This document shows positions 1 through 64,000 of a stretch of 64,000 nt of DNA, piece by piece. Below the pieces are notes generated by a model, which did not search any database, was not told the DNA's origin, and saw only the letters and a list, made by a program, of their open reading frames with translations. Where the stretch lies: the sequence record NC_028894.1; one strand, written 5' to 3'. The position numbers and the translations under genes are program-made. Source of the stretch: Escherichia phage vB_EcoM_VR20. Numbering within the stretch: position 1 is the stretch's first letter; each line of letters opens with the position of its first letter.

Positions 1-146
1 CCGGTACCAAATTGGATACCATATTCATCTGCGATTTCTTCACAGTGTTTTTCAATTTCAGAGGTCTTATTTAGAAGAGAATAGATAGCTTTTTCTGCAG
101 ATTTCTCATCATAATACTTGGGGATAGCAATTTCAATTTTATTCAT
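1..146 (-). CDS. hypothetical protein, partial (start codon in window, 3' end beyond window start)
   Basis: ATG at 146..144 overlaps the stop of the upstream gene (ATGA); frame stays open to position 1 (MNKIEIAIPKYYDEKSAEKAIYS...). Confidence 0.4.
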   Translation of the reverse strand, partial: MNKIEIAIPKYYDEKSAEKAIYSLLNKTSEIEKHCEEIADEYGIQFGT

Positions 147-496
147 GATTTACATTCCTTAATAAAGGTTTCAAGGTCATTACGTTTTGTTTTGTCTAGG
201 AACTTATTATACTCAGCCATTGCTGAAGCATATCTCTTCCGACTAGGAGCATTCACGGCGTTTGTGTGACAGATATCATACACAACAGGTATAAAATAAG
301 ACACAACAGCCGGAGCGATTATCATAAAGAAGCCCATCTCAATAGGCATCACTCCCTCGATTGCAGCCATAACCGTGGTCATTACCAGACCAACCAAACC
401 ACCAAGCATGGCGGTGACAATCCCTAATAATAAATTGGCACCAATATCATATTCAGCCAATTGATAAACATGTGATGCAAGATTAGGCCGTTCCAT
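143..496 (-). CDS. small hydrophobic (membrane) protein, unknown function
   Basis: ATG at 496 preceded by AAGGAGG; the ORF-track start at 559 is GTG without an RBS. Long hydrophobic core (LLLGIVTAMLGGLVGLVMTTVMAAI). Confidence 0.5.
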   Translation of the reverse strand: MERPNLASHVYQLAEYDIGANLLLGIVTAMLGGLVGLVMTTVMAAIEGVMPIEMGFFMIIAPAVVSYFIPVVYDICHTNAVNAPSRKRYASAMAEYNKFLDKTKRNDLETFIKECKS

Positions 497-842
497 TACG
501 AACCTCCTTAATAAATTCTTCGGCACATTTAATTTTGTGCTCTTCTTGCAGGGAAACACATTTTTGTTCCCACTCTTTAACTCGTCCCCGATAACCTTTA
601 TTCATATGATTTTGATGCCACACATTTATCAATACCATACACAGGACTGTAATAAAAGGAGCTGCAATTACTAGCGTCCAGGCGACTCCAACACTAATGA
701 TATTCATATCCCCACAAAGCACCATCATTATAACCCCAACGATGCACATGGACAGAGCTCCAAATGGAGGCATAAGGTCTTTATCAATCTTGTCTGCGTA
801 CACAAATTTTTCTGGTTTACTTGGCAGATATAACGTTCGCAT
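483..842 (-). CDS. small hydrophobic (membrane) protein, unknown function
   Basis: ATG at 842 with AAAGGGG upstream; the track start at 878 is TTG. Hydrophobic segment plus charged C-terminus; similar architecture to 143..496. Confidence 0.5.
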   Translation of the reverse strand: MRTLYLPSKPEKFVYADKIDKDLMPPFGALSMCIVGVIMMVLCGDMNIISVGVAWTLVIAAPFITVLCMVLINVWHQNHMNKGYRGRVKEWEQKCVSLQEEHKIKCAEEFIKEVRNGTA

Positions 843-1371
843 TTTGAACCCCTTTAGCATATTCACGACATTCAGCAATAAAACGATTAAGCTTTCGTTT
901 TTGTTTATGACTTTCTAATGTGTACTCAGACGTCAAATCAAGAAGCTCAGCTTTATCATAATTTTTAATATCAGTATAAGCTGGCCGGCGGTCAACCATT
1001 CCAAATACATCACCATTTTCTAGCGCCACATAACATACTAAATGGTAATCATCATCTGCCATATTAAGAAGTATACAATCATCGCTCTCGTTTAAAGCAT
1101 ATACTGAATAACGTAGTCCAGCGAATTCCACTCGTTGAATACCCAGATTTACATCAATAATTTCCAAGGCATCTGCGAAAGAAAGGTCTTCAGCTAAAGC
1201 AAAAATAAAAGGCAATTTTGTAGTATCGCCACGGCTAGTTGTTCTTCTTAAGAAATCATTGGAATAACCCAAGTCACCGCGGATTCTATAAAGAACTGTA
1301 TTAGTTTCAGTAGCAAGGCCACTACCGCCAAACCAGTCTACATTTGATATAAGGTCAGTATATAAGCTCAT
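817..1371 (-). CDS. hypothetical early protein
   Basis: ATG at 1371 preceded by GGAGAGGAG; the track start at 1389 is TTG. GC hairpin immediately upstream. Confidence 0.55.
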   Translation of the reverse strand: MSLYTDLISNVDWFGGSGLATETNTVLYRIRGDLGYSNDFLRRTTSRGDTTKLPFIFALAEDLSFADALEIIDVNLGIQRVEFAGLRYSVYALNESDDCILLNMADDDYHLVCYVALENGDVFGMVDRRPAYTDIKNYDKAELLDLTSEYTLESHKQKRKLNRFIAECREYAKGVQNANVISAK

Positions 1372-1414
1372 AATTTTCTCCTCTCCCAATTAGGGGGCTT
1401 TGCCCCCCTTTATC

Positions 1415-2008
1415 TTACTTAAGTGAATTGATGTATTCTTCAATGTCAGCGGATGTGGTATCCACACCAACCTGTGGACCTTTGAAGGTTTCAACACGCA
1501 TCAGAGTGTCTTCAATATCAATCTTAGTCAATGCAGCGATTTCAACAACATCATCTGCGGTTGCAATACCTAGGGCAGACACCTTACGGGTTTCGCGGAT
1601 GTATTCCAGTTTAACAGCTAGTTCCTGACGAGAGTCATCCAGCTCTTTAACTTTCAATTTAATTTCATTACGCATTTCAACATAATCATCTGCCTTCTTA
1701 CGAAGTTGTTTAGCAGTGCGACGATACAGGAGACCCAGTTTAGCATGGACCTGGACATCAGCACCATCAGCAATCAGTTTACGAATTTCACGCTCTTTTG
1801 AAGCGGCGAGCTGGTCTTTTTCATTCGCTAGCTCGCGGATGCGTTTTTCTTCATTAACAGACTTAACGTGGGCAGTCTGGAGCTCAGTAATCTTATCAAT
1901 CAGGGTAGAAGCAGCTTTAGTATACTGGTCTTCAATAGACAGGTTTTGCGCCATTGCAGTACCCAGTTTGGAGCGGATAAATTCAACAAGTTTCTTTAAA
2001 GTATTCAT
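1415..2008 (-). CDS. hypothetical protein, largely predicted coiled coil
   Basis: ATG at 2008 with AAGGAA RBS; 197 aa rich in heptad-like charged repeats ([20 protein letters not shown]...). Confidence 0.6.
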
Positions 2009-2083
2009 GGTATTTCCTTCAGATGGTTAAAGTTTTATTATCCAGGGAACATACTATCATGTTCCCAGAGGTATGTAAACATT

Positions 2084-2482
2084 TTATTTCATTTTTGCGA
2101 GGCAGATTTCATTGGCTTCCCATTGAGCTTGCTTAATAATAGCTTTGGATACAGGAACCTTTTGACCATAAGTTTTTGACGTTGAGAGAACAATATATTT
2201 GTTTGCCTCATTATGCCAGCCCCATGATTTTTCACCATGAGTACCTTTAACTACAGCTGACACCTCAACAGAACAACCATCAGCGCCAATCTTGGTATCA
2301 ACAATCCATTCATTTCGCTTAATTGCTTCTTCCAATGCTGCTGCTTCCGCCATCCAGTGTGTTTCAGGGTCTATTTGTTCAATCTCACGAGTTAACGCAG
2401 CTCCCAGGTCTTTTGCATATTTTTGTTGCTCTGGGGTTAATGAGTCATATAACTTTTTCATTTCTTTATCTTCAATATTCAT
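2084..2482 (-). CDS. hypothetical early protein
   Basis: ATG at 2482 with GAGG RBS; the track start at 2512 is TTG inside a GC hairpin. Confidence 0.55.
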   Translation of the reverse strand: MNIEDKEMKKLYDSLTPEQQKYAKDLGAALTREIEQIDPETHWMAEAAALEEAIKRNEWIVDTKIGADGCSVEVSAVVKGTHGEKSWGWHNEANKYIVLSTSKTYGQKVPVSKAIIKQAQWEANEICLAKMK

Positions 2483-2516
2483 AATATTTTCCTCAAGGGG
2501 CTTTCGCCCCAATCAT

Positions 2517-2822
2517 TTAAATTTTGTTTTCCTGCACACCATAATAAAGTTCATCAGACACAATATCCAGGATGCGGCGAACATATTCATCATGGTATTG
2601 GCAGTCAAAATCAAATGCAACAGTAGTTTCCGCTTCACGAGTGAATTTAACTTGCACATTCAGGTGATTAACAACGTTAGTTAATTTATCAGTAAAGAAC
2701 TCTTTTGCTACCGCCTGTTGGACTTGCACTTTGAACTTGGTGTTACGAATCATATTTTCAGCAGATGTGAAATTACCAGTTTTATCAAAGTCAACAAGCG
2801 CCAGGTTGATGATGAATTTCAT
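2517..2822 (-). CDS. hypothetical early protein
   Basis: ATG at 2822 directly preceded by the conserved leader ...ACACTGGAGAATAAA-ATG and early promoter copy A. Confidence 0.55.
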   Translation of the reverse strand: MKFIINLALVDFDKTGNFTSAENMIRNTKFKVQVQQAVAKEFFTDKLTNVVNHLNVQVKFTREAETTVAFDFDCQYHDEYVRRILDIVSDELYYGVQENKI

Positions 2823-2863
2823 TTTATTCTCCAGTGTTTTATTTGGTAACTCAGTATGGAATC

Positions 2864-2893
2864 ATTATGCCTTAAAGCAGGGGGCTTGTATAC
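2864..2893 (-). promoter_or_regulatory. T4-type early promoter (cassette copy A): -35 GTATAC, -10 CATAAT
   Basis: Minus-strand reading GTATAC-18 nt-CATAAT, followed by the conserved leader ACTGAGTTACCAAATAAAACACTGGAGAATAAA and ATG at 2822. Confidence 0.55.
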
Positions 2894-2904
2894 CCCCTTT
2901 TTAA

Positions 2905-3348
2905 TTAAATTTCAAATTCTTTGCGGAAGTTGGAAGCATAAGACTGAACTGATGCTTTGTTGAATCCAAACTCACGCACAATCATATCAATAACAGCTCT
3001 GCGAGCAGCACCGTTAGACATATTAACAGTTCTGAACATATCATAGCATAAATCTTTGTTGCTCATACCGGAGCGTTTAGGTGCCTTACGTTCAGCTTTT
3101 GGTTCAGCTTTAGGAGTAGGTTTAACTTCTGGTTTAACCTGTCCATCATTCAGACCTTTAAAAATTTTACCTGCCAGAGTTGCCAGTTTAGCAGCTTCGC
3201 CACGAGTGATACCAAATACTGCCGGGTTAAATGAAATACCTTCAGCTGTCAGACGTTTGAAGAACATACGTGCTGCGGATTGTGCTTCAGCTTCAGAAGA
3301 GTTGTTTAATGCCAGTTTAACATACTTAACCAGTTTTGAAGTTTTCAT
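2905..3348 (-). CDS. hypothetical early protein with C-terminal module shared with 3801..4226
   Basis: ATG at 3348; C-terminal ...NGAARRAVIDMIVREFGFNKASVQSYASNFRK matches ...NAARRALIDVLVTTHDIKKTVVQSYASNFRK of the neighbouring gene. Confidence 0.6.
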   Translation of the reverse strand: MKTSKLVKYVKLALNNSSEAEAQSAARMFFKRLTAEGISFNPAVFGITRGEAAKLATLAGKIFKGLNDGQVKPEVKPTPKAEPKAERKAPKRSGMSNKDLCYDMFRTVNMSNGAARRAVIDMIVREFGFNKASVQSYASNFRKEFEI

Positions 3349-3390
3349 TTTATTATCCCGTTTGTTTATTTGGTAACTCAGTATGGAATC

Positions 3391-3420
3391 ATTATGCCTT
3401 AGTTAAATTCCAAAGTACAT
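3391..3420 (-). promoter_or_regulatory. T4-type early promoter (cassette copy B)
   Basis: Minus-strand ATGTAC-18 nt-CATAAT; core GGTAACTCAGTATGGAATCATTATGCC (plus 3372..3398) is identical to copy A. Confidence 0.5.
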
Positions 3421-3421
3421 A

Positions 3422-3718
3422 TTAATTTTCAGAAGTTGGGAAATAAACTTCAAAGTCATACATGTTTACTACTGCAGTCGCGATTGCTTGGTACTGCATA
3501 CCCAAGAAAGTTTTCTTGTTCTTACGCCACAAGTTAACCATTTCTGTTTTGATGCATGCCAGGGAGTAGTTGGATGCAGGATACTGTTTGATGATTGCAA
3601 CAACTTCTTCAGAAGCAGTTTCGCACAATTCATTCAGTTGAGCTTCAATTTTAGCAGAAATGATTGCTTTGTTTTCTTCTTGAGCTTGGGTAGCGTGCCA
3701 TGCAGGTGCGTTGAACAT
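3422..3718 (-). CDS. hypothetical early protein
   Basis: ATG at 3718 preceded by AAACACTGGAGAATAAA leader and promoter copy C. Confidence 0.5.
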   Translation of the reverse strand: MFNAPAWHATQAQEENKAIISAKIEAQLNELCETASEEVVAIIKQYPASNYSLACIKTEMVNLWRKNKKTFLGMQYQAIATAVVNMYDFEVYFPTSEN

Positions 3719-3759
3719 TTTATTCTCCAGTGTTTTATTTGTTAACTCAGTATGGGATA

Positions 3760-3789
3760 ATTATACACTATCCCACCTGGAAGTAAAAC
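3760..3789 (-). promoter_or_regulatory. T4-type early promoter (cassette copy C) with -10 inside a hairpin loop
   Basis: Minus-strand GTTTTAC ... GTGTATAAT; the -10 lies in the loop of the 7-bp stem TGGGATA/TATCCCA (plus 3753..3775). Confidence 0.55.
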
Positions 3790-3800
3790 ACTTTTCTCAA

Positions 3801-4226
3801 TTATTTTTGAGCTTTGCGGAAGTTGGATGCATATGACTGAACAACAGTCTTTTTGATATCATGGGTGGTAACCAGAACATCAATCAGAGCGCGACGAGCT
3901 GCATTATCATTCATATCAATTTCTGCAAATGCCTGGAAGCAAATGTCACGAGCATTACCAGATTTGGACTGGATTTTTTCTTCTTTAACTTCTTCAATTG
4001 GGAATTCAATCATTTCAGCTTGGATTAATTCAATGATAGATTCTTTTGACTGTTTGGTGTTTACCTTCAGTTCAGAATTAAGGGACTTGGCGATGGCAAC
4101 AATCTGGGTTGAAGTCAGATGAATAAGTGCATCTTCACGAATGCAGATTTCACATACTTCGTCAGCAACCATTTTGTTGGTGATGCGGGTAACAGAAAAT
4201 GCAGAGGTCAGGGTCAGAAAGTTCAT
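3801..4226 (-). CDS. hypothetical early protein with C-terminal module shared with 2905..3348
   Basis: ATG at 4226 preceded by GGAGAAATAAA leader; the track start at 4307 is GTG lying inside the promoter cassette. Shared C-terminal motif VQSYASNFRK. Confidence 0.6.
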   Translation of the reverse strand: MNFLTLTSAFSVTRITNKMVADEVCEICIREDALIHLTSTQIVAIAKSLNSELKVNTKQSKESIIELIQAEMIEFPIEEVKEEKIQSKSGNARDICFQAFAEIDMNDNAARRALIDVLVTTHDIKKTVVQSYASNFRKAQK

Positions 4227-4277
4227 TTTATTTCTCCAAAGTTTTGTTTGATTCAGTGTGTAACTCAGTATGGAATC

Positions 4278-4307
4278 ATTATGCGCCGGGTCAATTCGGA
4301 TGTACAC
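4278..4307 (-). promoter_or_regulatory. T4-type early promoter (cassette copy D)
   Basis: Minus-strand AAAAGTAGTGTACA-17 nt-CATAAT, followed by the conserved ACTGAGTTAC core. Confidence 0.5.
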
Positions 4308-4343
4308 TACTTTTTGAAGAAAATTTCAAATTTATTCGGGGTA

Positions 4344-4366
4344 TAAAAAAGCCCGCAATGCGGGCT
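4344..4366 (-). terminator. intrinsic terminator (minus strand)
   Basis: Hairpin AGCCCGC-AAT-GCGGGCT followed on the minus strand by a U-run (plus-strand AAAAAA 4345..4350); sits just downstream of gene 4368..4922. Confidence 0.6.
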
Positions 4367-4367
4367 G

Positions 4368-4922
4368 TTAGTTCTTATAAAAGCGGAACGGATTTATATG
4401 AAAGGCGAGCATAGCCTTAGGGATGGGTCGGGACAGAAGGCTCTTGAGCTTCCAGCCACAATAAACACGCAGATAAAAGGTGATTCCACCGACCTTAAGA
4501 TAAGGAACAGAAGCAAAAACACCCCAGGCGTTGTCCGTCCACATCCAGAGCCATCCATGATGAGCTTTATCCGGGGAACCAGATTCGACATCAGGATTAC
4601 CTTTATAATGGAATTCTGAATTGCAATCACGACCGAGCTTGTGGTAAGCAAAATTGTATGCTTTGTTTCGCCAGAGCCAGGCTACTCGTTGGAAGTAAAC
4701 ACCTAACGGCCATTTTCTGATTTTTTCCCAGCGTTTAACATGACCACGGTCACCATCAATTGGATTATCGTATGTCATCATCCAGTCAAATCCGAACGGA
4801 AGCTTACCAGTCTTTTTGTTATGGAACGGCACTACAAATGGTGCAAGGATAACAGCCAGAATCATTGAAATGAAATCCAGTGGCACTAACAGAATCCAGC
4901 TTAGATATTTTAAAAGTTTCAT
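4368..4922 (-). CDS. membrane-anchored protein, Trp/aromatic-rich, unknown function
   Basis: ATG at 4922; N-terminal hydrophobic helix (LSWILLVPLDFISMILAVILAPFVV); terminator hairpins on both flanks. Confidence 0.55.
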   Translation of the reverse strand: MKLLKYLSWILLVPLDFISMILAVILAPFVVPFHNKKTGKLPFGFDWMMTYDNPIDGDRGHVKRWEKIRKWPLGVYFQRVAWLWRNKAYNFAYHKLGRDCNSEFHYKGNPDVESGSPDKAHHGWLWMWTDNAWGVFASVPYLKVGGITFYLRVYCGWKLKSLLSRPIPKAMLAFHINPFRFYKN

Positions 4923-4954
4923 AAATTTCCTTAGTTATGGGTACGTTATATTTA

Positions 4955-4984
4955 TAAAAAAGCCCCAACCTTTCGGAAGGGGCT
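4955..4984 (-). terminator. intrinsic terminator (minus strand)
   Basis: Hairpin AGCCCC...GGGGCT with inner CC-UUUC-GG, followed on the minus strand by a U-run (plus AAAAAA 4955..4960). Confidence 0.55.
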
Positions 4985-5032
4985 AAGCCTTGCGGCAACC
5001 TTGTCGGGGTTCCACCTGCTAGGCAAGTGTTC

Positions 5033-5416
5033 TTATCCGCGTGCGAATGCCATTGCAGCGCGTTCGTTGGCACGGTCAGTGATGTTCAAGAATTTATCAC
5101 GAGCGATTTCGATTGGAGCACCAACCCAGTCAGCAGCACCATTACCTGGGGACTGTTTAGGACGAACCATATAAGTTGAAACTTTGGAACCAGCTAGTTT
5201 AGCACCAGGTGCAGCGGCATTCTTAACGTCTTTAGCTTTGATACCAAAACCAGTTACGATGCCCCAAGAAACACCATTAACTGGTTTCTTGAACATAACA
5301 CGGTCGCCAATTGAAACACCCGCTTTTTCTGGAGCTACTAAAGAAAATTTACCGGCTTCAGTCAGCACGGATTCGGTGATGGTATTGCGATTTAAAAATT
5401 CTGCATATGTAAGCAT
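5033..5416 (-). CDS. hypothetical protein
   Basis: ATG at 5416, 127 aa; weak RBS; terminator downstream. Confidence 0.45.
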   Translation of the reverse strand: MLTYAEFLNRNTITESVLTEAGKFSLVAPEKAGVSIGDRVMFKKPVNGVSWGIVTGFGIKAKDVKNAAAPGAKLAGSKVSTYMVRPKQSPGNGAADWVGAPIEIARDKFLNITDRANERAAMAFARG

Positions 5417-5653
5417 TTTGTTTTTCCATTATTAGGGTTGTTGTTAATATTTATATTCCATAGTACCGGATGCACCATCCGCTCGGATTTCTCATACTAC
5501 CGGGCGCACCGCCCGCTCTGGAAAAACTCCATAAAAAGGTGCGCCGTTTCTGCTGTGATATAAGGGGACATCAACAAATCGTAAAGATTTATTAATGTCA
5601 GTCCTTAAACAGGGAACATCAGTCCGACGACTTACCGGTAGCGACCCGGTTTC

Positions 5654-5893
5654 TCATTCAATTGTAATAGCTAATTTGACTTTAACAACCTTATAATTGG
5701 AATCAAGGTCATTGAATTCCATAAAATTTGTTGCTAATCTGCGAGTCGGGAAACTTAGATATTTATTATGAGCCGGAGGAGCGGTTAATGCAAACCATGG
5801 GACTTGTTTATCATTTGCATCGAACTCGTCAAAACTATAAACCAGCTCGTTGTTGGTTATATCCATAACCGCATAGGATTCGTTAATAACCAT
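5654..5893 (-). CDS. hypothetical protein
   Basis: ATG at 5893 with GAGGA RBS, immediately downstream (minus strand) of the tRNA pair. Confidence 0.45.
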   Translation of the reverse strand: MVINESYAVMDITNNELVYSFDEFDANDKQVPWFALTAPPAHNKYLSFPTRRLATNFMEFNDLDSNYKVVKVKLAITIE

Positions 5894-5910
5894 ATAATAT
5901 CCTCAGTAAT

Positions 5911-5987
5911 TGGTCGGGGTGGTGGGATTCTAACCCACAACCTACGGTTTAGAAGACCGTTGCTCTATACAATTGAGCTACACCCCG
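5911..5987 (-). tRNA. tRNA-Arg (anticodon TCT), CCA encoded
   Basis: Minus-strand sequence folds as a cloverleaf: acceptor CGGGGTG/CACCCCG, D-arm GCTC/GAGC, anticodon stem ACGGT/ACCGT with loop CTTCTAA, T-arm GTGGG-TTAGAAT-CCCAC, 3' ACCA. Confidence 0.8.
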
Positions 5988-5989
5988 AG

Positions 5990-6063
5990 TGGCCCCATCC
6001 GGACTTGAACCGGAAACCTGCCAGTTATGAGCCGGATGCTCTAACCAATTGAGCTACAGGGCC
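5990..6063 (-). tRNA. tRNA with anticodon CAT (Met or Ile2-type)
   Basis: Minus strand: acceptor GGCCCTG/TGGGGCC (two GU pairs), D-arm GCTC/GAGC, anticodon loop CTCATAA, T-arm TCCGG-TTCAAGT-CCGGA, discriminator A. Confidence 0.75.
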
Positions 6064-6068
6064 TAAAA

Positions 6069-6335
6069 TTAAATTACAAATCCAGCGGGAGCATTATCAT
6101 CTTTTGCCATGTGCTGAATTGTATGATAAGTCATTTCTTCAGGAGCAACCAGATAAGCCGCAACGTTAACTAGTGGAATTATTTTTGGTTTAGCGAATGT
6201 GCTATCGGCAATTGCCATAAAGGACTCGCCGTCGGTCTCAACTTCGCCAAATTGACATTCATATGAAATAGAACAACGTTTGGTAGTTGTTGTCTTGGTT
6301 TCCGGGTCATAAAAAGCTAATTTTAATACTAACAT
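6069..6335 (-). CDS. hypothetical protein
   Basis: ATG at 6335 with GAGGTG RBS; the track start at 6341 is GTG. Confidence 0.45.
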   Translation of the reverse strand: MLVLKLAFYDPETKTTTTKRCSISYECQFGEVETDGESFMAIADSTFAKPKIIPLVNVAAYLVAPEEMTYHTIQHMAKDDNAPAGFVI

Positions 6336-6456
6336 AAACACCTCAAATAAAATTAAGTAAAGTAAGTTTGATTAATAGCACATGCTATTATGAAAGATTC
6401 TTTGAGGGAAGAACCTTTGGTAATAGAGGGTACTTATTAATAATAACGCGTTTTTG

Positions 6457-6939
6457 TTAAAGCATATCAAGCGCTTTAACAGATGGGATTCGGATTTCTT
6501 CTTCGATTATATATAGCTTAACATAAGAAATTACACGCATGAAATCGCCATCATATTCGCAAGCCATACCTAAAAGTTCAGTCAGAGCTTCATTCAGGTA
6601 GTATTCTTCATCATCGTCATTCAACAAGGCTTCCAAATCTGCAATACCAAGAACTTTATTCAAAAATTCATAAGTCAACTGCCCAGATTTTACACCAGAT
6701 GCAATGTGGGCGATAACCAAGTGTTTAACCACATCCCATTCTGAATTACCACATTTATTGCGGTTGTTACAATGCGAACCATGGAAAAGTTCCAGGATAT
6801 ATTTGTACTGTTGGATTTCTTGTTCTTCTACGCCAAATACCATTTGGGTTTTATAGTTGTCACCATCATTTTCCCAGGTTTCAATTTCAATCGCATAACC
6901 TTTAGGGATGGTCTGACCAAATTTGATATTCATTCGCAT
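6457..6939 (-). CDS. hypothetical early protein
   Basis: ATG at 6939 with AAGGAA RBS; 160 aa with acidic C-terminal half. Confidence 0.5.
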   Translation of the reverse strand: MRMNIKFGQTIPKGYAIEIETWENDGDNYKTQMVFGVEEQEIQQYKYILELFHGSHCNNRNKCGNSEWDVVKHLVIAHIASGVKSGQLTYEFLNKVLGIADLEALLNDDDEEYYLNEALTELLGMACEYDGDFMRVISYVKLYIIEEEIRIPSVKALDML

Positions 6940-7319
6940 GTTCCTTCATCAACAATAGTATGCGTATTGGCATTAACAATCTGCCACCAGTCAAAACGGT
7001 TGGAACCATAACAAGGCTTTTTCTCGTTTTCTTTAATGATATCGCGCAGTTCATCTTCAGTCGCAGCTTTTGCAATTAAGTCAGCATAACCGCCACGAGG
7101 ATAATAACTATCACCAGCAAAGAGCAAAAAGTTTGTTTTGATATTCTTGAATTCTTCAAGAGTAATAACTGTTCCAGATGGTTGAACAATATCTACGTAA
7201 CTATATCCTAATTTCTGGGCATTATCTACCGCTTCAAGCAGGGTGTCATGTGCCCACCCAATTTGGCACTCTGGCTTTTCAGATGGATTGGCCTGATAAT
7301 CCGCATACACTTTATACAT
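6930..7319 (-). CDS. hypothetical early protein
   Basis: ATG at 7319 with AAGGTGAG RBS, 1 nt after the stop of the upstream gene; the track N-terminal extension overlaps gene 7321..7506. Confidence 0.5.
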   Translation of the reverse strand: MYKVYADYQANPSEKPECQIGWAHDTLLEAVDNAQKLGYSYVDIVQPSGTVITLEEFKNIKTNFLLFAGDSYYPRGGYADLIAKAATEDELRDIIKENEKKPCYGSNRFDWWQIVNANTHTIVDEGTCE

Positions 7320-7320
7320 T

Positions 7321-7506
7321 TTACTCACCTTTAGACATTTTATCCATAACGAAAGAGATTGAACCAATTAAGAATGCAACTACTAAAGAGATTATATTCT
7401 CAGAAGTTGAAAGCATATTCAACATAAAGCCAGCGAACATGCTAAAACCAAAAGCGGTAACAGCAACAAAGGCAGTAACATTTCTAATTAATTCGCAACG
7501 TTTCAT
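7321..7506 (-). CDS. small membrane protein (61 aa)
   Basis: ATG at 7506 with GAGGAG RBS and a stem-loop early promoter upstream; two hydrophobic segments. Confidence 0.5.
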   Translation of the reverse strand: MKRCELIRNVTAFVAVTAFGFSMFAGFMLNMLSTSENIISLVVAFLIGSISFVMDKMSKGE

Positions 7507-7534
7507 TTTATTCTCCTCATTAGTTGATGGGATA

Positions 7535-7565
7535 ATTATACACTATCCCATATCTAAAAGTACAC
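7535..7565 (-). promoter_or_regulatory. early promoter with -10 (GTGTATAAT) in hairpin loop; -35 GTGTAC
   Basis: Stem TGGGATA/TATCCCA (7528..7550) encloses the -10; GTGTAC lies about 17 nt upstream on the minus strand. Confidence 0.55.
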
Positions 7566-7799
7566 TTATTTTTTACGGAAAATTGATTTATACTGTTTAG
7601 CCCATTTCTCGATAACTTCTGCTGGACCCTGGATAACAAAATAGTCCCCAAACTCTTCACCGCCGAGCTGACCGTAATTATCTAAGGCGTCGCGGAGAGT
7701 TCCATAAGGCATTTCGCCCATTTTATCTTTCTTGCCGGTGTAAATGAATTGCACTTTAACATCAGCAGTTTCATTAATAAATTCTTGATAAGTTTTCAT
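7566..7799 (-). CDS. internal-protein-like small protein with N-terminal capsid targeting sequence (MKTYQEFINE)
   Basis: N-terminus MKTYQEFINE-T matches the T4 IP capsid targeting sequence with a prohead protease (gp21) type cleavage motif; own promoter/RBS module; adjacent to 57B as ipI is in T4. Confidence 0.7.
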   Translation of the reverse strand: MKTYQEFINETADVKVQFIYTGKKDKMGEMPYGTLRDALDNYGQLGGEEFGDYFVIQGPAEVIEKWAKQYKSIFRKK

Positions 7800-7824
7800 G
7801 TTGTCTCCAGTAGTTGATGGGATA

Positions 7825-7854
7825 ATTATACTGCAGTTATCCCATCACGTACAC
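7825..7854 (-). promoter_or_regulatory. early promoter with -10 in hairpin loop
   Basis: Stem GATGGGATA/TATCCCATC (7816..7846) with loop carrying TATAAT on the minus strand; GTGTAC -35 at 7849..7854. Confidence 0.55.
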
Positions 7855-8132
7855 TAAATTTTTGTATATTGTCCAGCTTTAACTTTTTTCAGTTCACGAG
7901 GGCTTACCGCGTAAGTGAATGGAGCATTCCAGGAAGAACTGACTTTGTAACCTTTAGTCAACATCATTGCTGAAACTTTCTTGTTATCAGGACCGTTTTC
8001 GCCTTTAACAAGAAACAACTCAAATGCGCCACCATCAACCGGTTTGGCCTTAACCATCAGATGTCCTTTCAGGTCTTCCAGCATATCCGGGTGACTAATT
8101 GATTCGTTAATAAATTCTTGATAAGTTTTCAT
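7854..8132 (-). CDS. internal-protein-like small protein with CTS (MKTYQEFINE)
   Basis: N-terminus MKTYQEFINE-S; unrelated body; own promoter module upstream. Confidence 0.7.
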   Translation of the reverse strand: MKTYQEFINESISHPDMLEDLKGHLMVKAKPVDGGAFELFLVKGENGPDNKKVSAMMLTKGYKVSSSWNAPFTYAVSPRELKKVKAGQYTKI

Positions 8133-8158
8133 TAGTAGCTCCAGTAGTTGATGGGATA

Positions 8159-8188
8159 ATTATACTGCATTTATCCCATCGTGTACAT
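8159..8188 (-). promoter_or_regulatory. early promoter with -10 in hairpin loop
   Basis: Perfect 10-bp stem GATGGGATAA/TTATCCCATC (8150..8180) with TATAAT in the loop; palindromic TGTACA -35 at 8183..8188. Confidence 0.55.
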
Positions 8189-8487
8189 TACATTTTTGAA
8201 CCGCGAATCACGCCATAAGCTGCGAAGTCGTCAGTGATGTTCTTAGGGGTGTTTTTACCAGTTTCAATATATGCGATGCTGGATTTCTGACCAAATGAGG
8301 TAATTTTATTATAGTTAGAGTCAAGGAAAGTATAACCATTTTTACGCAGCTGGTCAAAGTCTTCAGCGTCGCCTTTACCTTTGAAGTCAACCCATTTGTA
8401 TGTGTTTTTCTTCTGAAGGCCCAGAGGCCAGGTTTTTGCTTCTGCCAGGTAATTATTTTCTACCAAAAATTCGTGGAGCGTTTGCAT
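8188..8487 (-). CDS. internal-protein-like small protein with CTS variant (MQTLHEFLVE)
   Basis: CTS-like N-terminus; only 8 nt from the upstream gene, so probably co-transcribed. Confidence 0.6.
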   Translation of the reverse strand: MQTLHEFLVENNYLAEAKTWPLGLQKKNTYKWVDFKGKGDAEDFDQLRKNGYTFLDSNYNKITSFGQKSSIAYIETGKNTPKNITDDFAAYGVIRGSKM

Positions 8488-8495
8488 TTGAAATC

Positions 8496-8768
8496 CTATT
8501 TTAGATAAATTGCATATTTTTTATAACCAGCTGTCTCATGGCGGAGACCCTTGTCATTGGCAAAACGCTCAATGTTGTTGATTTGGTTCTGGTCAAGTTC
8601 AGAGATGTCAAACGCGAAAAAGTTGCGTTTGTTACCAATTGTTATATGGTCAGTTAAGTCAATGCTATACAAGTGATTGATATTGTCAATCATAGCTTTG
8701 ACTGCTTTACTAATTTTTACTTCTTCATTCAGTTGGGACTCGTTGAAAAGTTCATTAAAAGTTTTCAT
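8496..8768 (-). CDS. internal-protein-like small protein with CTS variant (MKTFNELFNE)
   Basis: CTS-like N-terminus; tightly packed behind 8777..9109. Confidence 0.6.
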   Translation of the reverse strand: MKTFNELFNESQLNEEVKISKAVKAMIDNINHLYSIDLTDHITIGNKRNFFAFDISELDQNQINNIERFANDKGLRHETAGYKKYAIYLK

Positions 8769-8776
8769 AAGAAACC

Positions 8777-9109
8777 TTATTTATACAGTTTAGCTAGTTC
8801 TTTACGTCCGCGAGCAGACATAATGAATTGTTCATCACCAATTTTGAAATAAGCCATACCGCCGTCAACAGCGATGCCAATTTCTTTAGTACCTTCTTTG
8901 CCTTTCCACTTACCACCAGATTTCAGGACAGCTTCAACTGCAGCTTTGGAATATTTGGACGTTTGAAAACGTTCATTACCAATCTGAAAGAAAACACCAT
9001 CTGCATTTTTGGATAAACCAAATTTCAGAGAGCCTTCACTATCATCAATTGATTTGGTCTCATTGATGGCGGATTCGGCTAAAAACTCGTTGTAAGTTTT
9101 GATGTTCAT
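8777..9109 (-). CDS. internal-protein-like small protein with CTS variant (MNIKTYNEFLAE)
   Basis: CTS-like N-terminus with LAE cleavage motif; GGAG RBS; stem-loop promoter upstream; directly downstream of 57B. Confidence 0.65.
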   Translation of the reverse strand: MNIKTYNEFLAESAINETKSIDDSEGSLKFGLSKNADGVFFQIGNERFQTSKYSKAAVEAVLKSGGKWKGKEGTKEIGIAVDGGMAYFKIGDEQFIMSARGRKELAKLYK

Positions 9110-9140
9110 TTTAACTCCGTTTGTTCATTGGTGTAGGAAC

Positions 9141-9169
9141 ATAATACTGCACCTACACTCATTTGTACA
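9141..9169 (-). promoter_or_regulatory. early promoter with -10 in hairpin loop (covarying stem)
   Basis: Stem GTGTAGG/CCTACAC (9131..9158) differs in sequence from the other copies but keeps the pairing; loop carries TATTAT; TGTACA -35 at 9164..9169. Confidence 0.5.
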
Positions 9170-9854
<685 letters not shown>

Positions 9855-9855
<1 letters not shown>

Positions 9856-10532
9856 TATAGTACCTTATTAATTTTATCAAAAAGTTCATCGAGTGTGCCA
9901 TCGTTTTTAATAACAATGTCACTAGCTAGTGGTGGAAGTCCAGCTTCCGTAATGTGTGTATCAGTAGAATGATTTGCTTCATCGCGTTCTACAAAGATTA
10001 TTGTAGCACCCATCGCCCGAAGCGAATCAAGTTCGTTCTTTTGGCGAACATCCGGGACAACGTAATATTTATATCCAGAATAGAGGTTGTCAAGATAGTC
10101 GCATGCAAAAGTTTTAATCCAAAACATGCTGTCGAACTCTGTACAAACGATGTCAGTTCCAAGGGTCTGCATGAAACGTCTAACTGTCCAGGGCTCAACA
10201 TTATTTAGTGTGTGAAATTCAATAATTTTACGAACCATATCTGGATTCGGAAGGTCAAGATTGTATTGTTGTTTCAACCATTCAAGAGCATCAACCAGAA
10301 GAATATAAGCTTCGGTGTTGTTCATTATCAAGGTTTTTTCACGGTCATAACCTTGTCCATCAAAATTTTCCAGGGTCAAATTGTGTGGTAGGTCTTGACG
10401 AATCCACGCTTTATAAAGCGCTTCTTTAATCGGACCCGCAAGCTGCCACTTTGTTCCGTTTTGACTAATAACATAATCAGCAGTCGTATCTTTACCACTG
10501 CGTTTTTTACCCACAATCGCAATTAATTTCAT
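9855..10532 (-). CDS. 1: gp1, deoxynucleoside monophosphate kinase
   Basis: P-loop GKKRSGKDT and overall resemblance to T4 gp1; synteny. Confidence 0.85.
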
Positions 10533-11128
10533 ACGTTTCTCATAGATGGATGCATTGACTTAGACCTGATTTCCTGTTGCATTGCTGCATTACTATCAAT
10601 CTGTGGTCTACCTTCTATTATTATACCATCAATTTCTACAGCAAAAGACTTAAAGTTAAAAGTTGCTGTTGCATTGATAGCCGGGTCAGAATCTTCTTTA
10701 TATGAATACTGAATCTCTGACAGGTCGGACGGCCATGCTCCATAGTAATGGATTGACATGACAATTTTGTCCTTGTTGTTATCTAAGATATGAAGCGTGA
10801 CCGCTTCGGGACGACCCTTTGGATGCCATGCTTTTGATTCGTGTGTGATGTAGTTGTTGAGCGAGAGCATCCATTTATAGATATCAAGCCATGCTCTTAG
10901 GTCTTTGTCACACAGAAAGTTAACAATCAGCGGGTCGAATTCTATTGTACTACCAGGAAGACTGGAGCGATTTATACCTTGTGTCCCCCCGGGGACATCC
11001 GTCACAGGAATGTGAACTCCTGGGAGGGTAACATCTTGAACGTTGAGTTTAAAGGTCTGTGTGAGGTTTGAATCGCTTACCTCTAATATAAAGTTAGTCG
11101 TGTTAGTTTGATTATATAAACCTGACAT
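10529..11128 (-). CDS. 3: gp3-like tail completion / sheath stabiliser protein
   Basis: Synteny (1-3-2-4 as in T4); ATG at 11128 with AAGGTG RBS; the track N-terminal extension overlaps gene 2 and is rejected. Confidence 0.6.
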   Translation of the reverse strand: MSGLYNQTNTTNFILEVSDSNLTQTFKLNVQDVTLPGVHIPVTDVPGGTQGINRSSLPGSTIEFDPLIVNFLCDKDLRAWLDIYKWMLSLNNYITHESKAWHPKGRPEAVTLHILDNNKDKIVMSIHYYGAWPSDLSEIQYSYKEDSDPAINATATFNFKSFAVEIDGIIIEGRPQIDSNAAMQQEIRSKSMHPSMRNV

Positions 11129-11213
11129 AGTGCACCTTGTTTGCTTTAAAACAATCAGTGTTATAATGGTTCTAGACCTTTTGTCCTTACCAATAACACT
11201 GACCGATAATAGA

Positions 11214-12047
11214 TTATGAATTTCTCCATACTTTCTGAGAAGAGAATCTTTTGCCTTTCGACATAAATTGTTGCAACGGAAGCATAACAACATTTGCCCA
11301 GTCGCTGGGCTTGATTTCAGTAATAGTACCTTTTATATTGCCAGGTATATATGCTTTAATCATCTGGTCAGCCCCTTTAAATCCCTTCACCTTTGACCAA
11401 TCAATTTTCAGATGAGTCTTGTTCGTAATCGTAGGAGTATTAGCATATTGCTTAAGAAGTTCCTCAAGGAACTCTTGACGCGCCTTCGGTGGAATATAGT
11501 GCAAGTTCAAACCATACATCAAATTGTGCTTACCTAGCCCAAGATAAATGATTAACGGATATTTGTCCCAGTACGGAAGAGTATCCTTATGCTTTGCATC
11601 ATAGATATAAGCATAAATCTTACCTGGTTGAGGTTTAGCCGTTACGTGACCGCGAACTGATTTCTTAATTGTCTCGGCGAACCATCTGGCAGATTTGGTG
11701 TTGCTTGCTGCACCTTCGTTAGCAATCTTATCTCTTATGCTCTTCCTAAAGCTATTCACCATTATCAGCTGGCGTTCAGCCTTCGTAAGTTTACCAGCAG
11801 GTTTCTTTTTGAGCTTGGATACTTTATAAGCAGTCTGAATTCTCGAATGGTATCTTGACATGCTTTTGGTAAAGGTCGAATAGTTGATTCCTTTCTCTTC
11901 AGCAAACTTCTTCGAGGTCATTCCCTTTTCTTTTGCTGTATAAAATTCAACCCCTATCTCAACCCATTGTTGTTCGGATTTACTGGGTTTCGGACCTGGT
12001 TTATCTGCAGATTCATTGATAAATGTAAAAATACTCATCCTTTCCAT
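11214..12047 (-). CDS. 2: gp2, DNA end protector protein
   Basis: 277 aa, basic; synteny between genes 3 and 4. Confidence 0.7.
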
Positions 12048-12484
12048 CCTAATTTTTTCAGTGAGTTTTCAGTGATTATCCTGAACGTTATACCCATCTT
12101 ATCCGCGGTAGCTTGCGCAGCTTTCCATTTGTCAGAGTTAACGCTCCAGGTGTACATCTCATTAATAAATCTCTTTTTACTCGCAGTGGTATTATTAACC
12201 GGTTTGGTTGGGGGTCTTGTTTCTTTTAATGGTTTAACTTCGAAAAAGAACTGTTGCCCCGTATCGAACTTAACCCAGAAATCCATATAATATCTGCGTT
12301 TTTTCCCTTCAGCGTTGCAGAAGTATGGAATAATCACAGTCTCAGAGCCCCATTGAACAACGTTCGGATGGTTGTCGAGCCATCTCATCAACCACGCCTC
12401 CCAGCTTGACCGGTATTGTATTTTCTTCCAGTCGCCCTTATATTTTTCTATATTGGTGGGCTTAAATTTCCCGGAGTATGCCAT
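12035..12484 (-). CDS. 4: gp4, head completion protein
   Basis: MAYSGKF...YRS.WE...[14 protein letters not shown]...FRI.TE, recognisable as T4 gp4; AGGAGG RBS. Confidence 0.9.
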
Positions 12485-12512
12485 ATAGCCTCCTAATAAA
12501 TATTGATATACT

Positions 12513-12520
12513 TATTTATA
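12513..12520 (-). promoter_or_regulatory. late promoter (TATAAATA on minus strand) for gene 4
   Basis: Plus-strand tatttata = TATAAATA on the minus strand, about 30 nt upstream of the gene 4 ATG. Confidence 0.6.
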
Positions 12521-12524
12521 AATG
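12517..12524 (+). promoter_or_regulatory. late promoter (TATAAATG) for gene 53
   Basis: TATAAATg followed by GGAGG and ATG at 12533; overlaps the divergent minus-strand late promoter. Confidence 0.55.
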
Positions 12525-12532
12525 GAGGCTTT

Positions 12533-13135
12533 ATGCTTTTTTCATTTTTTAACCCAATTGATTATGATGCGAAAACAATCAGAAAAAACTCGGCATCATT
12601 GACGAAAGAAGACGTCTTAAGCATTCCAATGACTGACATCTTCAGAAACTACCGCGCTTATTTCGATAAGGTCGCTGCTAATTATACACCCAAAACCTAT
12701 TACATTGCAGGAGCTCCGAGACCCGAAGAATTGTCATATCAGCTCTATGGGAACACGCAGCTCTATTGGGTTCTCCTGATGATTAATGACATCTATGACC
12801 CTTATTATGGTTGGCTTGGTTCTCAGGAATCATCCTATCAGGCATCTATTCAGAAATATTCGAATGTCGGTGGTAACCAGGTCCTTTATCATGTGAATGA
12901 AGATGGTGAAAAGTTCTGGAACCTTGTATCTTACCCTGATAATCCATACACCTGGTACGATAAAGGTGACCGCAACAGATTATATCCGCAATACGAAGGC
13001 CCATTGGCTGCAGTGGATATCTATGAAGATGCTATCCGTAAAAATGAATACAAACGCGAAATAAAAATAATTGACCCAGAAGATATTGAGTCATTTATTT
13101 CTGCGCTTATCCGTGAAATGGAGAAGGCTCTATGA
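12533..13135 (+). CDS. 53: gp53, baseplate wedge protein
   Basis: Synteny upstream of gene 5; ATG at 12533 with GGAGG RBS (track start 12503 is TTG); 200 aa. Confidence 0.75.
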   Translation: MLFSFFNPIDYDAKTIRKNSASLTKEDVLSIPMTDIFRNYRAYFDKVAANYTPKTYYIAGAPRPEELSYQLYGNTQLYWVLLMINDIYDPYYGWLGSQESSYQASIQKYSNVGGNQVLYHVNEDGEKFWNLVSYPDNPYTWYDKGDRNRLYPQYEGPLAAVDIYEDAIRKNEYKREIKIIDPEDIESFISALIREMEKAL

Positions 13136-14874
13136 TTAATATGTCAGATAATGTAAGTTGGTTCGTCGGGGTTGTCGAAGACCGAATGGACCCACTTCAG
13201 CAAGGTCGTGTTCGTGTTCGTGTATGGGGTATGCATCCATATGAGAAAGCACAAGGGCCTGTTAAAGGTATCAGAACCGAAGACCTTCCTTGGATGTCTG
13301 TATTGATGCCGACATCATCTGCATCAGTTTCTGGGATTCAAACTGCCATGACTGGTATGGTCCCAGGTACTCAAGTATATGGTCACTTTTTAGACAAGTG
13401 GAAGCTCAACGGTCTTGTTATTGGTACGTATGGTTCAGCCTCAAGACAAAAAGCAAATCCTAACGAAGGTTTCTCTGACCCCACAGGGCAATACCCACTT
13501 TATGTTGGTAATGATGCGGCGGCGCTTAACCGTGGCGGTGAAGTCGGTTATGATGCAACTTCGAACGTAATTCAGGATGCAAACCTTGACCTTGGTATTA
13601 ACCCCGATGGCCTTGATCTGAGTCAGGTTAAACCGGATGATAATCCTAATTTCACAATTGAAAATATGCTCCACCGTGATGAAGGTCTTCGACTGAAGGT
13701 ATATTGGGACACCGAAGGTTATCCTACTATAGGTATAGGGCACTTAATTGCACCACAACCTATTAGAGATATGAATCAGATAAACAAAATATTATCTAAT
13801 CAAATAGGCCGTGAAGTTAAAGGTAACCCTGGTGCAATATCAATGGACGAGGCTTCTAAGTTATTTCAAGAAGACCTTAAAAAAGTTCAAAACGATATAG
13901 GTAGGCATAGCGTTGTGGGCCCGGTTTATAATAAAGAAAACCGTTCGAGACAAATGGCTCTTGAAAACATGGCTTTCCAAATGGGATTAGGCGGATTGGC
14001 TAAATTCCGTGGAATGCTTAGCGCAATGTTAGTAGGTGATTATAAAAAGGCATTTGAGGAAGCTCGTAATTCAGTATGGTTTAACCAAACTAAAGGGCGT
14101 GCATCAAGGGTATCAATGATTATCCTTACGGGTAATATGGAATCATACGGTATTATGGCCCCAAAAGAAAGAGAATTTAAAGGGCGTTCGTATAGGATGA
14201 TTCAAACCTTTGCGGCTCCTACAAATTCTGACCCAGCCGACCCGTGGACTCCAGAAGATACAAGGATTCTATTTAAAGAGCCAGAATCAAGTTACAAGGG
14301 CGAATATCCTTATGTGCAGACAATGCAAACCGAAGGCGGGCATGTACAGGAATTCGATAACACCCCAGGGCAAGAACGTTATCGACTGATTCATCCGACC
14401 GGTTCCTATGAGGAAGTTGCACCAGATGGTCGTAAGACTTCGAAGACAGTGGCTGATGGTTATTATATGACCCAGGGCGATTCGAGTACTTACGTTGGTG
14501 GTAATAATAAAGTCAACGTTGGTGGTGATGAAACCTATTATAATATGGCTAATGTTCGTCGTCAGACCGATGGAAACGAAACCATCCATATTCGTGGTAA
14601 CGAAGAGAAAACTGTAGAAGGTAATGGGACTCTTCGTGTTAAAGGCAACGTTACTGTTATTGTTGAAGGAAATGCTGACGTTACTGTTAAGGGGGATGCG
14701 ACTACAATGGTAGAAGGCAACGAAACTCGCACAACTAATGGTAATTTAAATTGGACTGTAAATGGTACCGTATCGTGGACTTGTGCAGGTGCTTGGTCCG
14801 AGACTATGGCTTCAATGAGTTCTATTGCATCAGGTCAATATACTATTGATGGTTCGAGGATTGACATTGGCTAA
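13132..14874 (+). CDS. 5: gp5, baseplate hub / cell-puncturing protein with lysozyme domain
   Basis: Central T4-lysozyme-like domain (DEGLRLKVYWDTEGYPTIGIGHL) and C-terminal beta-helix repeats (VEGNxxxTVKG). Confidence 0.95.
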   Translation: MINMSDNVSWFVGVVEDRMDPLQQGRVRVRVWGMHPYEKAQGPVKGIRTEDLPWMSVLMPTSSASVSGIQTAMTGMVPGTQVYGHFLDKWKLNGLVIGTYGSASRQKANPNEGFSDPTGQYPLYVGNDAAALNRGGEVGYDATSNVIQDANLDLGINPDGLDLSQVKPDDNPNFTIENMLHRDEGLRLKVYWDTEGYPTIGIGHLIAPQPIRDMNQINKILSNQIGREVKGNPGAISMDEASKLFQEDLKKVQNDIGRHSVVGPVYNKENRSRQMALENMAFQMGLGGLAKFRGMLSAMLVGDYKKAFEEARNSVWFNQTKGRASRVSMIILTGNMESYGIMAPKEREFKGRSYRMIQTFAAPTNSDPADPWTPEDTRILFKEPESSYKGEYPYVQTMQTEGGHVQEFDNTPGQERYRLIHPTGSYEEVAPDGRKTSKTVADGYYMTQGDSSTYVGGNNKVNVGGDETYYNMANVRRQTDGNETIHIRGNEEKTVEGNGTLRVKGNVTVIVEGNADVTVKGDATTMVEGNETRTTNGNLNWTVNGTVSWTCAGAWSETMASMSSIASGQYTIDGSRIDIG

Positions 14875-14908
14875 TATACTTCCAATGAGCACTGACTTAG
14901 GAGACTCC

Positions 14909-15406
14909 ATGGAAGGAGCTTCAATCGATGTTACGTTTACAGCTCAATTAGAAACAAACGAAACATTAGTCGAAATAAATATAACTGAATATGAGGCCAC
15001 CCCTGGCGTTAATGTTGAGGGTAATCATCTTTATGGTGTTTATGAATCCGTGTTCGGATTTGCAGATGATGCGCTTAAATACCGACTTAACGATGAATTC
15101 AAAACTGCCGGTTCATGGGAAGACCTTCCTGCAGATAAGAGTACTCAATTGTATCTCTGGAGGGCCCCAGCGAGCCTCCAGAAGGTCTTTTCATACACGG
15201 TAACCCTAACCTATGACTTTCAAGAAGAGAGCTCTGGTGGAGACACAGGGAGCTCTGGCGGCAGTAATAGCCGTGCAGGTAATGAGACCGACCCACCTCC
15301 TGCTCCAGTAAGAAAGACAATGACAAAAGTTTACACAAAAACTATTGTCGGTAACTGGTCAAGATGGGCAGATAAATTGCGTTCATACGTATACGCGAGG
15401 GATTAA
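14909..15406 (+). CDS. gene 5.1-like hypothetical protein
   Basis: ATG at 14909 with AGGAGA RBS (track start 14825 is TTG inside gene 5); position between 5 and 5.4. Confidence 0.5.
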
Positions 15407-15699
15407 TGGCTGGATTAAGTTTTAATCAATGTGTTACAGCAGGTCACGAAGCATGGCCGCCGACTGTAATCAATGCAACTCAAGGTAAAGTATTCACCGG
15501 GGGAATTCCGGTATTAGTTGCCGGAGACCCTATTACCGAGCATACCGAAATTAAAAAACCATATGAAACCCATGGTGGAGTAACACAACCGAGAACTCCG
15601 AAGGTATTCGTTACCGGTAAGAAAGCTGTTCAAATGGCAGACCCGATTTCATGTGGTGATACTGTGGCTCAAGCCTCATCAAAAGTCTTTATAAAATAG
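15406..15699 (+). CDS. 5.4: gp5.4, PAAR-repeat spike tip protein
   Basis: 97 aa, same size as T4 gp5.4; position between 5 and 6. Confidence 0.8.
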
Positions 15700-15707
15700 G
15701 AAATAAA

Positions 15708-17666
15708 ATGGCTACTCCTACGAATTACCAATTAACAAGAACCGTTAACGCTATCCCAAAAGTATTTGTGGGAGCTACGTTTGAAGAAATTAAAAAGAAT
15801 ATCATTGACTGGCTATCAAGCCAGGATGAATTTAAGGATTATGATTTCGTAGGTTCGCGAATGAATATCCTGATTGATATGCTTGCATACAATACATTGT
15901 ATATGCAACAGTTTGCTAACACGGCAGTTTATGAATCATTTATCGGAACTGCAAACCTAAGGTCTTCGGTTGTTCAGGCTGCACAGGATAATGGTTATCT
16001 TCCATCTTCACGTTCGGCCGCAAAGACTTCGGTTATGTTAACATGTTCTCACGCTCTCCAACCATCGAATATTGAAATCCCGCGCGGGACTAAGTTCCTG
16101 GCTTATGCTCGTGATACATCAGCTGACCCTTATATGTTTGTCACAACGGATAATGTAATCGCGGTAAAAGACATTAACAACCAATATCTGCCGATTGTAT
16201 CCCTTGCACAAGGTCGTATTATTCGTACTGAACTTTTGTATGACCCGAAACAACCTATTCTTATTCGTGACCCGGATATTGACCGAAAAGAAGTTAAGCT
16301 TTTTGTGAACGGTATCGAGTGGACCGACTGGACAAACAAATCAATGGTTCATGCTGGCTCAACGTCCACCATTTTCTATATGCGCGAAACTGTTGATGGT
16401 AATACTGAATTCTTCTTCGGTGAAGGCGAATCGACCAAATCTGTTGCCGGTGGCGTATTGGAAGCCAACTATATTGGTGGATTGAAACCCGTACAGGATT
16501 CGACAATTGTTATCGAATATCTTCGCACATCAGGGGCTGATGCAAATGGTGCAGTTGATTTCAGCTATGCAGACTCCTTGACTTATATCACTGTTGACAA
16601 GATTACCGAAAACTACAATAACGATAAAGATTACGTTGGAGCTGATGGCGGTGGTGACCCGGAAGATATTGAACGAATCCGTGAACTGGCTGTAGTTAAA
16701 CGTGAAGCGCAGATGCGTGCTGTCACCGGGACCGATTATGATACCTTCGTATCAGAAAGATTCGGCTCAATCGTACAAGCCGTACAGACGTTTACAGACG
16801 CAAATAAACCTGGGTATGCGTTTATATCAGTTAAGCCTAAATCGGGCTTGTATCTTACCGCAGTGCAGCGTGAGGACATCAAAAACTACCTTAGTGAGTT
16901 CAACGTATCGACAATTACACCATCAGTTATTTCTCCTGATTATTTGTTCCTTAAACACAATATCAAAGTGTCTTATGCGCTGAATAAATTACAGGAATCT
17001 GAACAGTGGTTGCAAGCACAAATCATTAACCAGATTGACCGCTATTATATTGATGAAGTTGAATTGTTTAACCACAGTTTTGCTAAATCGAAAATGCTCA
17101 CTTATGTGGATAATACTGACCATAGTATTTTGGGTTCGTCTGCAACGGTGACAATGGTTCGCGAGGTCTTGAACTTCTTTAAGACTCCAGAATCCGGCAT
17201 TAAATATTATAATCAATATACTAATAGGTCGGTGGAATCAAGCGAATTCGAATTCGTTCCAACAAACCAAAGCGATACCGTTACCTCCTATAACGTCCGT
17301 ATTGTAGCGACTGACCGCAACTCTTCTGGCGATGGTAAAATGGTCATTGGTCCGTTCCGTCCAGGTGATGTTCAGCTTAATGCGAATATTCAACCTTATA
17401 CAGGTAATGACTTTAATAAGATGGTTGCACCTGCTGACCAGACTCAATACTTTGTAATCGGTGAAATCGATTATTGGTCTGATTATATCTTCTGGGATAT
17501 CGCCGCGATTGGTTTGACTTCAGACCGTTTTGAAGTGCAAACAATCGAACTATATGCGGGTCCAGACCAGGACAACATCTATACAAAAGACGGTTCGCTT
17601 ATCGTATTCGAAAATGACCTTCGTCCACATTATACGACTATTAATTTAGAACCAATTACATTATAA
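15708..17666 (+). CDS. 6: gp6, baseplate wedge protein
   Basis: 652 aa; synteny. Confidence 0.85.
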   Translation: MATPTNYQLTRTVNAIPKVFVGATFEEIKKNIIDWLSSQDEFKDYDFVGSRMNILIDMLAYNTLYMQQFANTAVYESFIGTANLRSSVVQAAQDNGYLPSSRSAAKTSVMLTCSHALQPSNIEIPRGTKFLAYARDTSADPYMFVTTDNVIAVKDINNQYLPIVSLAQGRIIRTELLYDPKQPILIRDPDIDRKEVKLFVNGIEWTDWTNKSMVHAGSTSTIFYMRETVDGNTEFFFGEGESTKSVAGGVLEANYIGGLKPVQDSTIVIEYLRTSGADANGAVDFSYADSLTYITVDKITENYNNDKDYVGADGGGDPEDIERIRELAVVKREAQMRAVTGTDYDTFVSERFGSIVQAVQTFTDANKPGYAFISVKPKSGLYLTAVQREDIKNYLSEFNVSTITPSVISPDYLFLKHNIKVSYALNKLQESEQWLQAQIINQIDRYYIDEVELFNHSFAKSKMLTYVDNTDHSILGSSATVTMVREVLNFFKTPESGIKYYNQYTNRSVESSEFEFVPTNQSDTVTSYNVRIVATDRNSSGDGKMVIGPFRPGDVQLNANIQPYTGNDFNKMVAPADQTQYFVIGEIDYWSDYIFWDIAAIGLTSDRFEVQTIELYAGPDQDNIYTKDGSLIVFENDLRPHYTTINLEPITL

Positions 17667-17684
17667 GCCTCTTCGGAGGCTTTA
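17666..17684 (+). terminator. RNA hairpin / weak terminator after gene 6
   Basis: AGCCTC-UUCG-GAGGCT tetraloop hairpin followed by TTT. Confidence 0.35.
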
Positions 17685-17694
17685 AGGAATCTTA

Positions 17695-20600
17695 ATGACT
17701 GTTAAAGCCCCTTCTGTTACTAGCTTGCGGATTGATAAACTATCTGCCAACCAGGTTAGTATTAAATGGGATGATGTAGGCTCCAACTTTTACTATTTTG
17801 TGGAGATTGCACAAATCACAGAAAATGGAGTACGCATCCCAACTAGAGATTTAATTTGGCGCGACCTTGGTTATACCGCAGACAATGAATGGTTCGAGCA
17901 GGAATATATTCGTCCGTTGACAAGTTATCAGATGCGTGTGTCTGTTGCGGCAATGGGCTTCGAACGGTCTGATTGGGAATACACCGAAGAATTTGAAACC
18001 TTTGCAACGAACGCATATACTTTTGAACATATGCGCGAATTTAGTTTGGCCAATAAATTCATTGAAGAAAAATTCACCAATAACAATCAGAGCTATATCA
18101 ACTTTAACAATGATGCTATTATGGCTTCATTGATGTCCGAAGACTTTACATGGACTTCTGCTTATTCTCATTTGTCTTCAATTTCGAACTATGTTTTGCA
18201 AGAAGACCAATATCATGAAATCCAGGGACCGATTCAAGCAGTTTGTGTTGACCAAAACCGTACGATGCTTGCTGAACTTGGTGGTGTGCTTTATCTGTTC
18301 GAACGCTTTCAGCCGATGGTTAAAGTCTCCAATGACAAAGGTCAAAACTGGTATTACATAAGACTCTTTAATGAGCGTATCGGTAACCCTGTGTCAAGGA
18401 CTGTATATTATCAGACTGATACCACAACTTACGTTCTGGGCTATGACCGCATATTCTATGGCCGACAATCAAGCGATATAAGATGGTCTGCGGATGATGT
18501 TCGATTCAGTTCTGAAGACATTACATTTGCTAAAGTCGGTTCGGATATTAACCTTGGATTTGATATTGAAATCTTCGGGAACTATGCAAGACTTCCGGCC
18601 TATATTTCACAAATAGCTGAAGCTATCACGGTTTCGGATGAATTCATTTATGTTGCGGCTCGTGGTCGTGTGTATAAAGCAAAAACCTCTGATGCACCGA
18701 TTGATACAACTCCAGGGTCTCCAACCTTCGGTGAAAAACTATTTGAAACTGGTTACAGTACAATTACGGCGAACCCTAAAGCAGTTTGCTATAAAATGGA
18801 TTCGGTCCAAGGTCATACGTTTGCATTAATTACGGGTGAAGTTAAAGAAGAAAGACAAGACCCAACTAAACCTGAAAACGTTGTTGACTCTCTGGATAAA
18901 GGTGTTTATAAATTAGACCCTGATACTGATACATGGACGAGAGTTTTTGGTAATACAGAAGAAGAACGTCGTCGAATCGAACACGGTTATGCAAGCATGT
19001 CAACTGATGGCATCGAAGTGTTCTTTAGCTCCAGTAACTTCAAATATTCGGTTGAGCCTGATACTGAACTACCTCTTAAATATCCTGATGAAGTTAACGA
19101 AGCAGTCAAATACGTTTACGATGAGCAATGGATACATAATAAGCATTACCTGATGATGAGCTTCAGAGCTGGCGAAGATTCTGGCTTCGAAGAGTTCAAA
19201 CCAGGTCGTATGACTTACTATGCAGAGCCGTTCTTTAACTGGTCAAGACGTGACGATACTCGTTGTTGGATTACGACTTCAGACCGAGCAATGGTCGTCT
19301 ATAACGATATTCTTTATCAGTACATCATCGATACATTTGGTGGAACTTCCCCGGAACGTATCGTGCATGAATATTGGAACAAAGGTCGAGTAACGATTAC
19401 TGCACCTAACATCGAATTCAATGGCTTTAAAAAATATGCGTCCGGGATTATGCTTCATAAAAATACCGGGGAATTAATTGGCTATTTTGAATTTGACTAT
19501 CGCGTGCGTGATGAAGTGCGTATCATCTGGAAGCCAAAAGAAATTATGCTTATGGCTGAACTACAAAATCAGGAACATGATATTCCGTGGACTCCGGAAA
19601 ATGAGAATAAGGAAAAAGACCCTGACTTGCAACCACTGTTAACGAAGATGGTTCCGGATAGTTATCTTTTACAGGATAGTAAATTTGAAAAATTCTGTGA
19701 ATACTATTTGCAGTTCATCAGTGATGGCTCCGGTACATACTATAACAACCTTTTGAATCTTATTCGCAACCAATATCCGCGCGAGGAAGATGCATGGGAA
19801 TACCTCTGGAGCGAAATGTACAAACGTAACATTTACCTCTCCAAGGAAAAACGTGACGAAGCTGTTCGATTCTTCCAGGCCCGACAGTCTGATTTTTGGG
19901 CAACAAAAGGCACAGAAGCGTCTTATAAATTCTTGTTCAAATTGCTGTATAATGAAGATGTTGAAATTGACATCGAATCCAAGAACGGAACCGAGTATGA
20001 TATTGTAGTTGAATCTGATAATATCAGTGAAGACATTGTAGGCCAAACCATTTATACCGCAACTGGTCGCAGTAATGTGACTTATATGGAGCGCGATTAT
20101 AAAGATGGTAAATTAAGATGGCGCATTACTATTCATAACCTCCTGGGACGTTTTATTGTTGGGCAAGAAATTAAATCAGAAAGAACCTCATTCGAGGGGA
20201 TGATTGTACAAGGTGTTCGTGGTAAAGAGTTGTTGAGTAACAACATAGATTATATTAACCGTAATCGCTCTTATTACGTAATGACAATTAAGTCAAACCT
20301 TCCAACCTCCCGTTATCGTAATGACGTTTTGAGATTCGTTCACCCGGTTGGATTTGGATTCATCGGTATCACGTTGCTGACAATGTTTGTTAACGTTGGT
20401 TTGACTCTTAAACACACCGAGACAATCATTAATAAATTAAGTAACTATAGATGGTCTTCTGGTATTCCGTCAGAATGGAATGACCGAGTTGCAGTGATTG
20501 GTGTTGATGGTACTATTGAGAAAAACCCTACCACAGGTGAAGCAATATATAACATCGCTCCTAATGCTGGCCAACCATTCCCGTTACCAGCTGATTATGA

Positions 20601-20790
20601 TGCCGAGAACGATTTCTCTATGTTCTATGGATTGTTACCGTCACAACGTCGTGGAAAATATAGTCCACTGTTTGACCAGTCAGCTGTTACATTCTCGAAC
20701 TGGAGAGCATTAGTTGACCAACGTCTTAAAGATGATATTGGTAATCCAAGAGACCCGGTTAATCCTACACAGGTAAATGTAAATGAATAA
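17695..20790 (+). CDS. 7: gp7, baseplate wedge protein
   Basis: 1031 aa; synteny. Confidence 0.85.
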   Translation: MTVKAPSVTSLRIDKLSANQVSIKWDDVGSNFYYFVEIAQITENGVRIPTRDLIWRDLGYTADNEWFEQEYIRPLTSYQMRVSVAAMGFERSDWEYTEEFETFATNAYTFEHMREFSLANKFIEEKFTNNNQSYINFNNDAIMASLMSEDFTWTSAYSHLSSISNYVLQEDQYHEIQGPIQAVCVDQNRTMLAELGGVLYLFERFQPMVKVSNDKGQNWYYIRLFNERIGNPVSRTVYYQTDTTTYVLGYDRIFYGRQSSDIRWSADDVRFSSEDITFAKVGSDINLGFDIEIFGNYARLPAYISQIAEAITVSDEFIYVAARGRVYKAKTSDAPIDTTPGSPTFGEKLFETGYSTITANPKAVCYKMDSVQGHTFALITGEVKEERQDPTKPENVVDSLDKGVYKLDPDTDTWTRVFGNTEEERRRIEHGYASMSTDGIEVFFSSSNFKYSVEPDTELPLKYPDEVNEAVKYVYDEQWIHNKHYLMMSFRAGEDSGFEEFKPGRMTYYAEPFFNWSRRDDTRCWITTSDRAMVVYNDILYQYIIDTFGGTSPERIVHEYWNKGRVTITAPNIEFNGFKKYASGIMLHKNTGELIGYFEFDYRVRDEVRIIWKPKEIMLMAELQNQEHDIPWTPENENKEKDPDLQPLLTKMVPDSYLLQDSKFEKFCEYYLQFISDGSGTYYNNLLNLIRNQYPREEDAWEYLWSEMYKRNIYLSKEKRDEAVRFFQARQSDFWATKGTEASYKFLFKLLYNEDVEIDIESKNGTEYDIVVESDNISEDIVGQTIYTATGRSNVTYMERDYKDGKLRWRITIHNLLGRFIVGQEIKSERTSFEGMIVQGVRGKELLSNNIDYINRNRSYYVMTIKSNLPTSRYRNDVLRFVHPVGFGFIGITLLTMFVNVGLTLKHTETIINKLSNYRWSSGIPSEWNDRVAVIGVDGTIEKNPTTGEAIYNIAPNAGQPFPLPADYDAENDFSMFYGLLPSQRRGKYSPLFDQSAVTFSNWRALVDQRLKDDIGNPRDPVNPTQVNVNE

Positions 20791-21787
20791 CTCTACAGTA
20801 GTTTACCGTTCGATTGTTACATCAAAATTCAGAACGGAAAAAATGTATAACTTCTACAGCGTCATCGGGGATGGCGCCACTGAAAATACAATGTATGTCA
20901 CGTTCGGTCGTGCAGAACCATGGGCTGCAAACGAGAACGACCCGGGCTTTGCTCCACCTTATCCGGTTGATGATGCCCAAGGTGTTGAAGATGTTTGGAC
21001 TAATATGATGGGCGCGGTCAAGGTATATAAATCCATGCTTGACTGCGTGGTTCCTCGTAAGGATTGGGGTGATGTTCGTTATCCTAACCCGTTGAACTTC
21101 CAGATTGGCGAAATTGTCGTAAGTAATACCGCACCATATAACCGAACTGATGTTGGTAAAGGTTGGATGGTTTATCGTTGTGTGGATGTTCCTGAATCTG
21201 GGACTTGTTCGATTTATTCCATCACTAATAAGCAAGAATGTCTTAAGCTTGGTGGTAAATGGACTTCGGACTATGCTTCCAGCCGTGCACCATCAGGGAC
21301 TGGTGATACTGAAGGACGTGTTGATATGGGTGATGGTTATCTCTGGGAATATCTCTATGAGATTCCACCTGACGTATCCATTAACCGTTGTACAAACGAA
21401 TATATCGTTGTCCCATGGCCAGAAGAAATTGCAGAAGACCCTGAACGTTGGGGATACAAAGATAACCTGACATGGCAGCAAGATGATTATGGTTTAATCT
21501 ATCGTATCAAAGGAAATACAATTCGATTCAAGGCTTTCATGGATTCGATTTATTTCCCTCAGTTCAGTCTTCCAGGTAACAAAGGTTTTAGACAGATTTC
21601 AATTGTCGCTAACCCTCTGGAAATCAAAGCTGCACCTAATGACCCGAATATCAAAGCAACAAAAGAATATTACGATGCTATTGATTTGAGTCGACATTCT
21701 GGTGAAATGATTTACATGGAAAACAGACCACCTGTTTATCGTGCAATGGACCAAACCGAAGAAGTAAATATTATTTTTGAATTCTAA
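20783..21787 (+). CDS. 8: gp8, baseplate wedge protein
   Basis: 334 aa, same as T4 gp8; overlaps the gene 7 stop. Confidence 0.85.
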   Translation: MNNSTVVYRSIVTSKFRTEKMYNFYSVIGDGATENTMYVTFGRAEPWAANENDPGFAPPYPVDDAQGVEDVWTNMMGAVKVYKSMLDCVVPRKDWGDVRYPNPLNFQIGEIVVSNTAPYNRTDVGKGWMVYRCVDVPESGTCSIYSITNKQECLKLGGKWTSDYASSRAPSGTGDTEGRVDMGDGYLWEYLYEIPPDVSINRCTNEYIVVPWPEEIAEDPERWGYKDNLTWQQDDYGLIYRIKGNTIRFKAFMDSIYFPQFSLPGNKGFRQISIVANPLEIKAAPNDPNIKATKEYYDAIDLSRHSGEMIYMENRPPVYRAMDQTEEVNIIFEF

Positions 21788-21790
21788 CTA

Positions 21791-21814
21791 GGGACCTTCG
21801 GGTCCCTTTTTTAT
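21791..21814 (+). terminator. intrinsic terminator after gene 8
   Basis: GGGACC-UUCG-GGUCCC followed by TTTTTTATTTT. Confidence 0.8.
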
Positions 21815-21816
21815 TT

Positions 21817-21824
21817 TATAAATA
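21817..21824 (+). promoter_or_regulatory. late promoter TATAAATA (gene 9)
   Basis: Exact TATAAATA 28 nt upstream of the gene 9 ATG. Confidence 0.7.
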
Positions 21825-21851
21825 TAGCTATATCAATAATGAGGCTTACCT

Positions 21852-22721
21852 ATGATTAATCAAACCCCAAAACTTTTAATAGATGTCGGCGAAATTGGTA
21901 ACGCCAGCACCGGCGATATCTTATATGATGGTGGTCGTAAAATTAACGAAGATTTTAATAACGTCTATAATACCTTTGGTGACCAACGTCTTTATTCAAT
22001 CGATAGTGGCCAGAACTCTCAGGTCTTACATGCTACAGGTTATTATCAAAAAGCAACAAACATAATCGAATGGAACACTCCTGTTGCGCTTGGTTCTCTC
22101 CGTGATGTCGATACCTCCAAGGGTGTTGTTACTGCCAGGATTGCCCGCGGTAAAATGGGTGAAGGTATTATCTTCATTAACTCTAACGGGACTTTATCAC
22201 CAACTCAATCTCTGGAAATCGAACTTCAAGGCACAGATACTTTCGTTTCGGCTCCGACCAACAAAATTCGCTTCACAAGCCCTTATACAAAGATTACTCT
22301 TTGGTGTATCGATGATGCAAACGGCGTTGGCACCTGGGATTATTCAATCGAAAATATGTTTGGTGTAAAACATATTCCTTTAGACCGAACTTATAATATC
22401 GGTCTGAACGCAAGAGATATTCCGATTGCATTGCGCGGTGATTTCAAAACAATGAAACTTTTGTTAACCGCTATATCTACTGATGAAACTAAATACAAAG
22501 CATCAGAGGTCATGCTCTTTGTAGACACTCAAGCTAACCAAGTGTATAGCACAGAATACGGTGTATTGCGTCGTGGTCACGTGGATGACGATGATGAGTT
22601 ATATACCATTAACTTTAAAATAGGCGCTGACAACTTCGTTACGGCGACCGTAAGCGCACCAGTCTCCATGAAGCTCGCCATTAAGGTAGCCGAGACACAA
22701 ACCATTGGGGTAGCAATCTAA
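21852..22721 (+). CDS. 9: gp9, baseplate wedge / long tail fiber socket
   Basis: 289 aa; synteny. Confidence 0.8.
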   Translation: MINQTPKLLIDVGEIGNASTGDILYDGGRKINEDFNNVYNTFGDQRLYSIDSGQNSQVLHATGYYQKATNIIEWNTPVALGSLRDVDTSKGVVTARIARGKMGEGIIFINSNGTLSPTQSLEIELQGTDTFVSAPTNKIRFTSPYTKITLWCIDDANGVGTWDYSIENMFGVKHIPLDRTYNIGLNARDIPIALRGDFKTMKLLLTAISTDETKYKASEVMLFVDTQANQVYSTEYGVLRRGHVDDDDELYTINFKIGADNFVTATVSAPVSMKLAIKVAETQTIGVAI

Positions 22722-24532
22722 TGAAACAAAATTTAAAAATAGGCGTGATGGTCGATGATGGTACCGGCGATTATCTTCGTCTCGGCGGCCAAAAAATTAA
22801 TAACAACTTTGATGACCTTTACTACCAGCTTGGCGATGGAGAAAATCCTCATGCTGCGGGTGCATGGAAAACATGGACCGTGGCCGACGGCACAACTCTG
22901 GAAGCCGTTATGGGTCGTAGTTATGCAGTGAATACCTCAAATGGTATGATTACTGTTAAGCTTCCTAAAGGAACTCCGTCCGAATATAATTACGTTATTC
23001 GTTTGCGTGATGTGTTTGCAACCTGGCAAGTCTCCCCGGTGACGATTGTTCCGGCTGTTGGCGACACAATGAAAGGCTCTCCTGACCCTGTTGTTATCCG
23101 TCGTAACCTGGCAGATATCGAACTGGTTTATTGCTCTCCTGGTCGTTGGGAATACATTGACAACAAACAGATTGACAAGATTTCGAATAATGACGTGGCA
23201 ACTGTTGAGACCCAGCAATTCATCGCGACAGAAGGTCAAACGGACTTCCTGGATGTGTTTAATGGTCGTCCTTATAACATCGCAAGCCTCGAAGTTAAAC
23301 ATCGTGGTAACGACCTGTTTTATGGCAAAGATGATATTTTCGACCCGGTGAATGCTGAATTCGGTTCGCCTGGTGCAGCGCCTGGTGAAATTGTAACCCT
23401 TGACGGTCGCAATATTCGTTTACGTATGCCTTGTGCAGCTGGTGACACGGTTATTGTCAGAACATTCAACGATGGTATTGCTCAGTATCGTAGTTCTTAT
23501 AACCGTCGAGATGTTCAAATCCGTGATTCGAAATTTACTCTTGAAACCCCGGTCGAAGGCTCTTTGGTTGTAGCTGATTTATCCACTAAACACACATTTA
23601 TGGTTACTGAACTTGCGGTATCGCCTAGCAGTCCAATTAACCCGAATGCCTGTGAAGTTTATATTAACAGCATATTACAACACGAAGCAGGAACTGCAAA
23701 CTATCCAGCTTATACCTGCGAAGGTGCTGATGGTGAAACTGCAGAAGAGTGTACAGATAATGGTGGTCAATGGTCTAAATCAAAAGAAGACTATATAACA
23801 GCCTTTGATGAAGACAACCGTATTGAATCTTTTGAGTTTGCTCGCACATTTGAAGATGGTGATATTCTGTCTATCGTTTGGTATAATAACGATATCGGCA
23901 CCACAATGACTCTTGACGAAATTACAGATGAAACAAATAACATCTATGTTTCCCAGGGTCCAGAAGTTTCAATCACCGGCGATATAAGAATTACGGATTA
24001 CGATAATCCGTTTGCTCCTAACCTGGAACCGGTGGACCCGAGCGAAATTAAACCATCTGCTGTTTCTATTCTCTTTAATATGTTCCATCCAATTGGCACA
24101 ATTTACGAGAACACGACTAACCCAAATAACCCTGCAACATATATGGGTATGGGAACATGGAAGCGCCTTGAAGAGCGTGTTTTGATTGGTTGGTCTTCTG
24201 ACCCGGCCTCAAACTTCCATACAAACAATAACGACCTGGATTCTTCTGGTGTTCCACAGGCGACTGCAGGTGGTACCGGGGGTAATGTACAGATTCATAT
24301 TAAATCAAACAATATTCCTAAAATTCGGACCGATGAAAAAGTATTGGTAGCTGATGCAACTGGTCCAATTATTGTTGGTGGTTGTCAGGTTGACCCAGAT
24401 GCTCAAGGTCCTGCTTATACAAACTATCGCGAAGATTATGCGACTATTAACGAAGCTCTTGACCCACTGGCACAGCCAATAGATACGCTTCCTCCATATT
24501 TGATTGTTTACCGTTGGGTAAGGATTGCATAA
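22721..24532 (+). CDS. 10: gp10, baseplate wedge and tail pin
   Basis: 603 aa; synteny. Confidence 0.8.
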   Translation: MKQNLKIGVMVDDGTGDYLRLGGQKINNNFDDLYYQLGDGENPHAAGAWKTWTVADGTTLEAVMGRSYAVNTSNGMITVKLPKGTPSEYNYVIRLRDVFATWQVSPVTIVPAVGDTMKGSPDPVVIRRNLADIELVYCSPGRWEYIDNKQIDKISNNDVATVETQQFIATEGQTDFLDVFNGRPYNIASLEVKHRGNDLFYGKDDIFDPVNAEFGSPGAAPGEIVTLDGRNIRLRMPCAAGDTVIVRTFNDGIAQYRSSYNRRDVQIRDSKFTLETPVEGSLVVADLSTKHTFMVTELAVSPSSPINPNACEVYINSILQHEAGTANYPAYTCEGADGETAEECTDNGGQWSKSKEDYITAFDEDNRIESFEFARTFEDGDILSIVWYNNDIGTTMTLDEITDETNNIYVSQGPEVSITGDIRITDYDNPFAPNLEPVDPSEIKPSAVSILFNMFHPIGTIYENTTNPNNPATYMGMGTWKRLEERVLIGWSSDPASNFHTNNNDLDSSGVPQATAGGTGGNVQIHIKSNNIPKIRTDEKVLVADATGPIIVGGCQVDPDAQGPAYTNYREDYATINEALDPLAQPIDTLPPYLIVYRWVRIA

Positions 24533-25197
24533 TGACTACTTTGACAAATAAAAAGGCGGGTGTAATATCCCGCCATGCTGGTTACCTCCAGTTTGATTAT
24601 ACCACTACCGATTCCACTGCTGTAGCGGGTAACCGCTATATCGGTGGTCCATCTGCTAACCAGACAAATGACGGTGTATTCTATCCGACAGTCCAGAGCG
24701 CAATTGATGATATTGCATTTCGTGCAGAACTTCCTGTCGGGTCGATAATTACTCGTCATGAGAATACCGCTCCTGGGTTTATTAGCCAGTCAGATAAGAT
24801 TAAGTTCACTGGGTCTATTTCTGGCGAAAACCTTGGCGAAACGGTTCTTATTAAAGTATTCGGTTTCCCGGTAGAAGTTATTGTCGGTGACTCGAGCGTG
24901 CTGGTTGCATCGAAAGTCAATGACGTTCTTTTGACTGCAATTTCCCAGGGAATGATTATTTCTGCGACTGCTATCGATGCACTGGACCAGTCTATATTAA
25001 ATATTACATATAACGACTATCAGAATCACATCTTTGCCCCCACGACTCAATATGGTTGTGTTATGGAACAGACTATTGTTCAGCAACCTCGCTCTGGCTA
25101 TGGTCAATGGGAATATCTTGGCGCACAAGATGTAGTATTGCAAGGTGGTTCGGTTAATGGTCCAACATCTCTTTATCACTATAAGCGAGTCTACTAA
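24532..25197 (+). CDS. 11: gp11, baseplate wedge and tail pin
   Basis: ATG at 24532 (TAATG overlap with gene 10; track start 24514 is TTG); 221 aa. Confidence 0.8.
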   Translation: MTTLTNKKAGVISRHAGYLQFDYTTTDSTAVAGNRYIGGPSANQTNDGVFYPTVQSAIDDIAFRAELPVGSIITRHENTAPGFISQSDKIKFTGSISGENLGETVLIKVFGFPVEVIVGDSSVLVASKVNDVLLTAISQGMIISATAIDALDQSILNITYNDYQNHIFAPTTQYGCVMEQTIVQQPRSGYGQWEYLGAQDVVLQGGSVNGPTSLYHYKRVY

Positions 25198-26732
25198 TGA
25201 CAACGACTAACACGCTAAAACATATTAGCGATAAATCCGAATATAAAACATTTGACCCGGCGGGGACTTCATTCCCGCCAGAAGTAACAAACGTTCAAGA
25301 AGCATTAGGGGCTTTGGCTCCTATTGCTATCGATGGATTTATCCCAGAATCAACTGTTACGGTCCCAGGTATTATTCGTCTGGCAACTGAACAAGAAGTT
25401 ATTGATGGTCTCGGTAATAATACCGCAGTAACTCCAGAAACTCTTAAAGCTCGTTTGGCTATTCCAACTCAGGCCACCGAAACATATATTGGTATTACCC
25501 GTTATGCAACCGATGCAGAAGCTATTGCCGGAACTGTTTCGACTGCTGCAATTGTTCCATCAAGCCTCAAGGCTTCTATCGATGATACATTTAATACTCG
25601 TACGTCTACAGAAGACCGCAACGGTGTAATTAAAATTTCAACACAACCGGCTGCACTAGCAGGAACAGACGATACAACAGCTATGACTCCTCTGAAGGTT
25701 TCATTAGCAATCGGTGCAGCAACTGCAGCTCTTCCAACTTATAGCACCGCAACAACCACCGTTCAGGGGATTGTTAAAATTGCAACTCCAGCTGAAGTCC
25801 AACAGGGAACAATGAATGATGGCGTTGCTGTTTCTCCATTGGGCTTGAAACAACTCGTTTCTACTCAGGGTCAAAATGGTCTTATTCGTCTGGCCACTCC
25901 GACCGAAGCCGCTGCAGGCAGTAACTCGAATATTGCATTATCTCCGTCCACTCTTTTATCGAGAACAGGTACAACTGGGCGCCTCGGGGTTGTTAAATTA
26001 ACAACTACTGTTGGTTCTGGTGATGGTAATACAGCTCTTGCGTATAATGCAAATGTCATTTCAACTGGTGGTGGTACGATTAACGGAACTCTTAACGTTA
26101 ACGGAACTTTACGCAGAAATGGTCAGGATGTCGTAACCCGCAACGAACTAAAAGATAGTGTACCAATCGGAACTATTATCATGTGGGGCGGTCAAACTGG
26201 TAATATTCCTTCTGGCTGGGAAATCTGTGATGGTGGCAACGTTGGTGATGCTGGTTTCCGAAATGTCGTTGGTGGTAAATGGGGTGCAACTGGTAACAAA
26301 CCAGATTTTCGTGGCTTATTCCCGCGTGGTTCCAACAGCTCTAACGATGGTGCTATGAAGGAATGGGAAACAAACATTAATATAAGAAACGCCAAGGGAA
26401 ATGATTCCAAACAAAAACCTAAATTGGGTCAAGGTGTTGGTTCATATGGTCACGGTACAGTACAGGCACAACAACTCCGTTTCCACAAGCACGCTGGTGG
26501 TTTTGGTGAACATGATAACGCTGGTGCATTTGGTAACACAGTTCGTTCAAACTATGCAGGCACTCGTAAAGGTTTGGACTGGGATAACCGTTCTTATTTT
26601 ACGAACGAAGGCTATGAAATTGATGGTGCAGGTAACCGTGATTCCCGGACTACATTGAACAGCGAAGGTCTGATAGGTAATGAAAGCCGTCCGTGGTCCA
26701 TGTCCATTCTTTTTATTATTAAGGTCAGATAA
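25197..26732 (+). CDS. 12: gp12, short tail fiber
   Basis: 511 aa with N-terminal imperfect repeats typical of gp12; synteny. Confidence 0.85.
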   Translation: MTTTNTLKHISDKSEYKTFDPAGTSFPPEVTNVQEALGALAPIAIDGFIPESTVTVPGIIRLATEQEVIDGLGNNTAVTPETLKARLAIPTQATETYIGITRYATDAEAIAGTVSTAAIVPSSLKASIDDTFNTRTSTEDRNGVIKISTQPAALAGTDDTTAMTPLKVSLAIGAATAALPTYSTATTTVQGIVKIATPAEVQQGTMNDGVAVSPLGLKQLVSTQGQNGLIRLATPTEAAAGSNSNIALSPSTLLSRTGTTGRLGVVKLTTTVGSGDGNTALAYNANVISTGGGTINGTLNVNGTLRRNGQDVVTRNELKDSVPIGTIIMWGGQTGNIPSGWEICDGGNVGDAGFRNVVGGKWGATGNKPDFRGLFPRGSNSSNDGAMKEWETNINIRNAKGNDSKQKPKLGQGVGSYGHGTVQAQQLRFHKHAGGFGEHDNAGAFGNTVRSNYAGTRKGLDWDNRSYFTNEGYEIDGAGNRDSRTTLNSEGLIGNESRPWSMSILFIIKVR

Positions 26733-26741
26733 GGAATAAAA

Positions 26742-28319
26742 ATGATTAACAAATTAGAATTAGCAAATCTTCCGTTTGTCGATGGTGTGCCAGAAGCTGA
26801 CCAAAAACGAATTGAATGGATTCGCAATGGTGATTGCTTAACTGCAGCCACTACCAAATATGGGCACGATGGTGCCCTTAACGCCGCAGCTTTTGGTGTA
26901 CAGACCAACGTTGAAACTCTGGAAAAGAATGACACGACCACTAAGGACAAAGTAAACGAAATTGTCGATAGTGTTAACCAGATTAAAGAAGCCCTGGATA
27001 TTTCCACTGATGCAAGCGTTATCCAACAGATTGAAACCAACCGTCTTAATATTGTAAGTCTCCAGACGGATTTAGCCGAAACTGATATTGCTTTACTTGA
27101 TACCAGCACAAATCTCGGTGAATTACAGGAAGATGTTGGTTATTATAACCCACTGGAAGATGGACCATATTTGACCGTTCGTGCTAATATTAACCGTATT
27201 AAGCGTGAAATGGGCCATTATGCAAACCAAGATATCAATGGTGACCCATTGCCTGAAGGCGAAACCAATGATGCCACCGGGATGAAACGTATTATCATCG
27301 ATAATAGTACAGCAATTGCAACCACGCAACGTCGTCTTACTATTCTCGAAGAAAATTACAATGATTCTGATGTAGGTGGTCTCACGATTAAATTAAATGA
27401 GATGCGTGAAGAATTAGGTCCGCGTACAGAAGGTATTGGTAAATCTCCCGTTTATACTCGTTTAACTGTGGTTGAAGCTAAAGCTGAAACTAATGAAACT
27501 GATATAGAGAATATCAAAACTGCAATTGGTTACGGTCAAGGTCAAAGTATCGCAAACCGCGTCGGGACTCTGGAAACCAAGGCAACAAATTTAGAAAATA
27601 CCACTTCTGGTATGAATACAAGATTGTCGAAAGTTGAAACAGATATTGGTACTGATGCTGAACCGACTTCCATTAATGGCCGTCTAAAAACGTTGCGTGA
27701 TGACATGACAGGTGTTCGTGTTGTTATCGGGGAAAATACAAGCAGTGGCTTACAGGGACAAGTTGTTGCCCTTAACGTTGCAGTAGGTATTAGTGATAGC
27801 CCGGCACCGACTTCCTTAATTCCTCGTATGCGTGAAGTCGAAACTTCTAGTCGTGCGAACGCTGCAGCTATTCAGGATATTCAAGCCGAAATCGGTAACA
27901 ATCAGTCAGGCATCAAAGGTTCTATCCTGACGATTAAATCACAAATCGATGGGACCAACCCAAACGGTTCGACTGTTGCTGAAAAAGGTATTCTCCCGAC
28001 TGTTGAAGGTCTGGTCAATGAAATGCCGACTAAGCTCAGTGATGCACCATCTGATACGAAGATTTACGGTCGCCAAGACGGTGCTTGGGCCGAAATCGTT
28101 GGCGGTGATATTCCTGCTTTAGTATCACGTGTGGATGGTATCGAATCGCGCACCAGTGGAGCCGAGATACTGATAACCGAACTTGAAGGTAAAGTATCAG
28201 CCTTAGAAACAGAGCTCGCCAAAAGGCCTCCTGTTGCTCCTACGGCTGACGGACTCCCTTATGTGCTCGTTGATAATGCATGGGTTCTTTTGTCAACATT
28301 CGTGACTGTTGGACCATAA
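26742..28319 (+). CDS. wac: fibritin (wac), neck whiskers
   Basis: Long coiled coil ending in a foldon-like C-terminus (YVLVDNAWVLLSTF). Confidence 0.85.
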   Translation: MINKLELANLPFVDGVPEADQKRIEWIRNGDCLTAATTKYGHDGALNAAAFGVQTNVETLEKNDTTTKDKVNEIVDSVNQIKEALDISTDASVIQQIETNRLNIVSLQTDLAETDIALLDTSTNLGELQEDVGYYNPLEDGPYLTVRANINRIKREMGHYANQDINGDPLPEGETNDATGMKRIIIDNSTAIATTQRRLTILEENYNDSDVGGLTIKLNEMREELGPRTEGIGKSPVYTRLTVVEAKAETNETDIENIKTAIGYGQGQSIANRVGTLETKATNLENTTSGMNTRLSKVETDIGTDAEPTSINGRLKTLRDDMTGVRVVIGENTSSGLQGQVVALNVAVGISDSPAPTSLIPRMREVETSSRANAAAIQDIQAEIGNNQSGIKGSILTIKSQIDGTNPNGSTVAEKGILPTVEGLVNEMPTKLSDAPSDTKIYGRQDGAWAEIVGGDIPALVSRVDGIESRTSGAEILITELEGKVSALETELAKRPPVAPTADGLPYVLVDNAWVLLSTFVTVGP

Positions 28320-28324
28320 CAAAA

Positions 28325-28342
28325 GGGCTTCGGCCCTTTTTT
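28325..28342 (+). terminator. intrinsic terminator after wac
   Basis: GGGC-UUCG-GCCC followed by TTTTTT. Confidence 0.75.
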
Positions 28343-28344
28343 CG

Positions 28345-28352
28345 TATAAATA
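28345..28352 (+). promoter_or_regulatory. late promoter TATAAATA (gene 13)
   Basis: Exact TATAAATA 19 nt upstream of the gene 13 ATG. Confidence 0.7.
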
Positions 28353-28370
28353 CAGTAAAGAGGAAAACAT

Positions 28371-29309
28371 ATGGCAACTGAATCATACAACCCAAAACAA
28401 TTAAAAGATGCAATCCTTCGTCGTCTTGGTGCTCCAATCACGAATATCGAAGTCACAACCGAACAGGTTTATGATTGTATCCAGCGCGCATTAGAATTAT
28501 ATGGTGAATATCATTATAATGGATATAACAAAGGTTATCAGGCTTTTTATATTGGTCATGACGAAGTTTCACAACAGAAATTCCGTGACGGTGTTTTCGA
28601 TTTAAAAGGACGTAATATTTTTGCAGTAACGCAGATTATTCGTACTAACGTCGGTTCATTAACTTCGATGGATGGCCAAGCAACATATCCATGGTTCACA
28701 GATTTCGTTCTGGGACTGGCTGGTATTAATGGCGGAATGGGTAGTTCGTGTAATAGTTTTGGTCCAAATGCTTTTGGTGCAGACCTTGGTTATTTTACAC
28801 AGCTTATGCAATATCGTTCGATGATGCAAGACCTGATGGTTCCACTTCCAGATTACTGGTATAATGACGATACTGAACAACTTAAAATTATGGGCAACTT
28901 CCGTCAGGGAGATGTTATTGTAATTGAAGTTTACACCAAATCCTTTAATGGTGTTGATGCAATGGCCAGCAATACGGCAGGTTATGGTTATGCTTCTGGT
29001 GATTGTTCAAATCCATGGAATGCTGGTGCACAGTGGGATAACCCGGCTCGCAGAATAAGCGGTATGAGAGCCGGTGAGGACCTTGGACTTCAAGATGGTG
29101 CATACAACAACCGTTGGGTGAAAGACTATGCCACGGCGCTCGTTAAGGAAGTTAACGGCAACGTATTGGCTAAACACCAGGGAATGATGATGCCAGGTGG
29201 CGTCACAGTTGATGGTGTTCGTTTAATCGAAGAAGCTCGTATGGAAAAAGAACGTCTCCGCGAAGAACTTGACTTGCTGGATGCACCGACTCCTATATTG
29301 GTGGGCTAA
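28371..29309 (+). CDS. 13: gp13, neck protein
   Basis: 312 aa; synteny. Confidence 0.85.
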
Positions 29310-30094
29310 TGGCTACTTATGACTCAAGATTATTCGCCCGGCTCGAAGACGGGACCGGGTATGACAATACCAATGCTACAGAGATATTGAACCCTTATGT
29401 AAACTTTATGCATCATGAAAATACACAGACTTTAGCTGATGCTATCGTTGCTGAAAGTATTCAGATGCGTGGGATGTCTCTCTATTATATCCCAAGACAA
29501 TTCGTTAAACCTGATTTGTTATTCGGTGAAGACCTCCAGAGTAAATTTGATAAAGCATGGAAATTTGCTGGCTATCTGGATACGTTCGATGCTTATCAGG
29601 GTGATGGTTCTATCTTTAGTAAATTCGGTATGTCTGTGAACGATGAAATCACAATATCGATTAACCCTAATCTGTTTAAACACCAATGCAATGGCACTGA
29701 ACCTATCGCCGGGGATTTGATTTATTTCCCTCTTGACAACAGCCTGTTCGAAATAACCTGGGTGCAACCTTATGACCCGTTCTATCAGGTAGGTCAAAAC
29801 GCCATTCGTAAAATTACCGCGAGCAAATACATTTACTCCGGGGAAGAGCTTAAACCTGAATTGCAACGGAATGAAGGTATTAATATTCCAGAATTCAGTG
29901 AGCTCGATTTACAACCAATCCACAATATTGATGGTCTTACAGATATCAGCGATATCCCTTATGCAGAATCCGATGAGATTAACGCAGAAGCGGCTGAATA
30001 TGTTAAACCATATTTTGTGCAGAATGGTCGTGGACTTGAGTCTCCTCCTAAGGCAAAACAGGATAGCTTTGACGATAGTTTCTTTGACGAATAA
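29309..30094 (+). CDS. 14: gp14, neck protein
   Basis: 261 aa; synteny. Confidence 0.85.
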
Positions 30095-30137
30095 ATACAT
30101 TTATTAATGCGCCCGGACTGGGCGCCTGGAGGTTACT

Positions 30138-31009
30138 TTGTTTGGGCATTTTTATAATTCGTCTCTGCGTCGCTATATCGTTTTAATGGGCGATTTATTT
30201 TCCCATGTACAAGTGGCCAGAACCAGAGAAGATACTGGACTTAAATATATTAAGGTCCCTATTTCTTATGCATCAAAAGAAAAATTCATGATGCAGCTTG
30301 GAAAATGGACCGCTATTCAGAATACACCAACTCCTGACATGTCACCACAAGAACGTGCTGCCCAGAAGGCTAAAATCGAGACCGTATTGCCCCGTATGAA
30401 CCTACATATGGTTGACTTGATGTATAACGGGCAATATAAAACGGCTCTCCAGAATCACACACAGGCGCGATTTGCCAATAACGACCCACGTAAGCAGATA
30501 TCTCAATATTCTCCAGTGCCGGTCAAAATGATTTTCGAGCTTGGAATATATACAAGACATCAAGATGATATGTTCCAGATTATCGAACAAATCATGCCTT
30601 ACTTCCAGCCACATTTTAATACAACTATCACCGAACTTTATACGAATGAAATTACATTCGAACGTGATATAAGAATTGTACTCCAGTCCATAGCTATGGA
30701 TGAGCAAATTGAAGGTGATGCAATGACTCGCCGTAGACTCGAATGGTCAATTATGTTCGAAGTTAACGGTTGGTTATATCCACCGGTTAAGGAAGTGGCC
30801 GGGGAAATCCGTACTATCTATCTTGACTTCTTTGCAAATTCTAGAGAGCTTGCACCGGAAGGTAATTTCGAATCTGTTGACTCAGAAGCCGTTCCACGAG
30901 ACGTCGACCAAGAAGACTGGCAAGGTGAATCCGTTCAAACTTACTCGCAAGATATTCCTGTACCGGTTGACCCAGCACCTCCAGCACCAAGAAAAAATAG
31001 GGTACCATT

Positions 31010-31013
<4 letters not shown>
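30138..31013 (+). CDS. 15: gp15, tail sheath stabiliser / tail terminator
   Basis: Probable TTG start at 30138, 5 nt after GGAGG; the first in-frame ATG (30186) lacks an RBS; synteny. Confidence 0.8.
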
Positions 31014-33320
<2,307 letters not shown>

Positions 33321-33349
33321 AAGTAAAGCAAACTATTAGAGGACTCAAA

Positions 33350-35329
33350 ATGGCTTTATTATCCCCGGGCATTGAGCTCAAAGAAACAACGGTCCAAAGC
33401 ACTGTTGTTCGTAACGCGACGGGTCGTGCGGCGCTGGTTGGTAAATTCCAGTGGGGCCCAGCTTTCCAGGTAACTCAGATTACAAACGAAGTGGAACTTG
33501 TCGATTTGTTTGGTGGCCCGAACAATATTACGGCTGACTACTTTATGAGTGGAATGAACTTCCTTCAATATGGTAATGACCTGCGCACAGTTCGTGTTGT
33601 TAACCGTGAATTTGCTAAAAACGCATCCCCGGTAGCAGGGAACATCGAAAGTACAATCGCTACTGCTGGTTCTAACTATGCAGTCGGTGACGCTATCCAG
33701 GTTAAATACAACCAGACTGTTGTTGAAACTTCTGGCCGTATCACCAAGGTTGACGTTGACGGGAAAATCCTCGCGGTCTTCATTCCGTCTGACAAAATTA
33801 TTGCCTTTGCAAAATCTGTAAACCAGTATCCTGCTTTAGGCCCGGCTTGGACTGCTGAAATCCTGACCACTTCTTCAGGTGTGTCTGGCACGATTACCCT
33901 CGGGAAAATTGTTACCGATTCCGGTATCCTGTTGACCGAAGCGGAAAATAGTGAAGAAGCTATTACCTCTCTGGAATTCCAGGCTTCCCTGCAGAAATAT
34001 GCAATGCCAGGTGTTGTTGCTCTTTATCCTGGTGAAATCGGCTCGACTCTCGAAGTTGAAATCGTTTCCAAAGCTGCTTATGATGCTGGCGCTTCGAAGA
34101 TGCTTGACATCTATCCGAATGGCGGTTCCCGTGCTTCTGTAGCTCGTGCAGTGTTTAACTATGGGCCACAGTCTGACGACCAGTATGCAATCATCGTTCG
34201 CCGTGATGGTGCTATCGTTGAAAACGTTGTTCTGTCAACTAAAGAAGGTGATAAAGACGTTTACGGCAACAACATTTATCTGGATGACTACTTTGCAAAA
34301 GGTACTTCCAATTACATCTATGCAACTTCTCTGAACTGGCCAAAAGGTTTTGCAGGCATCATCAATCTGATGGGCGGTATTTCTGCAAACGACCAGGTTA
34401 CCGCTGGTGATTTGATGCAAGGTTGGGACCTGTTTGCTGACCGTGAAGCACTGCATATTAACCTGCTTATCGCTGGTGCTTGTGCTGGTGAAGGTGATGC
34501 GACTGCTTCCACTGTTCAGAAGCACGTAGTTTCTATCGCTGACGAACGTCAGGATTGCTTGGCATTTATCTCTCCACCGAAAGGTCTGTTGGTTAACGTT
34601 CCCCTGACCCGTGCAGTGGATAACCTGATTGACTGGCGTACAGGTAGTGGTGCATTTGATACTGATAACATGAATATCAGCACGACTTATGCAGCGATTG
34701 ATGGCAACTATAAATATCAGTATGATAAATATAACGACGTTAACCGTTGGGTTCCTCTGGCAGCTGATATGGCTGGTCTGTGTGCTCGTACTGATGATGT
34801 TTCTCAGCCTTGGATGTCTCCGGCCGGCTATAACCGTGGTCAGATTCTGAACGTTCTGAAATTGGCTGTTGAACCACGTCAGACCCAGCGTGACCGCATG
34901 TATCAGGAAGCTATCAACCCGGTTGTTGGTTTCGCAGGTGGCGATGGTTTTGTTCTGTACGGTGATAAGACTGCAACTAAAGTTCCATCTCCGATGGACC
35001 ATATCAACGTTCGCCGTCTTACGAATATGCTGAAGAAAAATATCGGTGACGCATCTAAATATAAACTGTTTGAGCTTAACGATAACTTCACTCGTGCATC
35101 ATTCCGTATGGAAACTTCTCAATACTTGGATGGTATTCGTGCACTCGGTGGCATTTATGAAGGTCGTGTGGTTTGTGATACTACTAACAACACCCCGTCG
35201 GTCATAGACCGAAATGAGTTTGTTGCTAGCATTTATTTTAAACCTGCGCGCAGCATCAACTACATCACTCTTAACTTCGTGGCAACAAGCACGGGTGCAG
35301 ATTTTGATGAGTTGATTGGACCACAATAA
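33350..35329 (+). CDS. 18: gp18, tail sheath protein
   Basis: 659 aa, same as T4 gp18; synteny. Confidence 0.95.
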   Translation: MALLSPGIELKETTVQSTVVRNATGRAALVGKFQWGPAFQVTQITNEVELVDLFGGPNNITADYFMSGMNFLQYGNDLRTVRVVNREFAKNASPVAGNIESTIATAGSNYAVGDAIQVKYNQTVVETSGRITKVDVDGKILAVFIPSDKIIAFAKSVNQYPALGPAWTAEILTTSSGVSGTITLGKIVTDSGILLTEAENSEEAITSLEFQASLQKYAMPGVVALYPGEIGSTLEVEIVSKAAYDAGASKMLDIYPNGGSRASVARAVFNYGPQSDDQYAIIVRRDGAIVENVVLSTKEGDKDVYGNNIYLDDYFAKGTSNYIYATSLNWPKGFAGIINLMGGISANDQVTAGDLMQGWDLFADREALHINLLIAGACAGEGDATASTVQKHVVSIADERQDCLAFISPPKGLLVNVPLTRAVDNLIDWRTGSGAFDTDNMNISTTYAAIDGNYKYQYDKYNDVNRWVPLAADMAGLCARTDDVSQPWMSPAGYNRGQILNVLKLAVEPRQTQRDRMYQEAINPVVGFAGGDGFVLYGDKTATKVPSPMDHINVRRLTNMLKKNIGDASKYKLFELNDNFTRASFRMETSQYLDGIRALGGIYEGRVVCDTTNNTPSVIDRNEFVASIYFKPARSINYITLNFVATSTGADFDELIGPQ

Positions 35330-35386
35330 TTATCATCGCTTGGAATGAATTAATCAGTTAGAAACCGTAGAACCATTATACAGTGT

Positions 35387-35394
35387 TATAAATA
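35387..35394 (+). promoter_or_regulatory. late promoter TATAAATA inside the loop of a long inverted repeat
   Basis: TATAAATA flanked by the inverted repeat CCGTAGAACC (35365..35374) / GGTTCTACGG (35406..35415). Confidence 0.5.
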
Positions 35395-35473
35395 AAAGCA
35401 TAATCGGTTCTACGGACTCCTGTGGTTGATTCTGGGAAGCCATTATCTTGAGATGATGAATCATATTACCTAG

Positions 35474-35481
35474 TATAAATA
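35474..35481 (+). promoter_or_regulatory. late promoter TATAAATA (gene 19)
   Basis: Exact TATAAATA 53 nt upstream of the gene 19 ATG. Confidence 0.65.
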
Positions 35482-35533
35482 CATGCATCAGGGACGCGTT
35501 CGCGCGACCTGTGTCTATAAAGAGGATTCCTTA

Positions 35534-36025
35534 ATGGAGTTGACCGATATCACACGCGCTTTCGAATCCGGCGACTTTGCTCGCCCTAACCTGTTCGAAG
35601 TCGAAATCCCATTCCTGGGTAAAAACTTTGCTTTCCATTGTAAAGCAGCCCCGATGCCAGCAGGCATTGTAGAAAAAGTTCCGGTCGGTTACATGAACCG
35701 TAAAATCAACGTAGCGGGTGACCGTACATTTGATGACTGGACTATTACGATTTATAACGACGATGCTCATAAAGTTCGTCAAGCAATTGTTGATTGGCAA
35801 AATCTGTGTCACGGTATGACTAACGAAATTACCGGTGCAGCTCCTGCTGATTATAAGAAAACTGCTACTGTCCGCCAGTTCCATCGTGATGGCAAAACTG
35901 TTACGAAAGAAGTTGTTATTACCGGCATGTGGCCAACCAACGTTGGGGAAGTCCAGATGGATTGGGACAGTAATAACGAAATTGAAACGTTCGAAGCAAC
36001 GTTCGCAATTGACTGGTGGGAATAA
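35534..36025 (+). CDS. 19: gp19, tail tube protein
   Basis: ATG at 35534 after AGAGGA (the track start 35483 is an upstream extension); 163 aa; ...DITRAFESGDFARPNLF... tail tube signature. Confidence 0.9.
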   Translation: MELTDITRAFESGDFARPNLFEVEIPFLGKNFAFHCKAAPMPAGIVEKVPVGYMNRKINVAGDRTFDDWTITIYNDDAHKVRQAIVDWQNLCHGMTNEITGAAPADYKKTATVRQFHRDGKTVTKEVVITGMWPTNVGEVQMDWDSNNEIETFEATFAIDWWE

Positions 36026-36026
36026 G

Positions 36027-36034
36027 TATAAATA
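36027..36034 (+). promoter_or_regulatory. late promoter TATAAATA (gene 20)
   Basis: Exact TATAAATA between gene 19 and the hairpin that precedes gene 20. Confidence 0.55.
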
Positions 36035-36042
36035 AAGTTATT

Positions 36043-36060
36043 ATGAGGCTTCGGCCTCAT
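36043..36060 (+). terminator. RNA hairpin / weak terminator after gene 19
   Basis: AUGAGGC-UUCG-GCCUCAU hairpin followed only by TTCCC (poor U-run). Confidence 0.4.
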
Positions 36061-36082
36061 TTCCCAAACTTCGGAGACTCTA

Positions 36083-37657
36083 ATGGCAGGTTTTAACACA
36101 ATACTAAATTTTCTTAAGCCTTGGGCTAAAGAAGATGAACAAGAATATAAGCAACAAGAAAAAAATAATTTAGAGTCAATGACCGGGCCGAAGTTTGATG
36201 ATGGGGCTCGCGAAATTGAGTCACAAGAACAAAACGTCCCGTATAATGCATTGATGCAACAGATGTTCGGGAGCAATGAACCTGAAGTAAAAAATACCAG
36301 GGAATTAATTGACACTTACCGCAACCTACTAAATAATTATGAAGTTGATAACGCGGTGCAAGAAATTGTGTCTGATGCTATCGTTTTTGAAGACGGTAAA
36401 GATGTTGTAGCTCTTAACCTTGATGCTACCGAATTTAGTCAGAAAATTAAAGACCGAATCCTCGAAGAATTTTTGGAAGTCAATAACCTCCTTAATTTCG
36501 AGCGTAAAGGTTCTGACCATTTTAAACGTTGGTATGTGGATTCTCGAATTTTCTTCCACAAAATTATCAACCCATCAAAACTTAAAGATGGAGTTCAAGA
36601 ACTTCGTCGTCTTGACCCAAGACAAATCCAGTTCATCCGTGAAATCGTTACACGCATGGAAAACGGTACAAAAATTGTCGACGGTTACAGAGAATATTTT
36701 GTATACGATACGGGCCATGAAAGTTATTGTGCCGATGGTCGTATATATGAAGCAGGTACTAAAATAAAAATTCCTCGTGCGGCAATTGTATATGCACATT
36801 CTGGATTACTTGATTGCTGCGGCAAGAATATCATCGGATACTTGCAACGAGCAATTAAACCTGCAAACCAATTAAAACTATTAGAAGATGCTTTAGTCAT
36901 TTATCGTATAACTCGTGCTCCAGACCGCCGAGTCTTTTATATCGATACCGGGAATATGCCGTCTCGTAAAGCAGCAGCACACATGCAACATATTATGAAC
37001 ACGATGAAAAACCGTGTCGTATATGATGCAACCACGGGTAAAATCAAAAACCAACAGCACAACATGTCAATGACAGAAGACTATTGGTTGCAACGTCGTG
37101 ATGGTAAAGCAGTCACTGAAGTTGATACACTCCCGGGTGCACAAGGCATGTCGGATATGGACGATGTTCGCTGGTTTAAGAACAACCTATATCAGGCTCT
37201 CCGAATTCCATTATCTCGTATCCCTAATGACCAAAACAGTGGCGTTATGTTTGATGCGGGCGCGACAATTACTCGCGATGAATTGAATTTCGCTAAATGG
37301 ATTAGGCAACTACAGAATAAATTTGAAGAAGTTTTCCTCGACCCGCTTAAAACCAACCTTATCCTGAAAAAAATTATTTCAGAAGAGGAATGGGAAAAGG
37401 AACTAAATAATATTAAAGTTACGTTCAACCGTGATAGCTATTTCACCGAAATGAAAGATGCAGAAATCATGGAACGCAGAATCAATATGCTAACGATGGC
37501 TGAACCGTTTATCGGTAAATATATTTCGCATCAAACGGCTATGAAGGATTTCCTCCAGATGTCTGATGAAGAAATTAATCAAGAAGCTAAGCAAATTGAA
37601 TTGGAGTCCAAAGAGGCTCGTTTCCAAAACCCTGAAGAAGAAGAAGAGGATTTCTAA
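36083..37657 (+). CDS. 20: gp20, portal vertex protein
   Basis: 524 aa, same as T4 gp20; synteny. Confidence 0.95.
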
Positions 37658-37917
37658 TGGATGATTTATTTGAAGCCATTAAATCAAACGACCTCGTAGC
37701 CGTTCGCAAATATTTTGCTGAAAACATTGGCCCAGTATGCGGTAGTTTGATTGAAGAACGTAAGATTGAAATTGCACGTTCCATCATGATTGAAGGCGAA
37801 GAGCCTAAAGAAGATGAAGATGAAGACAAGGACGACGGTAAAGCAGAAAAGAAAGACAAAAAAGAATCTGATGACGCTGACGAAGGCGATGAAGATGAAG
37901 ATGAGGACGATGAATAA
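37657..37917 (+). CDS. 67: gp67, prohead core protein
   Basis: 86 aa with strongly acidic C-terminal tail; position after portal. Confidence 0.8.
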
Positions 37918-38345
37918 TGTTTATTATCCCTGATGATTACGAATTAACTCTTGAAAACATCGAAAGTGTTTCCGAAGAAGCTCAGGGACAATTTGATTCA
38001 TTATCTGAAGCCTTAGAAAAAGACGATATAAATATTATTGTAGAAAACATGTTTGCAGCCGGTGAATACGAAAAAGCAACGGTTATCGGCGCTCTGAATG
38101 AAGGTGTTCAGCTTAACGAATTTATCGTTAAACATGTATCGTCTCGCGGTGAGTTAACCCGCACAAAAGACCGAGCTACTCGTAAGCGTAATGCTTTCCA
38201 AACAACTGGTCTTTCTAAAGCTAAACGTCGTCAAATTGCCCGTCTGGCTACTAAAACGAAAAGAGCAAACCCATCTACGCAAATCAGAGCAGAGCGCAAA
38301 CGCAAAAAAGCTCGAGCTAAGCGTAAAGCATTCGGACTTGATTAA
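37917..38345 (+). CDS. 68: gp68, prohead core protein
   Basis: 142 aa, basic C-terminus; synteny. Confidence 0.8.
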
Positions 38346-38983
38346 TGGAACAGAAACCAGAGTTACTAATCGAACACTGGGGTCAACCGGGCGAAATTAA
38401 AGATGGTGTACCGATGTTGGAATCTCATGATGGTTCCAGCAGCGGTTTAAAGCCAGGACTTTATATTGAAGGTATTTTCCTACAAGCTGAAGTTGTTAAC
38501 CGTAATAAACGACTTTATCCTAAACATATTTTGGAAAAAGCCGTTGCGGACTATATCGCCGAACAGGTTGAAACCAAGCAGTCTCTTGGAGAATTAAACC
38601 ATCCACCTCGCGCAAACGTTGACCCTATGCAGGCAGCAATTATTATCGAGGAAATGTGGTGGAAAGGGAATGATGTATATGGCCGCGCGCGTATTATCGA
38701 AGGCGACCATGGTCCAGGTGATAAACTTGCTGCGAATATAAGAGCAGGTTGGATTCCTGGCGTATCTAGTCGTGGACTCGGTTCCCTGACTAAATCAGCT
38801 AAAGGTTATAGCATCGTTAATGAAGGTTTTAAATTGACGGTTGGAGTAGACGCAGTATGGGGGCCAAGTGCTCCGGACGCTTGGGTCAAACCAAAGCAGA
38901 TTACAGAATCACAAACGGCTGTTGCCGATACCAGTGCCGATGACGCCTTTATGGCTCTCGCAGAGGCTTTAAAGACGTTATAA
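38345..38983 (+). CDS. 21: gp21, prohead core scaffold / prohead protease
   Basis: 212 aa, same as T4 gp21; synteny. Confidence 0.9.
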   Translation: MEQKPELLIEHWGQPGEIKDGVPMLESHDGSSSGLKPGLYIEGIFLQAEVVNRNKRLYPKHILEKAVADYIAEQVETKQSLGELNHPPRANVDPMQAAIIIEEMWWKGNDVYGRARIIEGDHGPGDKLAANIRAGWIPGVSSRGLGSLTKSAKGYSIVNEGFKLTVGVDAVWGPSAPDAWVKPKQITESQTAVADTSADDAFMALAEALKTL

Positions 38984-38986
38984 ATA
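38979..38986 (+). promoter_or_regulatory. late promoter TATAAATA (gene 22)
   Basis: Exact TATAAATA overlapping the gene 21 stop, 30 nt upstream of gene 22. Confidence 0.65.
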
Positions 38987-39015
38987 AATGTATATCTTAA
39001 CAACAGGACTACAAA

Positions 39016-39834
39016 ATGCTTAAAGAACAACTCATTTCTGAAGCTCAGAATATCGATGCTTCCGTTGCTCTCGATAGTATTTTCGAATCAGTTAATTTGT
39101 CCCCGGAAGCGAAAGCTACCTTCGGCACTGTATTCGAAGCTACCGTCAAGCAACACGCCATCAAACTGGCAGAATCTCACATTCACGCCATCGCTGAAAA
39201 AGCTGAAGAAGAAGTCGAAAAGAATAAAGAAGAATCCGACGAAAAAGCAGAGAAAAAACTGAAAGAATCTGCAGCTAAATTCCTGGACCACGTTGCTAAA
39301 GAATGGCTCGCTGAAAATAAACTGGCTGTCGACCGCGGCATCAAAGCTGACCTGTTCGAATCCATGTTCACCGGCATGAAAGAACTGTTCGTTGAGCACA
39401 ACGTTGTTGTTCCGGAAGAATCTGTTGATGTTGTTGCAGAAATGCAGGAAGAACTGGCTGAACAGAAAGAAGAAACCGCTAGCCTGTTCGAAGAAGTTTC
39501 TAAGCGTGATGCTTATATCAATTATGTCCAACGTGAAGTTGCGTTGACTGAAGCAACTAAAGACCTGACTGAATCCCAAAAAGAAAAAGTTGGTTCTCTG
39601 GTAGAAGGCATGGAATACTCTGATGCATTCGGTACCAAAATTGGCGCTATCGTTGAAATGGTTAAAGGTCAGGTAGAACCCACCGACAAACCAATCACCG
39701 AAGCCGCTATAAATAAAAATGTAGACGATGCTGCGGCACTGAATTACATTTCAGAAGCAGTTGAAGAAAAAGGCGCCAAGCCTACCCTGTCCTTCGCGGA
39801 CTTGTCTGCTCTCGCAGCATCACGAATTTCTTAA
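39016..39834 (+). CDS. 22: gp22, prohead core scaffold protein
   Basis: 272 aa, acidic, coiled-coil; synteny. Confidence 0.9.
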   Translation: MLKEQLISEAQNIDASVALDSIFESVNLSPEAKATFGTVFEATVKQHAIKLAESHIHAIAEKAEEEVEKNKEESDEKAEKKLKESAAKFLDHVAKEWLAENKLAVDRGIKADLFESMFTGMKELFVEHNVVVPEESVDVVAEMQEELAEQKEETASLFEEVSKRDAYINYVQREVALTEATKDLTESQKEKVGSLVEGMEYSDAFGTKIGAIVEMVKGQVEPTDKPITEAAINKNVDDAAALNYISEAVEEKGAKPTLSFADLSALAASRIS

Positions 39835-39855
39835 TTTAATAAGGTTATACAACAC

Positions 39856-41415
39856 ATGAAAAAGAATGCATTAGTTCAAAAATGGTCCGCTCTGTTGGAA
39901 AACGAAGCTCTTCCGGAAATCGTTGGTGCTTCTAAACAAGCTATCATCGCTAAAATCTTTGAAAACCAGGAACAAGATATCCTGACCGCTCCAGAATACC
40001 GTGACGAAAAAATCTCCGAAGCATTTGGTTCTTTCCTGACCGAAGCTGAAATCGGTGGTGACCATGGTTATGATGCTACCAATATCGCTGCTGGCCAGAC
40101 CTCTGGTGCAGTAACTCAGATTGGGCCGGCAGTTATGGGTATGGTTCGTCGTGCTATCCCGCATCTGATTGCGTTTGATATTTGTGGCGTACAGCCTCTG
40201 AACAACCCGACTGGCCAGGTATTTGCCCTGCGTGCAGTTTACGGTAAAGACCCTGTCGCTGCTGGTGCTAAAGAAGCTTTCCACCCGATGTATGCTCCGA
40301 ACGCTATGTTCTCCGGTCAGGGCGCCGCTGAAGCTTTCGAACCTCTGGCTGCAAGCAAGCTGCTCACCGTTGGTAAAATTTATTCTCACTTCTTCGAAGC
40401 AACCGGTTCTGCACACTACCAGGCTGTTGAAGCTGTAACCGTTGATGCTGGCGCTACTGATGCTGCTAAACTTGACGCTGAAGTTACCAAACTGCTCGAA
40501 GCTGGTAAGCTGGCAGAAATCGCTGAAGGTATGGCTACCTCTATCGCCGAACTGCAGGAAGGCTTCAACGGTTCTCAGGATAACCCGTGGAACGAAATGG
40601 GCTTCCGCATCGATAAACAAGTTATCGAAGCTAAATCCCGCCAGCTGAAAGCAAGCTACTCTATCGAACTGGCACAGGACCTGCGCGCTGTTCACGGTAT
40701 GGACGCTGATGCCGAATTGAGTGGTATTCTGGCTACCGAAATTATGCTGGAAATCAACCGCGAAGTTATCGATTGGATTAACTACTCCGCACAGGTTGGT
40801 AAATCTGGTATGACCAACACCGTTGGCGCTAAAGCTGGTGTGTTCGACTTCCAGGACCCGATTGATATCCGTGGCGCTCGTTGGGCTGGTGAAAGCTTTA
40901 AAGCTTTACTGTTCCAGATTGACAAAGAAGCTGCTGAAATCGCTCGTCAGACTGGCCGTGGTGCAGGTAACTTCATCATCGCTTCCCGTAACGTAGTTAA
41001 CGTACTGGCTGCAGTTGATACCTCCGTATCTTATGCTGCTCAGGGTCTGGGTAAAGGTTTCAACGTTGACACCACTAAAGCTGTGTTCGCTGGTGTTCTG
41101 GGTGGCAAATACCGTGTATACATCGACCAGTATGCTCGCGCAGATTACTTCACCATCGGTTACAAAGGCGCTAACGAAATGGATGCTGGTATCTACTACG
41201 CACCATATGTTGCACTGACCCCGCTGCGTGGCTCTGACCCGAAAAACTTCCAGCCGGTTATGGGCTTTAAAACCCGTTACGGTATCGGTATTAACCCGTT
41301 CGCTGACCCGACAGCTCAGGCTCCGACCAAGCGTATTCAAAACGGCATGCCGGACATCGTTAACAGCCTCGGCTTGAACGGTTACTTCCGCCGCGTATAT
41401 GTTAAAGGAATTTAA
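39856..41415 (+). CDS. 23: gp23, major capsid protein
   Basis: 519 aa; long stretches recognisable as T4 gp23 (LTEAEIGGDHGY..TNIAAGQTSGAVTQIGPAVMGMVRRAIP; FKTRYGIGINPFA...YFRRVYVKGI). Confidence 0.97.
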   Translation: MKKNALVQKWSALLENEALPEIVGASKQAIIAKIFENQEQDILTAPEYRDEKISEAFGSFLTEAEIGGDHGYDATNIAAGQTSGAVTQIGPAVMGMVRRAIPHLIAFDICGVQPLNNPTGQVFALRAVYGKDPVAAGAKEAFHPMYAPNAMFSGQGAAEAFEPLAASKLLTVGKIYSHFFEATGSAHYQAVEAVTVDAGATDAAKLDAEVTKLLEAGKLAEIAEGMATSIAELQEGFNGSQDNPWNEMGFRIDKQVIEAKSRQLKASYSIELAQDLRAVHGMDADAELSGILATEIMLEINREVIDWINYSAQVGKSGMTNTVGAKAGVFDFQDPIDIRGARWAGESFKALLFQIDKEAAEIARQTGRGAGNFIIASRNVVNVLAAVDTSVSYAAQGLGKGFNVDTTKAVFAGVLGGKYRVYIDQYARADYFTIGYKGANEMDAGIYYAPYVALTPLRGSDPKNFQPVMGFKTRYGIGINPFADPTAQAPTKRIQNGMPDIVNSLGLNGYFRRVYVKGI

Positions 41416-41438
41416 TCTTAGATTAAGTTAAATAAAAA

Positions 41439-41466
41439 GGGACCCTTGAGGTCCCTTTCTTGTTTT
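41439..41466. terminator. bidirectional intrinsic terminator between gene 23 and the inserted minus-strand gene
   Basis: GGGACC-CUUGA-GGUCCC with TTTCTTGTTTT on the plus side and AAAAA upstream (U-run on the minus strand). Confidence 0.75.
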
Positions 41467-41747
41467 CATACCATACCATTTAAATGAACTTCTACCCGGC
41501 GCTTGATGAGGTCTCTGAAATTAACACTGTTCTCTTGAAGTTTCAACCAGGTACCTGATTTGTCTTTGGTGTGAGTAGAATAATTACCATTCCACCAAAA
41601 ATCAGTATCATATGCTAAGTTTTCATATTTTTTAACTAGTTTGTTCAGAGCATTACCATTAACACCATTTGGGTATTTGTTGACCAATGCAACAACTTCA
41701 ATTTCCAGATTTTTAAAGGTATTCCGAAGGAAAGATACTTTGTTCAT
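41466..41747 (-). CDS. small early-type hypothetical protein inserted between genes 23 and 24
   Basis: ATG at 41747 preceded by the conserved leader (GGAG-TCTAAA-ATG) and promoter cassette copy E; the track start 41759 lies inside the leader. Confidence 0.55.
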   Translation of the reverse strand: MNKVSFLRNTFKNLEIEVVALVNKYPNGVNGNALNKLVKKYENLAYDTDFWWNGNYSTHTKDKSGTWLKLQENSVNFRDLIKRRVEVHLNGMV

Positions 41748-41783
41748 TTTAGACTCCATTGTTTGGTAACTCAGTATGAAATC

Positions 41784-41813
41784 ATTATGTCTTATCTTAA
41801 TCAGGTTGTAAAC
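41784..41813 (-). promoter_or_regulatory. T4-type early promoter (cassette copy E): -35 GTTTAC, -10 CATAAT
   Basis: Minus-strand AAAAGTTGTTTACA-17 nt-CATAAT followed by the ACTGAGTTACC core seen in copies A-D. Confidence 0.55.
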
Positions 41814-41819
41814 AACTTT

Positions 41820-41827
41820 TATAAATA
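41820..41827 (+). promoter_or_regulatory. late promoter TATAAATA (gene 24)
   Basis: Exact TATAAATA 27 nt upstream of the gene 24 ATG. Confidence 0.7.
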
Positions 41828-41853
41828 AAGTATATCACAAAAGGAAAGCGCAA

Positions 41854-43134
41854 ATGGCAAAGATTAACAAATTACTGCGCGAGTCAACTACCACTACCAG
41901 CAACTCCTTGGGCCGCCCGAATCTTGTTGCTTTGACCCGTGCTACAACCAAATTGATTTACCGCGATATCATCGCTGAACAACGTACTAACCAGCCAGTT
42001 GCGGCTCTGTACGGTGTTAAATATCTTACTCCTGATAATGAATTCAGTTTCCAGACTGGTGCTACTTATGGTGGTGAAGTTGGTTCAAAAGACCGTACAA
42101 CTATTCCGGAATTTACAACCCCAACTCAGGCCGTAGCTAAAGGTGGATACATTAAATTCCAGAATATCGTTTATAAAGCTCTGGTTGATAATCCATTTGC
42201 ATCGACCACAGAAACAGTATTATCTGATGTTCTACAGGAAGGTCTTGTTGCATTAACTATTCGTTTAGTTCCTGATGCTGCACACACCGAAAAATTTGAA
42301 GCTGGTGATGTTGAAATTAGTAACGCTGTATTCCAGGTTAATAAATGGAATGCTCCTGTTAAATCCCGTAAATTGAAAACTGCATTAACTGTTGAGCTTG
42401 CTCAGGATATGGAAGCAAATGGCTTTAATGCTCCTGCGTTCCTGGAAGACCTGCTTGCTACTATTATGGCAGATGAAATTAACAAGGATGTTCTTCAGTC
42501 TCTTATTACCGTTTCCAAGCGTTATAAAGTAACTGGCGTTTCTGACAATGGCACCATCGATTTAACATATGATGCAGCTCCAGAAGGTGCACGTAAACTG
42601 TACGAACTGGTTTGCGAAATGAACTCCGAAATTCAGAAAACTACATCTTATTCCGGTACCTTTGTTGTTGCCTCCAGCCGTGTTGCTGCTATGTTGGCTG
42701 GTTCTGGCTGGCTGAAGCATAAACCTGAAGACGAACAGTGGCTTCCTGAAACAGCGTACGGTTATTTGATTAATGGTCTTCCTGTATTCTGTGATGTTAA
42801 CAGTCCATTGGATTATGTAACCGTTGGCGTTAAAGAAAATTACGGTGGAAACGAAGTCGTAGGCTCAATCTTCTATGCTCCTTATACCGAAGGCCTGGAC
42901 TTAGATGATGAAGAACACGTAGGTGCGTTTAAGGTCATTGTGGACCCAGACAGCTTGCAGCCATCTATCTCCCTGATGGTTCGATATGCGCTTTCAGCTA
43001 ACCCTTACACCGTTGCTAAAGACGACAAAGAAGCTCGTATTATCGATGCAACTAATATGGATTTAATGGCCGGCCAGAGCAATATGTCTTATCTGCTCGG
43101 TGTTAAACTTCCGCCAATCATTTATGAGGCGTAA
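41854..43134 (+). CDS. 24: gp24, head vertex protein (copy 1)
   Basis: 426 aa, gp23-fold vertex protein by size and position after gene 23. Confidence 0.9.
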   Translation: MAKINKLLRESTTTTSNSLGRPNLVALTRATTKLIYRDIIAEQRTNQPVAALYGVKYLTPDNEFSFQTGATYGGEVGSKDRTTIPEFTTPTQAVAKGGYIKFQNIVYKALVDNPFASTTETVLSDVLQEGLVALTIRLVPDAAHTEKFEAGDVEISNAVFQVNKWNAPVKSRKLKTALTVELAQDMEANGFNAPAFLEDLLATIMADEINKDVLQSLITVSKRYKVTGVSDNGTIDLTYDAAPEGARKLYELVCEMNSEIQKTTSYSGTFVVASSRVAAMLAGSGWLKHKPEDEQWLPETAYGYLINGLPVFCDVNSPLDYVTVGVKENYGGNEVVGSIFYAPYTEGLDLDDEEHVGAFKVIVDPDSLQPSISLMVRYALSANPYTVAKDDKEARIIDATNMDLMAGQSNMSYLLGVKLPPIIYEA

Positions 43135-44418
43135 ATGCAAAAGATTAACGCACTAATTCACGAATCAACATTAACGGCGGCCAACCAGGTCGCCCGTCCT
43201 AATTTGCTTTCTTATACTCAGGCCACGAATAAACGAATTTTTAAAGCACTCGTGGCCGAACAGAAAACTACTCAGCCAGTTGCAGCGTTGTATGGTGTTC
43301 GTGTTCTGAACCCAGATGATAAAATGACATATCTTGGTGGAGCAACGTTTGCGGGTCAAATTGGTATGTTCGAGCGTAAGAATATTCCAGAATTTACAAA
43401 CAAAGACGAAGCTTATGCAGTCGGCGATATGTTCCAGTTTGAAAGTGTTGTGTTCAAAGTTTTGGAAGCATCACCATTCGCCGGGACTCTTGAAACTGAT
43501 TTGGGTGAAGTTATTTCTGAAGCCATTGCTGCTGGCCATATAAGAATGATGTCGGATGCGGCTTTCACTGATAAATTTGAACAAGGTCATCCTGAAATTG
43601 CTGAAGCCGGTTTCCGTATTGATAAATGGCAGACCGAAGTCAAATCCAGAAAGCTGAAAACTTCTTTAACGGTCGAGCTTGCACAGGACCTGGAAGCAAA
43701 CGGTTTCGATGCAACAGACTTCATTGATAATATTCTCGGTATTCAGATGGCAGAGGAAATTAATAAGGATGTACTGCAATCCCTTATTACTGTCAGTTCT
43801 CGCTTCAAGGTGCAAGGTGTTTCTGAAAAAGGTGTATTGAATCTAACTGACCCGAAATATGATAACGCTCAGGACCGTGCGCGAACCCTGTATTATTATA
43901 TGTGTGAAATGAACTCCGCAGTTCAACGTCAGACTTCGTTTGCTGGTACATATGCAGTCGCTTCTTCCCGGTGTGCAGCTATTTTAGCAGCTTCTGGTTG
44001 GGTTGAGAAAAAGGAAGACCAGGATGAATTAGCCTATGGCGTTCTGAAGAACGGTTTACCACTTTATGCAGATATGAATAGTCCATGTGATTATGTTATT
44101 GTTGGTGTAAATGCTGATATGGGTGAAGGTCAGACGGTCGCATCTTTGTATTATGCGCCTTATACGGAAGGACTTAGTGAAGTTGATGATGAGGGTGATA
44201 CCTCGGTCGGGGAATTCAAGGTTATTGTTGACCCTGAAAGCTTGCAGCCTACTGTTGCGCTATTAGCTCGTTATGCATTGACAGCGAACCCTTATACGGT
44301 TGCGAAAGATGATAAAGAAGCTCGCATTATTGATGGTGCTGATATGGATAAGATGGCCAACCAAAGCCAATTGAGTTCTTATCTTGGTGTTAAACTTCCA
44401 CCACTGGAAAAAGAATAA
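43135..44418 (+). CDS. 24: gp24 paralog, head vertex protein (copy 2)
   Basis: 427 aa; clear similarity to copy 1 along the whole length (RPNL...QPVAALYGV...; C-terminal GVKLPP); starts 1 nt after the copy 1 stop. Confidence 0.85.
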   Translation: MQKINALIHESTLTAANQVARPNLLSYTQATNKRIFKALVAEQKTTQPVAALYGVRVLNPDDKMTYLGGATFAGQIGMFERKNIPEFTNKDEAYAVGDMFQFESVVFKVLEASPFAGTLETDLGEVISEAIAAGHIRMMSDAAFTDKFEQGHPEIAEAGFRIDKWQTEVKSRKLKTSLTVELAQDLEANGFDATDFIDNILGIQMAEEINKDVLQSLITVSSRFKVQGVSEKGVLNLTDPKYDNAQDRARTLYYYMCEMNSAVQRQTSFAGTYAVASSRCAAILAASGWVEKKEDQDELAYGVLKNGLPLYADMNSPCDYVIVGVNADMGEGQTVASLYYAPYTEGLSEVDDEGDTSVGEFKVIVDPESLQPTVALLARYALTANPYTVAKDDKEARIIDGADMDKMANQSQLSSYLGVKLPPLEKE

Positions 44419-44438
44419 GGGCCTTGCGGCCCTTTTTT
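44419..44438 (+). terminator. intrinsic terminator after the gene 24 paralog
   Basis: GGGCC-UUGC-GGCCC followed by TTTTTT. Confidence 0.8.
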
Positions 44439-45444
44439 ATTCACTAATTAATGCAATCCAAACATGTCTTAATGTTTCTCTTACATTTGCGATGAGTTGC
44501 TTTTTAACTTCAACAGGATTTTCCGTCAGAGTCAATTCAAGGCCTTCGCGACCGGCTTCTTCCAGAATATCTTGGACCGTTAGCCCCATTACCTTTCCAA
44601 AATCCTTCGGTGATACTTCACCAATCTTACTGATAACATTATTGATGCGGTTAACAGTCACATAATCAGTGAAATTCCACAGTAAATCCATATCATTTTG
44701 GCTCAGAACCACTGCAGCCTTAATAGGCTTATCAGACTTTTTCTTTTCACTGAATTTAGAGTTCTTACATTTAATCGCTACGCGCTCGCCGTTAGGTAAC
44801 CATGCAGGAACATCAGGTTTTAATACAAATCCTTCAGCAGTGAATACTTTACCTTCCACCTTTGCATCAAAATCAGTGGTATTTGCTGTAGTCAAACCCG
44901 CGTTATCCACTGTAAAATTGTAATCAGGGACAACAGAATCCAGGTCATTAGGGAGCTTAATTAATTCTTCAAAACTACCTGTAGCCAGGCGCGGCGCAAC
45001 CTTAAACTTATGGATAATACAGAATGCTTCCATAAGGGTGTCAGTCAGGACAGATTCAGTCCCATCTTCTTTAGTAACGCGGATATCAAATACATAAAAA
45101 TCTTTATCACCGTAATCCACATTCTTCTGGATACCTGCCCCGGCAAACTCACCATAAATCTGGTATGCCTGGTAATTAATATCCTGCAAAAGTTTCTGCA
45201 CAGATTTAATAGAATCTGCATAGTTCTTTAATACAATTTCATAACCATAGAAATCTTCTGCAGGCAGGATAGGTCCAGTGCGTTTCGCACATGTCACATT
45301 GTCTTGTTCAATGATTAATGAAAAGTTGGTACCATGAATCTTCTCGCGAGCTACCCATTCACCGCTGGTGAAGCCTTGCAGGCGAATCTTTTCAATGAAC
45401 TTGTTGTTATAGTGATTTTCAAGGCTGTTGTATTTCTTAAACAT
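44437..45444 (-). CDS. rnlB: RNA ligase 2 (Rnl2)
   Basis: 335 aa; N-terminus [13 protein letters not shown]...[14 protein letters not shown] (ligase motif I KxHG) recognisable as T4 Rnl2. Confidence 0.9.
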
Positions 45445-45574
45445 AATCTCTCACTTTTGATGTTATAAATATCATTATAAATTAGACCCACTATACTTTC
45501 TTTCTCTGAAAGGAATTAATAGTCACAAAGGGGTCTAGAACCATTATACCACAATTTTATTTTAAGCAAAAAGG

Positions 45575-45838
45575 TCAGAATTTTACATACAATGTTGGTT
45601 TGCCTTCTTGCCAATCATAATTCCAGGTAAATGATGTAAATTTTTCTGCTCGCAGAAATTCAGATATCTTTGCGCGGTTTCCTTCTTCATACTCTTTTTC
45701 AGAAACTGCCATATTAACAAAATCTTTGCCATTTTGAGCAGCGGCAACTGCCACTTTACGGAATATAGCAATAAAATCATTTGCAACTTTATCTTGTGAC
45801 TCTTTTGCGATTTGACGTAGTTCTTCTGCAAATGTCAT
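45575..45838 (-). CDS. hypothetical protein (24.x-like)
   Basis: ATG at 45838; 87 aa; position between rnlB and hoc as T4 24.2/24.3. Confidence 0.5.
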   Translation of the reverse strand: MTFAEELRQIAKESQDKVANDFIAIFRKVAVAAAQNGKDFVNMAVSEKEYEEGNRAKISEFLRAEKFTSFTWNYDWQEGKPTLYVKF

Positions 45839-46038
45839 TTCTTCACCTTTTTGTTATTCAAACGTTTACGATAAACAATCTTTTCTTTTGCTTTAAATTT
45901 AGCTTTGGCCTGTTCTACATCAACCCAGGCCTTTGCCATTTCTTTAGCAGTCCCGCCTAATACCTTGGCGATTTCAATAAATGTCATACCAGATTCATGC
46001 AGAAAATGTACTTTAACCTTATCCATAATGATTCTCAT
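45835..46038 (-). CDS. small basic hypothetical protein (24.x-like)
   Basis: 67 aa with Lys-rich C-terminus; a GTTTAC-type early promoter candidate upstream; start 46038 versus 46026 uncertain. Confidence 0.45.
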   Translation of the reverse strand: MRIIMDKVKVHFLHESGMTFIEIAKVLGGTAKEMAKAWVDVEQAKAKFKAKEKIVYRKRLNNKKVKK

Positions 46039-46121
46039 GTTGAGTTAGTGAAGCTATCTTAACATGGAATTTTTAACTTGTAAACAGGGTTTTTATGCCA
46101 GGCAACGTTTGTACAGTACCA

Positions 46122-46151
46122 TAAAAACAAAGGGACCCGAAGGTCCCTTTT
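46122..46151. terminator. bidirectional intrinsic terminator
   Basis: GGGACC-CGAA-GGUCCC flanked by an A-run upstream and T-run downstream; serves hoc on the minus strand. Confidence 0.75.
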
Positions 46152-46154
46152 TAA

Positions 46155-47288
46155 TTAATAAACGTAATCGTATATAATACCAGCTTCTAAAGCGGTGCGA
46201 TGAATAATTCGACCATTACGAGATTCTTGTACATCAACCTCTGGATAGTCGGTAATCATTTTTTGAAGGGTATATCGGTGCAAATAATACGGGCTATCTG
46301 GAGCATCAGTTTTCCAGTCTTGCCCAGCAAGAGTCATTTTCTGAATTTCGTCCATAACCCACCAACCACACCAGATATAAGCTGAATTACGAACTGGCAG
46401 CGGATGAACGTAAGGTAGTTCACCCTCTGGTTCAGGTGCGACTTTAGCGGTGACTGTTACATTACCAGTTTTTGTTACCGTCACTGGGTTATAATCAGTC
46501 GCCGAAACCACAACAGAAACTTCAATAACCTGTGAACCTTCGGCGCTTGTATCGATTACCAGAGTATCCGTGGTGCCATCTACAGGAGAACCATCTTTCT
46601 TCCAAGAATAAGCAAAAGTAGCTCCACTCGGCGCGCCGACTACATCCGCTTTAAAAGAAGCTGGAGTACCTTCAGAGACAGTAATAGAAGCAGGCGTTAA
46701 AGTAACAGAAACACCCGACATAGTTTTCTTAACAAACGTTACCTCAGCTCCTTTAGTTGCGGTGCCATTATTATAATCGGGTGCAGAAACAGTAACTTCG
46801 CAGTTCAATGTATAATTTGCTTCTGCTGATTCGGTAACAGTAATAGTTTCACCAGTTTGACCTGGGATTACGCTAGTGTTACGTTTCCAAACATAAGCAA
46901 TTGTTGCACCAGAAGGAGCACCTGTCACGTTAGCAGTAACAACTTGAGATTGCCCTATTTCTTTAGTAACAGAGGCCGGGTCTAAAGTCAGCGTGATTGC
47001 CGGCATTGTTTTATTCTGGATAGTTAAAGTTGTTTCAGCTTCAGCAGTTTCCGGTTCCCCGTCTGCCGGAGTGGTGGTTGCAACAACTTTAATAGTCTTA
47101 CTGCCTGCTGGACCAACAGCGACATAATCCATTGCAGCAGTCACAGAAGATTGAGGAACGCCATCAACGGTCCAGACAAATGATTCGGTACCTTCAGCTG
47201 CAGCGCCAGCGCCGGTTGCAGTGAAATTGGTTGTTGCTCCAATAACGGCCGTAGCCGCCAAAGGAGCAATAGTTACGGTATAAGCCAT
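46155..47288 (-). CDS. hoc: Hoc, highly immunogenic outer capsid protein
   Basis: 377 aa; repeated Ig-like modules and conserved C-terminus (PEPEGELPYVHPLP...IWCGWWVMDEIQKMT...YYLHRYTLQKM). Confidence 0.9.
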   Translation of the reverse strand: MAYTVTIAPLAATAVIGATTNFTATGAGAAAEGTESFVWTVDGVPQSSVTAAMDYVAVGPAGSKTIKVVATTTPADGEPETAEAETTLTIQNKTMPAITLTLDPASVTKEIGQSQVVTANVTGAPSGATIAYVWKRNTSVIPGQTGETITVTESAEANYTLNCEVTVSAPDYNNGTATKGAEVTFVKKTMSGVSVTLTPASITVSEGTPASFKADVVGAPSGATFAYSWKKDGSPVDGTTDTLVIDTSAEGSQVIEVSVVVSATDYNPVTVTKTGNVTVTAKVAPEPEGELPYVHPLPVRNSAYIWCGWWVMDEIQKMTLAGQDWKTDAPDSPYYLHRYTLQKMITDYPEVDVQESRNGRIIHRTALEAGIIYDYVY

Positions 47289-47297
47289 AATAAACCC

Positions 47298-47963
47298 TTA
47301 TTTTAAAGTGACAAAAGATGAGTTACGAGTTTCTCGTACTAGAACAGACCCATTACGATTAATGTAATAAATCAAACTGAATAGAGTTTGGTGCGCGGTG
47401 GGATGTGGGAAAGCAGTTGGACGTTCTTTCCAATCTGGAGTCTCGGCAATCCACTGATAAATCCACCATGGAACAGTACAGAATCCAGGGTTCTTACCAA
47501 TAAGCATAAGATTTGGGCTAAAGTTTTTTGGCAGAGCAAATACAGGTTTTTCAGATTCGATAACCTTAGCAACAGCTGCTTCGAACTTTTCTTCGACAAA
47601 CGGAACGTCCTCTTCGACCACAACAACTGGTTCTTCGATTTCAACAACTTCAACCTTTGCTTCGGTTGGAGCATCAAATAAGAGCTTAGCTTCTTCTTTA
47701 GCTGACTCATCGCCATCAAATTTAGCACCTGACAATTCATCATCGGCATCGATAAGGTCAGTGATGCTCAAGCCTTCATTATCATCAGGCATAGGCATGT
47801 CAGCAAATGCTTTAAGTCCTGCTTCCAGGTCAGCCAACATATTATCAAAGGTTTTTGTTTTCTTAACATCAACACCAAGTGATGCTGCATATTCGGCTAA
47901 TTTTTCTTTGGCTTCTTTTTTCTCGAGGACACGAATTTCCTCAATGTAGTTCTTGTCAATCAT
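47298..47963 (-). CDS. inh: inh-like protein (inhibitor of prohead protease), by position
   Basis: 221 aa, acidic; located between hoc and uvsW as T4 inh. Confidence 0.5.
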   Translation of the reverse strand: MIDKNYIEEIRVLEKKEAKEKLAEYAASLGVDVKKTKTFDNMLADLEAGLKAFADMPMPDDNEGLSITDLIDADDELSGAKFDGDESAKEEAKLLFDAPTEAKVEVVEIEEPVVVVEEDVPFVEEKFEAAVAKVIESEKPVFALPKNFSPNLMLIGKNPGFCTVPWWIYQWIAETPDWKERPTAFPHPTAHQTLFSLIYYINRNGSVLVRETRNSSFVTLK

Positions 47964-47981
47964 GATGAACCTCGGTTAGTG

Positions 47982-47989
47982 TATAAATA
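47982..47989 (+). promoter_or_regulatory. late promoter TATAAATA (uvsW)
   Basis: Exact TATAAATA 29 nt upstream of the uvsW ATG. Confidence 0.65.
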
Positions 47990-48017
47990 TAGATATATTT
48001 ATTACCTTGGAATCATC

Positions 48018-49517
48018 ATGGATATTAAAATCAACTTTCTAAATTTTAGTCACGTGCATGTTGAATGTGAAGATGGAATCTTCTACGAACTCCGTGATTA
48101 CTTCAGCTTCGAAGCTGAAAACTATCGCTTCAATCCAAAGTTCAAGCAGGGAGTTTGGGACGGACGAATCCGCCTCCTGGATTACAATCGTAAATTACCA
48201 TACGGTTTGGTTAATCAAATTAAAAAGTTCGCTGACCAGTTTGGTTATTCATTCTGGATTGACCCGCAAATCACCGAGAAAGAAGAAATCTCTCGCGAAG
48301 AATTCGACAAATGGGTCGAGTCAAAAGAAATCTATTCAGGCAATACCAAGATAACGCCCCATTGGTATCAATCTGACGCCGTATATGATGGTCTGGTCAA
48401 CAGAAGAAAGATTCTGAACTTACCTACGTCTGCGGGTAAAAGCCTCATCCAGGCGCTTCTGGCGCGATATTATCTCGAGAACTATGAAGGCAAGGTTCTT
48501 ATCCTTGTTCCTACAACTGCCCTTGTCGACCAGATGATTAATGACTTTGTTGATTATCGGCTTTTCCCTCGTGCAGCTTGTCTGGGTATTCGTTCCGGGA
48601 CTAAACGCGATTCTGATGCGATGATTTATGTATCGACTTATCAGACGGCTGTAAAACAACCTAAAGAATGGTTTGAACAGTTTGGCCAGTTTATGAATGA
48701 CGAATGCCACATGGCTACAGGTAAATCGATTTCGACGGTTATCGAAGGCCTTACGAATTGCATGTTTAAATTTGGTTTGTCAGGTTCACTCCGTGATGGC
48801 AAAGCCAACCTTATGCAATATATGGGTCTGTTTGGTGATATCTTTAAACCAGTATCAACATCTAAATTAATGGAAGATGGCCAGGTTACTGACCTTAAAA
48901 TAAATAGTATTTTCCTTCGTTACCCTGACGAATTCACCGTTAAAATGAAAGGTAAAACTTATCAGGATGAAATCAAGGTAATTACAAAAGCTACACGCAG
49001 AAATAAATGGGTAACAAACCTTGCACTCAAGCTTTCTAAAAAAGATGAAAACGTCTTTTTGATGTTTAAGAATATCGAGCATGGTAAATCGATGTTTGAA
49101 ATGATTAAAGAAGCTGGTCATGAGAAAGTGTATTATGTTTCCGGGGAAGTTGATACCGAAACCCGTAATGCTCTGAAGGTCATGGCAGAGAATGGAAAGG
49201 GAATTATTGTTGTAGCTTCATATGGTGTATTCTCAACGGGGATTTCCGTTAAAAACCTCCATCATATTATTTTCGCTCACCCGGTCAAGTCAAAGGTAAT
49301 TGTACTCCAGACAATTGGCCGCGTGCTTCGAAAACATGAATCCAAATCGACCGCAAACGTGTGGGACATTGTGGATGATATGGGGGTCAAACCCAAATCA
49401 GCAAACGCTAAAAAGAAATATGTTCATATTAACTTTGCGCTTAAACATGCACTAGAACGTATTCAGCGGTATGCAGACGAAAAATTCAATTATGTAATTA
49501 AACAGGTGGAAATATAA
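48018..49517 (+). CDS. uvsW: UvsW, recombination/repair helicase
   Basis: ATG at 48018 (MDIKINF...), downstream of the late promoter; helicase motifs (NLPTSAGKS, DECH, QTIGRVLR). Confidence 0.93.
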   Translation: MDIKINFLNFSHVHVECEDGIFYELRDYFSFEAENYRFNPKFKQGVWDGRIRLLDYNRKLPYGLVNQIKKFADQFGYSFWIDPQITEKEEISREEFDKWVESKEIYSGNTKITPHWYQSDAVYDGLVNRRKILNLPTSAGKSLIQALLARYYLENYEGKVLILVPTTALVDQMINDFVDYRLFPRAACLGIRSGTKRDSDAMIYVSTYQTAVKQPKEWFEQFGQFMNDECHMATGKSISTVIEGLTNCMFKFGLSGSLRDGKANLMQYMGLFGDIFKPVSTSKLMEDGQVTDLKINSIFLRYPDEFTVKMKGKTYQDEIKVITKATRRNKWVTNLALKLSKKDENVFLMFKNIEHGKSMFEMIKEAGHEKVYYVSGEVDTETRNALKVMAENGKGIIVVASYGVFSTGISVKNLHHIIFAHPVKSKVIVLQTIGRVLRKHESKSTANVWDIVDDMGVKPKSANAKKKYVHINFALKHALERIQRYADEKFNYVIKQVEI

Positions 49518-49744
49518 TGAAATCCTTCGAAGAAATTATGTACGAAGCATCAATTGAAGGCTTTATGGCTAAGATTGGTTCCTGTCAGACCATGGACGGT
49601 CTGAAGGAGTTGGAAGGCTATTATAAGAAACGCAGCAAAGAAGCTGAACTGAAAGATTCCGATGATATCAGTGTTCGCGATGCTCTTGCCGGTAAACGCG
49701 CCGAGCTTGAGGATATGGACGACGAAGAAGACGAAGATTTCTAA
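49517..49744 (+). CDS. uvsW.1: UvsW.1, small acidic protein
   Basis: 75 aa with acidic tail, ATGA overlap with uvsW as in T4. Confidence 0.75.
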   Translation: MKSFEEIMYEASIEGFMAKIGSCQTMDGLKELEGYYKKRSKEAELKDSDDISVRDALAGKRAELEDMDDEEDEDF

Positions 49745-49774
49745 ATAAAAAGGCCCCAACCAAAAGGAAGGGGC
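49743..49774 (-). terminator. intrinsic terminator (minus strand) after the uvsY operon
   Basis: GCCCC...GGGGC hairpin followed on the minus strand by a U-run (plus AAATAAAAA). Confidence 0.55.
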
Positions 49775-49801
49775 AAAACCAAAAATGGTTAACAACACTA
49801 G

Positions 49802-49969
49802 CTAAATTAAAAGTTGGGTCTCGTTCAGTTGCTCTTCTGTATTTTCCGTAACTGGCAAACTCTGAACATAATTATAACAGGCGCCCGGATGCACCGGACC
49901 TTGGTCTGTATCCACAACCAATGCAGAATCGATTGGAGTTTTACAGACAACACAAATCTTATCTGACAT
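49802..49969 (-). CDS. small Cys-containing protein (55 aa), uvsY.-2-like by position
   Basis: Hand translation: MSDKICVVCKTPIDSALVVDTDQGPVHPGACYNYVQSLPVTENTEEQLNETQLLI; GAGGAG RBS; below the ORF-track length cutoff. Confidence 0.5.
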   Translation of the reverse strand: MSDKICVVCKTPIDSALVVDTDQGPVHPGACYNYVQSLPVTENTEEQLNETQLLI

Positions 49970-49997
49970 GATTGTCTCCTCAGTTAAACTTACATAT

Positions 49998-50111
49998 CTA
50001 TTTAGTGCTCTTCATAATAGCAGCACGAGCTTTCATCTCGTTAACAATTTCAGTTATTCGGTTTGCAGAGATAACCATCTCGTCGAGAATCTTACTAATA
50101 TTCTGTTTCAT
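49998..50111 (-). CDS. small protein (37 aa), uvsY.-1-like by position
   Basis: ATG overlaps the uvsY stop (TGATG); MKQNISKILDEMVISANRITEIVNEMKARAAIMKSTK. Confidence 0.4.
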   Translation of the reverse strand: MKQNISKILDEMVISANRITEIVNEMKARAAIMKSTK

Positions 50112-50545
50112 CATTTACCTGCCTCGAATTGTCTTATTTCTAACATATGTTTAAGTGCGAAACTTCGTGACTTAACACCATCTAATGCAGCGCTACAGAA
50201 GTCCTGGAGCAGTGCCCAATACTGAATTGAAGTATCAATCTTCAACACGCTTGAATCTGCGGCCATGACTGTTTTCAATTCTGACTTCTCGTATACATCC
50301 ATGCATACTTCTTCCCCTGGGTCACCCCTTCCCGTATAATGGTCTAGTCGTTTTTTCAGTGCAGTTTTCTTCTGAATCTCAAGACGCATTATTTCTTTCT
50401 TGCAGTTGGTATACAATCTCAACCATTTGCTATGCAACAAAACGTTGTTTTGTGTTTCATATTGAAGTTGTGTACCATCAATTTTTAAATCTGCATCTAA
50501 CTCGTCCTGAAATACTTCTAACTTATATTCAATCTCTTTTTTCAT
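50111..50545 (-). CDS. uvsY: UvsY, recombination mediator protein
   Basis: ATG at 50545 (MKKEIEYK...); KIDGTQLQYE...LHSKWL...C-terminal QYWALLQDFCSAALDGVKSRSFALKHM..FEAGK recognisable as UvsY; the track start lies inside the promoter. Confidence 0.9.
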   Translation of the reverse strand: MKKEIEYKLEVFQDELDADLKIDGTQLQYETQNNVLLHSKWLRLYTNCKKEIMRLEIQKKTALKKRLDHYTGRGDPGEEVCMDVYEKSELKTVMAADSSVLKIDTSIQYWALLQDFCSAALDGVKSRSFALKHMLEIRQFEAGK

Positions 50546-50556
50546 AATGTATCCAA

Positions 50557-50580
50557 TGTAAGGGTCTAGAACCATTATAC
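50557..50580 (-). promoter_or_regulatory. early/middle promoter -10 element (TGTATAATGG) for uvsY
   Basis: Minus-strand GGCTGTATAATGGTTCTAGACCC; the motif GGTCTAGAACCATTATAC recurs at 45535. Confidence 0.45.
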
Positions 50581-50598
50581 AGCCATAAAATTAAAGCA

Positions 50599-50988
50599 TT
50601 AACCGTTTTGACTTAGCTGAATCCTGATTTGTTCGAGGGTATCAGGGTCATCAACAATGCTGAACTGAACCGTTACGATAATGGAGTTATCATCATACAT
50701 AGGGACAACTGCAACCTGTAGATTGCTTATCCTTGGTTCGAAGTTCCGCACCGCGGAGACGATGTTGCGTTTAATGGTATCTGTGATTAATGGAGTGATA
50801 TTCTCAAAAAGCTGATTACTTATATCACATCCAAATTCAGGCATAAAAGGCCTTGACCCTTTTCTTGTGGTGATTATTCCCAGAAGACTGTTCTTAACAG
50901 ACCTTGCACCGGTTACTTTAGCAACGTCTTTATCCCAACTCATTGACAAGTCAGGAGACACATCGCTATACATTTTGTTTATATTCAT
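50599..50988 (-). CDS. 25: gp25, baseplate wedge protein
   Basis: 129 aa; LLGIITTRKGSRPF.PEFGCD motif of gp25/gpW. Confidence 0.92.
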   Translation of the reverse strand: MNINKMYSDVSPDLSMSWDKDVAKVTGARSVKNSLLGIITTRKGSRPFMPEFGCDISNQLFENITPLITDTIKRNIVSAVRNFEPRISNLQVAVVPMYDDNSIIVTVQFSIVDDPDTLEQIRIQLSQNG

Positions 50989-51612
50989 TTACATAAACTT
51001 AAAGAATTCTTTAAGCCCCTTAATTACATGGACAGAATGCGCTCCACACTCGCAAGAGATAGGAATAGCCATTTGGACCTGTGGCTTGAGAAGTTCTTCC
51101 GTTAGTGCATTTATATCATCGAGGGTAATTGCATTGTACAGGTCCTCGATTTCGGCTTCATTTAAGTCATCAACAACGATGCGCTCACCGCCTTCCGTGA
51201 TAATATATTCGATACAACAAGCAATCATTTTTCCTTTATCGCCATCTTCAAACAGTCCCGGATAACGGAATTTAATTTTAAACGCCCCGAAATCACGAAT
51301 AACCTCAGACTCATCCACGATGCTTGCACGACTTATAGTCACAGGAATATCTTGTTCCTTTCCACACTCGCATACCCATGTATGCTCGACGTTAACAGCT
51401 CCGAGACTATTTGCCCAGAGATTAATAAGAAGCAGTTCAGCTTCCTGTTTGTTTAACCCTTTAGCATCAGTGCATTTATTAAGCAGTTCAATTATTGCGG
51501 GTTCCATACGCTTTTCTAATTTTGCCTGAAGCAAATCTTTGTATTCGCGCAAGGTAAAAGCCCTACAATTTATAGTTTTATTTTTAATTTGGACAATAAA
51601 TTCATAAGTCAT
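50989..51612 (-). CDS. 26: gp26, baseplate hub protein
   Basis: ATG at 51612 with AAGGAG RBS and TATAAATA upstream (track start 51645 is TTG); 207 aa. Confidence 0.8.
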   Translation of the reverse strand: MTYEFIVQIKNKTINCRAFTLREYKDLLQAKLEKRMEPAIIELLNKCTDAKGLNKQEAELLLINLWANSLGAVNVEHTWVCECGKEQDIPVTISRASIVDESEVIRDFGAFKIKFRYPGLFEDGDKGKMIACCIEYIITEGGERIVVDDLNEAEIEDLYNAITLDDINALTEELLKPQVQMAIPISCECGAHSVHVIKGLKEFFKFM

Positions 51613-51629
51613 AATTTGCTCCTTTACTG

Positions 51630-51637
51630 TATTTATA
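51630..51637 (-). promoter_or_regulatory. late promoter TATAAATA (minus strand, gene 26)
   Basis: Plus tatttata = minus TATAAATA; overlaps the divergent plus-strand late promoter. Confidence 0.6.
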
Positions 51638-51641
51638 AATA
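51634..51641 (+). promoter_or_regulatory. late promoter TATAAATA (gene 51)
   Basis: Exact TATAAATA 25 nt upstream of the gene 51 ATG. Confidence 0.65.
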
Positions 51642-51665
51642 TCAATAAAGATAAAAGGGGATTCT

Positions 51666-52418
51666 ATGGCCAATATCGTAAGATGTGAAATGCCAGACGG
51701 AGTTCATCGTTTCAAACCGTTTACAGTCGCTGATTACCGTGATTTACTGCTTGTGCGGAATGACATGAACAACAAACCCGTCGAAGAACAAAAACAATTA
51801 TTAGACGAACTGTTGGAAGATTATTTTGGAGAGTATCCGAAAGCATGGAGACCTTACATATTCCTGAAGGTATTCACTTCCTCTATCGGTAAGACAAAAG
51901 TCCCGGTAGCGTTCGAATGTCAAAAATGTAAAAAAACAAAGCAGACTTTGTTTAACATGAGTCAAGGTCCATTGATAAATCCAACGATGGAAACTGCAGG
52001 GATAAAAATACAATTTAAGTTCCCTGAAATGGAATATAAAGATAAGTCGGAGCTTGTTCTAAACACCATCCAGACTGTCGAAGACTCAGAACAAAAGTAC
52101 AATTGGGAAGACCTTCCTGAAGAAACGAAGATGCAGGTTATTGATGCCATTGATATAGAGAGTCTCGAAGAGCTCCTTAAGAAAATGCATTCAGTTTATA
52201 TTCCATTTACATATGGTTGCTGCGAAAAACACAAAACCGAATATACAGACTTGATTGATGTCTTTAAGCTTATCCTTAACCCGGATGAAGTCTTTGTATT
52301 TTATCAAATTAACCACTTGCTGGTAAAGAACCAATATACGCTCGATAGCATCATGCACATGATTCCCATCGAACGAGGTATTGCTTTATCGTTAGTTGAG
52401 AAGGACTTGAAAAAATGA
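51666..52418 (+). CDS. 51: gp51, baseplate hub assembly catalyst
   Basis: 250 aa; synteny 26-51-27. Confidence 0.8.
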
Positions 52419-53584
52419 CAGCTAAATCTATGCAGCGTGAAGGCTTTCCTAATATCAGCATACGCCTTTACGAAGATTATGATGCCTGGCTCGAACACCG
52501 TTTTGTAGAACTGGCTGCAACATTTACAACCATGACCATGCGTGATTCTCTTTACGGAAGAAACGAAGGCCTGTTGCAATTCTACGACACAAAGAACTTG
52601 CATACAAAAATGAACGGTGAACAAATTATACAAGTCTCCGTTAAGAATGCCAACTCAGACCGAACCCAATCCAGGATATACGGAAGTAAGCACTTTGCTG
52701 TTTCCGTGGATTCAAAGGGTGATAACATAATTACAATTCAGCTGGCACCGATTCATGAAATTGAAGACCTGAAATTTAGTCGTATGTTTTATCCGAGTGT
52801 GCAAGAAACATTGGTCGAAATGACCGGGGTAATTTATCAGGACAGACCTTTGCTTGCTCCTCCGATAAACGGTATAAACGTTTATGCTCCTAATGTTCCA
52901 TGGTGTGATTCGATGAGCCAATACATGGAATTCATTAGGGAAGTTGGGCTTGCAGTTGAATCTGATAAATTTGTATTTGTATGGCAGGATATCGACGGCA
53001 TAAGTATCCAGGATTATGAATGGTTAACTACACAAGAACCAATTAATTTTGTAGTAGGGGAACCTCGATTGGTTGGTCAGTTTGTACAAAACCTCGAGAC
53101 TCCATTGGCATTCGATTTCGAATGGTTAACAAAGGCAAACCAACACACAAGAAAACCATACGAAAACGCAACCGTGTACGCACATTCATTCCTTGATAAG
53201 AACGCAACCAGAATAACTTTTGGGGAAGGACAAAACAGCATTCTGGTATCTCGTTCCGGTGGCTATTCGGATTACACATATCGAAATGGTTTCGAGGAAG
53301 CACAACGATTAATAACCATGTCACAATATGACGGTTATGCGCATTGCAAAACATACGGGAACTTTGAATTAACTCCGGGCGATAAGATAAATTTCTATGA
53401 CCCGAAGAACCAATTCAAATATGATTTTTACGTAGACGAAGTTATTCATGAAGTGAGTAACAATACATCAATTACAAACCTCTATATGTTTACCAATGGT
53501 AAGCCTATCGAAGTTGAAGAACCACCGAAGGTTAAAAATGAACTTAAAACTGATTCTGCCGACGAAGAAAATACAGCTGGGTGA
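52415..53584 (+). CDS. 27: gp27, baseplate hub protein
   Basis: 389 aa; synteny. Confidence 0.85.
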
Positions 53585-54056
53585 TAAAGAGATTCACGTT
53601 CCCAAGCTTGGACTCAAGCATCACAATCTGATTAAAAACGAACCTAATCCTTATGTTGCATTAAGAAAGATTATGCAATCGATATTCCCTAATCTTACAG
53701 CAGCCGAATCCGACTTTGTATCTTTACATCTTCTGGAATTCAATGGTAAGCTAAAAGACAAACGCGAGATTAATGGATTTACATATAAGCTGGATGATGT
53801 TTATATCTGTCAGCGCCTTGAATTCTCTTATCAAGGAAAGACATTTAAATTCCGCTCCAATAAACCGTATGAAGAATTCGGACCAGTTGACAATCTCCTG
53901 GAGACCCTTTATCTCGGGGAAGATGTTCCAGACTTTCTGGATATGCCTGCTTTTGTTGCTAAGTGGGCAGACGATATCACAAGCACATTAGCAATCCCGG
54001 GTCCGAATGGTCCTGTTAAGGGGTTACTGAAAATAATGGAACTCCTAAATGAATAA
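53538..54056 (+). CDS. 28: gp28, baseplate hub distal subunit
   Basis: ATG at 53538 with GAAGG RBS (alternative ATG at 53496 lacks an RBS); overlaps the gene 27 3' end; synteny. Confidence 0.7.
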
Positions 54057-55794
54057 GAACTCCGAACAAACGAGCTTCAGACGCGGTGGACCTAATAAAA
54101 AGCTTATCGAAGAATTAGCACCACAAAGGAGGGCGGAAGCCCTCTCTGCTGAACAGAATGATGAATTATCGAATCTGAATACAACTCTTACAAATACTCA
54201 AGCTGCAACCGAACTTGTGTCGGAAGCTATTGAGGATAAGGGTAATCAGATTATTGAGAATATCCAGACCAACAATGGGGTCCTCCAGGATATCAGTGCG
54301 GGGGTCGAACTGACGGCTGAAGCCACCGAGAAGACTCAACAAGGGATTAAAAACCTCACGGATATTCTCTCGGATAAGCTCGACAAACTCAGCGCAATGA
54401 TAAGCGGTAAAATAGGCGTCACGTCTCCTGTGGCTGGTTCTGAAAGCCTTAAACCTGTGGAGGACGCACTACCAGAGCCTGAAGAGAATAAGCCCACAGC
54501 GAGCGTTCCAGCGCTCATACCGCCAGAAGAACAAAAGCCCGACGCTGACTTCATTCCGGAACCAGAGCAACCAAAAACCGATGCAGAAGGTAAAGAGACT
54601 AATACCTGGTCACTTGGCGATAAGCTTGACACACTTTCGAAGATAACCGAAAAAGGATTTAAGGCATCGATTTCTGTAGCTGACCGAATCTCCGGGATGC
54701 TGTTCAAATATACAATTACGGCAGCAGCCGAAGCAGCCAAGCTTATTGGTGGATTATTGTTGTTAGTATTCGGTATCGATGCGATACGAGTTTACTTCCA
54801 ATATTTCATGAAGCAATTCGAAAAAGGATGGGCCGAATTTAATGACAAGTTCAAAGAATGGGGACCGTTGCTCGAAGGACTAATGACTTGGGCTAAGAAC
54901 GCGCAAGCGATGTTTAGTGAAAAGAATTGGTTGGGATTAGCTGAAGCTATTATCCGTGGGATGGTCAACTTAACGAAGAACATGGCTCAACTTCTTATGC
55001 TTGGTATTTCGAAACTGATTTCAGCTATCTTAAGCAAAATCCCTGGGATGGGCGATTTAGCAGATAATGTGGAAGCCTCAGCTTTGATGTCTTATCAGCA
55101 AAATACAGGGGCAACTCTGGATGATGAAGACCAAACCAAGATAGCAAAATATCATGACAAACGTTCGGCCGAAGCAATGGAAGCTGCAGAGAAGATGAAT
55201 AAGAAGTATAAGGATAAACCTGAACTAATTAATCAAGCCGAAAAATATGGTAACCTTACCAAGGAGCAAGCTGACCAGCTTCGCGCGGGTGGTATTGACA
55301 CAAGCTTCAGAGACCTTCCAGAAGAAGAACGTCTGGACTATTTCAAGAAGCGTGACAAAGCACAGGCTGATATTATTCGTTTGACCCAAACTGCGGATAA
55401 CTTAATGAAGCCAGACGCAACCGATAAAAAGAATGCGATGGAAATGAGAGCTAACATTGAAAAACAATTAGCTGACCCAGCTATGGCAAAAGGTGGAGCT
55501 CCGAAAGACCTGAATATGCGCGCCCTGTTGGAAAAACTTGATAAGTCTCTTGAGAAGTTCAAAGACGAACCGAAAGTTAAACCGCCGGATGTTAAGACTT
55601 CTCCGGATGCACAACAAGCTGCGAAGGTTGACGAAGGCATGAAGGCCAAAGAAAATAAATACAAGGATGCACCAGCTCAGGCACAAATTAACACGGTCAA
55701 TAATATTCAGAAGACTTCCAGGACGCAATACAATATGCCTCCTCAAAGTTCAACCCCTGCCCCTGGCATGAGACAGGCCACGAGAATTAACTAA
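54049..55794 (+). CDS. 29: gp29, baseplate hub / tail length determinant
   Basis: 581 aa; synteny. Confidence 0.85.
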   Translation: MNKNSEQTSFRRGGPNKKLIEELAPQRRAEALSAEQNDELSNLNTTLTNTQAATELVSEAIEDKGNQIIENIQTNNGVLQDISAGVELTAEATEKTQQGIKNLTDILSDKLDKLSAMISGKIGVTSPVAGSESLKPVEDALPEPEENKPTASVPALIPPEEQKPDADFIPEPEQPKTDAEGKETNTWSLGDKLDTLSKITEKGFKASISVADRISGMLFKYTITAAAEAAKLIGGLLLLVFGIDAIRVYFQYFMKQFEKGWAEFNDKFKEWGPLLEGLMTWAKNAQAMFSEKNWLGLAEAIIRGMVNLTKNMAQLLMLGISKLISAILSKIPGMGDLADNVEASALMSYQQNTGATLDDEDQTKIAKYHDKRSAEAMEAAEKMNKKYKDKPELINQAEKYGNLTKEQADQLRAGGIDTSFRDLPEEERLDYFKKRDKAQADIIRLTQTADNLMKPDATDKKNAMEMRANIEKQLADPAMAKGGAPKDLNMRALLEKLDKSLEKFKDEPKVKPPDVKTSPDAQQAAKVDEGMKAKENKYKDAPAQAQINTVNNIQKTSRTQYNMPPQSSTPAPGMRQATRIN

Positions 55795-55802
55795 GGAATA
55801 AC

Positions 55803-56897
55803 ATGAAAGTAAAAGAACTCGATATTGATATTGCGGGTTTATTTAACGGAGGTTCTAAGACCTCCGCTGGGCAGTCAAAAGCTGCCCAGACTCAAGCTAC
55901 TATTGTGGCGCAATATCCAGCAGAACGAGCTTCCGGTAATGATTCTTCAGATGATATGCGAGTTAATGACCTTTATAAAAATGGTCTGTTATTCACGGCA
56001 TACAATTTCAGTTCAAGAACATCTCCGGAATTACGCTCAGACAGGTCAAGCCAATTGACTTCATTAAAGAAAGTTTCCAATGGTGCTTCATTTAACCCGG
56101 TTAAAAGTTTAACATCTTTTGCTAAATCGAAATTAACCGGTGCTGGGTCAACAGGTAAAAGTTTTGATTCAAACGCTGTCGCAAATATCCTGTTGCCTCG
56201 TTCGAAGTCTGATGTAGAATCCGTGTCGCATCGATTCAACGATGTTGGTGAGTCTCTTATTACGAAAGGCGGTGGCTCAGCTACTGGTATTCTTAGTAAC
56301 ATCGCATCGACCGCAGTTTTTGGTGCACTCGAATCAGTTACAAACGGTGTAATGGCCGACCATGGTGAACAGATTTACACAACGGCAAGAAGCATGTATG
56401 CTGGTCCAGATAACCGGACAAAAGTTTACACATGGGAAATGACTCCACGTTCGGCCCAGGACTTAATCCAGATAGTGAAGATATACGAGATTTTTAACTA
56501 TTACTCCTATGGGGAAACCGGTAAAAGTTCGTTTGCTTCCGAGCTGAAAGAAAAAATCGATACATGGTATAAATCCACCTTCAAAAAAGAAGCAATCGAT
56601 AACTTTGACGGCAAGTTGCTCGGTGAAGAGATAACAAGCTTCCTAACGAACGTTCTGGTGGTCTCTAACCCTACTATCTGGTATATCCGCAACTTCGGCG
56701 ATACAAGCTCGTACGATGGTCGTGGGGAGCTATTTGGGCCGTGTCAGATTCAGAGCATAAGATTCGATAAATCTCCGGATGGTCATTTCGGTGGATTAGC
56801 TATTGCTCCTAACCTGCCATCGACTTTTGTACTTGAAATCACTTTCCGTGAAATCATTACGCTTAACCGTGGCTCATTATATGCGGAAGGTTTCTAA
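55803..56897 (+). CDS. 48: gp48, baseplate tail tube cap
   Basis: 364 aa, same as T4 gp48; synteny. Confidence 0.85.
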   Translation: MKVKELDIDIAGLFNGGSKTSAGQSKAAQTQATIVAQYPAERASGNDSSDDMRVNDLYKNGLLFTAYNFSSRTSPELRSDRSSQLTSLKKVSNGASFNPVKSLTSFAKSKLTGAGSTGKSFDSNAVANILLPRSKSDVESVSHRFNDVGESLITKGGGSATGILSNIASTAVFGALESVTNGVMADHGEQIYTTARSMYAGPDNRTKVYTWEMTPRSAQDLIQIVKIYEIFNYYSYGETGKSSFASELKEKIDTWYKSTFKKEAIDNFDGKLLGEEITSFLTNVLVVSNPTIWYIRNFGDTSSYDGRGELFGPCQIQSIRFDKSPDGHFGGLAIAPNLPSTFVLEITFREIITLNRGSLYAEGF

Positions 56898-57856
56898 TGT
56901 TTACTTTACAAGAATTTCAAACACAAGCGATTAATATCGACTTGCAGAGGAATAACCTTTTTAGTGTGGTCTTCGCGACCGCACCTTCCTCTAAATCTCA
57001 GAATCTTCTGGACCAGTTTGGTGGCGCATTATTCAGTAACCTTCCTGTTAACTCAGATTGGTTCGGATTAACACAAGGTGACTTAACTCAGGGGATAACA
57101 ACTCTTGTTACTGCCGGGACACAAAAGCTTATTCGCAAATCAGGGATAAGCAAATATCTTATTGGGGCAATGAGTAACCGTGTTGTGCAATCATTATTAG
57201 GTGAATTTGAGGTTGGTACTTACCTGCTTGATTTCTTTAATATGGCTTATCCAACGGCTGGTCTATTAGTTCACTCTGTTAAGCTTCCGGATAACACATT
57301 GAACTACGAAATGGACCTTAACCATAATGCGCCAAATATCAAGATAACAGGGAGAGAATATTCTCCGTTGGTATTGAGCTTTAGAATGGATTCAGAGGCA
57401 GGGAACTTCAGAGCATTTAACGATTGGGTTAACTCTGTACAGGACCCAGTTACCCAGCTAAGGGCTTTGCCTGAAGACGTTGAAGCTGATATTCAGGTTA
57501 ACCTTCATTCGCGTAATGGGTTACCGCATACGGTTGTTATGTTAACTGGTTGTGTTCCTGTAAGTGTATCAGCGCCTGAATTGAGTTATGAAGGTGATAA
57601 TCAGATAGCTACATTTGATGTGACTTTTGCTTATCGCGTTATGTCAACTGGTGCGGTGGGAAGAGCTGCAGCATTGGAATGGTTGGAAGATAAGGTTATT
57701 AAAGGTGTATCTGGTATTAGTTCAGATAACAACTTGAACGCAGAAGTTGCCAAATTGAGTCGCTTGTCTGGTGCTCAATCTGGATTAACAAGTCTATACA
57801 ATACGTTTACTGGTTCTGGGAGAACAGTCTCTGGTGGAAGTCAACGTATATTATAA
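56897..57856 (+). CDS. 54: gp54, baseplate tail tube initiator
   Basis: 319 aa; synteny. Confidence 0.85.
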   Translation: MFTLQEFQTQAINIDLQRNNLFSVVFATAPSSKSQNLLDQFGGALFSNLPVNSDWFGLTQGDLTQGITTLVTAGTQKLIRKSGISKYLIGAMSNRVVQSLLGEFEVGTYLLDFFNMAYPTAGLLVHSVKLPDNTLNYEMDLNHNAPNIKITGREYSPLVLSFRMDSEAGNFRAFNDWVNSVQDPVTQLRALPEDVEADIQVNLHSRNGLPHTVVMLTGCVPVSVSAPELSYEGDNQIATFDVTFAYRVMSTGAVGRAAALEWLEDKVIKGVSGISSDNNLNAEVAKLSRLSGAQSGLTSLYNTFTGSGRTVSGGSQRIL

Positions 57857-57860
57857 AAAG

Positions 57861-57886
57861 AAAGGGACCCGAAGGTCCCTTTTTTA
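57861..57886. terminator. bidirectional intrinsic terminator after gene 54
   Basis: GGGACC-CGAA-GGUCCC flanked by AAAAAGAAA and TTTTTTATTT. Confidence 0.8.
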
Positions 57887-58207
57887 TTTGCGGAATGAAA
57901 TGAAACCTGCTGCAGTCATGACAGCTTCTTTCTTAACAAATACTGTAATTGCAATTGGTGCTTCAGATTCAAGTTGTCCAGTTACTACACCATTAAAAAT
58001 ATTTTCTGTTTGTTCAGAATTTACAAAGTTTTCAACAGGGCGAAGGTCAAACTTCTTATCTTCGCCAAACACGCGCCGCAGTTCATTACCCACTGCGCTG
58101 TCAAACTCTTCTGAAGCCGGGATAACATTCTCAACTACCAGTTCCTGACCATTAAAGCGAAAAGATGATTTCATTTTGTTTTCCTCATGTGCAATTGATA
58201 TGAACAT
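57884..58207 (-). CDS. hypothetical protein (alt-proximal)
   Basis: ATG at 58207; 107 aa; position downstream of alt. Confidence 0.5.
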   Translation of the reverse strand: MFISIAHEENKMKSSFRFNGQELVVENVIPASEEFDSAVGNELRRVFGEDKKFDLRPVENFVNSEQTENIFNGVVTGQLESEAPIAITVFVKKEAVMTAAGFISFRK

Positions 58208-58237
58208 TGTATCGCACTTCCTTGTGCTTGTAAACCC

Positions 58238-60298
58238 CTACGAAAGGAATTTAGGAGGAATAGCTTCCAAATTAATACAACTAGCAAGAATACCAAGACC
58301 TTGATTGACTTTCTTCGTTACCCCAGAGGATGCAAACGATGCAAAGTCAACAGATTCTACTGGCTCTTCTGTTTCCTCGCCCTGATAAACGACAAGCTCA
58401 CCAGTTTCCATCAACACATCACCATCATAGATAACTGCATTTTCATCCAGTTGGTCCGTAGTCTGGATATCAGCTTCCAGCATTTTGACGTTCGCGTTTC
58501 CTTGATACGAAGCATCAGTAATTTTGGTAATCTTAACTACAGTCCCACGAGGAAGAATAACTTCCTGCTCGGACGGGTTGCTTGACAATTCACCAGGAAC
58601 AATTACGTTAATTAAGTCCGCCCCAGAAATTTTCCAACCAACATGCATCATTACGTGGTCGCGGCGTGCATCCGGCATATCTGGTAAAACAATTTCGTCA
58701 TCAGCCTGGAAAGATGTCCCATCACGATAGTCCTGATGAACTGCAGCCATAGCAACGTTCGCCACCCAGCCACCAAAGATAATCGGTTTAAACGACGTTG
58801 ATACATAGTTCCTGAAATAAAATAATTTAGATTTCTTAATTTTATCAAATGTAGGAACGTTTAAATATTGACCACGCCAAAGAGTTGTATTAGGCGGCAA
58901 CTTATGTCCAATTTCAAAGGCCGAATCCAATTCCTTAATTGTTTCGACAACTCTGTCTAGATTTAGGAATTCAGCTTCTTCTTCATAATATTTGCCCATC
59001 AAATAATTATTAATATCGGCATAGTTTGCTCCACAATAATCTGCAATTGCTTCTCGCTGGCCATAATGGAAACGGTTGTCAGTATACCCTGCTGTGAAAT
59101 TAAGAGTATTTTCTGATGCTTCTTCGGCAAAGTCTTTAACTGCAACACGAATGGCGCTTGTGTATTCTTTTTCCCAGAGCGAGGCTGCATAAGTGGCTGC
59201 ATCCAGGTTAGGAGGAGCATCATTCATTTTTCTTTCGATAAATGCGGCTTTGCGAAGGTTAAGAATCTCTGCACATGATTCGGCAAAAATCTGCATCTGC
59301 TTCATACTGCCAACAGGAGCACGTTTAAGTTCACGATGCATACGGTTAAAAATTGGGTCAGAGTCTTCAATACGAATTTCTTCTTTCCAAACACCATTTG
59401 CTCGCATAGCCGCATCTGCTGCGCGCATACGAGCCATAGTATTCGTTTCGGAAGGTCGAACAAAAATTTCCAGTTCTTCATAATCATCGATAAGTTCTGC
59501 CGTAGCCGGTCGACTAAACTTAGCAGCTTCTGCATCAATTTCGTCCCAGCCATCGGGCACGGAATCACTTGGAGCATACTGGGCTTGTGCAATAGCTCGG
59601 CGACTGATTTTAGTTTTCTGGGCAACAGCAGCATCGGTCTTTTTGTTTGCTGCGTCAATCAGAACTTCGGCTGCGATTTCTTGTTTGGAGACTTGTGCGC
59701 CTGTATCTTTATTAGTGAATACATCGCCAACTTTAGTTTCAACTTTTTGATATTTCTCAGGGACTGGTGGCATACCATCAACCGAAAGCAGGTCAACACC
59801 CTTTTTGTACATAATTACATAAGCGTTCTTTTTACCGAGGCCAGAAGCATTCGGAAGAACATGATAACGCCCGCTGGTTTTCATTTGAATCAGTCGATTC
59901 ATAATACGAATAACAGCTTGGTCTTGCCCTTTCATTTTTTTGGATGGGAAACGGAACAAGACTACATCAGGTTTGCCTAGTTTAATGCTTTCCCAGACTG
60001 TAACAAAAATCAGGTTAATCGCATCAAGAGGTTTTTCACCTAGACCACCCTTCAGAGGAACAGCATGGCCATGTGAAGTCCCGGAGAGCAGGAATACCTC
60101 GGCAATTGCATCGCCGCGTTTATATTGTTTAACTGTTTCTTTGCCCGTGAATTGCATCAAACGGGCCATAAGAGAATTGGTCCCAGGAACACCGAATTGC
60201 CAAACCTGTGGGACCTTGTATTTCGGATTCATATTAATGACAGGATAACCGAAGGCTTCGATATATTTGTCAAAGAGTTCATTTAATTGTTCAGACAT
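58238..60298 (-). CDS. alt: Alt, ADP-ribosyltransferase packaged in the capsid
   Basis: 686 aa; motifs shared with T4 Alt (VGDVFTNKDTGAQV, KISRRAIAQ, FYFRNFVSTS, MPxxYQ). Position after gene 54. Confidence 0.9.
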   Translation of the reverse strand: MSEQLNELFDKYIEAFGYPVINMNPKYKVPQVWQFGVPGTNSLMARLMQFTGKETVKQYKRGDAIAEVFLLSGTSHGHAVPLKGGLGEKPLDAINLIFVTVWESIKLGKPDVVLFRFPSKKMKGQDQAVIRIMNRLIQMKTSGRYHVLPNASGLGKKNAYVIMYKKGVDLLSVDGMPPVPEKYQKVETKVGDVFTNKDTGAQVSKQEIAAEVLIDAANKKTDAAVAQKTKISRRAIAQAQYAPSDSVPDGWDEIDAEAAKFSRPATAELIDDYEELEIFVRPSETNTMARMRAADAAMRANGVWKEEIRIEDSDPIFNRMHRELKRAPVGSMKQMQIFAESCAEILNLRKAAFIERKMNDAPPNLDAATYAASLWEKEYTSAIRVAVKDFAEEASENTLNFTAGYTDNRFHYGQREAIADYCGANYADINNYLMGKYYEEEAEFLNLDRVVETIKELDSAFEIGHKLPPNTTLWRGQYLNVPTFDKIKKSKLFYFRNYVSTSFKPIIFGGWVANVAMAAVHQDYRDGTSFQADDEIVLPDMPDARRDHVMMHVGWKISGADLINVIVPGELSSNPSEQEVILPRGTVVKITKITDASYQGNANVKMLEADIQTTDQLDENAVIYDGDVLMETGELVVYQGEETEEPVESVDFASFASSGVTKKVNQGLGILASCINLEAIPPKFLS

Positions 60299-60333
60299 AA
60301 TAGGTTCCTTATAAAATATGATGTATTTATACT

Positions 60334-60363
60334 AAAAAAGGGCCGAAGCCCTTTTGTTATTTT
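60334..60363. terminator. bidirectional intrinsic terminator between ligase and alt
   Basis: GGGC-CGAA-GCCC with AAAAAA upstream and TTTTGTTATTTT downstream. Confidence 0.75.
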
Positions 60364-61889
60364 AATCCAGTCTTTGACCAGTCGCCAAATACATCTTCGA
60401 ATGTGTCTGCATGGTCTTTATCGAAACGGAACCCTTTGATAATCGGCAGGAACAATGCAACCGTATTATCTTTACGAGTCTCGGAAGTCAACCAACCATT
60501 ACATTCACAGTCGGCAATCATTCCAACCAATTCACCTTTACGGGCTTTAACCATCAAGGCTTCACGGTCCATTTCATGACGCTCCTCAATCGGAATAGTA
60601 ACCCATTTTTTGGTTTTCTTATCTTTAACTTGAGTTGTGTCTTTAAAACCAGAACCACAGTTATTTGTAATCTTACCACAAGAAGAACGAAGCACAACAC
60701 CACCAATCTTATTCGGGTCTTTATCGTGCTCGTAATATCCAATGATTTCCATTGCAATGTCAATTACTTCTTTGAACTTGTACAAGTTCTTTGAGCGCTT
60801 GTTTTCCCAAATCGATGCCATGTTCTTAAGGATAATACCTTCAAGACCTTCATCCACATATTTCTTATAGATAACCTTCGCTTCATCGAGATTGTTAACA
60901 ACATGGTTTTCAATCAGAATCATGCGGTCAAAACCATGCAGCACCACGTTATCTGCAATCATCTTTTCCAGAACAGCAAAACGCACATCGTATTTCAACG
61001 GATTGAGAATCTTAACATCAGAATAGACTTCAATCAGTGGAACATAATCCCAAACCTGGAATTTCATACAAGCAGCTTCTGTTGCCGAAATAGTTCCTTT
61101 CAATGATTTGTTTGCCAGACCATTTGAAAAGGTTCTTGATTCCGCAGTTTCTTGTGCAGGGGCAATCTCATTTGAATCGTCAAAAAGGAAGCCCAAACCG
61201 TCATTCTGGGGAGCTACTTTCTGTTCATGGTATACTAACTCACCGTCAATCAAAACGCCCTCAGGATGTCTCTCACGCGCTTCACGAGTAGCTTCAATCA
61301 ATTCCTTTTTAAGGAGGTCAAGCTTGAGGTATTCGTTGCCAGCTCGGGATAACAATCGAACATCATCCAACTCATCGCCACGAACTTCTGCAAAACACCG
61401 AGCGCCGTCGGCTTTCAATTGTGCAAAGGCCGGGAACTTAATGTTCTTGGCAATACCGGCTTCATCATAGGAAGAAGCGAGCATCTGCGGTTGTTCTGGA
61501 ATTAAACCTTTCCAAACCTTATTTGCAATTGATACGGATGCCCCGCATTCCAGGTCACGCATCATCACACGGCGCAGGACTTCAACATCTGCTTTTTTAC
61601 CATCGGCAATATAGCCAGATAATTCCTCGATTGCAGCATTACCTGTTAATTTACGAGAGGCCAATGTGAATTCGATAAAGTCAAGCATATCATCGATATT
61701 CAGCATACCAAAGCTTTGAGTCGTTGTTCCAGGTTTTGGCCATTTCTTGATATAGAACTGGATGCCTTTGGAATATGTCAAACGATACACACGTTTGAGG
61801 GTTTCATTGTCAGAATACGATTCCAGAATAGCTTGTTTCTCTTTAGTAGAATCGGTTGCAGCAATTTCATTTAAAATATCTAAAATCAT
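60357..61889 (-). CDS. 30: ATP-dependent DNA ligase (gp30)
   Basis: ATG at 61889 with GAGGTG RBS (track start is GTG); MILDILNEIA..., AFAQLKADGARC (motif I KxDG) recognisable as T4 DNA ligase. Confidence 0.95.
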   Translation of the reverse strand: MILDILNEIAATDSTKEKQAILESYSDNETLKRVYRLTYSKGIQFYIKKWPKPGTTTQSFGMLNIDDMLDFIEFTLASRKLTGNAAIEELSGYIADGKKADVEVLRRVMMRDLECGASVSIANKVWKGLIPEQPQMLASSYDEAGIAKNIKFPAFAQLKADGARCFAEVRGDELDDVRLLSRAGNEYLKLDLLKKELIEATREARERHPEGVLIDGELVYHEQKVAPQNDGLGFLFDDSNEIAPAQETAESRTFSNGLANKSLKGTISATEAACMKFQVWDYVPLIEVYSDVKILNPLKYDVRFAVLEKMIADNVVLHGFDRMILIENHVVNNLDEAKVIYKKYVDEGLEGIILKNMASIWENKRSKNLYKFKEVIDIAMEIIGYYEHDKDPNKIGGVVLRSSCGKITNNCGSGFKDTTQVKDKKTKKWVTIPIEERHEMDREALMVKARKGELVGMIADCECNGWLTSETRKDNTVALFLPIIKGFRFDKDHADTFEDVFGDWSKTGLK

Positions 61890-61898
61890 AATCACCTC

Positions 61899-62177
61899 TT
61901 AGTCGTTGGCTCTATTATATGCCACATCTTCCAAAAGCAAATCCAGACGCTTATGATAAGAGAACACAAATCTCATTCGCCCATCTGGTTTAAACTTAGA
62001 CATAAAGTGAACATAGATAAACCCTTGCTCAACGCATTCACGCCAAACCGGATGGTCTTTGGCTGGGTTAATATCAAACGAGTAATCATGATTCACATGA
62101 CGAATAAACTGATTAACATGGCCATAATCCATGGTAGTAGTAGGACCGTAATCAGAAATAGTATGAACGACAAACAT
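61899..62177 (-). CDS. hypothetical protein (30.1-like)
   Basis: ATG at 62177 overlaps the upstream stop (ATGA); 92 aa. Confidence 0.5.
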   Translation of the reverse strand: MFVVHTISDYGPTTTMDYGHVNQFIRHVNHDYSFDINPAKDHPVWRECVEQGFIYVHFMSKFKPDGRMRFVFSYHKRLDLLLEDVAYNRAND

Positions 62178-63001
62178 CAATTACCCCCTTGGCCACCGGT
62201 CGGTTGATTGTACCAATATTCAATGCCAGTACCTACGCGTGGACCATATTGATATGGATATGCTGGATTATATCCAGGGGTCCATGGTTGACCTGGTTGC
62301 CAGCCTTGCTGCATTTGTTGTTGAAGACGTCGAGTTTCACGAAACAGTTCGTCCAGTTTACGGAGTTCATCAGGGGTGAATTCTGGTTTGACTGGTTCAT
62401 CTTTGTGTTTCAGTTTAAGCTGCCCAGCTACATCGTCCCAATTAAAAACTTTGGAAGCTGTTTTAGGAATAGCATTACGTTCGCCACGGGCCATCCAATA
62501 AACCGGGACTTCAAGGATTTCACTCGCATGGTCGCAATGGTGTGCAAGGTCATCAATATAACAAACGACATTATATTTGGTCTTCGCTTTCTGGAATAAC
62601 TCTTCTTTAGAGGCTGTATGGCCGCACATCATCACTTCTTTAAATGCACCAGGGAACAAAGCATTCAGGTTGAATTGACGATTCAGACGGGCGTCAATGG
62701 AATCACCCAGAGCCGTAACAGCCACAAAATCATATTGCTCTTTGAGGTTATTAATAACCCTTAACGCATCTGCGTAAGGAGACAAATAACGAATAAAATC
62801 TGAACAGTTATATTTCTCAATCAACTGTGCTCCCAACTCTTCATCACAATTGAACAGTTTACCAGGGGTCACAAATTTTTCATCCTGAATCATCTTAAGG
62901 ATATGTTCCAGGGGTAAATTATATTTTTGGGCGAAATAAGGCAAGCCTGACTGCCATGACAAACATACGCCATCAATATCTGTTAAAATAACGGGTTTCA
63001 T
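62177..63001 (-). CDS. HAD-superfamily hydrolase-like protein with Q/P/Y/G-rich C-terminal tail (30.2-like)
   Basis: N-terminal DIDGV (HAD motif I pattern); C-terminal low-complexity tail QQQMQQGWQPGQPWTPGYNPAYPYQYGP. Confidence 0.6.
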   Translation of the reverse strand: MKPVILTDIDGVCLSWQSGLPYFAQKYNLPLEHILKMIQDEKFVTPGKLFNCDEELGAQLIEKYNCSDFIRYLSPYADALRVINNLKEQYDFVAVTALGDSIDARLNRQFNLNALFPGAFKEVMMCGHTASKEELFQKAKTKYNVVCYIDDLAHHCDHASEILEVPVYWMARGERNAIPKTASKVFNWDDVAGQLKLKHKDEPVKPEFTPDELRKLDELFRETRRLQQQMQQGWQPGQPWTPGYNPAYPYQYGPRVGTGIEYWYNQPTGGQGGN

Positions 63002-63456
63002 AATGCATCTCTCAATTGGTTAAGTATGTCAATAAATTCTTGTTCAGTCAATATTGTATCATGAACAGTAAGGTGGCTCGCCATCGAATGCTTTAAAACT
63101 TTGCCCTTTGTAGCTTGTAATGCGTCGCGGAATCCTTTGTTTTGGAGCGCTGCTTCAAAATATGCATTTGTATACAACTCTTTCCATGATGTAGAGTATC
63201 TTGAAAAGGGAATTCCAAGCCAGAAAAGCGTCCCACGGTCCGCAGCTCTAGCATAAGCTCTTCCACTTTGCTGGGCGGCCAATCCGGACATCCCAAATAT
63301 ACGTTTTTGTTGTTCACAATTTCTCACCTTACACCCTTGCAGGAAGCCTTCAAGACCTCCAAACTGGATGCCCTCCATAACAAAAGGCCATTTAGCAAAG
63401 TTACTTAATGCGCATGATGGCCATGGGAAATTGCTTCTGATTTCTAACTCAGACAT
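62998..63456 (-). CDS. hypothetical protein, possibly NADAR/YbiA-like (30.3-like)
   Basis: ATG at 63456 (track start is GTG); LSNF...EG..F.....EGFLQGCK pattern resembles NADAR domains; unverified. Confidence 0.45.
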   Translation of the reverse strand: MSELEIRSNFPWPSCALSNFAKWPFVMEGIQFGGLEGFLQGCKVRNCEQQKRIFGMSGLAAQQSGRAYARAADRGTLFWLGIPFSRYSTSWKELYTNAYFEAALQNKGFRDALQATKGKVLKHSMASHLTVHDTILTEQEFIDILNQLRDAL

Positions 63457-63661
63457 CTTTGACACTTACTACATCAACGTTTGCCCAATGACCATAACCA
63501 GGTAGACGGTCTTTAATAGATAATCCACCGTCAGATTTCAGCATTTTAATTGTTTTAGTATATGGTTCAATATTTCGGGCCCATGGACTCACGTCAGTTA
63601 CGCGATAAGTAACTTCAACCATTTCTGTGCCCAAAATTTTCTGAATCAGTTTCTTAAACAT
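63449..63661 (-). CDS. small hypothetical protein
   Basis: ATG at 63661; 70 aa. Confidence 0.45.
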   Translation of the reverse strand: MFKKLIQKILGTEMVEVTYRVTDVSPWARNIEPYTKTIKMLKSDGGLSIKDRLPGYGHWANVDVVSVKDV

Positions 63662-63662
63662 A

Positions 63663-63857
63663 TTATCCTCGCCTTAAACATTTGATTACAGACAGTTCAC
63701 CGTCCATGCGAACGTCTTCAGTTCCATCAACCCACAGGACTACGTAGGCTTCTTTAATTTGTGTATTACCCAATTTAAAAGCAGGCAAAACCTTAGAAAT
63801 CATTCCAGGAATACCTACGCCTTTTAACTGGACAGTTTGTGATAAGAATAGTTGCAT
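63663..63857 (-). CDS. small hypothetical protein
   Basis: ATG at 63857 overlapping the upstream stop (TAATG); 64 aa. Confidence 0.45.
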   Translation of the reverse strand: MQLFLSQTVQLKGVGIPGMISKVLPAFKLGNTQIKEAYVVLWVDGTEDVRMDGELSVIKCLRRG

Positions 63858-64000
63858 TAAAACCTCATCTGAAACCCGTGTGATTTAACATTGCCACCAT
63901 AGATGTCAGACGTATTGACTTCACGAGCAGCACTTGGGTCGATATTGATATCATGGTTGAGCTTAGTGATTGCCAGGGTATCACGACCATTAACAGTACG
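63857..64000 (-). CDS. hypothetical protein, partial (3' end in window, start beyond window end)
   Basis: Frame open from the window end to TAA at 63859..63857. Confidence 0.35.
   Translation of the reverse strand, partial: RTVNGRDTLAITKLNHDINIDPSAAREVNTSDIYGGNVKSHGFQMRF

Follow-up and report, generated by a model that had tools for sequence, protein, structure and literature searches.

A candidate early transcription unit antisense to the late operon in the gap between capsid genes 23 and 24 of a Gaprivervirus

Introduction

Why should a small minus-strand gene lie between two head genes of a late operon that otherwise runs on the plus strand, and is it a stand-in for the homing endonuclease gene that phage T4 carries at the same place? 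The question arises from Escherichia phage vB_EcoM_VR20 (NC_028894.1), of which a stretch of 64,000 nucleotides, hereafter the window, was analysed. A first-pass annotation of the letters had described a 93-aa ORF with its own early promoter (copy E of a repeated cassette) and a conserved leader, and had proposed that the gap between genes 23 and 24 is an insertion hotspot, occupied in T4 by a homing endonuclease gene and here by a cargo with no recognisable endonuclease motif. We find it probable that the locus comprises an autonomous early transcription unit, placed antisense in the Gaprivervirus 23–24 gap, and that this unit is a swappable cassette for a dispensable accessory product.

Layout of the 23–24 gap

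Over 550 bases around the locus, the window shares 99.1% identity with Escherichia phage vB_EcoM_VR26 and 98.5% with VR7, and we assign it to a VR7/VR26-like Gaprivervirus of the subfamily Tevenvirinae. The gene order annotated in VR7—gene 21, 22, 23, VR7ORF190c on the minus strand, 24(1), 24(2), and rnlB—is reproduced in the window, where genes 21, 22, 23, 24(1), and 24(2) flanking the ORF all lie on the plus strand. Each element listed in the first-pass annotation was recovered at its position or within a few bases of it (Table 1): the 93-aa minus-strand ORF within the gap of the plus-strand late operon, the early-type promoter with its leader, and, on either side, the two-strand terminator hairpin next to gene 23 and the gene 24 late promoter. 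Promoter, leader, ORF, and hairpin can all be identified in the sequence, giving a self-contained antisense unit of early type.

The two gene 24 paralogues, named 24(1) and 24(2) in VR7, stand in tandem in the window (41854–43134 and 43135–44418), are 57% identical, and have no intergenic space between them. Two copies are also present in JS10, IME08, and the metagenomic contig L011; Mosigvirus G53 and the Tequatroviruses have a single copy.

Table 1. Features of the 23–24 locus and sister copies of the promoter/leader cassette in the window.
Feature	Position	Strand	Basis
Promoter/leader cassette copy in the hyperplastic region; GGGGG...CCCCC stem-loop overlapping the −35 (PeSL-like)	2839..2909	−	
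Promoter/leader cassette copy	3366..3408	−	Motif search
Promoter/leader cassette copy; core motif with 2 mismatches	3735..3801	−	Motif search
Promoter/leader cassette copy; terminator hairpin ~50 nt upstream	4260..4323	−	Motif search
Gene 23, major capsid protein, 519 aa; left flank of the gap	39856..41415	+	ORF list, VR7 annotation (98.5%-identical region)
GC-rich hairpin with a T-run on both strands; predicted intrinsic terminator in two directions	41434..41460	.	Terminator scan, folding
93-aa ORF (stop included in coordinates), 10.9 kDa, pI 9.6; PHROG 6003 / VR7ORF190c family	41466..41747	−	ORF list, PHROG match, dN/dS, AlphaFold2
5′ leader, predicted 30 nt; inferred start site ~41777	41748..41777	−	Sequence, folding
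T4-type early (sigma-70) promoter: −35 GTTTAC (41813..41808), 17-nt spacer, −10 CATAAT (41789..41784)	41784..41813	−	Promoter scan
Gene 24 late promoter TATAAATA, back to back with the early promoter and serving as its AT-rich upstream region	41820..41827	+	Sequence
Gene 24(1), capsid vertex protein; right flank of the gap	41854..43134	+	ORF list, VR7 annotation

A protein-coding gene of an existing family

The translation of the ORF opens MNKVSF from an ATG at 41747, with a Shine-Dalgarno GGAG (41757..41754) 6 nt upstream. An alternative in-frame ATG four codons upstream (41759) would give a protein of 97 aa; because this codon runs into the ribosome site and relatives lack it or have it out of context, the start that gives 93 aa is taken to be the conserved one. 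The product matches the PHROG 6003 profile over its full length (E = 5.3e-49, residues 1–90 on profile positions 1–90 of 90), is 98.9% identical to VR7ORF190c, and belongs to a family that a tblastn search recovered in 236 phage records. The gene is therefore not new: many genomes have it annotated as hypothetical (VR7ORF190c, JS98 ORF173c-like), and it forms PHROG 6003. Literature on the ORF or the 23–24 junction yielded nothing beyond reviews of segD.

Pairwise dN/dS values for the ORF lie at ~0.1–0.3 overall, with 0.15–0.27 within Gaprivervirus, 0.095 for the Dhakavirus pair JS10 and IME08, and 0.13–0.15 between the Mosigvirus-type alleles of G53 and L011, and the reading frame is retained at identities as low as ~30%. 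Together with the structural prediction described below, these values indicate a genuine protein-coding gene of 93 codons under purifying selection. Conversely, the locus might yield no protein, the ORF being an accident within an antisense or non-coding RNA or a spacer, and the matches to sraA and SraG that Rfam gave over the hairpin could be cited for this; they were the only ones and, at 27 bits against a gathering score of 56, were far below threshold. With dN/dS well below 1, a frame kept at 30–40% identity across the 236 records, GGAG at the correct spacing, and a confident fold prediction, a locus without a protein product is barely credible.

A compact basic protein without a known fold relative

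An AlphaFold2 model based on an alignment of 19 sequences (mean pLDDT 93.5, pTM 0.79) predicts a compact helix–helix–beta-hairpin–helix fold, with helices at residues 3–24, 31–48, and 77–89 and the beta-hairpin at 52–61 and 67–71. A BFVD model of a homologue with 34% identity superposes on it with a TM of 0.86–0.91. Basic charge is maintained throughout the family (pI 9.5–9.6), and the 19 aligned members all share M1, K3, F6, an N-G-N that opens helix 2, A45, and Q71.

Searches of Pfam, NCBIfam, and PDB sequences with the 93-aa protein gave zero matches, and a profile search against 1.84 billion representative proteins returned nine, comprising the family itself and artefacts. The family is confined to phages and matches no known family or fold. 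The homology and structure search that the first-pass annotation had suggested was successful in one respect, the assignment to PHROG 6003, and led to no family of known function and no known fold. Among the matches from the large profile search, the two large proteins, P0025 and P0026, are repeat-protein artefacts, and P0023 represents a chimeric contig.

The first-pass annotation had seen no recognisable endonuclease motif in the ORF and had named a decayed mobile endonuclease as one of the outcomes that would overturn its reading. The single point in favour of a degraded Seg-type (GIY-YIG) homing endonuclease is position, as this unit houses segD in T4 and TH15. Against it, BLASTP comparison with SegD gave E values of 20 (TH15) and 3.9 (T4), and a Pfam search with the protein and 18 relatives returned no GIY-YIG or other match for any of these 19 family members. 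Moreover, the predicted helical bundle with a hairpin is not the GIY-YIG alpha/beta fold, purifying selection extends over the full length, and in IME08 an intact segD adjoins an intact ORF. Seg-type endonucleases have ~200–250 aa and a C-terminal DNA-binding domain; the ORF product has 93 aa and one compact domain. Origin as an endonuclease remnant is effectively refuted, and we assign it almost no weight.

Early promoter, leader, and repeated cassette

The promoter upstream of the ORF matched 10 of 12 consensus positions in the promoter scan and can be written in hexamers as TTTACA-N17-CATAAT. Compared with the T4-type early consensus (−35 GTTTAC, 17-nt spacer, −10 TAnnnT), the −35, the spacer, and the AT-rich upstream region agree, whereas the −10 is CATAAT, not TATAAT, and is off consensus at its first base; the same C is found in three of the four sister copies of the cassette. 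The −35 block is kept in all occupied junctions, across four genera.

The 5′ half of the leader and the −10 box just upstream of it form part of a five-copy motif: ATAATGATTYCATACTGAGTTA occurs in the window at 2847, 3374, 3743, 4261, and 41767, always on the minus strand, against a chance expectation of 0 in 100 shuffles. This recurrence, with the GTTTAC/CATAAT promoter itself, bears out the earlier description of an early-type cassette copy with a conserved leader. Folding of the leader revealed no structure (z +1.3), and because the leader is unstructured, the target of cassette conservation seems to be the DNA or primary sequence. At the Gaprivervirus 23–24 junction, the −10 and leader are of the genome's own repeated cassette type, and Dhakavirus and Mosigvirus have a different leader; we read this pattern as local replacement of the Gaprivervirus −10 and leader by the resident cassette type.

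The four other copies drive small early ORFs in the hyperplastic region, at 2.8–4.3 kb. Cassette conservation spans the −10 to the start codon (CATAATGATTCCATACTGAGTTACCAAATAAAACACTGGAGAATAAAATG), and PeSL-like stem-loops are present at two copies. Outside Tevenvirinae, Morganella phage MP1 (1490–1560 of its locus) carries a −10, leader, ribosome site, and ATG that match almost perfectly (44/46 nt) and drive an unrelated hydrophobic ORF of 65 aa. The MP1 −10 lies within a perfect 12-nt inverted repeat, GTAACTCAGTAT...ATACTGAGTTAC, so the conserved leader may be one half of an old palindrome.

Terminator, late promoter, and proposed transcription

The hairpin begins 5 nt past the ORF stop codon and is called by the terminator scan on both strands, with a stable GC-rich stem and a U-run each way (−17.0 kcal/mol on the minus strand and −15.9 kcal/mol on the plus strand; z −3.7 and −3.3). 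A homologous hairpin follows gene 23 at every 23–24 junction examined. In Dhakavirus and Mosigvirus, its minus-strand side is without a good T-run, and bidirectional termination may for this reason be specific to Gaprivervirus. At the opposite end of the unit, the divergent early promoter has its −35 only 6 nt from TATAAATA. The block TATTTATAAA(A/G)nTTGTTTAC, common to all occupied antisense junctions across genera, contains, on opposite strands, the late promoter of gene 24 and the early −35 with its AT-rich upstream region.

From these elements we infer early expression of the ORF. Host sigma-70 RNA polymerase would start at ~41777 in the first minutes of infection and produce a minus-strand transcript of ~350 nt ending at the hairpin; by stopping there, this transcript would spare gene 23 from antisense transcription. 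Later, transcription from gene 23 would use the same hairpin in the opposite direction, and late transcription of gene 24 would proceed from TATAAATA, a sequence that would also provide the early promoter with its AT-rich upstream element. Into such an antisense unit, SegD endonuclease genes would have moved secondarily. Homology with T4 also points to early timing: for the T4 unit, published omics data record segD as an early RNA and a middle protein, the latter detected by mass spectrometry. A 2010 review had found no segD promoter and held segD expression to be probably negligible. Upstream of T4 segD (2733–2824 of the T4 locus), TTTACA-N17-TATTAT is found in a position homologous to the early promoter.

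Occupancy of the gap in related phages

The first-pass annotation had called for the 23–24 junction to be compared across T4-like genomes. The gp23 C-terminus has matches in ~1,900 phage records. Comparison of selected junctions revealed variable cargo between shared anchors, and at least six different occupancy states were found among related phages, in keeping with an insertion hotspot. In the first state, the gap holds the small ORF alone, as in Gaprivervirus (30 records, 90–99% protein identity), in Dhakavirus such as JS10 (~63%), in Mosigvirus such as G53 and ST0 (~38%), and in two contigs from metagenomes, L011 and L013. In VR7, JS10, G53, ST0, IME08, 310Ecol104PP, L011, and L013, the small ORF runs antisense to its neighbours 23 and 24; it is the commonest occupant of the gap in Gaprivervirus, Dhakavirus, and Mosigvirus.

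The second state combines both genes: in IME08, the small ORF is followed after 3 nt by segD on the same strand and in one transcription unit, and matching coordinates indicate the same tandem in AV109, ATK47, F2, and the LF82 phages. IME08-type segD is present in ~38 Dhakavirus records, and in the IME08-type genomes for which both positions are listed, segD lies directly downstream of the small ORF and shares its transcription unit. A third state, segD alone, is that of T4, where the homing endonuclease gene mentioned in the first-pass annotation was confirmed as segD on the minus strand, and of TH15, a Gaprivervirus with a SegD 72% identical to that of T4. In Tequatrovirus 310Ecol104PP, the small ORF persists as a frameshifted pseudogene; genes 23 and 24 of this phage are 96–98% identical to those of T4/RB32, and its gap is of Dhakavirus type.

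The gap is empty in the Gaprivervirus TH57, and also in RB32, Roth68, Moon, and MP1, where it measures 80–90 bp and contains nothing but the hairpin and TATAAATA, the latter missing in MP1. Finally, other cargo is found in Klebsiella phage Matisse of Slopekvirus, with a SegD-like GIY-YIG gene in sense orientation (1820–2458 of the locus), and in the Krischvirus Makalu_002, with two small sense ORFs in a gap of 722 bp (1729–2450 of the locus). The Matisse and Makalu_002 cargoes represent independent colonisations of the 23–24 site.

Contig L011 (ENA ERZ27245996) is 173 kb long and derives from an uncultured T-even phage, with the small ORF at 4001–4273 of the locus. Its capsid genes are nearest to those of Dhakavirus VR5 (88.7% DNA identity), yet its small-ORF allele is of Mosigvirus type. 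In one source, its small protein is named "NADPH-dependent curcumin reductase CurA", an evident mis-annotation.

History of the slot

Identity of gp23 to that of the window falls from VR7 (99%) through JS10 (96%) to G53 (84%), and divergence of the ORF broadly tracks these flanking genes, which suggests broadly vertical descent. Exceptions to this pattern are L011, in which Dhakavirus-like flanks enclose a Mosigvirus-type allele, and 310Ecol104PP, which represents a cross-genus import. Differences in cargo start exactly at two anchors, namely the hairpin at the end of gene 23 and the early/late promoter block; as these anchors are conserved across genera and mark the breakpoints, exchange most likely occurred by homologous recombination within them, and the ORF itself most likely had no role in mobility. 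Outgroups with an empty gap of 80–90 bp imply that the antisense unit was inserted at some point, as the first-pass annotation had held.

The history implied by that annotation, a novel cargo where an endonuclease belongs, does not fit the distribution, in which the small ORF is the more widespread gene and occupies the same site in three genera. A version of it would make the ORF a recent foreign cargo that entered a homing-endonuclease hotspot and took the place that segD has in T4. Variable occupancy with empty outgroups agrees with recent arrival, as do homologues in unrelated phage groups and the composition of the ORF (GC 34.4%, against 41.4% for the window, 49.7% for gene 23, and 43–50% in the flanks). 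Occupation of the site in three genera, with divergence in step with the flanks (VR7 < JS10 < G53), argues otherwise; in addition, the ORF and segD share one operon in IME08-type phages, and, of the phages examined, those with segD only (T4, TH15) are in the minority. We regard recent arrival in the place of segD as unlikely. Given that the small ORF is the occupant found most widely and that segD lies immediately downstream of it, segD is better viewed as an add-on or replacement than as the original tenant. We accordingly read the small ORF as an accessory gene that has long resided in a swappable, insulated slot, with segD as a secondary coloniser; it is the usual tenant of the 23–24 site, not an endonuclease substitute. 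Allele swapping does blur claims about which state of the gap is ancestral.

Within Gaprivervirus, the left flanks of TH57 (empty) and TH15 (segD) are identical. TH57 matches TH15 exactly up to the start of segD, and its gene 24 promoter box is AATAAATA (TH57 2590–2625 and TH15 2450–2620, locus coordinates); TH57 seems to have arisen by deletion from an ancestor that carried segD. Near the end of gene 23, T4, TH15, and TH57 have in common the synonymous codons TTT-AGA-CGT (Phe-Arg-Arg), which read TTC-CGY-CGY in all small-ORF phages and in RB32. The TTT-AGA-CGT codons may mark a SegD co-conversion tract.

Comparison with known systems

The T4 segD locus resembles that of the window in its gap, antisense orientation, and hairpin after gene 23, and in having, at the corresponding position, a sigma-70-like promoter back to back with the late promoter of gene 24. 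It differs in its cargo, a GIY-YIG endonuclease of 223 aa unrelated to the 93-aa protein, in its −35 (ATTTAC), and in an unrelated leader. The Dhakavirus copies, IME08 orf166–segD and JS98 ORF173c, belong to the same family (~63% identity) and share site and orientation, but have another −10 and leader, and many carry segD 3 nt past the stop.

Moron genes of lambdoid phages, known from Hendrix and colleagues, are autonomous promoter–gene–terminator units situated between late genes and are typically expressed from the prophage. The unit in the window is similar in having its own promoter and terminator, in lying between two genes of a late operon, in being dispensable and variably present, and in its deviating composition (GC 34% vs 43–50%). 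Unlike morons, it belongs to a virulent phage, and its predicted activity falls early in the lytic infection.

A third point of comparison is the promoter-early stem-loop (PeSL), a class of regulatory cassettes of T4-type phages that mediate modular shuffling (Arbiol 2010, PMC2839356; Comeau 2014, PMC4122927). The reading of the gap as a swappable, insulated slot agrees with this concept. Recombination between PeSL copies yields excised mini-circles, detected by inverse PCR on infected cells (PMC2839356), and a consensus of TTTACW-N17-TAYWAT was derived from the PST/T4 phage pair (Comeau 2014, PMC4122927). The window's repeated early-promoter module, conserved from the −10 to the start codon, likewise drives small ORFans, is associated with indels between close relatives, and is insulated in transcription by terminator and promoter; the −35 of copy E fits the Comeau consensus. 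In contrast to PeSLs, copy E has CATAAT as its −10. It stands in a conserved structural (head-gene) module outside the hyperplastic regions, with a cargo that differs among the close relatives TH15, TH57, and the window. Its stem-loop is found at the 3′ end of the ORF instead of being joined to the promoter, the upstream neighbour of which is the gene 24 late promoter.

The locus amounts to a natural slot, insulated by promoter and terminator, within an essential late operon. Nothing found here overturns current understanding, and practical value is modest. An insulated slot with at least six occupancy states would nonetheless make a convenient system in which to study accessory-gene swapping by T4-like phages and the colonisation of existing transcription units by free-standing homing endonucleases.

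Possible role of the product

Natural deletion, replacement by segD, and pseudogene alleles in relatives indicate that the gene is dispensable. Outside the T-even phages, rV5-like myoviruses carry homologues within arrays of small early ORFs, and in a siphovirus-like contig the neighbours are GpJ-type tail genes; the ORF is thus not tied to capsid genes. No conserved partner gene was found outside the T-evens; a downstream neighbour is kept only between two related rV5-like loci and is not found at a further locus, L021.

T4 internal proteins are small and basic. The product shares these properties and its gene sits between genes 23 and 24, so that a head-related role, as a packaged internal protein or an assembly factor, might be considered. 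Its antisense orientation and early-type promoter, its absence from TH57, TH15, and RB32 despite near-identical capsid genes, and the rV5-like and siphovirus-like occurrences all speak against such a role, which we judge very unlikely. The internal-protein idea was also rejected on the protein itself, which has no conserved N-terminal (L/I)-x-E protease site and in which residues 3–24 form a core helix.

A functional tie to SegD, with the ORF as helper, immunity factor, or landing-pad gene, is suggested by the IME08-type Dhakaviruses, in which 3 nt separate the ORF stop from the segD ATG. Most carriers, however, are without segD (IME08-type segD in ~38 records vs the ORF in 236), and T4 and TH15 have segD without the ORF, making a tie of this kind highly improbable.

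Possibly, the product acts early as an accessory effector, binding a macromolecule of the host or of a competitor in the service of host takeover or counter-defence. We put this at roughly one chance in three and consider roles in mobility, head assembly, or assistance to SegD less likely. The proposal of a binding protein draws on the small size, early-type signals, conserved basic charge, and conserved polar set of N-G-N and Q71. A broader proposal, more doubtful than probable and offered tentatively, is that the family represents a new fold family of early effectors shared by T-even, rV5-like, and siphovirus-like phages, with the 23–24 gap as a conserved insulated slot through which the gene and SegD endonucleases would move between genera, its early/late promoter block and terminator serving as recombination anchors. 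As a phage-only ORFan predicted to be well folded, with natural nulls available in TH57, TH15, and the 310Ecol104PP pseudogene, the gene is an easy candidate for host-range and anti-defence screens.

Follow-up and report, generated by a model that had tools for sequence, protein, structure and literature searches.

Two ancient, co-inherited gene 24 paralogs in Escherichia phage vB_EcoM_VR20, the second a candidate minor vertex protein

The late region of Escherichia phage vB_EcoM_VR20 carries two intact, adjacent genes for capsid vertex proteins of the T4 gp24 type. They encode proteins of 426 and 427 aa (copy 1 and copy 2, respectively) and lie in the 64,000-nucleotide stretch of the genome that we analyzed (NC_028894.1; here called the window). 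Judged from sequence comparisons, the pair is ancient and co-inherited, and copy 2 comes from a separate, deep gp24 lineage. Our preferred account, to which we assign a probability of roughly 0.55, is that of an ancient, co-transcribed pair in which copy 2 would be a minor, specialized vertex protein. The pair itself is not a discovery: several Tevenvirinae genera have it, and annotations of it, those of JS98 and VR7 among others, have been public for many years. Two papers on JS98 in J. Bacteriol., from 2004 and 2007, reportedly mention a duplication of gene 24.

The pair lies downstream of g20-g21-g22-g23 and upstream of the convergent rnlB gene, an order that matches the RB14, VR7, and JS98 annotations. 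A terminator-like hairpin 3' of gene 23 (41436..41458, plus strand; 9-bp stem with 5 G-C pairs and a T-rich tail), which also scores on the minus strand (41460-41434), is the boundary between the end of the gene 23 transcript and the gene 24 unit. The T4-type late promoter consensus TATAAATA (41820..41827, plus strand) follows, 26 nt 5' of the copy 1 ATG, and a Shine-Dalgarno-like AGGA, read directly from the sequence (41842..41845, plus strand), lies 8 nt 5' of the same start codon. The late promoter motif has 22 matches in the window, versus 4.7 expected. The match at 41820..41827 is the sole one on the plus strand within 39715-45464, and none was found within or between the gene 24 copies. 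Copy 1, the canonical gp24 ortholog and presumed major vertex protein (41854..43134, plus strand), ends with a TAA at 43132-43134; the ATG of copy 2, the deep-branching paralog and presumed minor or specialized vertex protein (43135..44418, plus strand), abuts it at 43135. A Shine-Dalgarno GAGG for copy 2 (43126..43129, plus strand) overlaps the final codons of copy 1, with 5 nt between it and the ATG. This placement, together with the abutting stop and start codons, suggests that copy 2 is translationally coupled to copy 1. The junction is tight in all relatives, where the genes overlap by at most 4 nt or stand at most 1 nt apart. Overlapping the copy 2 stop codon is a G+C-rich hairpin, AAGGGCCTTGCGGCCCTT TTTTAT (44417..44434, both strands; 7-bp stem with 5 G-C pairs, a 4-nt loop, and a T-run), a bidirectional intrinsic terminator that also ends rnlB (44437..45444, minus strand), so that the gene 24 unit is flanked by terminators on either side. 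No separate promoter or regulatory element able to switch between the copies was found at the locus.

As assessed by profile and sequence matches, both copies are full-length homologs of the T4 gp24-type capsid vertex protein, which adds an insertion domain to an HK97-like fold. Pfam family PF07068 (Gp23) was matched over profile positions 3-376 of 376 by copy 1 (327.2 bits) and copy 2 (327.6 bits; cutoff, 24.4). Copy 2 also matched phrog_138 (E, 2e-123) and the sequence of the T4 gp24 structure 1YUE_A (E, 2.1e-148; query 1-424 on chain 1-423), and the gp24 chains of 1YUE, 5VF3, and 8GMO were matched over their whole lengths (E, about 1e-145). Both copies have the gp24-type architecture of about 427 aa with a 10-residue propeptide and without the long N-terminal propeptide of the gp23 type; both still match gp23 with 28 to 30% identity. 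Over about 424 aa, copies 1 and 2 were 70.3% and 55.5% identical to the T4-type gp24 of RB14, respectively, and their identities to the VR7 proteins were 95.5% and 98.8%. Among 26 gp24 sequences, 126 alignment columns were invariant, including much of the alignment after T4 residue 160. The surface I-domain region (T4 residues 71-143) was the most variable part of both copies (within-clade identity, 0.54 to 0.77).

An initial annotation, made from the sequence alone, had described these genes as adjacent paralogs, the second starting directly after the first stop codon and followed by a strong terminator, at a position where T4 has a single gene 24. All of this held: a full-length BLASTP alignment of the copies gave 242 identities in 428 positions (57%), 75% positives, and an E value of 8e-176, and gene 24 was single at the RB14 locus, with one place per record in the Tequatrovirus matches. 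The motifs given as shared (RPNL, QPVAALYGV, ANPYTVAKDDKEARIID, and GVKLPP) occur in both proteins, except that copy 1 reads IIDA where only copy 2 reads IIDG. The term tandem duplication needs a similar amendment, as the intact tandem paralogs are there but the duplication did not take place in the phage's own lineage, copy 1 being nearer to T4 gp24 than to copy 2.

A gene 24 phylogeny across relatives, which the initial annotation had put forward as a means of dating the duplication, placed the split far back. In neighbor-joining trees built on Kimura distances, the copy 2 genes of seven phages from five or more genera formed one deep clade with 100% support, and the copy 1 clade (minus IT22) had 99.5 to 100% support in full-length trees. 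Copy 1, 70% identical to T4-type gp24, is just 57% identical to copy 2, and the two were sisters in 0 of 300 bootstraps; with added taxa, full-length, N-half, and C-half trees each gave 0 of 200. The two clades also agree in their main branching order (IT22, then R3_1, then MY742, followed by the Dhakavirus/Gaprivervirus group). As for the branching point of copy 2, the most basal position received about 50% support. Far outgroups were equidistant from copy 1 and copy 2 (0.965 versus 0.991, 0.981 versus 0.971, and 0.723 versus 0.722), so copy 2 does not owe its deep position to a rate artifact, and a postduplication rate burst is ruled out. Since copy 2 has evolved no faster than copy 1, the split must be old. 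The separation of the clades, the absence of sister groupings in the 300 bootstraps, and the equal outgroup distances thus point to a pair that is ancient and co-inherited; the identity of both genes and their ancient paralogy are hardly in doubt.

Gene conversion or concerted evolution was ruled out because the two clades are reciprocally monophyletic and the copies keep a constant DNA identity of 61 to 62% in seven phages, with the longest identical run between copies measuring 11 to 26 nt in the seven genomes. Even the conserved ANPYTVAKDDKEARIID motif has 8 synonymous differences between copies in 51 nt. Capture of copy 2 from a Jiaodavirus- or Tegunavirus-like gp24 was not supported, as that grouping obtained just 6 to 28% bootstrap support, and 0% for the I-domain alone. 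Copy 2 does have a few residues in common with Jiaodavirus and Tegunavirus gp24, and its best identity to any protein outside the copy 2 type is 64%.

Both genes are very probably functional. Between the window and VR7, dN/dS (ω) was 0.066 for copy 1 (dS, 0.33) and 0.023 for copy 2 (dS, 0.37); ω did not exceed about 0.18 in comparisons reaching as far as Roskildevirus, and dS between copy 1 and copy 2 was saturated. Strong purifying selection spans the whole 427-aa HK97-type fold of copy 2, including the A and P domain regions and the C terminus. Inactivating changes in relatives, which the initial annotation had named as evidence that would count against it, were found in none of 112 phage records with a copy 2-type gene. 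These records, from at least six groups, each gave one uninterrupted match over at least 80% of the gene, and coverage was 99 to 100% in the 60 of the 112 records listed. Nor were copy 2 remnants detected in eight single-copy loci, including the 578-nt gap of Pet-CM3-4. The low ω of copy 2, the 112 intact genes, and the lack of remnants in these eight loci exclude a decaying or redundant duplicate.

Most gp24 records, about 1,260 of 1,375, are single copy, and a single gene 24 also occurs among the closest relatives of the two-gene phages. Over the gene 24 region, the best nucleotide identity was 95.7%, to phage P896, and the window belongs to a Gaprivervirus-type phage. SP18-type phages (SP18, P479, DK-13, RZ, MX01, AnYang, KIT01, and others) carry a single gene 24 in the slot of the pair: the SP18 flanks are 91 to 100% identical to the window right up to the gene 24 boundaries, between which lies one divergent gene 24. 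The identity of this gene is just 70% with copy 1 and 53% with copy 2, which makes it a different allele and not a collapsed pair; in the full-length tree it groups weakly with the copy 1 clade (70% bootstrap). Its origin as a collapse or chimera of the pair was rejected on the grounds of its uniform DNA identity to copy 1 (60 to 77%) and its copy 1 state at all 14 of the sites polarized below. The one-gene allele is common to 19 records, and the gp23 distance between close relatives with one and two genes is 0.022. Because such close relatives carry it in the same slot, the pair can be functionally exchanged, as a unit, for a single gene 24. A role for the pair in head size was also dismissed, as one- and two-copy genomes of the Gaprivervirus/Dhakavirus type are all about 166 to 173 kb.

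The two copies differ in codon usage and in where their sequences have changed. Measured against gp23, codon adaptation (a weak indicator of protein abundance) was 0.41 to 0.48 for copy 1 and 0.35 to 0.40 for copy 2; rare codons numbered 2 to 11 and 12 to 20, respectively, and the difference in codon usage had the same sign in all seven pairs. Of 25 fixed differences between the paralogs, 14 were copy 2 derived and none was copy 1 derived, a residue being called derived when that of the other copy is common to at least seven of eight single-copy gp24s; copy 1 retains the ancestral residue at 14 of the 14 polarized sites. Among the 25 are T4 residues 34 (L/R), 57 (Y/V), 204 (T/I), 244 (P/Q), and 415 (L/Y). 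Placed on contacts by alignment to T4 residue numbers, 10 of the 14 derived sites fall within T4 residues 8-72, the N-terminal/I-linker contact region, and the fixed changes of copy 2 cluster at residues 25-36 and 56-72. In T4 gp24, residues 11-20 contact the neighboring hexamer, residues 26-29 pair with an I-domain linker of the adjacent gp24* subunit, and the parts of linker 1 reported as disordered fall between about residues 60 and 81 (PMC9546572). Gene order is equally asymmetric. In the loci inspected (15 from IMG/VR and 6 from GenBank), the copy 2-type gene was always directly 3' of a copy 1-type gene, and none of them had a copy 2-type gene without copy 1.

Both proteins carry a predicted site for the prohead protease gp21 after Glu10. 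In copy 1, codons 8-10 (41875..41883, plus strand) read L-R-E, as in T4 gp24, and the N terminus MAKINKLLRE/STTT (slash, predicted cleavage) aligns with the T4-type MAKINELLRE/STTT. Codons 8-10 of copy 2 (43156..43164, plus strand) read I-H-E, within MQKINALIHE/S. The I-x-E-S motif was kept, as LIHES, LIQES, LIKES, LIYES, or LIRES, in all nine copy 2 sequences examined (window, VR7, JS98, dhabil, MY742, R3_1, IT22, L026, and L032), and the more general (L/I)-x-E was conserved in seven of seven copy 1 and nine of nine copy 2 sequences. As the first 10 residues of T4 gp24 are removed (PMC9546572), we infer by analogy that both copies would be cleaved.

We propose that the locus acts as one late bicistronic unit, in which transcription would run from the late promoter through copy 1 and the translationally coupled copy 2 to the terminator. 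Copy 1, the canonical T4 gp24 ortholog, would probably supply most vertex subunits. Copy 2 would be made in smaller amounts, enter the prohead, be cleaved, and be built into the mature head. From its sequence, it is likely to be a component of the virion, and it is most likely a minor, specialized vertex protein. The suggestion of the initial annotation that two diverged vertex proteins could make vertices heterogeneous or specialized is plausible and agrees with several indirect signals in these sequences. Less certainly, copy 2 might tend to form pentamers of its own, given that its derived substitutions fall in two elements, the N-terminal segment and linker 1 of the I-domain, through which T4 gp24 subunits contact one another inside a pentamer and the hexamers around it. 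Tentatively, we place such pentamers at a subset of the 11 nonportal vertices, where copy 2 would not mix randomly with copy 1. T4 can bypass gp24 altogether (PMC10580926, PMC9958956); this, together with close relatives whose capsids work with one gene 24, indicates a lattice without a geometric need for a second vertex protein.

A stricter arrangement, in which the paralogs would occupy geometrically distinct classes of the 11 nonportal vertices (for example, copy 2 solely at the one apical vertex across from the portal, or solely in one of the two rings of five), is doubtful. In T4, the 11 gp24* subunits that are independent by symmetry are reported to resemble one another (PMC9546572), so that vertex classes would answer no evident structural need. 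Compatible with such classes are the fixed, one-sided substitutions in the contact region and, for copy 2, a lower codon adaptation, very strong conservation, and a strict dependence on copy 1.

Mixed pentamers seem rather unlikely. Both copies would then co-assemble in the same vertices, in a random or preferred ratio, and the 11 vertices would be equivalent and chemically heterogeneous. Co-transcription and translational coupling would make both proteins available at the same time and place, and the 126 invariant columns leave room for compatible core packing surfaces. However, two kinds of subunit cannot be arranged regularly around a five-fold ring, and copy 2 has changed in both partners of the intrapentamer contact between the N terminus and the I-linker, as expected of a co-adapted self-interface.

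It is also unlikely that the copies are conditional alternates, either of which could fill all vertices and confer robustness across hosts, temperature, pH, host proteases, or a host defense able to sense or block one of the two versions. Three observations fit such a role: Gaprivervirus and Dhakavirus-like phages of the SP18 type, whose gp23 is nearly identical, have the one-gene allele in place of the pair; the surface I-domain region is the most variable in both copies; and in T4, gp24 helps the capsid withstand acid, proteases, and heat (PMC10580926). Yet a self-sufficient copy 2 would not be expected to occur, as it does in the loci inspected, only with copy 1. The locus lacks a separate promoter or switch element between the copies, and the consistent asymmetry in codon usage suggests fixed, unequal roles.

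That copy 2 is not a shell subunit at all is improbable. As an assembly or maturation factor, it might, for instance, time the activation of the prohead protease; as a decoy, it might titrate a host factor. Its apparently lower production, as judged from codon usage, would suit such a function, and in T4 the attachment of gp24 at prohead vertices is tied to the activation of gp21 (PMC9958956). Against this, purifying selection along the entire fold is easier to reconcile with a lattice subunit than with a factor using part of the fold, and the conserved I-x-E-S motif points to contact between copy 2 and the protease within the prohead. A recent tandem duplication confined to this lineage, with one redundant copy drifting to loss, is the simplest reading of the title of the initial annotation. 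The adjacency, shared orientation, and nearly equal lengths of the genes and the single gene 24 of some relatives might suggest it. It is refuted by the 57% protein and 62% DNA identity and saturated dS between the copies, the greater similarity of copy 1 to T4 gp24 than to its neighbor (the copies were sisters in none of 300 bootstraps), the ω values of 0.02 to 0.07 and 112 of 112 intact copy 2-type genes, the lack of copy 2 remnants in the eight single-copy loci, and the single gene of SP18, which is a foreign allele and not what was left of a pair.

The T4 head serves both as a leading model of capsid assembly and as a platform for display and delivery. If copy 2 marks particular corners, the pair would show how the quasi-equivalent vertices of a prolate capsid are told apart in assembly, and vertex-specific attachment points would be on offer. 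Distinct vertex classes, if they exist, would amount to a T4-type capsid with chemically differentiated corners; to our knowledge, symmetry breaking of this kind has not been described for any T4-type head. Because near-identical phages carry either the two-gene cassette or the one-gene allele, the part played by the second protein in stability or host adaptation is directly testable. A full-text literature search returned no discussion, virion proteomics, genetics, or structure of a two-gene-24 phage, the pair is absent from the Petrov 2010 review, and the gp24 structures in the PDB are of T4 only.

The same feature is annotated as 24(1)/24(2) in VR7 and capsid vertex protein I/II in VR25 and VR26 (Gaprivervirus), as 24a/24b in JS98 (Dhakavirus), and as head vertex protein I/II in CGG4-1, and it is found in other S16-like Salmonella phages, Marfavirus (Klebsiella F48 and Marfa), Enterobacter/Kosakonia phages, and Roskildevirus (Erwinia IT22). 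These pairs match that of the window in gene order, abutting junction, lengths of 426 and 427 aa, late-operon position, and g23 and rnlB flanks; there is no substantive difference, and the window represents a further Gaprivervirus-type isolate. T4 gp24 (PDB 1YUE, 5VF3, 7VS5, and 8GMO) shares with both copies the family, the fold as judged by sequence, the genomic slot, and the 10-residue propeptide motif, but T4 has one gene 24, whereas in the window a second, deep-branching paralog follows the first. A still older parallel lies within the same shell, as gp24 itself arose from gp23 by duplication (PMC9958956, PMC10580926). The roles of gp23 and gp24 in hexamers and pentamers have been demonstrated; the gene 24 pair would follow the principle of that split, a capsid paralog kept for a distinct position in the shell.

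The two adjoining ORFs at 41854..43134 (426 aa; copy 1) and 43135..44418 (427 aa; copy 2) lie on the plus strand and are paralogous along their full length (57% identity, 75% positives, E = 8e-176; BLASTP). The ATG of copy 2 lies immediately 3' of the copy 1 TAA, the motifs cited in the initial annotation occur in both proteins, and the terminator that it placed after copy 2 was also recovered. Both proteins scored 327 bits against the Gp23 capsid family (Pfam PF07068; cutoff, 24.4), and residues 1 to 424 of copy 2 matched the solved chains of the T4 capsid vertex protein gp24 (1YUE, 5VF3, and 8GMO; E of about 1e-145 to 1e-148). No structure from a two-copy phage was found in the PDB. The gene order around the pair is that of the T4 head genes: g20, g67, g68, g21, g22, g23, a small minus-strand ORF, copy 1, and copy 2, followed by rnlB, 24.2, 24.3, hoc, inh (minus strand), and then uvsW.

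The minus-strand ORF between g23 and copy 1 (41466..41759; 97 aa) has no Pfam match but matches phrog_6003 (unknown function; E = 6e-49), with counterparts in VR7 (ORF190c), JS98 (orf173), and SP18; in KARL-1 and TG1, its slot is taken by a homing endonuclease (about 500 aa). A "glycosyl hydrolase family 25" feature in the matched region of the EAWsc9 record may correspond to this ORF, though doubtfully. The region of hoc (46155..47288, minus strand) is highly variable in the close relatives (loci L001 and L002, SP18, and dhabil): Hoc has 377 aa in the window and about 283 aa in SP18 and JS98, and in VR7 and dhabil a large plus-strand gene (a collagen-repeat "tail fiber protein" and a 501-aa hypothetical protein, respectively) is followed by a Hoc-like gene. 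The uvsW ORF as called (47979..49517) has a GTG start and a 13-residue leader, VYKYRYIYYLGII, ahead of MDIKINF; a TATAAATA motif (47982-47989) falls within this leader, and translation probably begins instead at an internal ATG near 48018.

The pair is not new and has been annotated in over 100 genomes, which span at least six groups. The region 41400-44700 matched 89 phage records (megablast), the best being Escherichia phage P896 (95.7%), with VR7, the type of Gaprivervirus, at 92%. A copy-2-type gene was present in 112 records (tblastn, copy-2-type matches only), from phages of Escherichia, Salmonella (STML-198, Melville, and STP4-a), Enterobacter, and Kosakonia and from Klebsiella Marfavirus; the pair is also present in Erwinia phage IT22 (Roskildevirus). 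A search with copy 1 matched 1,492 places in 1,375 records, indicating that about 117 records (8.5%) hold two gene 24 copies. In all 15 IMG/VR and 6 GenBank loci inspected, the copy-2-type gene lies directly 3' of the copy-1-type gene. The genes are named 24(1)/24(2) in VR7, 24a/24b in JS98, "capsid vertex protein I/II" in VR25, VR26, and CJ20, and "head vertex protein I/II" in Salmonella phage CGG4-1. The duplication is reportedly mentioned in the 2004 and 2007 papers on JS98; no discussion of the role of the second copy was found in the papers searched. Annotation is inconsistent in places. PHROG-based records, such as that of MY742, call both copies "major head protein," and copy 2 of dhabil (L012 3001-4281) is labeled "capsid vertex protein I." In Klebsiella phage R3_1, copy 2 (L013 4272-5540) carries the annotation of a 400-aa hypothetical protein with its start at 4338; an ATG further upstream, overlapping the copy 1 stop codon (ATGA), restores the canonical N terminus MKIDRLIHEST.

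Phylogenetic analyses (neighbor-joining; gp24 genes from 18 annotated loci, with IMG/VR loci added later) placed the split between the copies deep. T4-type gp24 shares 70% identity with copy 1 and 55% with copy 2, and copy 1 is thus closer to it than to copy 2 (57%). The copy 2 genes of the window, VR7, JS98, dhabil, MY742, R3_1, and IT22 formed a clade with 100% support, and the matching copy 1 genes, minus that of IT22, formed another (99.5 to 100% in full-length trees). The two copies were sisters in 0 of 300 bootstraps and, after taxa were added, in 0 of 200 for each of three trees (full length, N half, and C half). Their mean distance (0.67) is comparable to that between Tevenvirinae and Acinetobacter phage gp24s (0.63 to 0.68) and far exceeds that between copy 1 and single-copy Tevenvirinae gp24s (0.45). 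A rate artefact was ruled out as the source of the deep position of copy 2, because the mean distances to copies 1 and 2 were nearly equal for RB43 (0.965 and 0.991), FL15 (0.981 and 0.971), and locus L038 (0.723 and 0.722). The most basal placement of copy 2 received about 50% support, and its grouping with Jiaodavirus gp24 received 6 to 28% (0% for the I-domain alone). The description "tandem duplication" in the initial annotation thus holds for two tandem paralogs but misleads as to a local event, the pair being ancient.

Both clades branch in the same main order (IT22, R3_1, MY742, and then the Dhakavirus/Gaprivervirus group), so the pair has been passed down, or has moved, as one unit. 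In the gp23 (major capsid protein) tree, two-copy phages do not form a single clade, which implies either that copy 2 has undergone many losses or that the cassette moves between lineages. Gene conversion between the copies was ruled out by their DNA identity (61 to 62% in all seven genomes), the shortness of identical runs (at most 26 nt), and eight synonymous differences within the 51 nt encoding the ANPYTVAKDDKEARIID motif, which is identical in both proteins. Deletion within the pair by homologous recombination would have little substrate.

Both copies are functional, as judged from coding constraint. Between the window and VR7, dN/dS (Nei-Gojobori) was 0.066 for copy 1 (dS, 0.33) and 0.023 for copy 2 (dS, 0.37), and it stayed at or below 0.18 up to the most distant pair compared. 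A recent duplication with one decaying copy is excluded by the deep split, by the low dN/dS of both copies, and by the fact that all 112 copy-2-type genes gave a single uninterrupted match over at least 80% of the protein (99 to 100% among the 60 matches listed). In T4, the prohead protease cuts gp24 after residue 10, at an (L/I)-x-E-S motif (PMC9546572); this motif is kept as LRE|S in copy 1 and as I-x-E|S in copy 2 (9/9 sequences).

A T4 late-promoter consensus, TATAAATA (41820-41827, plus strand), lies 26 nt 5' of copy 1, downstream of a terminator-like hairpin 3' of g23 (41436-41458), and no further such motif occurs on the plus strand as far as 45464. The GAGG of copy 2 is situated within the final codons of copy 1, 5 nt 5' of the ATG, and a hairpin with a T-run (44417-44434) overlaps the copy 2 stop codon. 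This layout makes the pair one late bicistronic unit; the hairpin scores on both strands and so would also terminate the convergent rnlB. The junction is tight in every relative inspected (4-nt overlap to 1-nt spacer), and translation of copy 2 is likely coupled to that of copy 1.

Copies 1 and 2 are not equivalent. Relative to gp23, codon adaptation was higher for copy 1 (0.41 to 0.48) than for copy 2 (0.35 to 0.40), with 2 to 11 and 12 to 20 rare codons, respectively, and the sign of the codon-usage difference was alike in all seven pairs. At 25 alignment positions, the clades are fixed for different residues. Fourteen of these are copy 2 derived (at least seven of eight single-copy Tevenvirinae gp24s with the copy 1 residue and none with that of copy 2), and none is copy 1 derived by the mirror criterion. 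At five of these 14 sites (25, 26, 32, 36, and 56), copy 2 has the residue of two of four outgroups (at 26, 32, and 56, these are RB43 and FL15), a pattern that suits an old lineage better than a recently derived one. Ten of the 14 sites fall within T4 residues 8 to 72. In the T4 cryo-EM structure, residues 11 to 20 extend onto a neighboring hexamer, residues 26 to 29 pair, through a β-interaction, with an I-domain linker belonging to the next subunit of that pentamer, and linker 1 has disordered stretches within about residues 60 to 81 (PMC9546572). By alignment to T4 numbering, copy 2 has changed in both partners of an intrapentamer contact, which suggests a co-adapted self-interface. In both copies, conservation is lowest in the I-domain region itself (T4 residues of about 71 to 143; window positions of about 42064-42280 in copy 1 and 43345-43561 in copy 2), with within-clade identity of 0.54 to 0.77 versus 0.8 to 0.95 for much of the remainder. 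Neither clade could be recovered from this region alone, for want of signal; its variability may reflect diversifying pressure on the part of the vertex that protrudes.

The best-supported reading of these sequence patterns is an ancient pair in which copy 1 is the canonical vertex protein and the more highly expressed of the two, and copy 2 is a conserved, specialized, and probably minor vertex protein. Copy 2 would be made from the same late message as copy 1 and, given its conserved motif and whole-length constraint, would be cleaved and incorporated. The location of its fixed substitutions points tentatively (probability of roughly 0.3) to copy 2 pentamers at a subset of vertices. Pentamers mixing both copies are less probable, and condition-dependent use of copies 1 and 2 as alternates is marginally less so again. 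A role for copy 2 in assembly outside the shell is improbable beside its retained cleavage motif.

A one-gene allele occurs in close relatives. Gene 24 is single in Shigella phage SP18 (Gaprivervirus), and its flanks there are 91 to 100% identical to the window (100-nt windows) up to 41850 and again from 44446. The swap is precise, with L003 3501-4781 of SP18 standing where the window has 41851-44445. The SP18 gene has 60 to 77% DNA identity to copy 1 and groups weakly with the copy 1 clade; a chimera was ruled out by the copy 1 state at 14 of 14 polarized sites. This allele was found in 19 records (including P479, DK-13, RZ, MX01, AnYang, and KIT01), among both Gaprivervirus and Dhakavirus-like genomes. 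The sampled Karamviruses, Pet-CM3-4 and VIPECLUMC02, are likewise single copy, and related Enterobacter phages have the pair; no copy 2 remnants were detected in eight single-copy loci. Near-identical gp23s (distance, 0.022) occur with the pair and with the one-gene allele, indicating that nearly the same capsid can be closed with either cassette. T4 can bypass gp24 (PMC10580926; PMC9958956), and this bypass, together with the SP18-type swap, argues against a strict geometric requirement for the pair.

Follow-up and report, generated by a model that had tools for sequence, protein, structure and literature searches.

Comparative sequence analysis identifies a UvsY.-2 orthologue and a predicted helical micro-protein distinct from UvsY.-1 among the distal genes of the uvsY operon in a T-even Escherichia phage

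Introduction

In bacteriophage T4, uvsY is followed by two small genes, uvsY.-1 and uvsY.-2. The second of them was classified as "Semi-Fit" in a CRISPRi-ART knock-down screen of T4, and this result was validated by a plaque assay with a single guide and complemented in trans (PMC11879866). The authors of the screen call uvsY.-2 important for T4 infection, and T4 depends on it to reach its full plaque size and plating efficiency; the phenotype is modest, and the p-value in the pooled screen, before validation, was 0.12 (PMC11879866). In the same screen uvsY.-1, uvsY and uvsW were all "Not Fit" (PMC11879866), and uvsY.-2 is among the few function-unassigned T4 genes with a validated fitness effect. 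A conserved terminator has also been described beyond the end of uvsW.1, where the two transcripts converge (Nolan et al., 2006; PMC1524935).

Here we analyse the corresponding locus of Escherichia phage vB_EcoM_VR20 (NC_028894.1), hereafter the source phage, in a stretch of 64,000 nucleotides which we call the window. A previous reading of this stretch, made from its letters alone (the sequence-only reading), had described two small open reading frames (ORFs) after uvsY and had assigned them to the uvsY.-1 and uvsY.-2 slots of T4.

Results

Organisation of the locus

Over positions 49700 to 50650, sequence identity is 99.2% with Escherichia phage PSD2001 and 96-99% with about 30 further genomes of Gaprivervirus. 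The source phage is a Gaprivervirus, that is a JS98/SP18-like T-even phage of the Tevenvirinae. On the minus strand the gene order is gp25, uvsY, the 37/38-aa ORF and the 55-aa ORF (Table 1), and both small coding sequences are already annotated, as hypothetical, in the PSD2001 record.

Table 1. Features of the uvsY locus, with positions counted from the first nucleotide of the window
Feature	Position	Strand	Remarks
uvsW	47979-49517	plus	converges on the uvsY side
uvsW.1	49517-49744	plus	Pfam UvsW-1 PF11637, 7.3e-25; convergent neighbour of uvsY.-2
Intrinsic terminator closing the uvsY operon	49743-49774	minus	between the converging uvsY.-2 and uvsW.1
uvsY.-2 orthologue (DUF2685) according to sequence, 55 aa	49802-49969	minus	C6xxC9...H27xxxC31 and acidic tail
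Shine-Dalgarno GAGGAG of the 55-aa gene	49976-49981	minus	from sequence reading; 6 nt ahead of the ATG
Micro-protein gene, 38 aa (37 aa from ATG 50111)	49998-50114	minus	product MMKQNISKILDEMVISANRITEIVNEMKARAAIMKSTK
uvsY, recombination mediator, 144-aa form	50111-50545	minus	Pfam UvsY PF11056, 1.6e-50; first operon gene
Predicted T4-type middle promoter upstream of uvsY	50574-50598	minus	from sequence reading and the T4 uvsY upstream region
gp25	50599-50988	minus	

The 435-bp uvsY coding sequence listed in Table 1 is the same one that is annotated in PSD2001; an alternative start codon, ATG 50575, which would give a 154-aa protein, falls within the -10 element of the predicted promoter. The latter consists of a MotA box TGCTTTA (50598-50592), a spacer of 12 nt and a -10 element TATAAT (50579-50574), and was compared with the upstream region of T4 uvsY (TAATGCTTCA...TATAAT). 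Its role as a MotA-type middle promoter is taken from the T4 consensus. Transcription of the operon would start here and end at the hairpin that faces uvsW.1.

The sequence-only reading had placed a minus-strand terminator at this hairpin, and the assignment held up. On the minus strand, the stem-loop GCCCC..GGGGC occupies positions 49774-49753 and is followed by a C and by UUUUUAUUU (49751-49743), so that the whole element is a 5+2-bp hairpin followed by CUUUUUAUUU. Its predicted folding energy is -19.3 kcal/mol, with z = -2.5 (RNAfold), and its U-run is overlapped by the stop codon of uvsW.1. Its conservation extends to T4, LH2 and Dhakavirus, where the changes in the stem are compensatory: in T4 and Dhakavirus the stem reads GGCCC/GGGCC instead of the GCCCC/GGGGC of the source phage, and the U-run is kept. 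This element escaped a simple consensus terminator scanner, since the latter allows loops of no more than 8 nt; the same scanner flagged a hairpin inside the 55-aa gene, which is spurious. The element is a real and conserved intrinsic (rho-independent) terminator. As a whole, uvsY, the gene of the small peptide and uvsY.-2 make up a three-gene operon that carries a predicted T4-type middle promoter and a conserved terminator.

Both small ORFs are protein-coding

The sequence-only reading had proposed, by hand translation, a 37-aa ORF whose ATG overlaps the uvsY stop codon and a 55-aa ORF preceded by a GAGGAG ribosome-binding site, and both were found as described. The 55-aa ORF runs from the ATG at 49969-49967 to the TAG at 49804-49802, on the minus strand. 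The smaller ORF ends with the TAG at 50000-49998 and has two adjacent candidate start codons: the ATG at 50114-50112 gives a product of 38 aa and an ATGA overlap with the uvsY TGA, and the ATG at 50111-50109 gives a product of 37 aa and a TGATG overlap with the same stop codon. The 37-aa start seems to be slightly favoured, because the homologous proteins begin with MK(N/E/Q)NISK.

The ratio pN/pS was calculated on a set composed of the source phage, SP18, VR26, LH2 (Tequatrovirus), two Dhakaviruses and T4, which corresponds to 6-7 phages from three genera. In the proposed frame, the small ORF gave a value of 0.176, as compared to 0.89-1.40 in the shifted sense frames (0.98 and 1.40 on recomputation) and to 0.82, 0.32 (the shadow frame) and 4.81 in the antisense frames. 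The 55-aa ORF gave 0.160 in the proposed frame, while its shifted sense frames gave 0.98 and 3.06. By these values both ORFs are under purifying selection, and only in the proposed frames. Both reading frames are conserved in related phages, and a lack of such conservation was part of what the sequence-only reading had set as a refutation. Variable sites fall mostly at third codon positions (9/4/19 by codon position in the small ORF and 14/2/27 in the 55-aa ORF). Seven homologues of the peptide were sampled beyond the T-even group: each of them has an open sense frame and a clear Shine-Dalgarno motif precedes most of them, whereas all three antisense frames are interrupted by stop codons in five of the seven; one antisense frame is still open in M01 and in RAH1 with its prophage twin. 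The pN/pS values, the bias for third positions and the open sense frames of the homologues indicate, at the level of sequence comparison, that both small ORFs are protein-coding genes.

We also considered that the 37/38-aa ORF might be fortuitous, or might be what a deletion of uvsY.-1 left behind, with no functional product. The ORF is indeed very short, it is left unannotated in the records of SP18, VR26, VR5 and ECML-359, and in the source phage one antisense frame is also open and shows the lowish pN/pS just mentioned for the shadow frame. However, the lowest ratio (0.18 when rounded) is that of the sense frame, and between the source phage and LH2 16 of about 20.5 synonymous sites differ, as against 5 of 81.5 non-synonymous sites. 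Moreover, peptide homologues of the same length are found where DNA identity in the gene is only about 48-60%, and in these homologues the sense frame is always open, the ribosome-binding site is mostly clear and the antisense frames are mostly closed. A non-functional ORF is therefore extremely unlikely. The plus-strand ORFs of 85 and 60 aa that cover the same DNA are antisense shadows, open in the T-even copies and broken in five of the seven other homologues. As for a structured RNA, an Rfam search of the region gave only a chance-level match to GA-cis (18.3 bits vs. 34.7).

The gene following uvsY is not uvsY.-1

Of the two T4 slots named in the sequence-only reading, the one given to the 55-aa ORF stood (see below), whereas the 37-aa ORF corresponds to uvsY.-1 by position only. 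With respect to the source phage, SP18 and RZ contain about 231 extra bases, which code for a 77-aa protein located directly after uvsY and annotated as similar to T4 UvsY.-1; next comes a distinct 36-aa ORF (MKNISKILDEMV...), in which the small ORF of the source phage has its true counterpart. The same arrangement, with the 77-aa UvsY.-1 and the 36-aa ORF side by side, is present in VR26. In T4, UvsY.-1 and UvsY.-2 are separated by 26 bp and there is no copy of the small ORF. The peptide is encoded without uvsY.-1 in the source phage, PSD2001, P896, CJ20, the Tequatrovirus LH2 and the Dhakaviruses, and neither gene is found at this place in the Aeromonas phages that were examined. The expectation that the slot would hold one gene per genome failed, given the coexistence of UvsY.-1 and the micro-ORF in SP18, RZ and VR26. 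Since the genomes differ in their content of uvsY.-1 and of the peptide gene, the uvsY/uvsY.-2 interval is a polymorphic slot, which exists in four states: empty, with uvsY.-1, with the peptide gene, or with both.

These observations also decide whether the 37/38-aa ORF could be a shortened orthologue of UvsY.-1. Like uvsY.-1 in T4 and SP18, the ORF comes directly after uvsY and overlaps the stop codon of that gene, and this resemblance is what the idea has in its favour. On the other hand, BLASTP between the 38-aa ORF and the 77-aa UvsY.-1 of SP18 gave no alignment at E <= 100, and the two genes are distinct entities in SP18, RZ and VR26, with T4 containing UvsY.-1 only. The coexistence of the two genes rules this identity out, and we regard it as almost certainly wrong. 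The source phage simply does not have uvsY.-1.

The micro-protein belongs to a family that crosses phage groups

A tblastn search with the peptide gave weak matches that fall exactly on the annotated coding sequences, of 38 and 40 aa, of M01 (Guernseyvirinae) and RAH1 (a Klebsiella siphovirus). A hidden Markov model (HMM) built from five T-even copies scored 32.3 bits with the M01 protein and 27.9 bits with the RAH1 protein, as compared to at most 12.7 bits in 1000 shuffles. Profile searches, run with alignments led by a 40-aa member, gave E values from 1e-18 to 1e-6 for at least 40 members of a family that consists of 43. An exhaustive phmmer search with the single 38-aa peptide recovered its own cluster only, and the matches of the peptide itself to PHROGs are weak (phrog_7002, E 0.006; phrog_34792, E 0.11). 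These profile comparisons indicate that the T-even copies belong to a micro-protein family shared between phage groups, which is one modest new point of this analysis.

All 43 members are stand-alone proteins of 36-51 aa, with no fusion, no Pfam domain and no functional name. Among T-even phages, the peptide occurs in Gaprivervirus, in Dhakavirus and in one Tequatrovirus. The other members come from Guernseyvirinae, from lambdoid and enterobacterial prophages, from the 109-kb phage Eos and from the 146-kb Klebsiella phage DP, as well as from Klebsiella, Pantoea, Kosakonia and Rosenbergiella genomes, one member being present on 221 contigs. The hosts are always Enterobacterales. The core motif is LDEM(V/L)xxAxR(I/L)xEIVxEMKAR, and M13, A17, R19, I23 and E26 are invariant. 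Residues L10, M13, A17, I20, V24, M27, A31 and M34 form a hydrophobic seam at heptad positions a and d, and AF2 predicts a single helix for residues 2-36, with a pLDDT of 92.7. The hydrophobic moment of the peptide is only marginally above that of shuffled sequences, 7% of which reach the same value.

The genomic context changes from group to group. In Klebsiella prophages the gene lies in a pL-like early operon, in the order repressor, 39-aa protein, 125-aa protein, peptide, KilR, GamL, RecT, YqaJ and integrase; in Guernseyvirinae-like contigs it is located between the lysozyme and terminase genes; in large phages it is found among small early genes. No genomic neighbour of the micro-protein is common to all the contexts compared, and the pair formed by the 125-aa and 40-aa genes is common to enterobacterial prophages only.

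The context in Klebsiella prophages provided a lead towards the small proteins of lambda and P22. Kinship to CIII, Kil, Ral and Arf was rejected: with the family HMM none of the four exceeded 0.6 bits, and none of the ORFs from the 27-38.5 kb region of lambda and from the whole P22 genome scored above 5.6 bits.

A further idea is that the micro-protein acts against the H-NS of the host by imitating its N-terminal oligomerisation helix, as truncated H-NS-like antagonists do. Five members from outside the T-even phages match Pfam Histone_HNS_N (PF22470) in one register, at profile positions 18-55, with scores of 14-17 bits and a best E value of 0.0045; the peptide also has a heptad coiled-coil pattern, and its LDEMV stands where E. 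coli H-NS has LEEML. However, the best of these scores (17.3 bits) is below the gathering score of 24.5, and the matches come from 5 of 22 members, with no T-even copy among them. When the family was aligned with E. coli H-NS by hhalign, only five columns were aligned, with a probability of 0.4%; a PDB search with the family profile retrieved no chain of H-NS at E <= 10, and HisKA and HisK_sensor, which are other families of charged helices, were matched at a similar level. Mimicry of the H-NS N-terminal domain is not supported by these searches, and we consider it very unlikely.

The 55-aa ORF is the UvsY.-2 orthologue

The 55-aa ORF matches Pfam DUF2685 (PF10886) with 101.7 bits (cut-off 25) and an E value of 2.4e-29 over residues 3-54 of 55, and matches phrog_1043 with an E value of 2.6e-29. 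It is about 80% identical to T4 UvsY.-2, of which it is, judging from these matches, the orthologue. By tblastn, the DUF2685 family was found in 1188 phage records, from phages of Escherichia, Klebsiella, Acinetobacter, Aeromonas and other hosts. The GAGGAG Shine-Dalgarno sequence is conserved in T4, LH2, VR26 and Dhakavirus.

The sequence-only reading had pointed out two cysteine pairs and a possible small zinc-binding protein. The protein contains three cysteines only; what is present is a CxxC motif followed by HxxxC (C6-x2-C9 ... H27-x3-C31). The spacing of these residues, whose conservation had been set as a check, is kept in homologues: in an alignment of 18 sequences, which includes a protein from a Vibrio phage with 47% identity, C6, C9, H27, C31 and the segment E46-L54 (EQLNETQLL) are invariant; in a set of 21 sequences C6, C9 and H27 are invariant and C31 is missing in one partial sequence only. 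The AF2 model has a pLDDT of 81-89 for residues 1-40 and of about 50 for the tail, and shows a CxxC knuckle, a β-hairpin (19-21, 24-26) and, beginning close to H27 and C31, a helix (30-37). Foldseek against viral models returned only uncharacterised DUF2685 proteins of T4-like phages and, after them, RING, TRASH and zinc-finger folds. A search of PDB sequences with DUF2685 gave nothing relevant, the sole match being the Mdm2 RING with an E value of 1.4, and so no solved relative was recognised by sequence. The predicted fold is compatible with a small zinc-binding domain, as had been suggested.

Alternatively, the conserved cysteines and histidine may bind no metal and have a role in a structural disulfide or in catalysis. 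Against this alternative, C6 and C9 are in the knuckle, H27 follows the second strand of the hairpin and C31 is in the first turn of the helix, which are the positions that a treble-clef zinc site would use, the placement of the ligands being read from the AF2 secondary-structure string and not from coordinates. In addition, the four residues are invariant even at 47% identity and nearly all structural neighbours are zinc fingers. The cytoplasm is a reducing environment, in which a disulfide is unlikely. We judge the absence of metal binding to be improbable, and the most likely reading of the model is that residues 1-40 form a treble-clef-like knuckle holding one zinc ion through C6, C9, H27 and C31.

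In T4, SP18, LH2, Dhakavirus and Aeromonas phages alike, uvsY.-2 closes the uvsY-side unit and converges with uvsW.1 and uvsW; in the Aeromonas phages the gene immediately before it is the one that occupies the uvsY position. This place facing uvsW.1 and uvsW, which is kept from T4 to the Aeromonas phages, and the co-transcription with uvsY suggest that UvsY.-2 may be a dedicated accessory factor of UvsY/UvsW recombination-repair rather than a factor of general or host-directed function. On the other hand, in Acinetobacter phage ZZ1 uvsY.-2 is located between gp25 and uvsW, with extra small genes before uvsW, and this specific link to UvsY is weakened because the ZZ1 gene is not adjacent to uvsY. 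Moreover, in the T4 screen the knock-down of uvsY.-2 had an effect that, in those conditions, exceeds those of uvsY and uvsW (PMC11879866). A dedicated accessory role is for these reasons rather unlikely.

Discussion

The data taken together are well explained, in our opinion with good confidence, by a model in which the distal genes of the uvsY operon are a mobile gene for a helical micro-protein, different from uvsY.-1, and a gene for UvsY.-2, a probable zinc knuckle with a proposed docking tail. The first gene would be translationally coupled to uvsY through the overlap with its stop codon, and its product would be a single amphipathic α-helix with a heptad seam and the invariant residues R19 and E26. 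This gene appears to be accessory and horizontally mobile, as it seems to be gained and lost among near-identical genomes. The peptide may bind a host protein by helix-helix contact and modulate or inhibit it; we infer a host target because the relatives share Enterobacterales hosts and do not share a replication or recombination machinery. The second gene has a strong ribosome-binding site of its own. The acidic C-terminal tail of UvsY.-2, predicted to be disordered, may work as a docking peptide for a partner protein, beside the putative zinc knuckle.

A more specific picture joins the two genes: a mobile helix effector directed against one conserved host protein, and UvsY.-2 as a mini zinc-finger adaptor that docks through its tail. 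The effector could be used by T4-like, lambdoid, Jersey-like and other large enterobacterial phages, and its target could be, for example, a defence or nucleoid factor; the adaptor could be widespread in T4-like phages, with a replication, recombination or host protein as the partner of the tail. We offer this joint picture as a speculation that is rather unlikely to hold in full. If it were true, two proteins of fewer than 60 residues in one operon would each represent an uncharacterised mode of phage-host interaction.

The finding is an ordinary one, because related phages already have both genes annotated as hypothetical proteins and Pfam includes DUF2685 as a family, and current understanding is not overturned by either gene. 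What is added is that the small ORF is not uvsY.-1, that the slot exists in four states and that the micro-protein is recognised across phage families. The practical value is mostly for annotation: the gene after uvsY must not carry the uvsY.-1 label in this phage, and a conserved 36-aa gene is missing from the GenBank annotation of the four phages listed above. As regards function, the C2HC site and the invariant tail of UvsY.-2 are targets for mutagenesis, and the presence of the micro-protein in phages of unrelated lifestyles makes it a candidate host-directed peptide.

With respect to T4 UvsY.-1 (NP_049798; phrog_1541), the small ORF has in common only the position after uvsY and the stop-codon overlap: the T4-type protein has 74-77 aa and contains Cys and His, whereas the product of the source phage is a predicted helix of 37/38 aa, and there is no sequence similarity between them. 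The micro-protein is instead similar in length, helical prediction, core motif and stand-alone nature to the phage proteins UIS66064.1 (PSD2001), QPI13303.1 (ABTNLsp5), WKW35337.1 (M01) and XRT76166.1 (RAH1). Related phage micro-proteins fall in PHROGs 34792, 11017 and 7002; those of other phages differ in genomic context from the T-even copies, which follow uvsY.

The 55-aa protein resembles T4 UvsY.-2 (NP_049797) in length, in the CxxC...HxxxC motif, in the EEQLNETQLL tail, in the Shine-Dalgarno sequence and in the position at the end of the operon, facing uvsW.1 across the conserved terminator. Two differences were observed: a late-promoter consensus (TATAAATA) lies just ahead of uvsY.-2 in T4 and is absent in the source phage, and the gene that precedes uvsY.-2 is uvsY.-1 in T4, whereas the source phage has the micro-protein gene there. 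Among known folds, the predicted DUF2685 domain was compared with treble-clef/TRASH-like mini zinc fingers (the N-terminal domain of eL24, YacG, C1, FYVE and zf-HIT), and UvsY.-2 may be likened, by analogy only, to small zinc-finger regulators of the YacG type.

uvsY start and promoter

A T4-type middle promoter lies upstream of uvsY in the window, and the ATG at 50575 (minus strand), with which the mechanically called 154-aa uvsY ORF begins, falls inside its -10 element. The annotation of PSD2001 uses a start that gives a 144-aa form and corresponds to window position 50545, while the 154-aa start is used in SP18 and RZ. For the window, the 144-aa start is the more plausible of the two.

Coordinates of features in the window and in related records
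Feature	Record	Position	Strand
uvsY start and middle promoter region	window	50543-50598	-
MotA box TGCTTTA	window	50598-50592	-
-10 TATAAT (after 12-nt spacer)	window	50579-50574	-
85-aa ORF, antisense to small genes and uvsY end	window	49968-50225	+
60-aa ORF, antisense to small genes and uvsY end	window	49972-50154	+
gp25, intact 129-aa ORF	window	50599-50988	-
gp25, truncated 246-bp CDS	L001 (PSD2001)	1307-1552	
199-aa ORF	L002 (SP18)	2866-3465	
155-157-aa gene in uvsY position	L025, L026 (Aeromonas T4-like phages)	2026-2499; 2010-2477	
125-aa + 40-aa pair region	L011-L014; L010; L019 (enterobacterial prophages, Klebsiella phage RAH1)	5599-6123; 1090-1614; 4598-5123	

Antisense frames and annotation of related records

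The two plus-strand ORFs opposite the small genes were rejected as genes. T-even copies keep these frames open, and one antisense frame has a shadow pN/pS of 0.32, but of the seven homologues from other phages five have stops in every one of the three antisense frames. In the GenBank records of SP18, VR26, VR5 and ECML-359, the conserved 36-aa gene is intact yet unannotated, in the interval between uvsY.-1 and uvsY.-2. Separately, gp25 is annotated as truncated in PSD2001 and is intact in the window, a discrepancy that probably reflects an annotation or sequencing difference in the PSD2001 record.

Gene content around uvsY and partners of the small peptides

SP18 carries, between uvsW and uvsW.1, an additional ORF whose annotation records similarity to a protein of Paramecium bursaria Chlorella virus FR483. 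Since this ORF is absent from the window and from RZ, the gap looks like another insertion hot-spot of the region.

The gene that occupies the uvsY position in two Aeromonas phages is annotated as 'tRNA amidotransferase' in one record and as 'hypothetical protein' in the other. Neither copy matches Pfam UvsY at E ≤ 0.01, and both have matches to YqeY only, below threshold; either it is a UvsY that has diverged very far, or it has taken the place of uvsY.

Wherever the 40-aa family member occurs in enterobacterial prophages or in Klebsiella phage RAH1, the same uncharacterised 125-aa gene precedes it; T-even phages have no copy of that gene. The occurrence of this pair in both lambdoid and Mu-like prophage contexts suggests that the two products may act together.

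Comparison with T4

In T4 (L004, about 2665-2690), the late-promoter consensus TATAAATA is found directly upstream of uvsY.-2, where it overlaps the uvsY.-1 stop. The window has CTAAATAG at this position (49970-50005), and TATAAATA was not found on its minus strand from 49700 to 51100. On the basis of this sequence difference, late expression of uvsY.-2 may differ between the genera.

What the first reader, a model, noticed from the sequence alone, without database searches (positions are those of the whole stretch)
62177..63001. HAD-like hydrolase fused to a Q/P/Y/G-rich low-complexity tail
The N-terminus carries the HAD motif I pattern (ILTDIDGV), but the last roughly 50 residues are a Gln/Pro/Tyr/Gly-rich tract (QQQMQQGWQPGQPWTPGYNPAYPYQYGPRVGTGIEYWYNQPTGGQGGN). 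Such a tail is unusual on a nucleotide-metabolism-type enzyme and might mediate multivalent interactions or localisation.
Basis: seen in the sequence. Interest (0 to 1): 0.4.

Follow-up and report, generated by a model that had tools for sequence, protein, structure and literature searches.

The report
T4 gp30.2-type phosphatase with selected tail
This is the counterpart, in a T4-like coliphage, of the uncharacterised T4 gene 30.2: a HAD-type phosphatase whose odd Trp/Pro/Tyr/Gln/Gly-rich tail is real, translated, under selection and carries a conserved short peptide motif, so it looks like a flexible docking arm; its partner is not known.

Summary
The ORF at 62177..63001 (-), 274 aa, exists as described. 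The window is a Gaprivervirus (T4-like) genome segment. The ORF is the orthologue of T4 gene 30.2 and sits in T4 order: alt, DNA ligase, 30.1, 30.2, 30.3/AdfN.

Residues 1-199 fold as a C1-capped HAD hydrolase with all four catalytic motifs conserved. The closest solved folds are the cytosolic 5'(3')-deoxyribonucleotidases, but no curated sequence family reaches threshold.

The tail is not a frameshift artefact:
- It is kept in nine sequenced relatives, with in-frame indels only.
- Its dN/dS (about 0 to 0.08) is as low as in the core.
- T4 and Klebsiella/Citrobacter phage orthologues carry a comparable tail.

The tail has four parts: a linker, a confidently predicted helix (210-231), a disordered Trp/Pro-rich spacer, and a conserved near-C-terminal motif G(T)GIEY[LW]xxQPT. 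Gln/Gly/Tyr richness is specific to Gaprivervirus; Trp/Pro enrichment is family-wide. A tail profile found nothing outside gp30.2 in 1.84 billion proteins.

Long tails occur only where gene 30.1 (DUF3045) follows. Two lineages have 30.2 fused to a 30.1-like domain and lack the tail. This suggests, but does not prove, that the tail tethers gp30.1. Function and substrate are unknown. Modest interest.

The parts
62177..63001 (-). Whole ORF, 274 aa plus stop: orthologue of T4 gene 30.2 (PHROG 420).
   Evidence: ORF list. PHROG 420 at E 2e-78 over residues 1-268. tblastn: 66% identity to T4 over residues 1-270 and 99.3% to Escherichia virus TH44. T4 synteny.
62405..63001 (-). HAD hydrolase core with C1 helical cap, residues 1-199. 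Catalytic residues are D8 and D10 (motif I), T96 (II), K132 (III) and D150/D151 (IV).
   Evidence: D8, D10, K132, D150 and D151 are invariant and T96 is at least 90% conserved in 113 sequences. AlphaFold pLDDT above 90. Foldseek against PDB: cdN 2jao at E 3e-8, 2i7d, YfnB and L-2-haloacid dehalogenases. Pfam HAD_2 reaches only 14.1 bits against a cutoff of 23.8.
62966..62980 (-). HAD motif I, D8-I-D10-G-V12 (nucleophile and general acid/base aspartates).
   Evidence: Read directly from the sequence. Both aspartates are invariant. Aligns to the DMDGV motif of mouse cdN.
62375..62404 (-). Linker, residues 200-209 (KDEPVKPEFT); lower-confidence stretch between the core and the tail helix.
   Evidence: AlphaFold block pLDDT about 70. 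Variable in alignments.
62309..62374 (-). Amphipathic helix, residues 210-231 (PDELRKLDELFRETRRLQQQMQ); the first element of the tail.
   Evidence: AlphaFold helix 210-231 with block pLDDT 86-92. By eye, many of the long-tailed homologues listed show an amphipathic-looking segment here; structure was predicted only for the window protein.
62234..62308 (-). Disordered Trp/Pro/Tyr/Gln/Gly-rich spacer, residues 232-256. It contains W240-T-P242, the local form of the widespread W-x-(x)-P motif, and the NPAYPYQY unit that is duplicated in phage P479.
   Evidence: pLDDT 36-63. Composition. A W[KRVT]xP-type motif lies 27-73 residues (mostly 38-52) past the core end in 30 of 55 long tails. In-frame duplication and deletions in relatives. 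dN/dS about 0 to 0.08.
62198..62233 (-). Conserved near-C-terminal peptide motif G257-T-G-I-E-Y-W-Y-N-Q-P-T268. The family consensus is G(T)GIEY[LW]xxQPT.
   Evidence: In the alignment of 15 divergent tails, the Glu is invariant and Y, P and T are at least 90% conserved, while mean column identity is 31%. Also seen. A DNA scan for GIEYLxxQPT in IMG/VR gave 6 hits, all inside 30.2 genes. The tail profile found no protein outside the family.
62177..62197 (-). Last six codons (GGQGGN) plus stop. They double as the ribosome-binding site of gene 30.1: AAGGGGG lies 5 nt before the 30.1 ATG, which overlaps the TGA stop.
   Evidence: Sequence read. T4 has CAAGGAG at the same place.
61899..62177 (-). 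Gene 30.1 (DUF3045, 92 aa), translationally coupled downstream neighbour and candidate partner of the tail.
   Evidence: Pfam DUF3045 at E 6e-17. Present directly downstream of every Trp/Pro-rich long-tailed 30.2 in the IMG/VR loci. Fused to the 30.2 core in P0022 and in Tegunavirus.
62998..63465 (-). Gene 30.3 / AdfN (NADAR, anti-DarT factor), the upstream neighbour. Its stop overlaps the 30.2 start (ATGA).
   Evidence: Pfam Phage_30_3 at E 5e-64. Function of T4 gp30.3 described in PMC11825919. Overlap read.

Best explanation
The ORF is the Gaprivervirus orthologue of bacteriophage T4 gene 30.2. Residues 1-199 form a Mg-dependent phospho-monoesterase of the HAD superfamily with a C1 helical cap. 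This type acts on small molecules, and the closest solved folds are the 5'(3')-deoxyribonucleotidases (inferred: a nucleotide-like substrate). Residues 200-274 are a family-specific C-terminal extension made of a linker, an amphipathic helix, an intrinsically disordered Trp/Pro-rich spacer, and a short conserved peptide, G(T)GIEY[LW]xxQPT, about ten residues from the end. The last codons also encode the ribosome-binding site of the next gene.

Shown: the extension is translated in this frame, is kept by purifying selection, and occurs only in gp30.2 proteins.

Inferred: it works as a flexible arm that presents a short linear docking motif and so tethers the phosphatase to a partner protein. 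It is unlikely to act as a generic sticky low-complexity region. The best, still weak, candidate partner is the co-translated neighbour gp30.1 (DUF3045), because other lineages have the two fused into one polypeptide and then lack the tail.
For: Identity:
- PHROG 420 at E 2e-78.
- 66% identity to T4 gp30.2 over 270 residues, and 1438 phage records with a match.
- T4 gene order 30.3, 30.2, 30.1, ligase, alt.

Enzyme:
- D8, D10, K132, D150 and D151 invariant and T96 nearly so in 113 sequences.
- AlphaFold core pLDDT above 90.
- Foldseek top hits are cdN 2jao and 2i7d plus other C1-cap HADs. BFVD hits are many phage '5' nucleotidase' HADs.
- W16 aligns with the Phe at the equivalent position after motif I in cdN.

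Tail is real and selected:
- Nine Gaprivervirus relatives at 91-98% nucleotide identity keep the frame. The only length changes are -9, -6 and +24 nt.
- For tail residues 232-274, dS is 0.11-0.69 and dN is 0-0.037, the same regime as the core.
- GC3 is 0.28, the phage's own codon style.

Motif architecture:
- Conserved W-x-x-P and GIEY[LW]xxQPT in orthologues only 45-55% identical in the core.
- pLDDT below 50 around the motif in the monomer model, as expected for a motif that folds on binding.
- The tail profile hits only a 30.2 protein among 1.84e9 representatives.

Link to 30.1:
- In the IMG/VR loci, every Trp/Pro-rich long tail (47 aa or more) is followed at once by 30.1. Loci without 30.1 have tails of 33 aa or less, apart from L083 and the Tegunavirus fusions.
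- A near-C-terminal aromatic motif is present in 19 of 28 distinct tails with 30.1 and in 0 of 36 without.
- P0022 is the 30.2 core plus DUF3045 (Pfam E 8e-15).
- Tegunavirus 30.2 carries a C-terminal domain that matches the 30.1 profile end to end (21.5 bits; hhalign E 5e-5), and no separate 30.1 was detected there by my profile.
Against: - No experiment or publication on gp30.2 was found: 0 papers for 'gp30.2'.
- No curated family (Pfam, NCBIfam, PADLOC) reaches threshold, so the substrate is a guess.
- The tail/30.1 co-occurrence is confounded by phylogeny, and the motifs were defined after looking at the data.
- Mosigvirus phages keep a 30.1 nearly identical to the window's but have an 18-residue tail. 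That tail may retain the motif core (AVEWIARG), but the match is short.
- 30.1 is well conserved between lineages whose tails are completely different. That is not what a tight tail/30.1 interface predicts.
- The P0022 fusion rests on one 1378-bp contig, and its closest relative L029 has two separate ORFs.
- A complex prediction could not be run.
- The helix 210-231 could equally be an oligomerisation element.
Confidence: 0.5

Rival explanations
1. The tail is an artefact: a frameshift or sequencing error has run the reading frame into non-coding or out-of-frame sequence.
For: Low-complexity composition. An antisense ORF (62189..62599, +) also stays open over the same DNA.
Against: The same tail is found in nine independently sequenced relatives with in-frame indels only. 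dN/dS is about 0 to 0.08. T4 and Klebsiella/Citrobacter phage orthologues have a comparable tail with shared motifs. The other frames of the tail DNA are full of stops. The 90%-identity cluster P0001 holds 99 member sequences.
Confidence: 0.01
2. The tail is a tolerated, essentially functionless low-complexity appendage. It is kept only because its 3' end holds the ribosome-binding site of 30.1 and because nothing selects against it.
For: Tails differ completely between genera and are absent from about half of the family. The last codons do carry the 30.1 Shine-Dalgarno sequence. Slippage-type duplication in P479.
Against: Synonymous change is 10-40 times more frequent than non-synonymous change across the whole tail, not only at the RBS. 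The GIEY[LW]xxQPT motif is conserved among orthologues about 50% identical. An RBS needs about 8 nt, not about 250.
Confidence: 0.1
3. One reading: the Q/G/Y/P-rich region is a prion-like, multivalent 'sticker' domain that drives self-association or condensate formation and concentrates the enzyme at a site in the infected cell.
For: Composition of the Gaprivervirus tail (20% Q, 20% G, 12% Y, 14% P). Predicted disorder. Aromatic-Pro repeats in the window and T4 tails.
Against: Q, G and Y are not enriched in the tails of the family as a whole (ratios 1.16, 1.29 and 0.89 against the core). Only W, P and T are enriched. What is conserved is a specific 10-12 residue motif, not composition. The tail is short, about 40 disordered residues.
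Confidence: 0.12
4. The tail targets a host protein, or another phage protein that is not gp30.1. It evolves fast because the target differs or because of an arms race.
For: Tail classes turn over much faster than the core or 30.1. Short linear motifs in disordered viral tails typically bind cellular hubs (general knowledge). Mosigvirus keeps 30.1 with almost no tail.
Against: Tail class does not track host genus: E. coli phages carry at least two classes, and class A is shared by Escherichia, Klebsiella and Citrobacter phages. No similar motif was found on any other protein. No candidate target was identified.
Confidence: 0.2
5. The tail is autoregulatory or structural in cis or in a homo-oligomer. 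The helix and the C-terminal motif would pack on the HAD core or on a neighbouring subunit and gate the active site.
For: Helix 210-231 is placed with pLDDT 86-92. cdN/mdN-type HADs are dimers (general knowledge).
Against: The motif region has pLDDT below 50 in all five monomer models despite 20 or more motif-bearing sequences in the alignment. Half of the family works without any tail.
Confidence: 0.07

Closest known systems
Bacteriophage T4 gp30.2 (hypothetical protein, PHROG 420)
   Same: Orthologue: 66% identity over 270 of 274 residues, the same place between 30.3 and 30.1/ligase, and the same build of HAD core, helix, aromatic/Pro-rich tail and GGIEYLYNRPT motif.
   Different: The T4 spacer is N/P/Y/H-rich, not Q/G-rich. 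DNA similarity stops at nt 574, where the tail begins. T4 gp30.2 itself has no known function.
Mammalian cytosolic and mitochondrial 5'(3')-deoxyribonucleotidases (cdN/mdN, NT5C family; PDB 2jao, 2i7d, 1q92)
   Same: Best structural matches to the core: C1-cap HAD fold, DxDGV motif I, and an aromatic residue eight positions after the nucleophile (W16 here, Phe in cdN).
   Different: Only 15-17% identity and TM 0.64-0.68 on the target. The Pfam NT5C model is not matched. cdN/mdN have no C-terminal extension. Activity is untested here.
Phage dNMP phosphatases that reshape nucleotide pools, e.g. Bacillus phage PBS1 Dtm (dTMP phosphatase)
   Same: Dtm is a phage-encoded protein with an AlphaFold model like mitochondrial deoxyribonucleotidase and low sequence identity to it. 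It shows that phages use this fold to remove a chosen dNMP (PMC12697855).
   Different: No homology to Dtm was tested or shown. T4-like phages have hmC DNA, and no dNMP that would need removing is known. Dtm is not described as having such a tail.
Natural 30.2-30.1 fusion proteins (Tegunavirus phiR1-RT/TG1 gp30.2, 312 aa; metagenomic P0022, 302 aa)
   Same: Same HAD core (about 50-67% identity) and same locus.
   Different: In place of the Trp/Pro-rich tail they carry a covalently attached DUF3045-like domain. In the window the two are separate, translationally coupled genes.

Membership tests
HAD (haloacid dehalogenase-like) hydrolase superfamily | Motif I DxDx[TV], with nucleophile Asp and Asp+2 | tested here: met
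   D8-I-D10-G-V. Both Asp residues are invariant in 113 sequences.
HAD (haloacid dehalogenase-like) hydrolase superfamily | Motif II Ser/Thr, motif III Lys/Arg, and motif IV acidic pair (DD) | tested here: met
   T96 is at least 90% conserved. K132, D150 and D151 are invariant.
HAD (haloacid dehalogenase-like) hydrolase superfamily | Rossmann-like core fold with a cap inserted after motif I (C1 cap) | tested here: met
   AlphaFold core pLDDT above 90 with a helical insert at residues 16-86. 104 PDB matches at E up to 1e-3; all 50 listed are HAD-fold proteins, including one design built on a HAD scaffold.
HAD (haloacid dehalogenase-like) hydrolase superfamily | Match to a curated sequence model above its threshold (Pfam HAD_2 or Hydrolase; NCBIfam) | tested here: not met
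   HAD_2 scores 14.1 bits against a cutoff of 23.8. No NCBIfam hit. Membership therefore rests on motifs and fold.
5'(3')-deoxyribonucleotidase family (NT5C, Pfam PF06941) | Sequence match to the family model | tested here: not met
   No PF06941 hit at E up to 0.1. phmmer and profile searches against PDB give cdN only at E 0.25.
5'(3')-deoxyribonucleotidase family (NT5C, Pfam PF06941) | Closest fold, and a base-stacking aromatic residue after motif I | tested here: inconclusive
   cdN is the top Foldseek hit, but other C1-cap HADs score almost the same. Invariant W16 aligns with the cdN Phe.
5'(3')-deoxyribonucleotidase family (NT5C, Pfam PF06941) | dNMP phosphatase activity | not testable with these tools
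   Needs an enzyme assay.
T4 gp30.2 family (PHROG 420) | Full-length profile match | tested here: met
   phrog_420 at E 2e-78, covering residues 1-268 of 274.
T4 gp30.2 family (PHROG 420) | Conserved position between 30.3 and 30.1/DNA ligase in T4-like genomes | tested here: met
   Window order, compared with T4 and SP18, VR7 and VR26.
Prion-like / condensate-forming low-complexity domain | Long (60 aa or more) Q/N/G/S/Y-rich disordered region whose composition, not its sequence, is conserved | tested here: not met
   The disordered part is about 40 aa. Q/G/Y enrichment is not shared by the family. What is conserved is a specific motif.

The most novel reading that the evidence does not exclude
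gp30.2 and gp30.1 form a two-part module found in a subset of T4-like phages. The disordered tail of the phosphatase carries a short linear motif that holds the small DUF3045 protein, or through it a third component, next to the active site. The module could work with the translationally coupled neighbour AdfN (gp30.3) in counter-defence. The authors of PMC11825919 suspect that AdfN needs an additional T-even protein.
Probability: 0.15. Interest if true: 0.55.

Novelty: new member of a known kind. Interest (0 to 1): 0.3.

Why it matters
Gene 30.2 is present in well over a thousand sequenced T4-like phages, including T4 itself, yet has no assigned function. This analysis gives three testable handles:
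- An intact HAD phosphatase active site with a strongly conserved cap, which implies a specific small substrate.
- A selected, disordered tail with a defined 12-residue motif that can be mutated or used as bait.
- Gene-fusion evidence pointing to gp30.1 as a functional partner.

Its immediate, translationally coupled neighbour is the anti-DarT factor AdfN. Clarifying 30.2 and 30.1 could therefore show whether this block is a counter-defence or nucleotide-pool module. None of this is surprising enough to change how phage biology is viewed; it is a useful annotation upgrade.

Tried and rejected
1. Frameshift origin of the tail: rejected.
2. Class F tails (...WTWSINC) as frame-shifted versions of class A tails: the other frames are full of stops and do not match.
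3. Tail as a portable module on other proteins. The regex scan of the window found only this ORF. The IMG/VR DNA scan gave 6 hits, all in 30.2 genes. The tail-profile search of 1.84e9 proteins gave one hit, a 30.2 protein.
4. Tandem repeat at the DNA level in the window's tail: none.
6. Learning the role of 30.1 from its fold. The AlphaFold model has pLDDT 80.7, but there is no significant PDB match; the best E is 0.08. My passing idea that DUF3045 is a degenerate GIY-YIG domain got no support.
7. Defence and anti-defence libraries: no PADLOC hit for 30.2 or 30.1.
8. Literature: 'gp30.2' appears in 0 papers. Broader searches found only AdfN/30.3 and phage dTMP phosphatases. The Thanatos paper had nothing on the homologue.
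9. 30.3/AdfN as the tail's partner: unlikely, because the tail-bearing Klebsiella, Citrobacter and Enterobacter phage loci have no 30.3 within 4 kb.
10. The weak PHROG hits to polynucleotide kinase and 'phosphoheptose isomerase' were read as generic HAD similarity. The large C1 cap argues against a macromolecular (DNA-end) substrate.
Full report
**Observation**

The ORF at 62177..63001 on the minus strand is 274 aa with an ATG start. It reads MKPVILTDIDGV... at the N-terminus and ends with the quoted Q/P/Y/G-rich stretch.
- The last 49 residues are 20% Q, 20% G, 14% P, 12% Y and 6% W. Their entropy is 3.25 bits, against 3.99 on average in the core.
- No other ORF of at least 60 aa in the 64-kb window has a 40-residue stretch nearly as rich in W/P/Y/G/Q: 75% here, 50% for the runner-up.

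**Context**

The neighbours are Alt (58238..60298), an ATP-dependent DNA ligase (60357..61895), a DUF3045 protein (61899..62177) and a Phage_30_3/NADAR protein (62998..63465), all on the minus strand. This is the T4 order alt, 30, 30.1, 30.2, 30.3.
- The gene is 97.9% identical in DNA and 99.3% in protein to Escherichia virus TH44. It is 91-98% identical in DNA to other members of the genus Gaprivervirus.
- It is 66% identical in protein to T4 gp30.2 over residues 1-270. It matches PHROG 420, 'unknown function', at E 2e-78.
- Its start overlaps the stop of 30.3 (ATGA). Its stop overlaps the start of 30.1 (TGATG).
- T4 gp30.3 is AdfN, an anti-DarT NADAR enzyme (PMC11825919).
- I found no publication on gp30.2 itself.

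**The enzyme domain**

Across 113 family members, D8, D10, K132, D150 and D151 are invariant and T96 is nearly so. These are HAD motifs I to IV.
- AlphaFold2, run with this alignment, gives pLDDT above 90 for residues 1-199, with a helical cap inserted after motif I.
- Foldseek against the PDB puts mouse and human cytosolic 5'(3')-deoxyribonucleotidase at or near the top (2jao at E 3e-8; 2i7d at TM 0.63-0.68). Other C1-cap HADs follow closely: YfnB, L-2-haloacid dehalogenases and NANP.
- In BFVD, beyond four closer gp30.2-like relatives and mostly unnamed proteins, the named matches are chiefly phage HADs labelled 5' nucleotidase.
- At the sequence level nothing curated reaches threshold. Pfam HAD_2 scores 14.1 bits against a cutoff of 23.8, NCBIfam gives no hit, and PDB sequence searches give E 0.25.
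- Invariant W16 aligns with the Phe eight residues after the nucleophile in cdN. From my own knowledge of cdN/mdN, that position stacks on the base.

I conclude that this is an active HAD phospho-monoesterase for a small, probably nucleotide-like substrate. I do not file it as an NT5C family member. A precedent for phages using this fold on dNMPs is PBS1 Dtm (PMC12697855).

**The tail is real and selected**

Nine Gaprivervirus relatives keep the frame through the tail. The only length differences are in frame:
- loss of QQM (-9 nt);
- loss of two residues before VGTG (-6 nt);
- a tandem duplication of NPAYPYQY in phage P479 (+24 nt).

Nei-Gojobori counts for tail residues 232-274 give dS 0.11-0.69 with dN 0-0.037, which is indistinguishable from the core. 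Third-position GC is 0.28, the phage's own codon style. The frameshift/artefact explanation is excluded.

**Anatomy of the tail**

AlphaFold places a helix at 210-231 with block pLDDT 86-92. It leaves residues 232-274 disordered, at pLDDT 36-63.

Of 116 cluster representatives, about half end within about 45 residues of the core (most within about 20); these are the Acinetobacter, Aeromonas, Serratia, KP15/RB43-like and similar phages. Fifty-five have tails of 45 aa or more.
- Over those 55, the distal tail is enriched 3.3-fold in Trp, 3.0-fold in Pro and 2.2-fold in Thr relative to the core. Gln (1.16), Gly (1.29) and Tyr (0.89) are not enriched.
- Two motifs recur. A W-[KRVT]-x-P element lies 27-73 residues (mostly 38-52) after the core in 30 of 55 tails.
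- In one large class (T4, Gaprivervirus, and Klebsiella, Enterobacter and Citrobacter phages) there is G(T)GIEY[LW]xxQPT about ten residues from the end. In 15 tails with 31% mean column identity, the Glu is invariant and Y, P and T are at least 90% conserved.
- Other classes end in L[RK]A[YS][YF] or other aromatic peptides.
- The very last codons (CAA GGG GGT AAT TGA) contain the Shine-Dalgarno sequence of 30.1. T4 has CAAGGAG at the same spot. This partly explains the terminal Q-G-G.

**Is the tail a portable module?**

No.
- A regex scan of the window found the motif only here.
- A degenerate DNA scan of IMG/VR for GIEYLxxQPT gave six hits, all inside 30.2 genes.
- A profile of 15 tails searched against 1.84 billion representative proteins returned a single significant hit, itself a 30.2 protein.

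**Link to gene 30.1**

In the IMG/VR loci, each Trp/Pro-rich tail of 47 aa or more is followed at once by a 30.1 homologue, at distances of -49 to +10 nt.
- Loci without 30.1 have tails of 33 aa or less. The exceptions are one unrelated 80-aa tail (L083) and the Tegunavirus proteins.
- The Tegunavirus proteins (phiR1-RT, TG1; 312 aa) carry a C-terminal domain in place of the tail. It matches my 30.1 profile end to end (hmmsearch 21.5 bits; hhalign E 5e-5 over 72 columns). My 30.1 profile detected no separate 30.1 gene in those loci; the 79-aa ORF directly downstream of 30.2 in TG1 was not examined further.
- A second fusion, P0022, has a Pfam-significant DUF3045 domain after the HAD core. It rests on one short contig, and its nearest relative has two overlapping ORFs.

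Gene fusions of this kind are a classical sign that two proteins act together. The absence of the tail in the fusions fits a model in which the tail is the non-covalent tether.

The evidence against is substantial:
- The co-occurrence is phylogenetically confounded.
- My motif-versus-30.1 count (19 of 28 against 0 of 36) used motifs defined after looking at the data.
- Mosigvirus phages keep a nearly identical 30.1 with only an 18-residue tail. Its end (AVEWIARG) may retain the motif core, and the DNA just before the 30.1 start is alignable with the Gaprivervirus sequence.
- 30.1 is far better conserved between lineages than the tails are.

I could not run a complex prediction. The fold of 30.1 (AlphaFold pLDDT 80.7) has no significant PDB match.

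**Verdict**

The finding is an orthologue of the uncharacterised T4 gp30.2: a HAD phosphatase with a family-specific, selected, mostly disordered C-terminal arm that carries short conserved motifs.
- The most likely role of the arm is tethered docking to a partner. gp30.1 is the leading candidate (about 0.25). An unknown host or phage partner is about 0.2.
- Self-association, autoregulation and no function are less likely. An artefact is excluded.
- This is a new member of a known kind. It is of modest interest (0.3) and offers clear, cheap experiments.

Noticed in passing
window 62998..63465 (-): Full-length gp30.3/AdfN homologue (Pfam Phage_30_3 at E 5e-64). In T4 this NADAR enzyme neutralises the DarTG1 defence, and RB69 is sensitive because its copy lacks the last 15 residues (PMC11825919). 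The Pfam match runs to profile position 138 of 138 (protein residues 15-153 of 155), so the C-terminus appears intact and the phage is probably DarTG1-resistant. The listed GTG start may lie a few codons too far upstream.
   Followed up: partly
window 61899..62177 (-); loci L045, L082; proteins P0022, P0063, P0066: Gene 30.1 (DUF3045) is fused to the C-terminus of the 30.2 HAD core in Tegunavirus (Yersinia phages phiR1-RT and TG1) and in one metagenomic contig. The DUF3045 AlphaFold model (beta-beta-alpha-alpha-beta-beta-alpha, pLDDT 80.7) has no significant PDB fold match.
   Followed up: yes
window 62177..62191 (-): The last codons of 30.2 (CAA GGG GGT AAT TGA) are at the same time the Shine-Dalgarno sequence (AAGGGGG) of 30.1, whose ATG overlaps the stop. 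T4 has CAAGGAG in the same place, so the terminal Q-G-G/A residues are partly dictated by the RBS.
   Followed up: yes
locus L007 (Escherichia phage P479), tail of its 30.2: An in-frame 24-nt tandem duplication doubles the unit NPAYPYQY. PSD2001 and MN01 lack QQM, and VR7 lacks two residues before VGTG. The spacer changes length by slippage while the flanking motifs stay fixed.
   Followed up: partly
loci L017 and L018 (T-even-like IMG/VR genomes): A T4-type tail in which GGIEYLYNRPT is replaced by GDAGYFNRLT. This is a degenerate or re-written version of the conserved motif within otherwise near-identical proteins.
   Followed up: no
loci L019-L024 (212-aa 30.2, RB69-like): These phages have a 30.1 almost identical to the window's, but a 30.2 only 73% identical whose tail is cut down to 18 residues (…AAVEWIARG). 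This implies a mosaic/recombination boundary between 30.2 and 30.1, and it is a natural 'tail-less' experiment.
   Followed up: partly
window 62189..62599 (+): A 136-aa antisense ORF lies over the tail-coding DNA. It is most likely a by-product of the stop-poor complement of G/P/Q/W codons. Selection acts on the minus-strand frame (dN/dS).
   Followed up: partly
window 60357..61895 (-): The DNA ligase ORF is listed with a GTG start and 512 aa, whereas the annotated T4 ligase CDS spans 1464 nt (487 codons). The true start is probably one of the ATG codons just downstream (VIMILD...).
   Followed up: no
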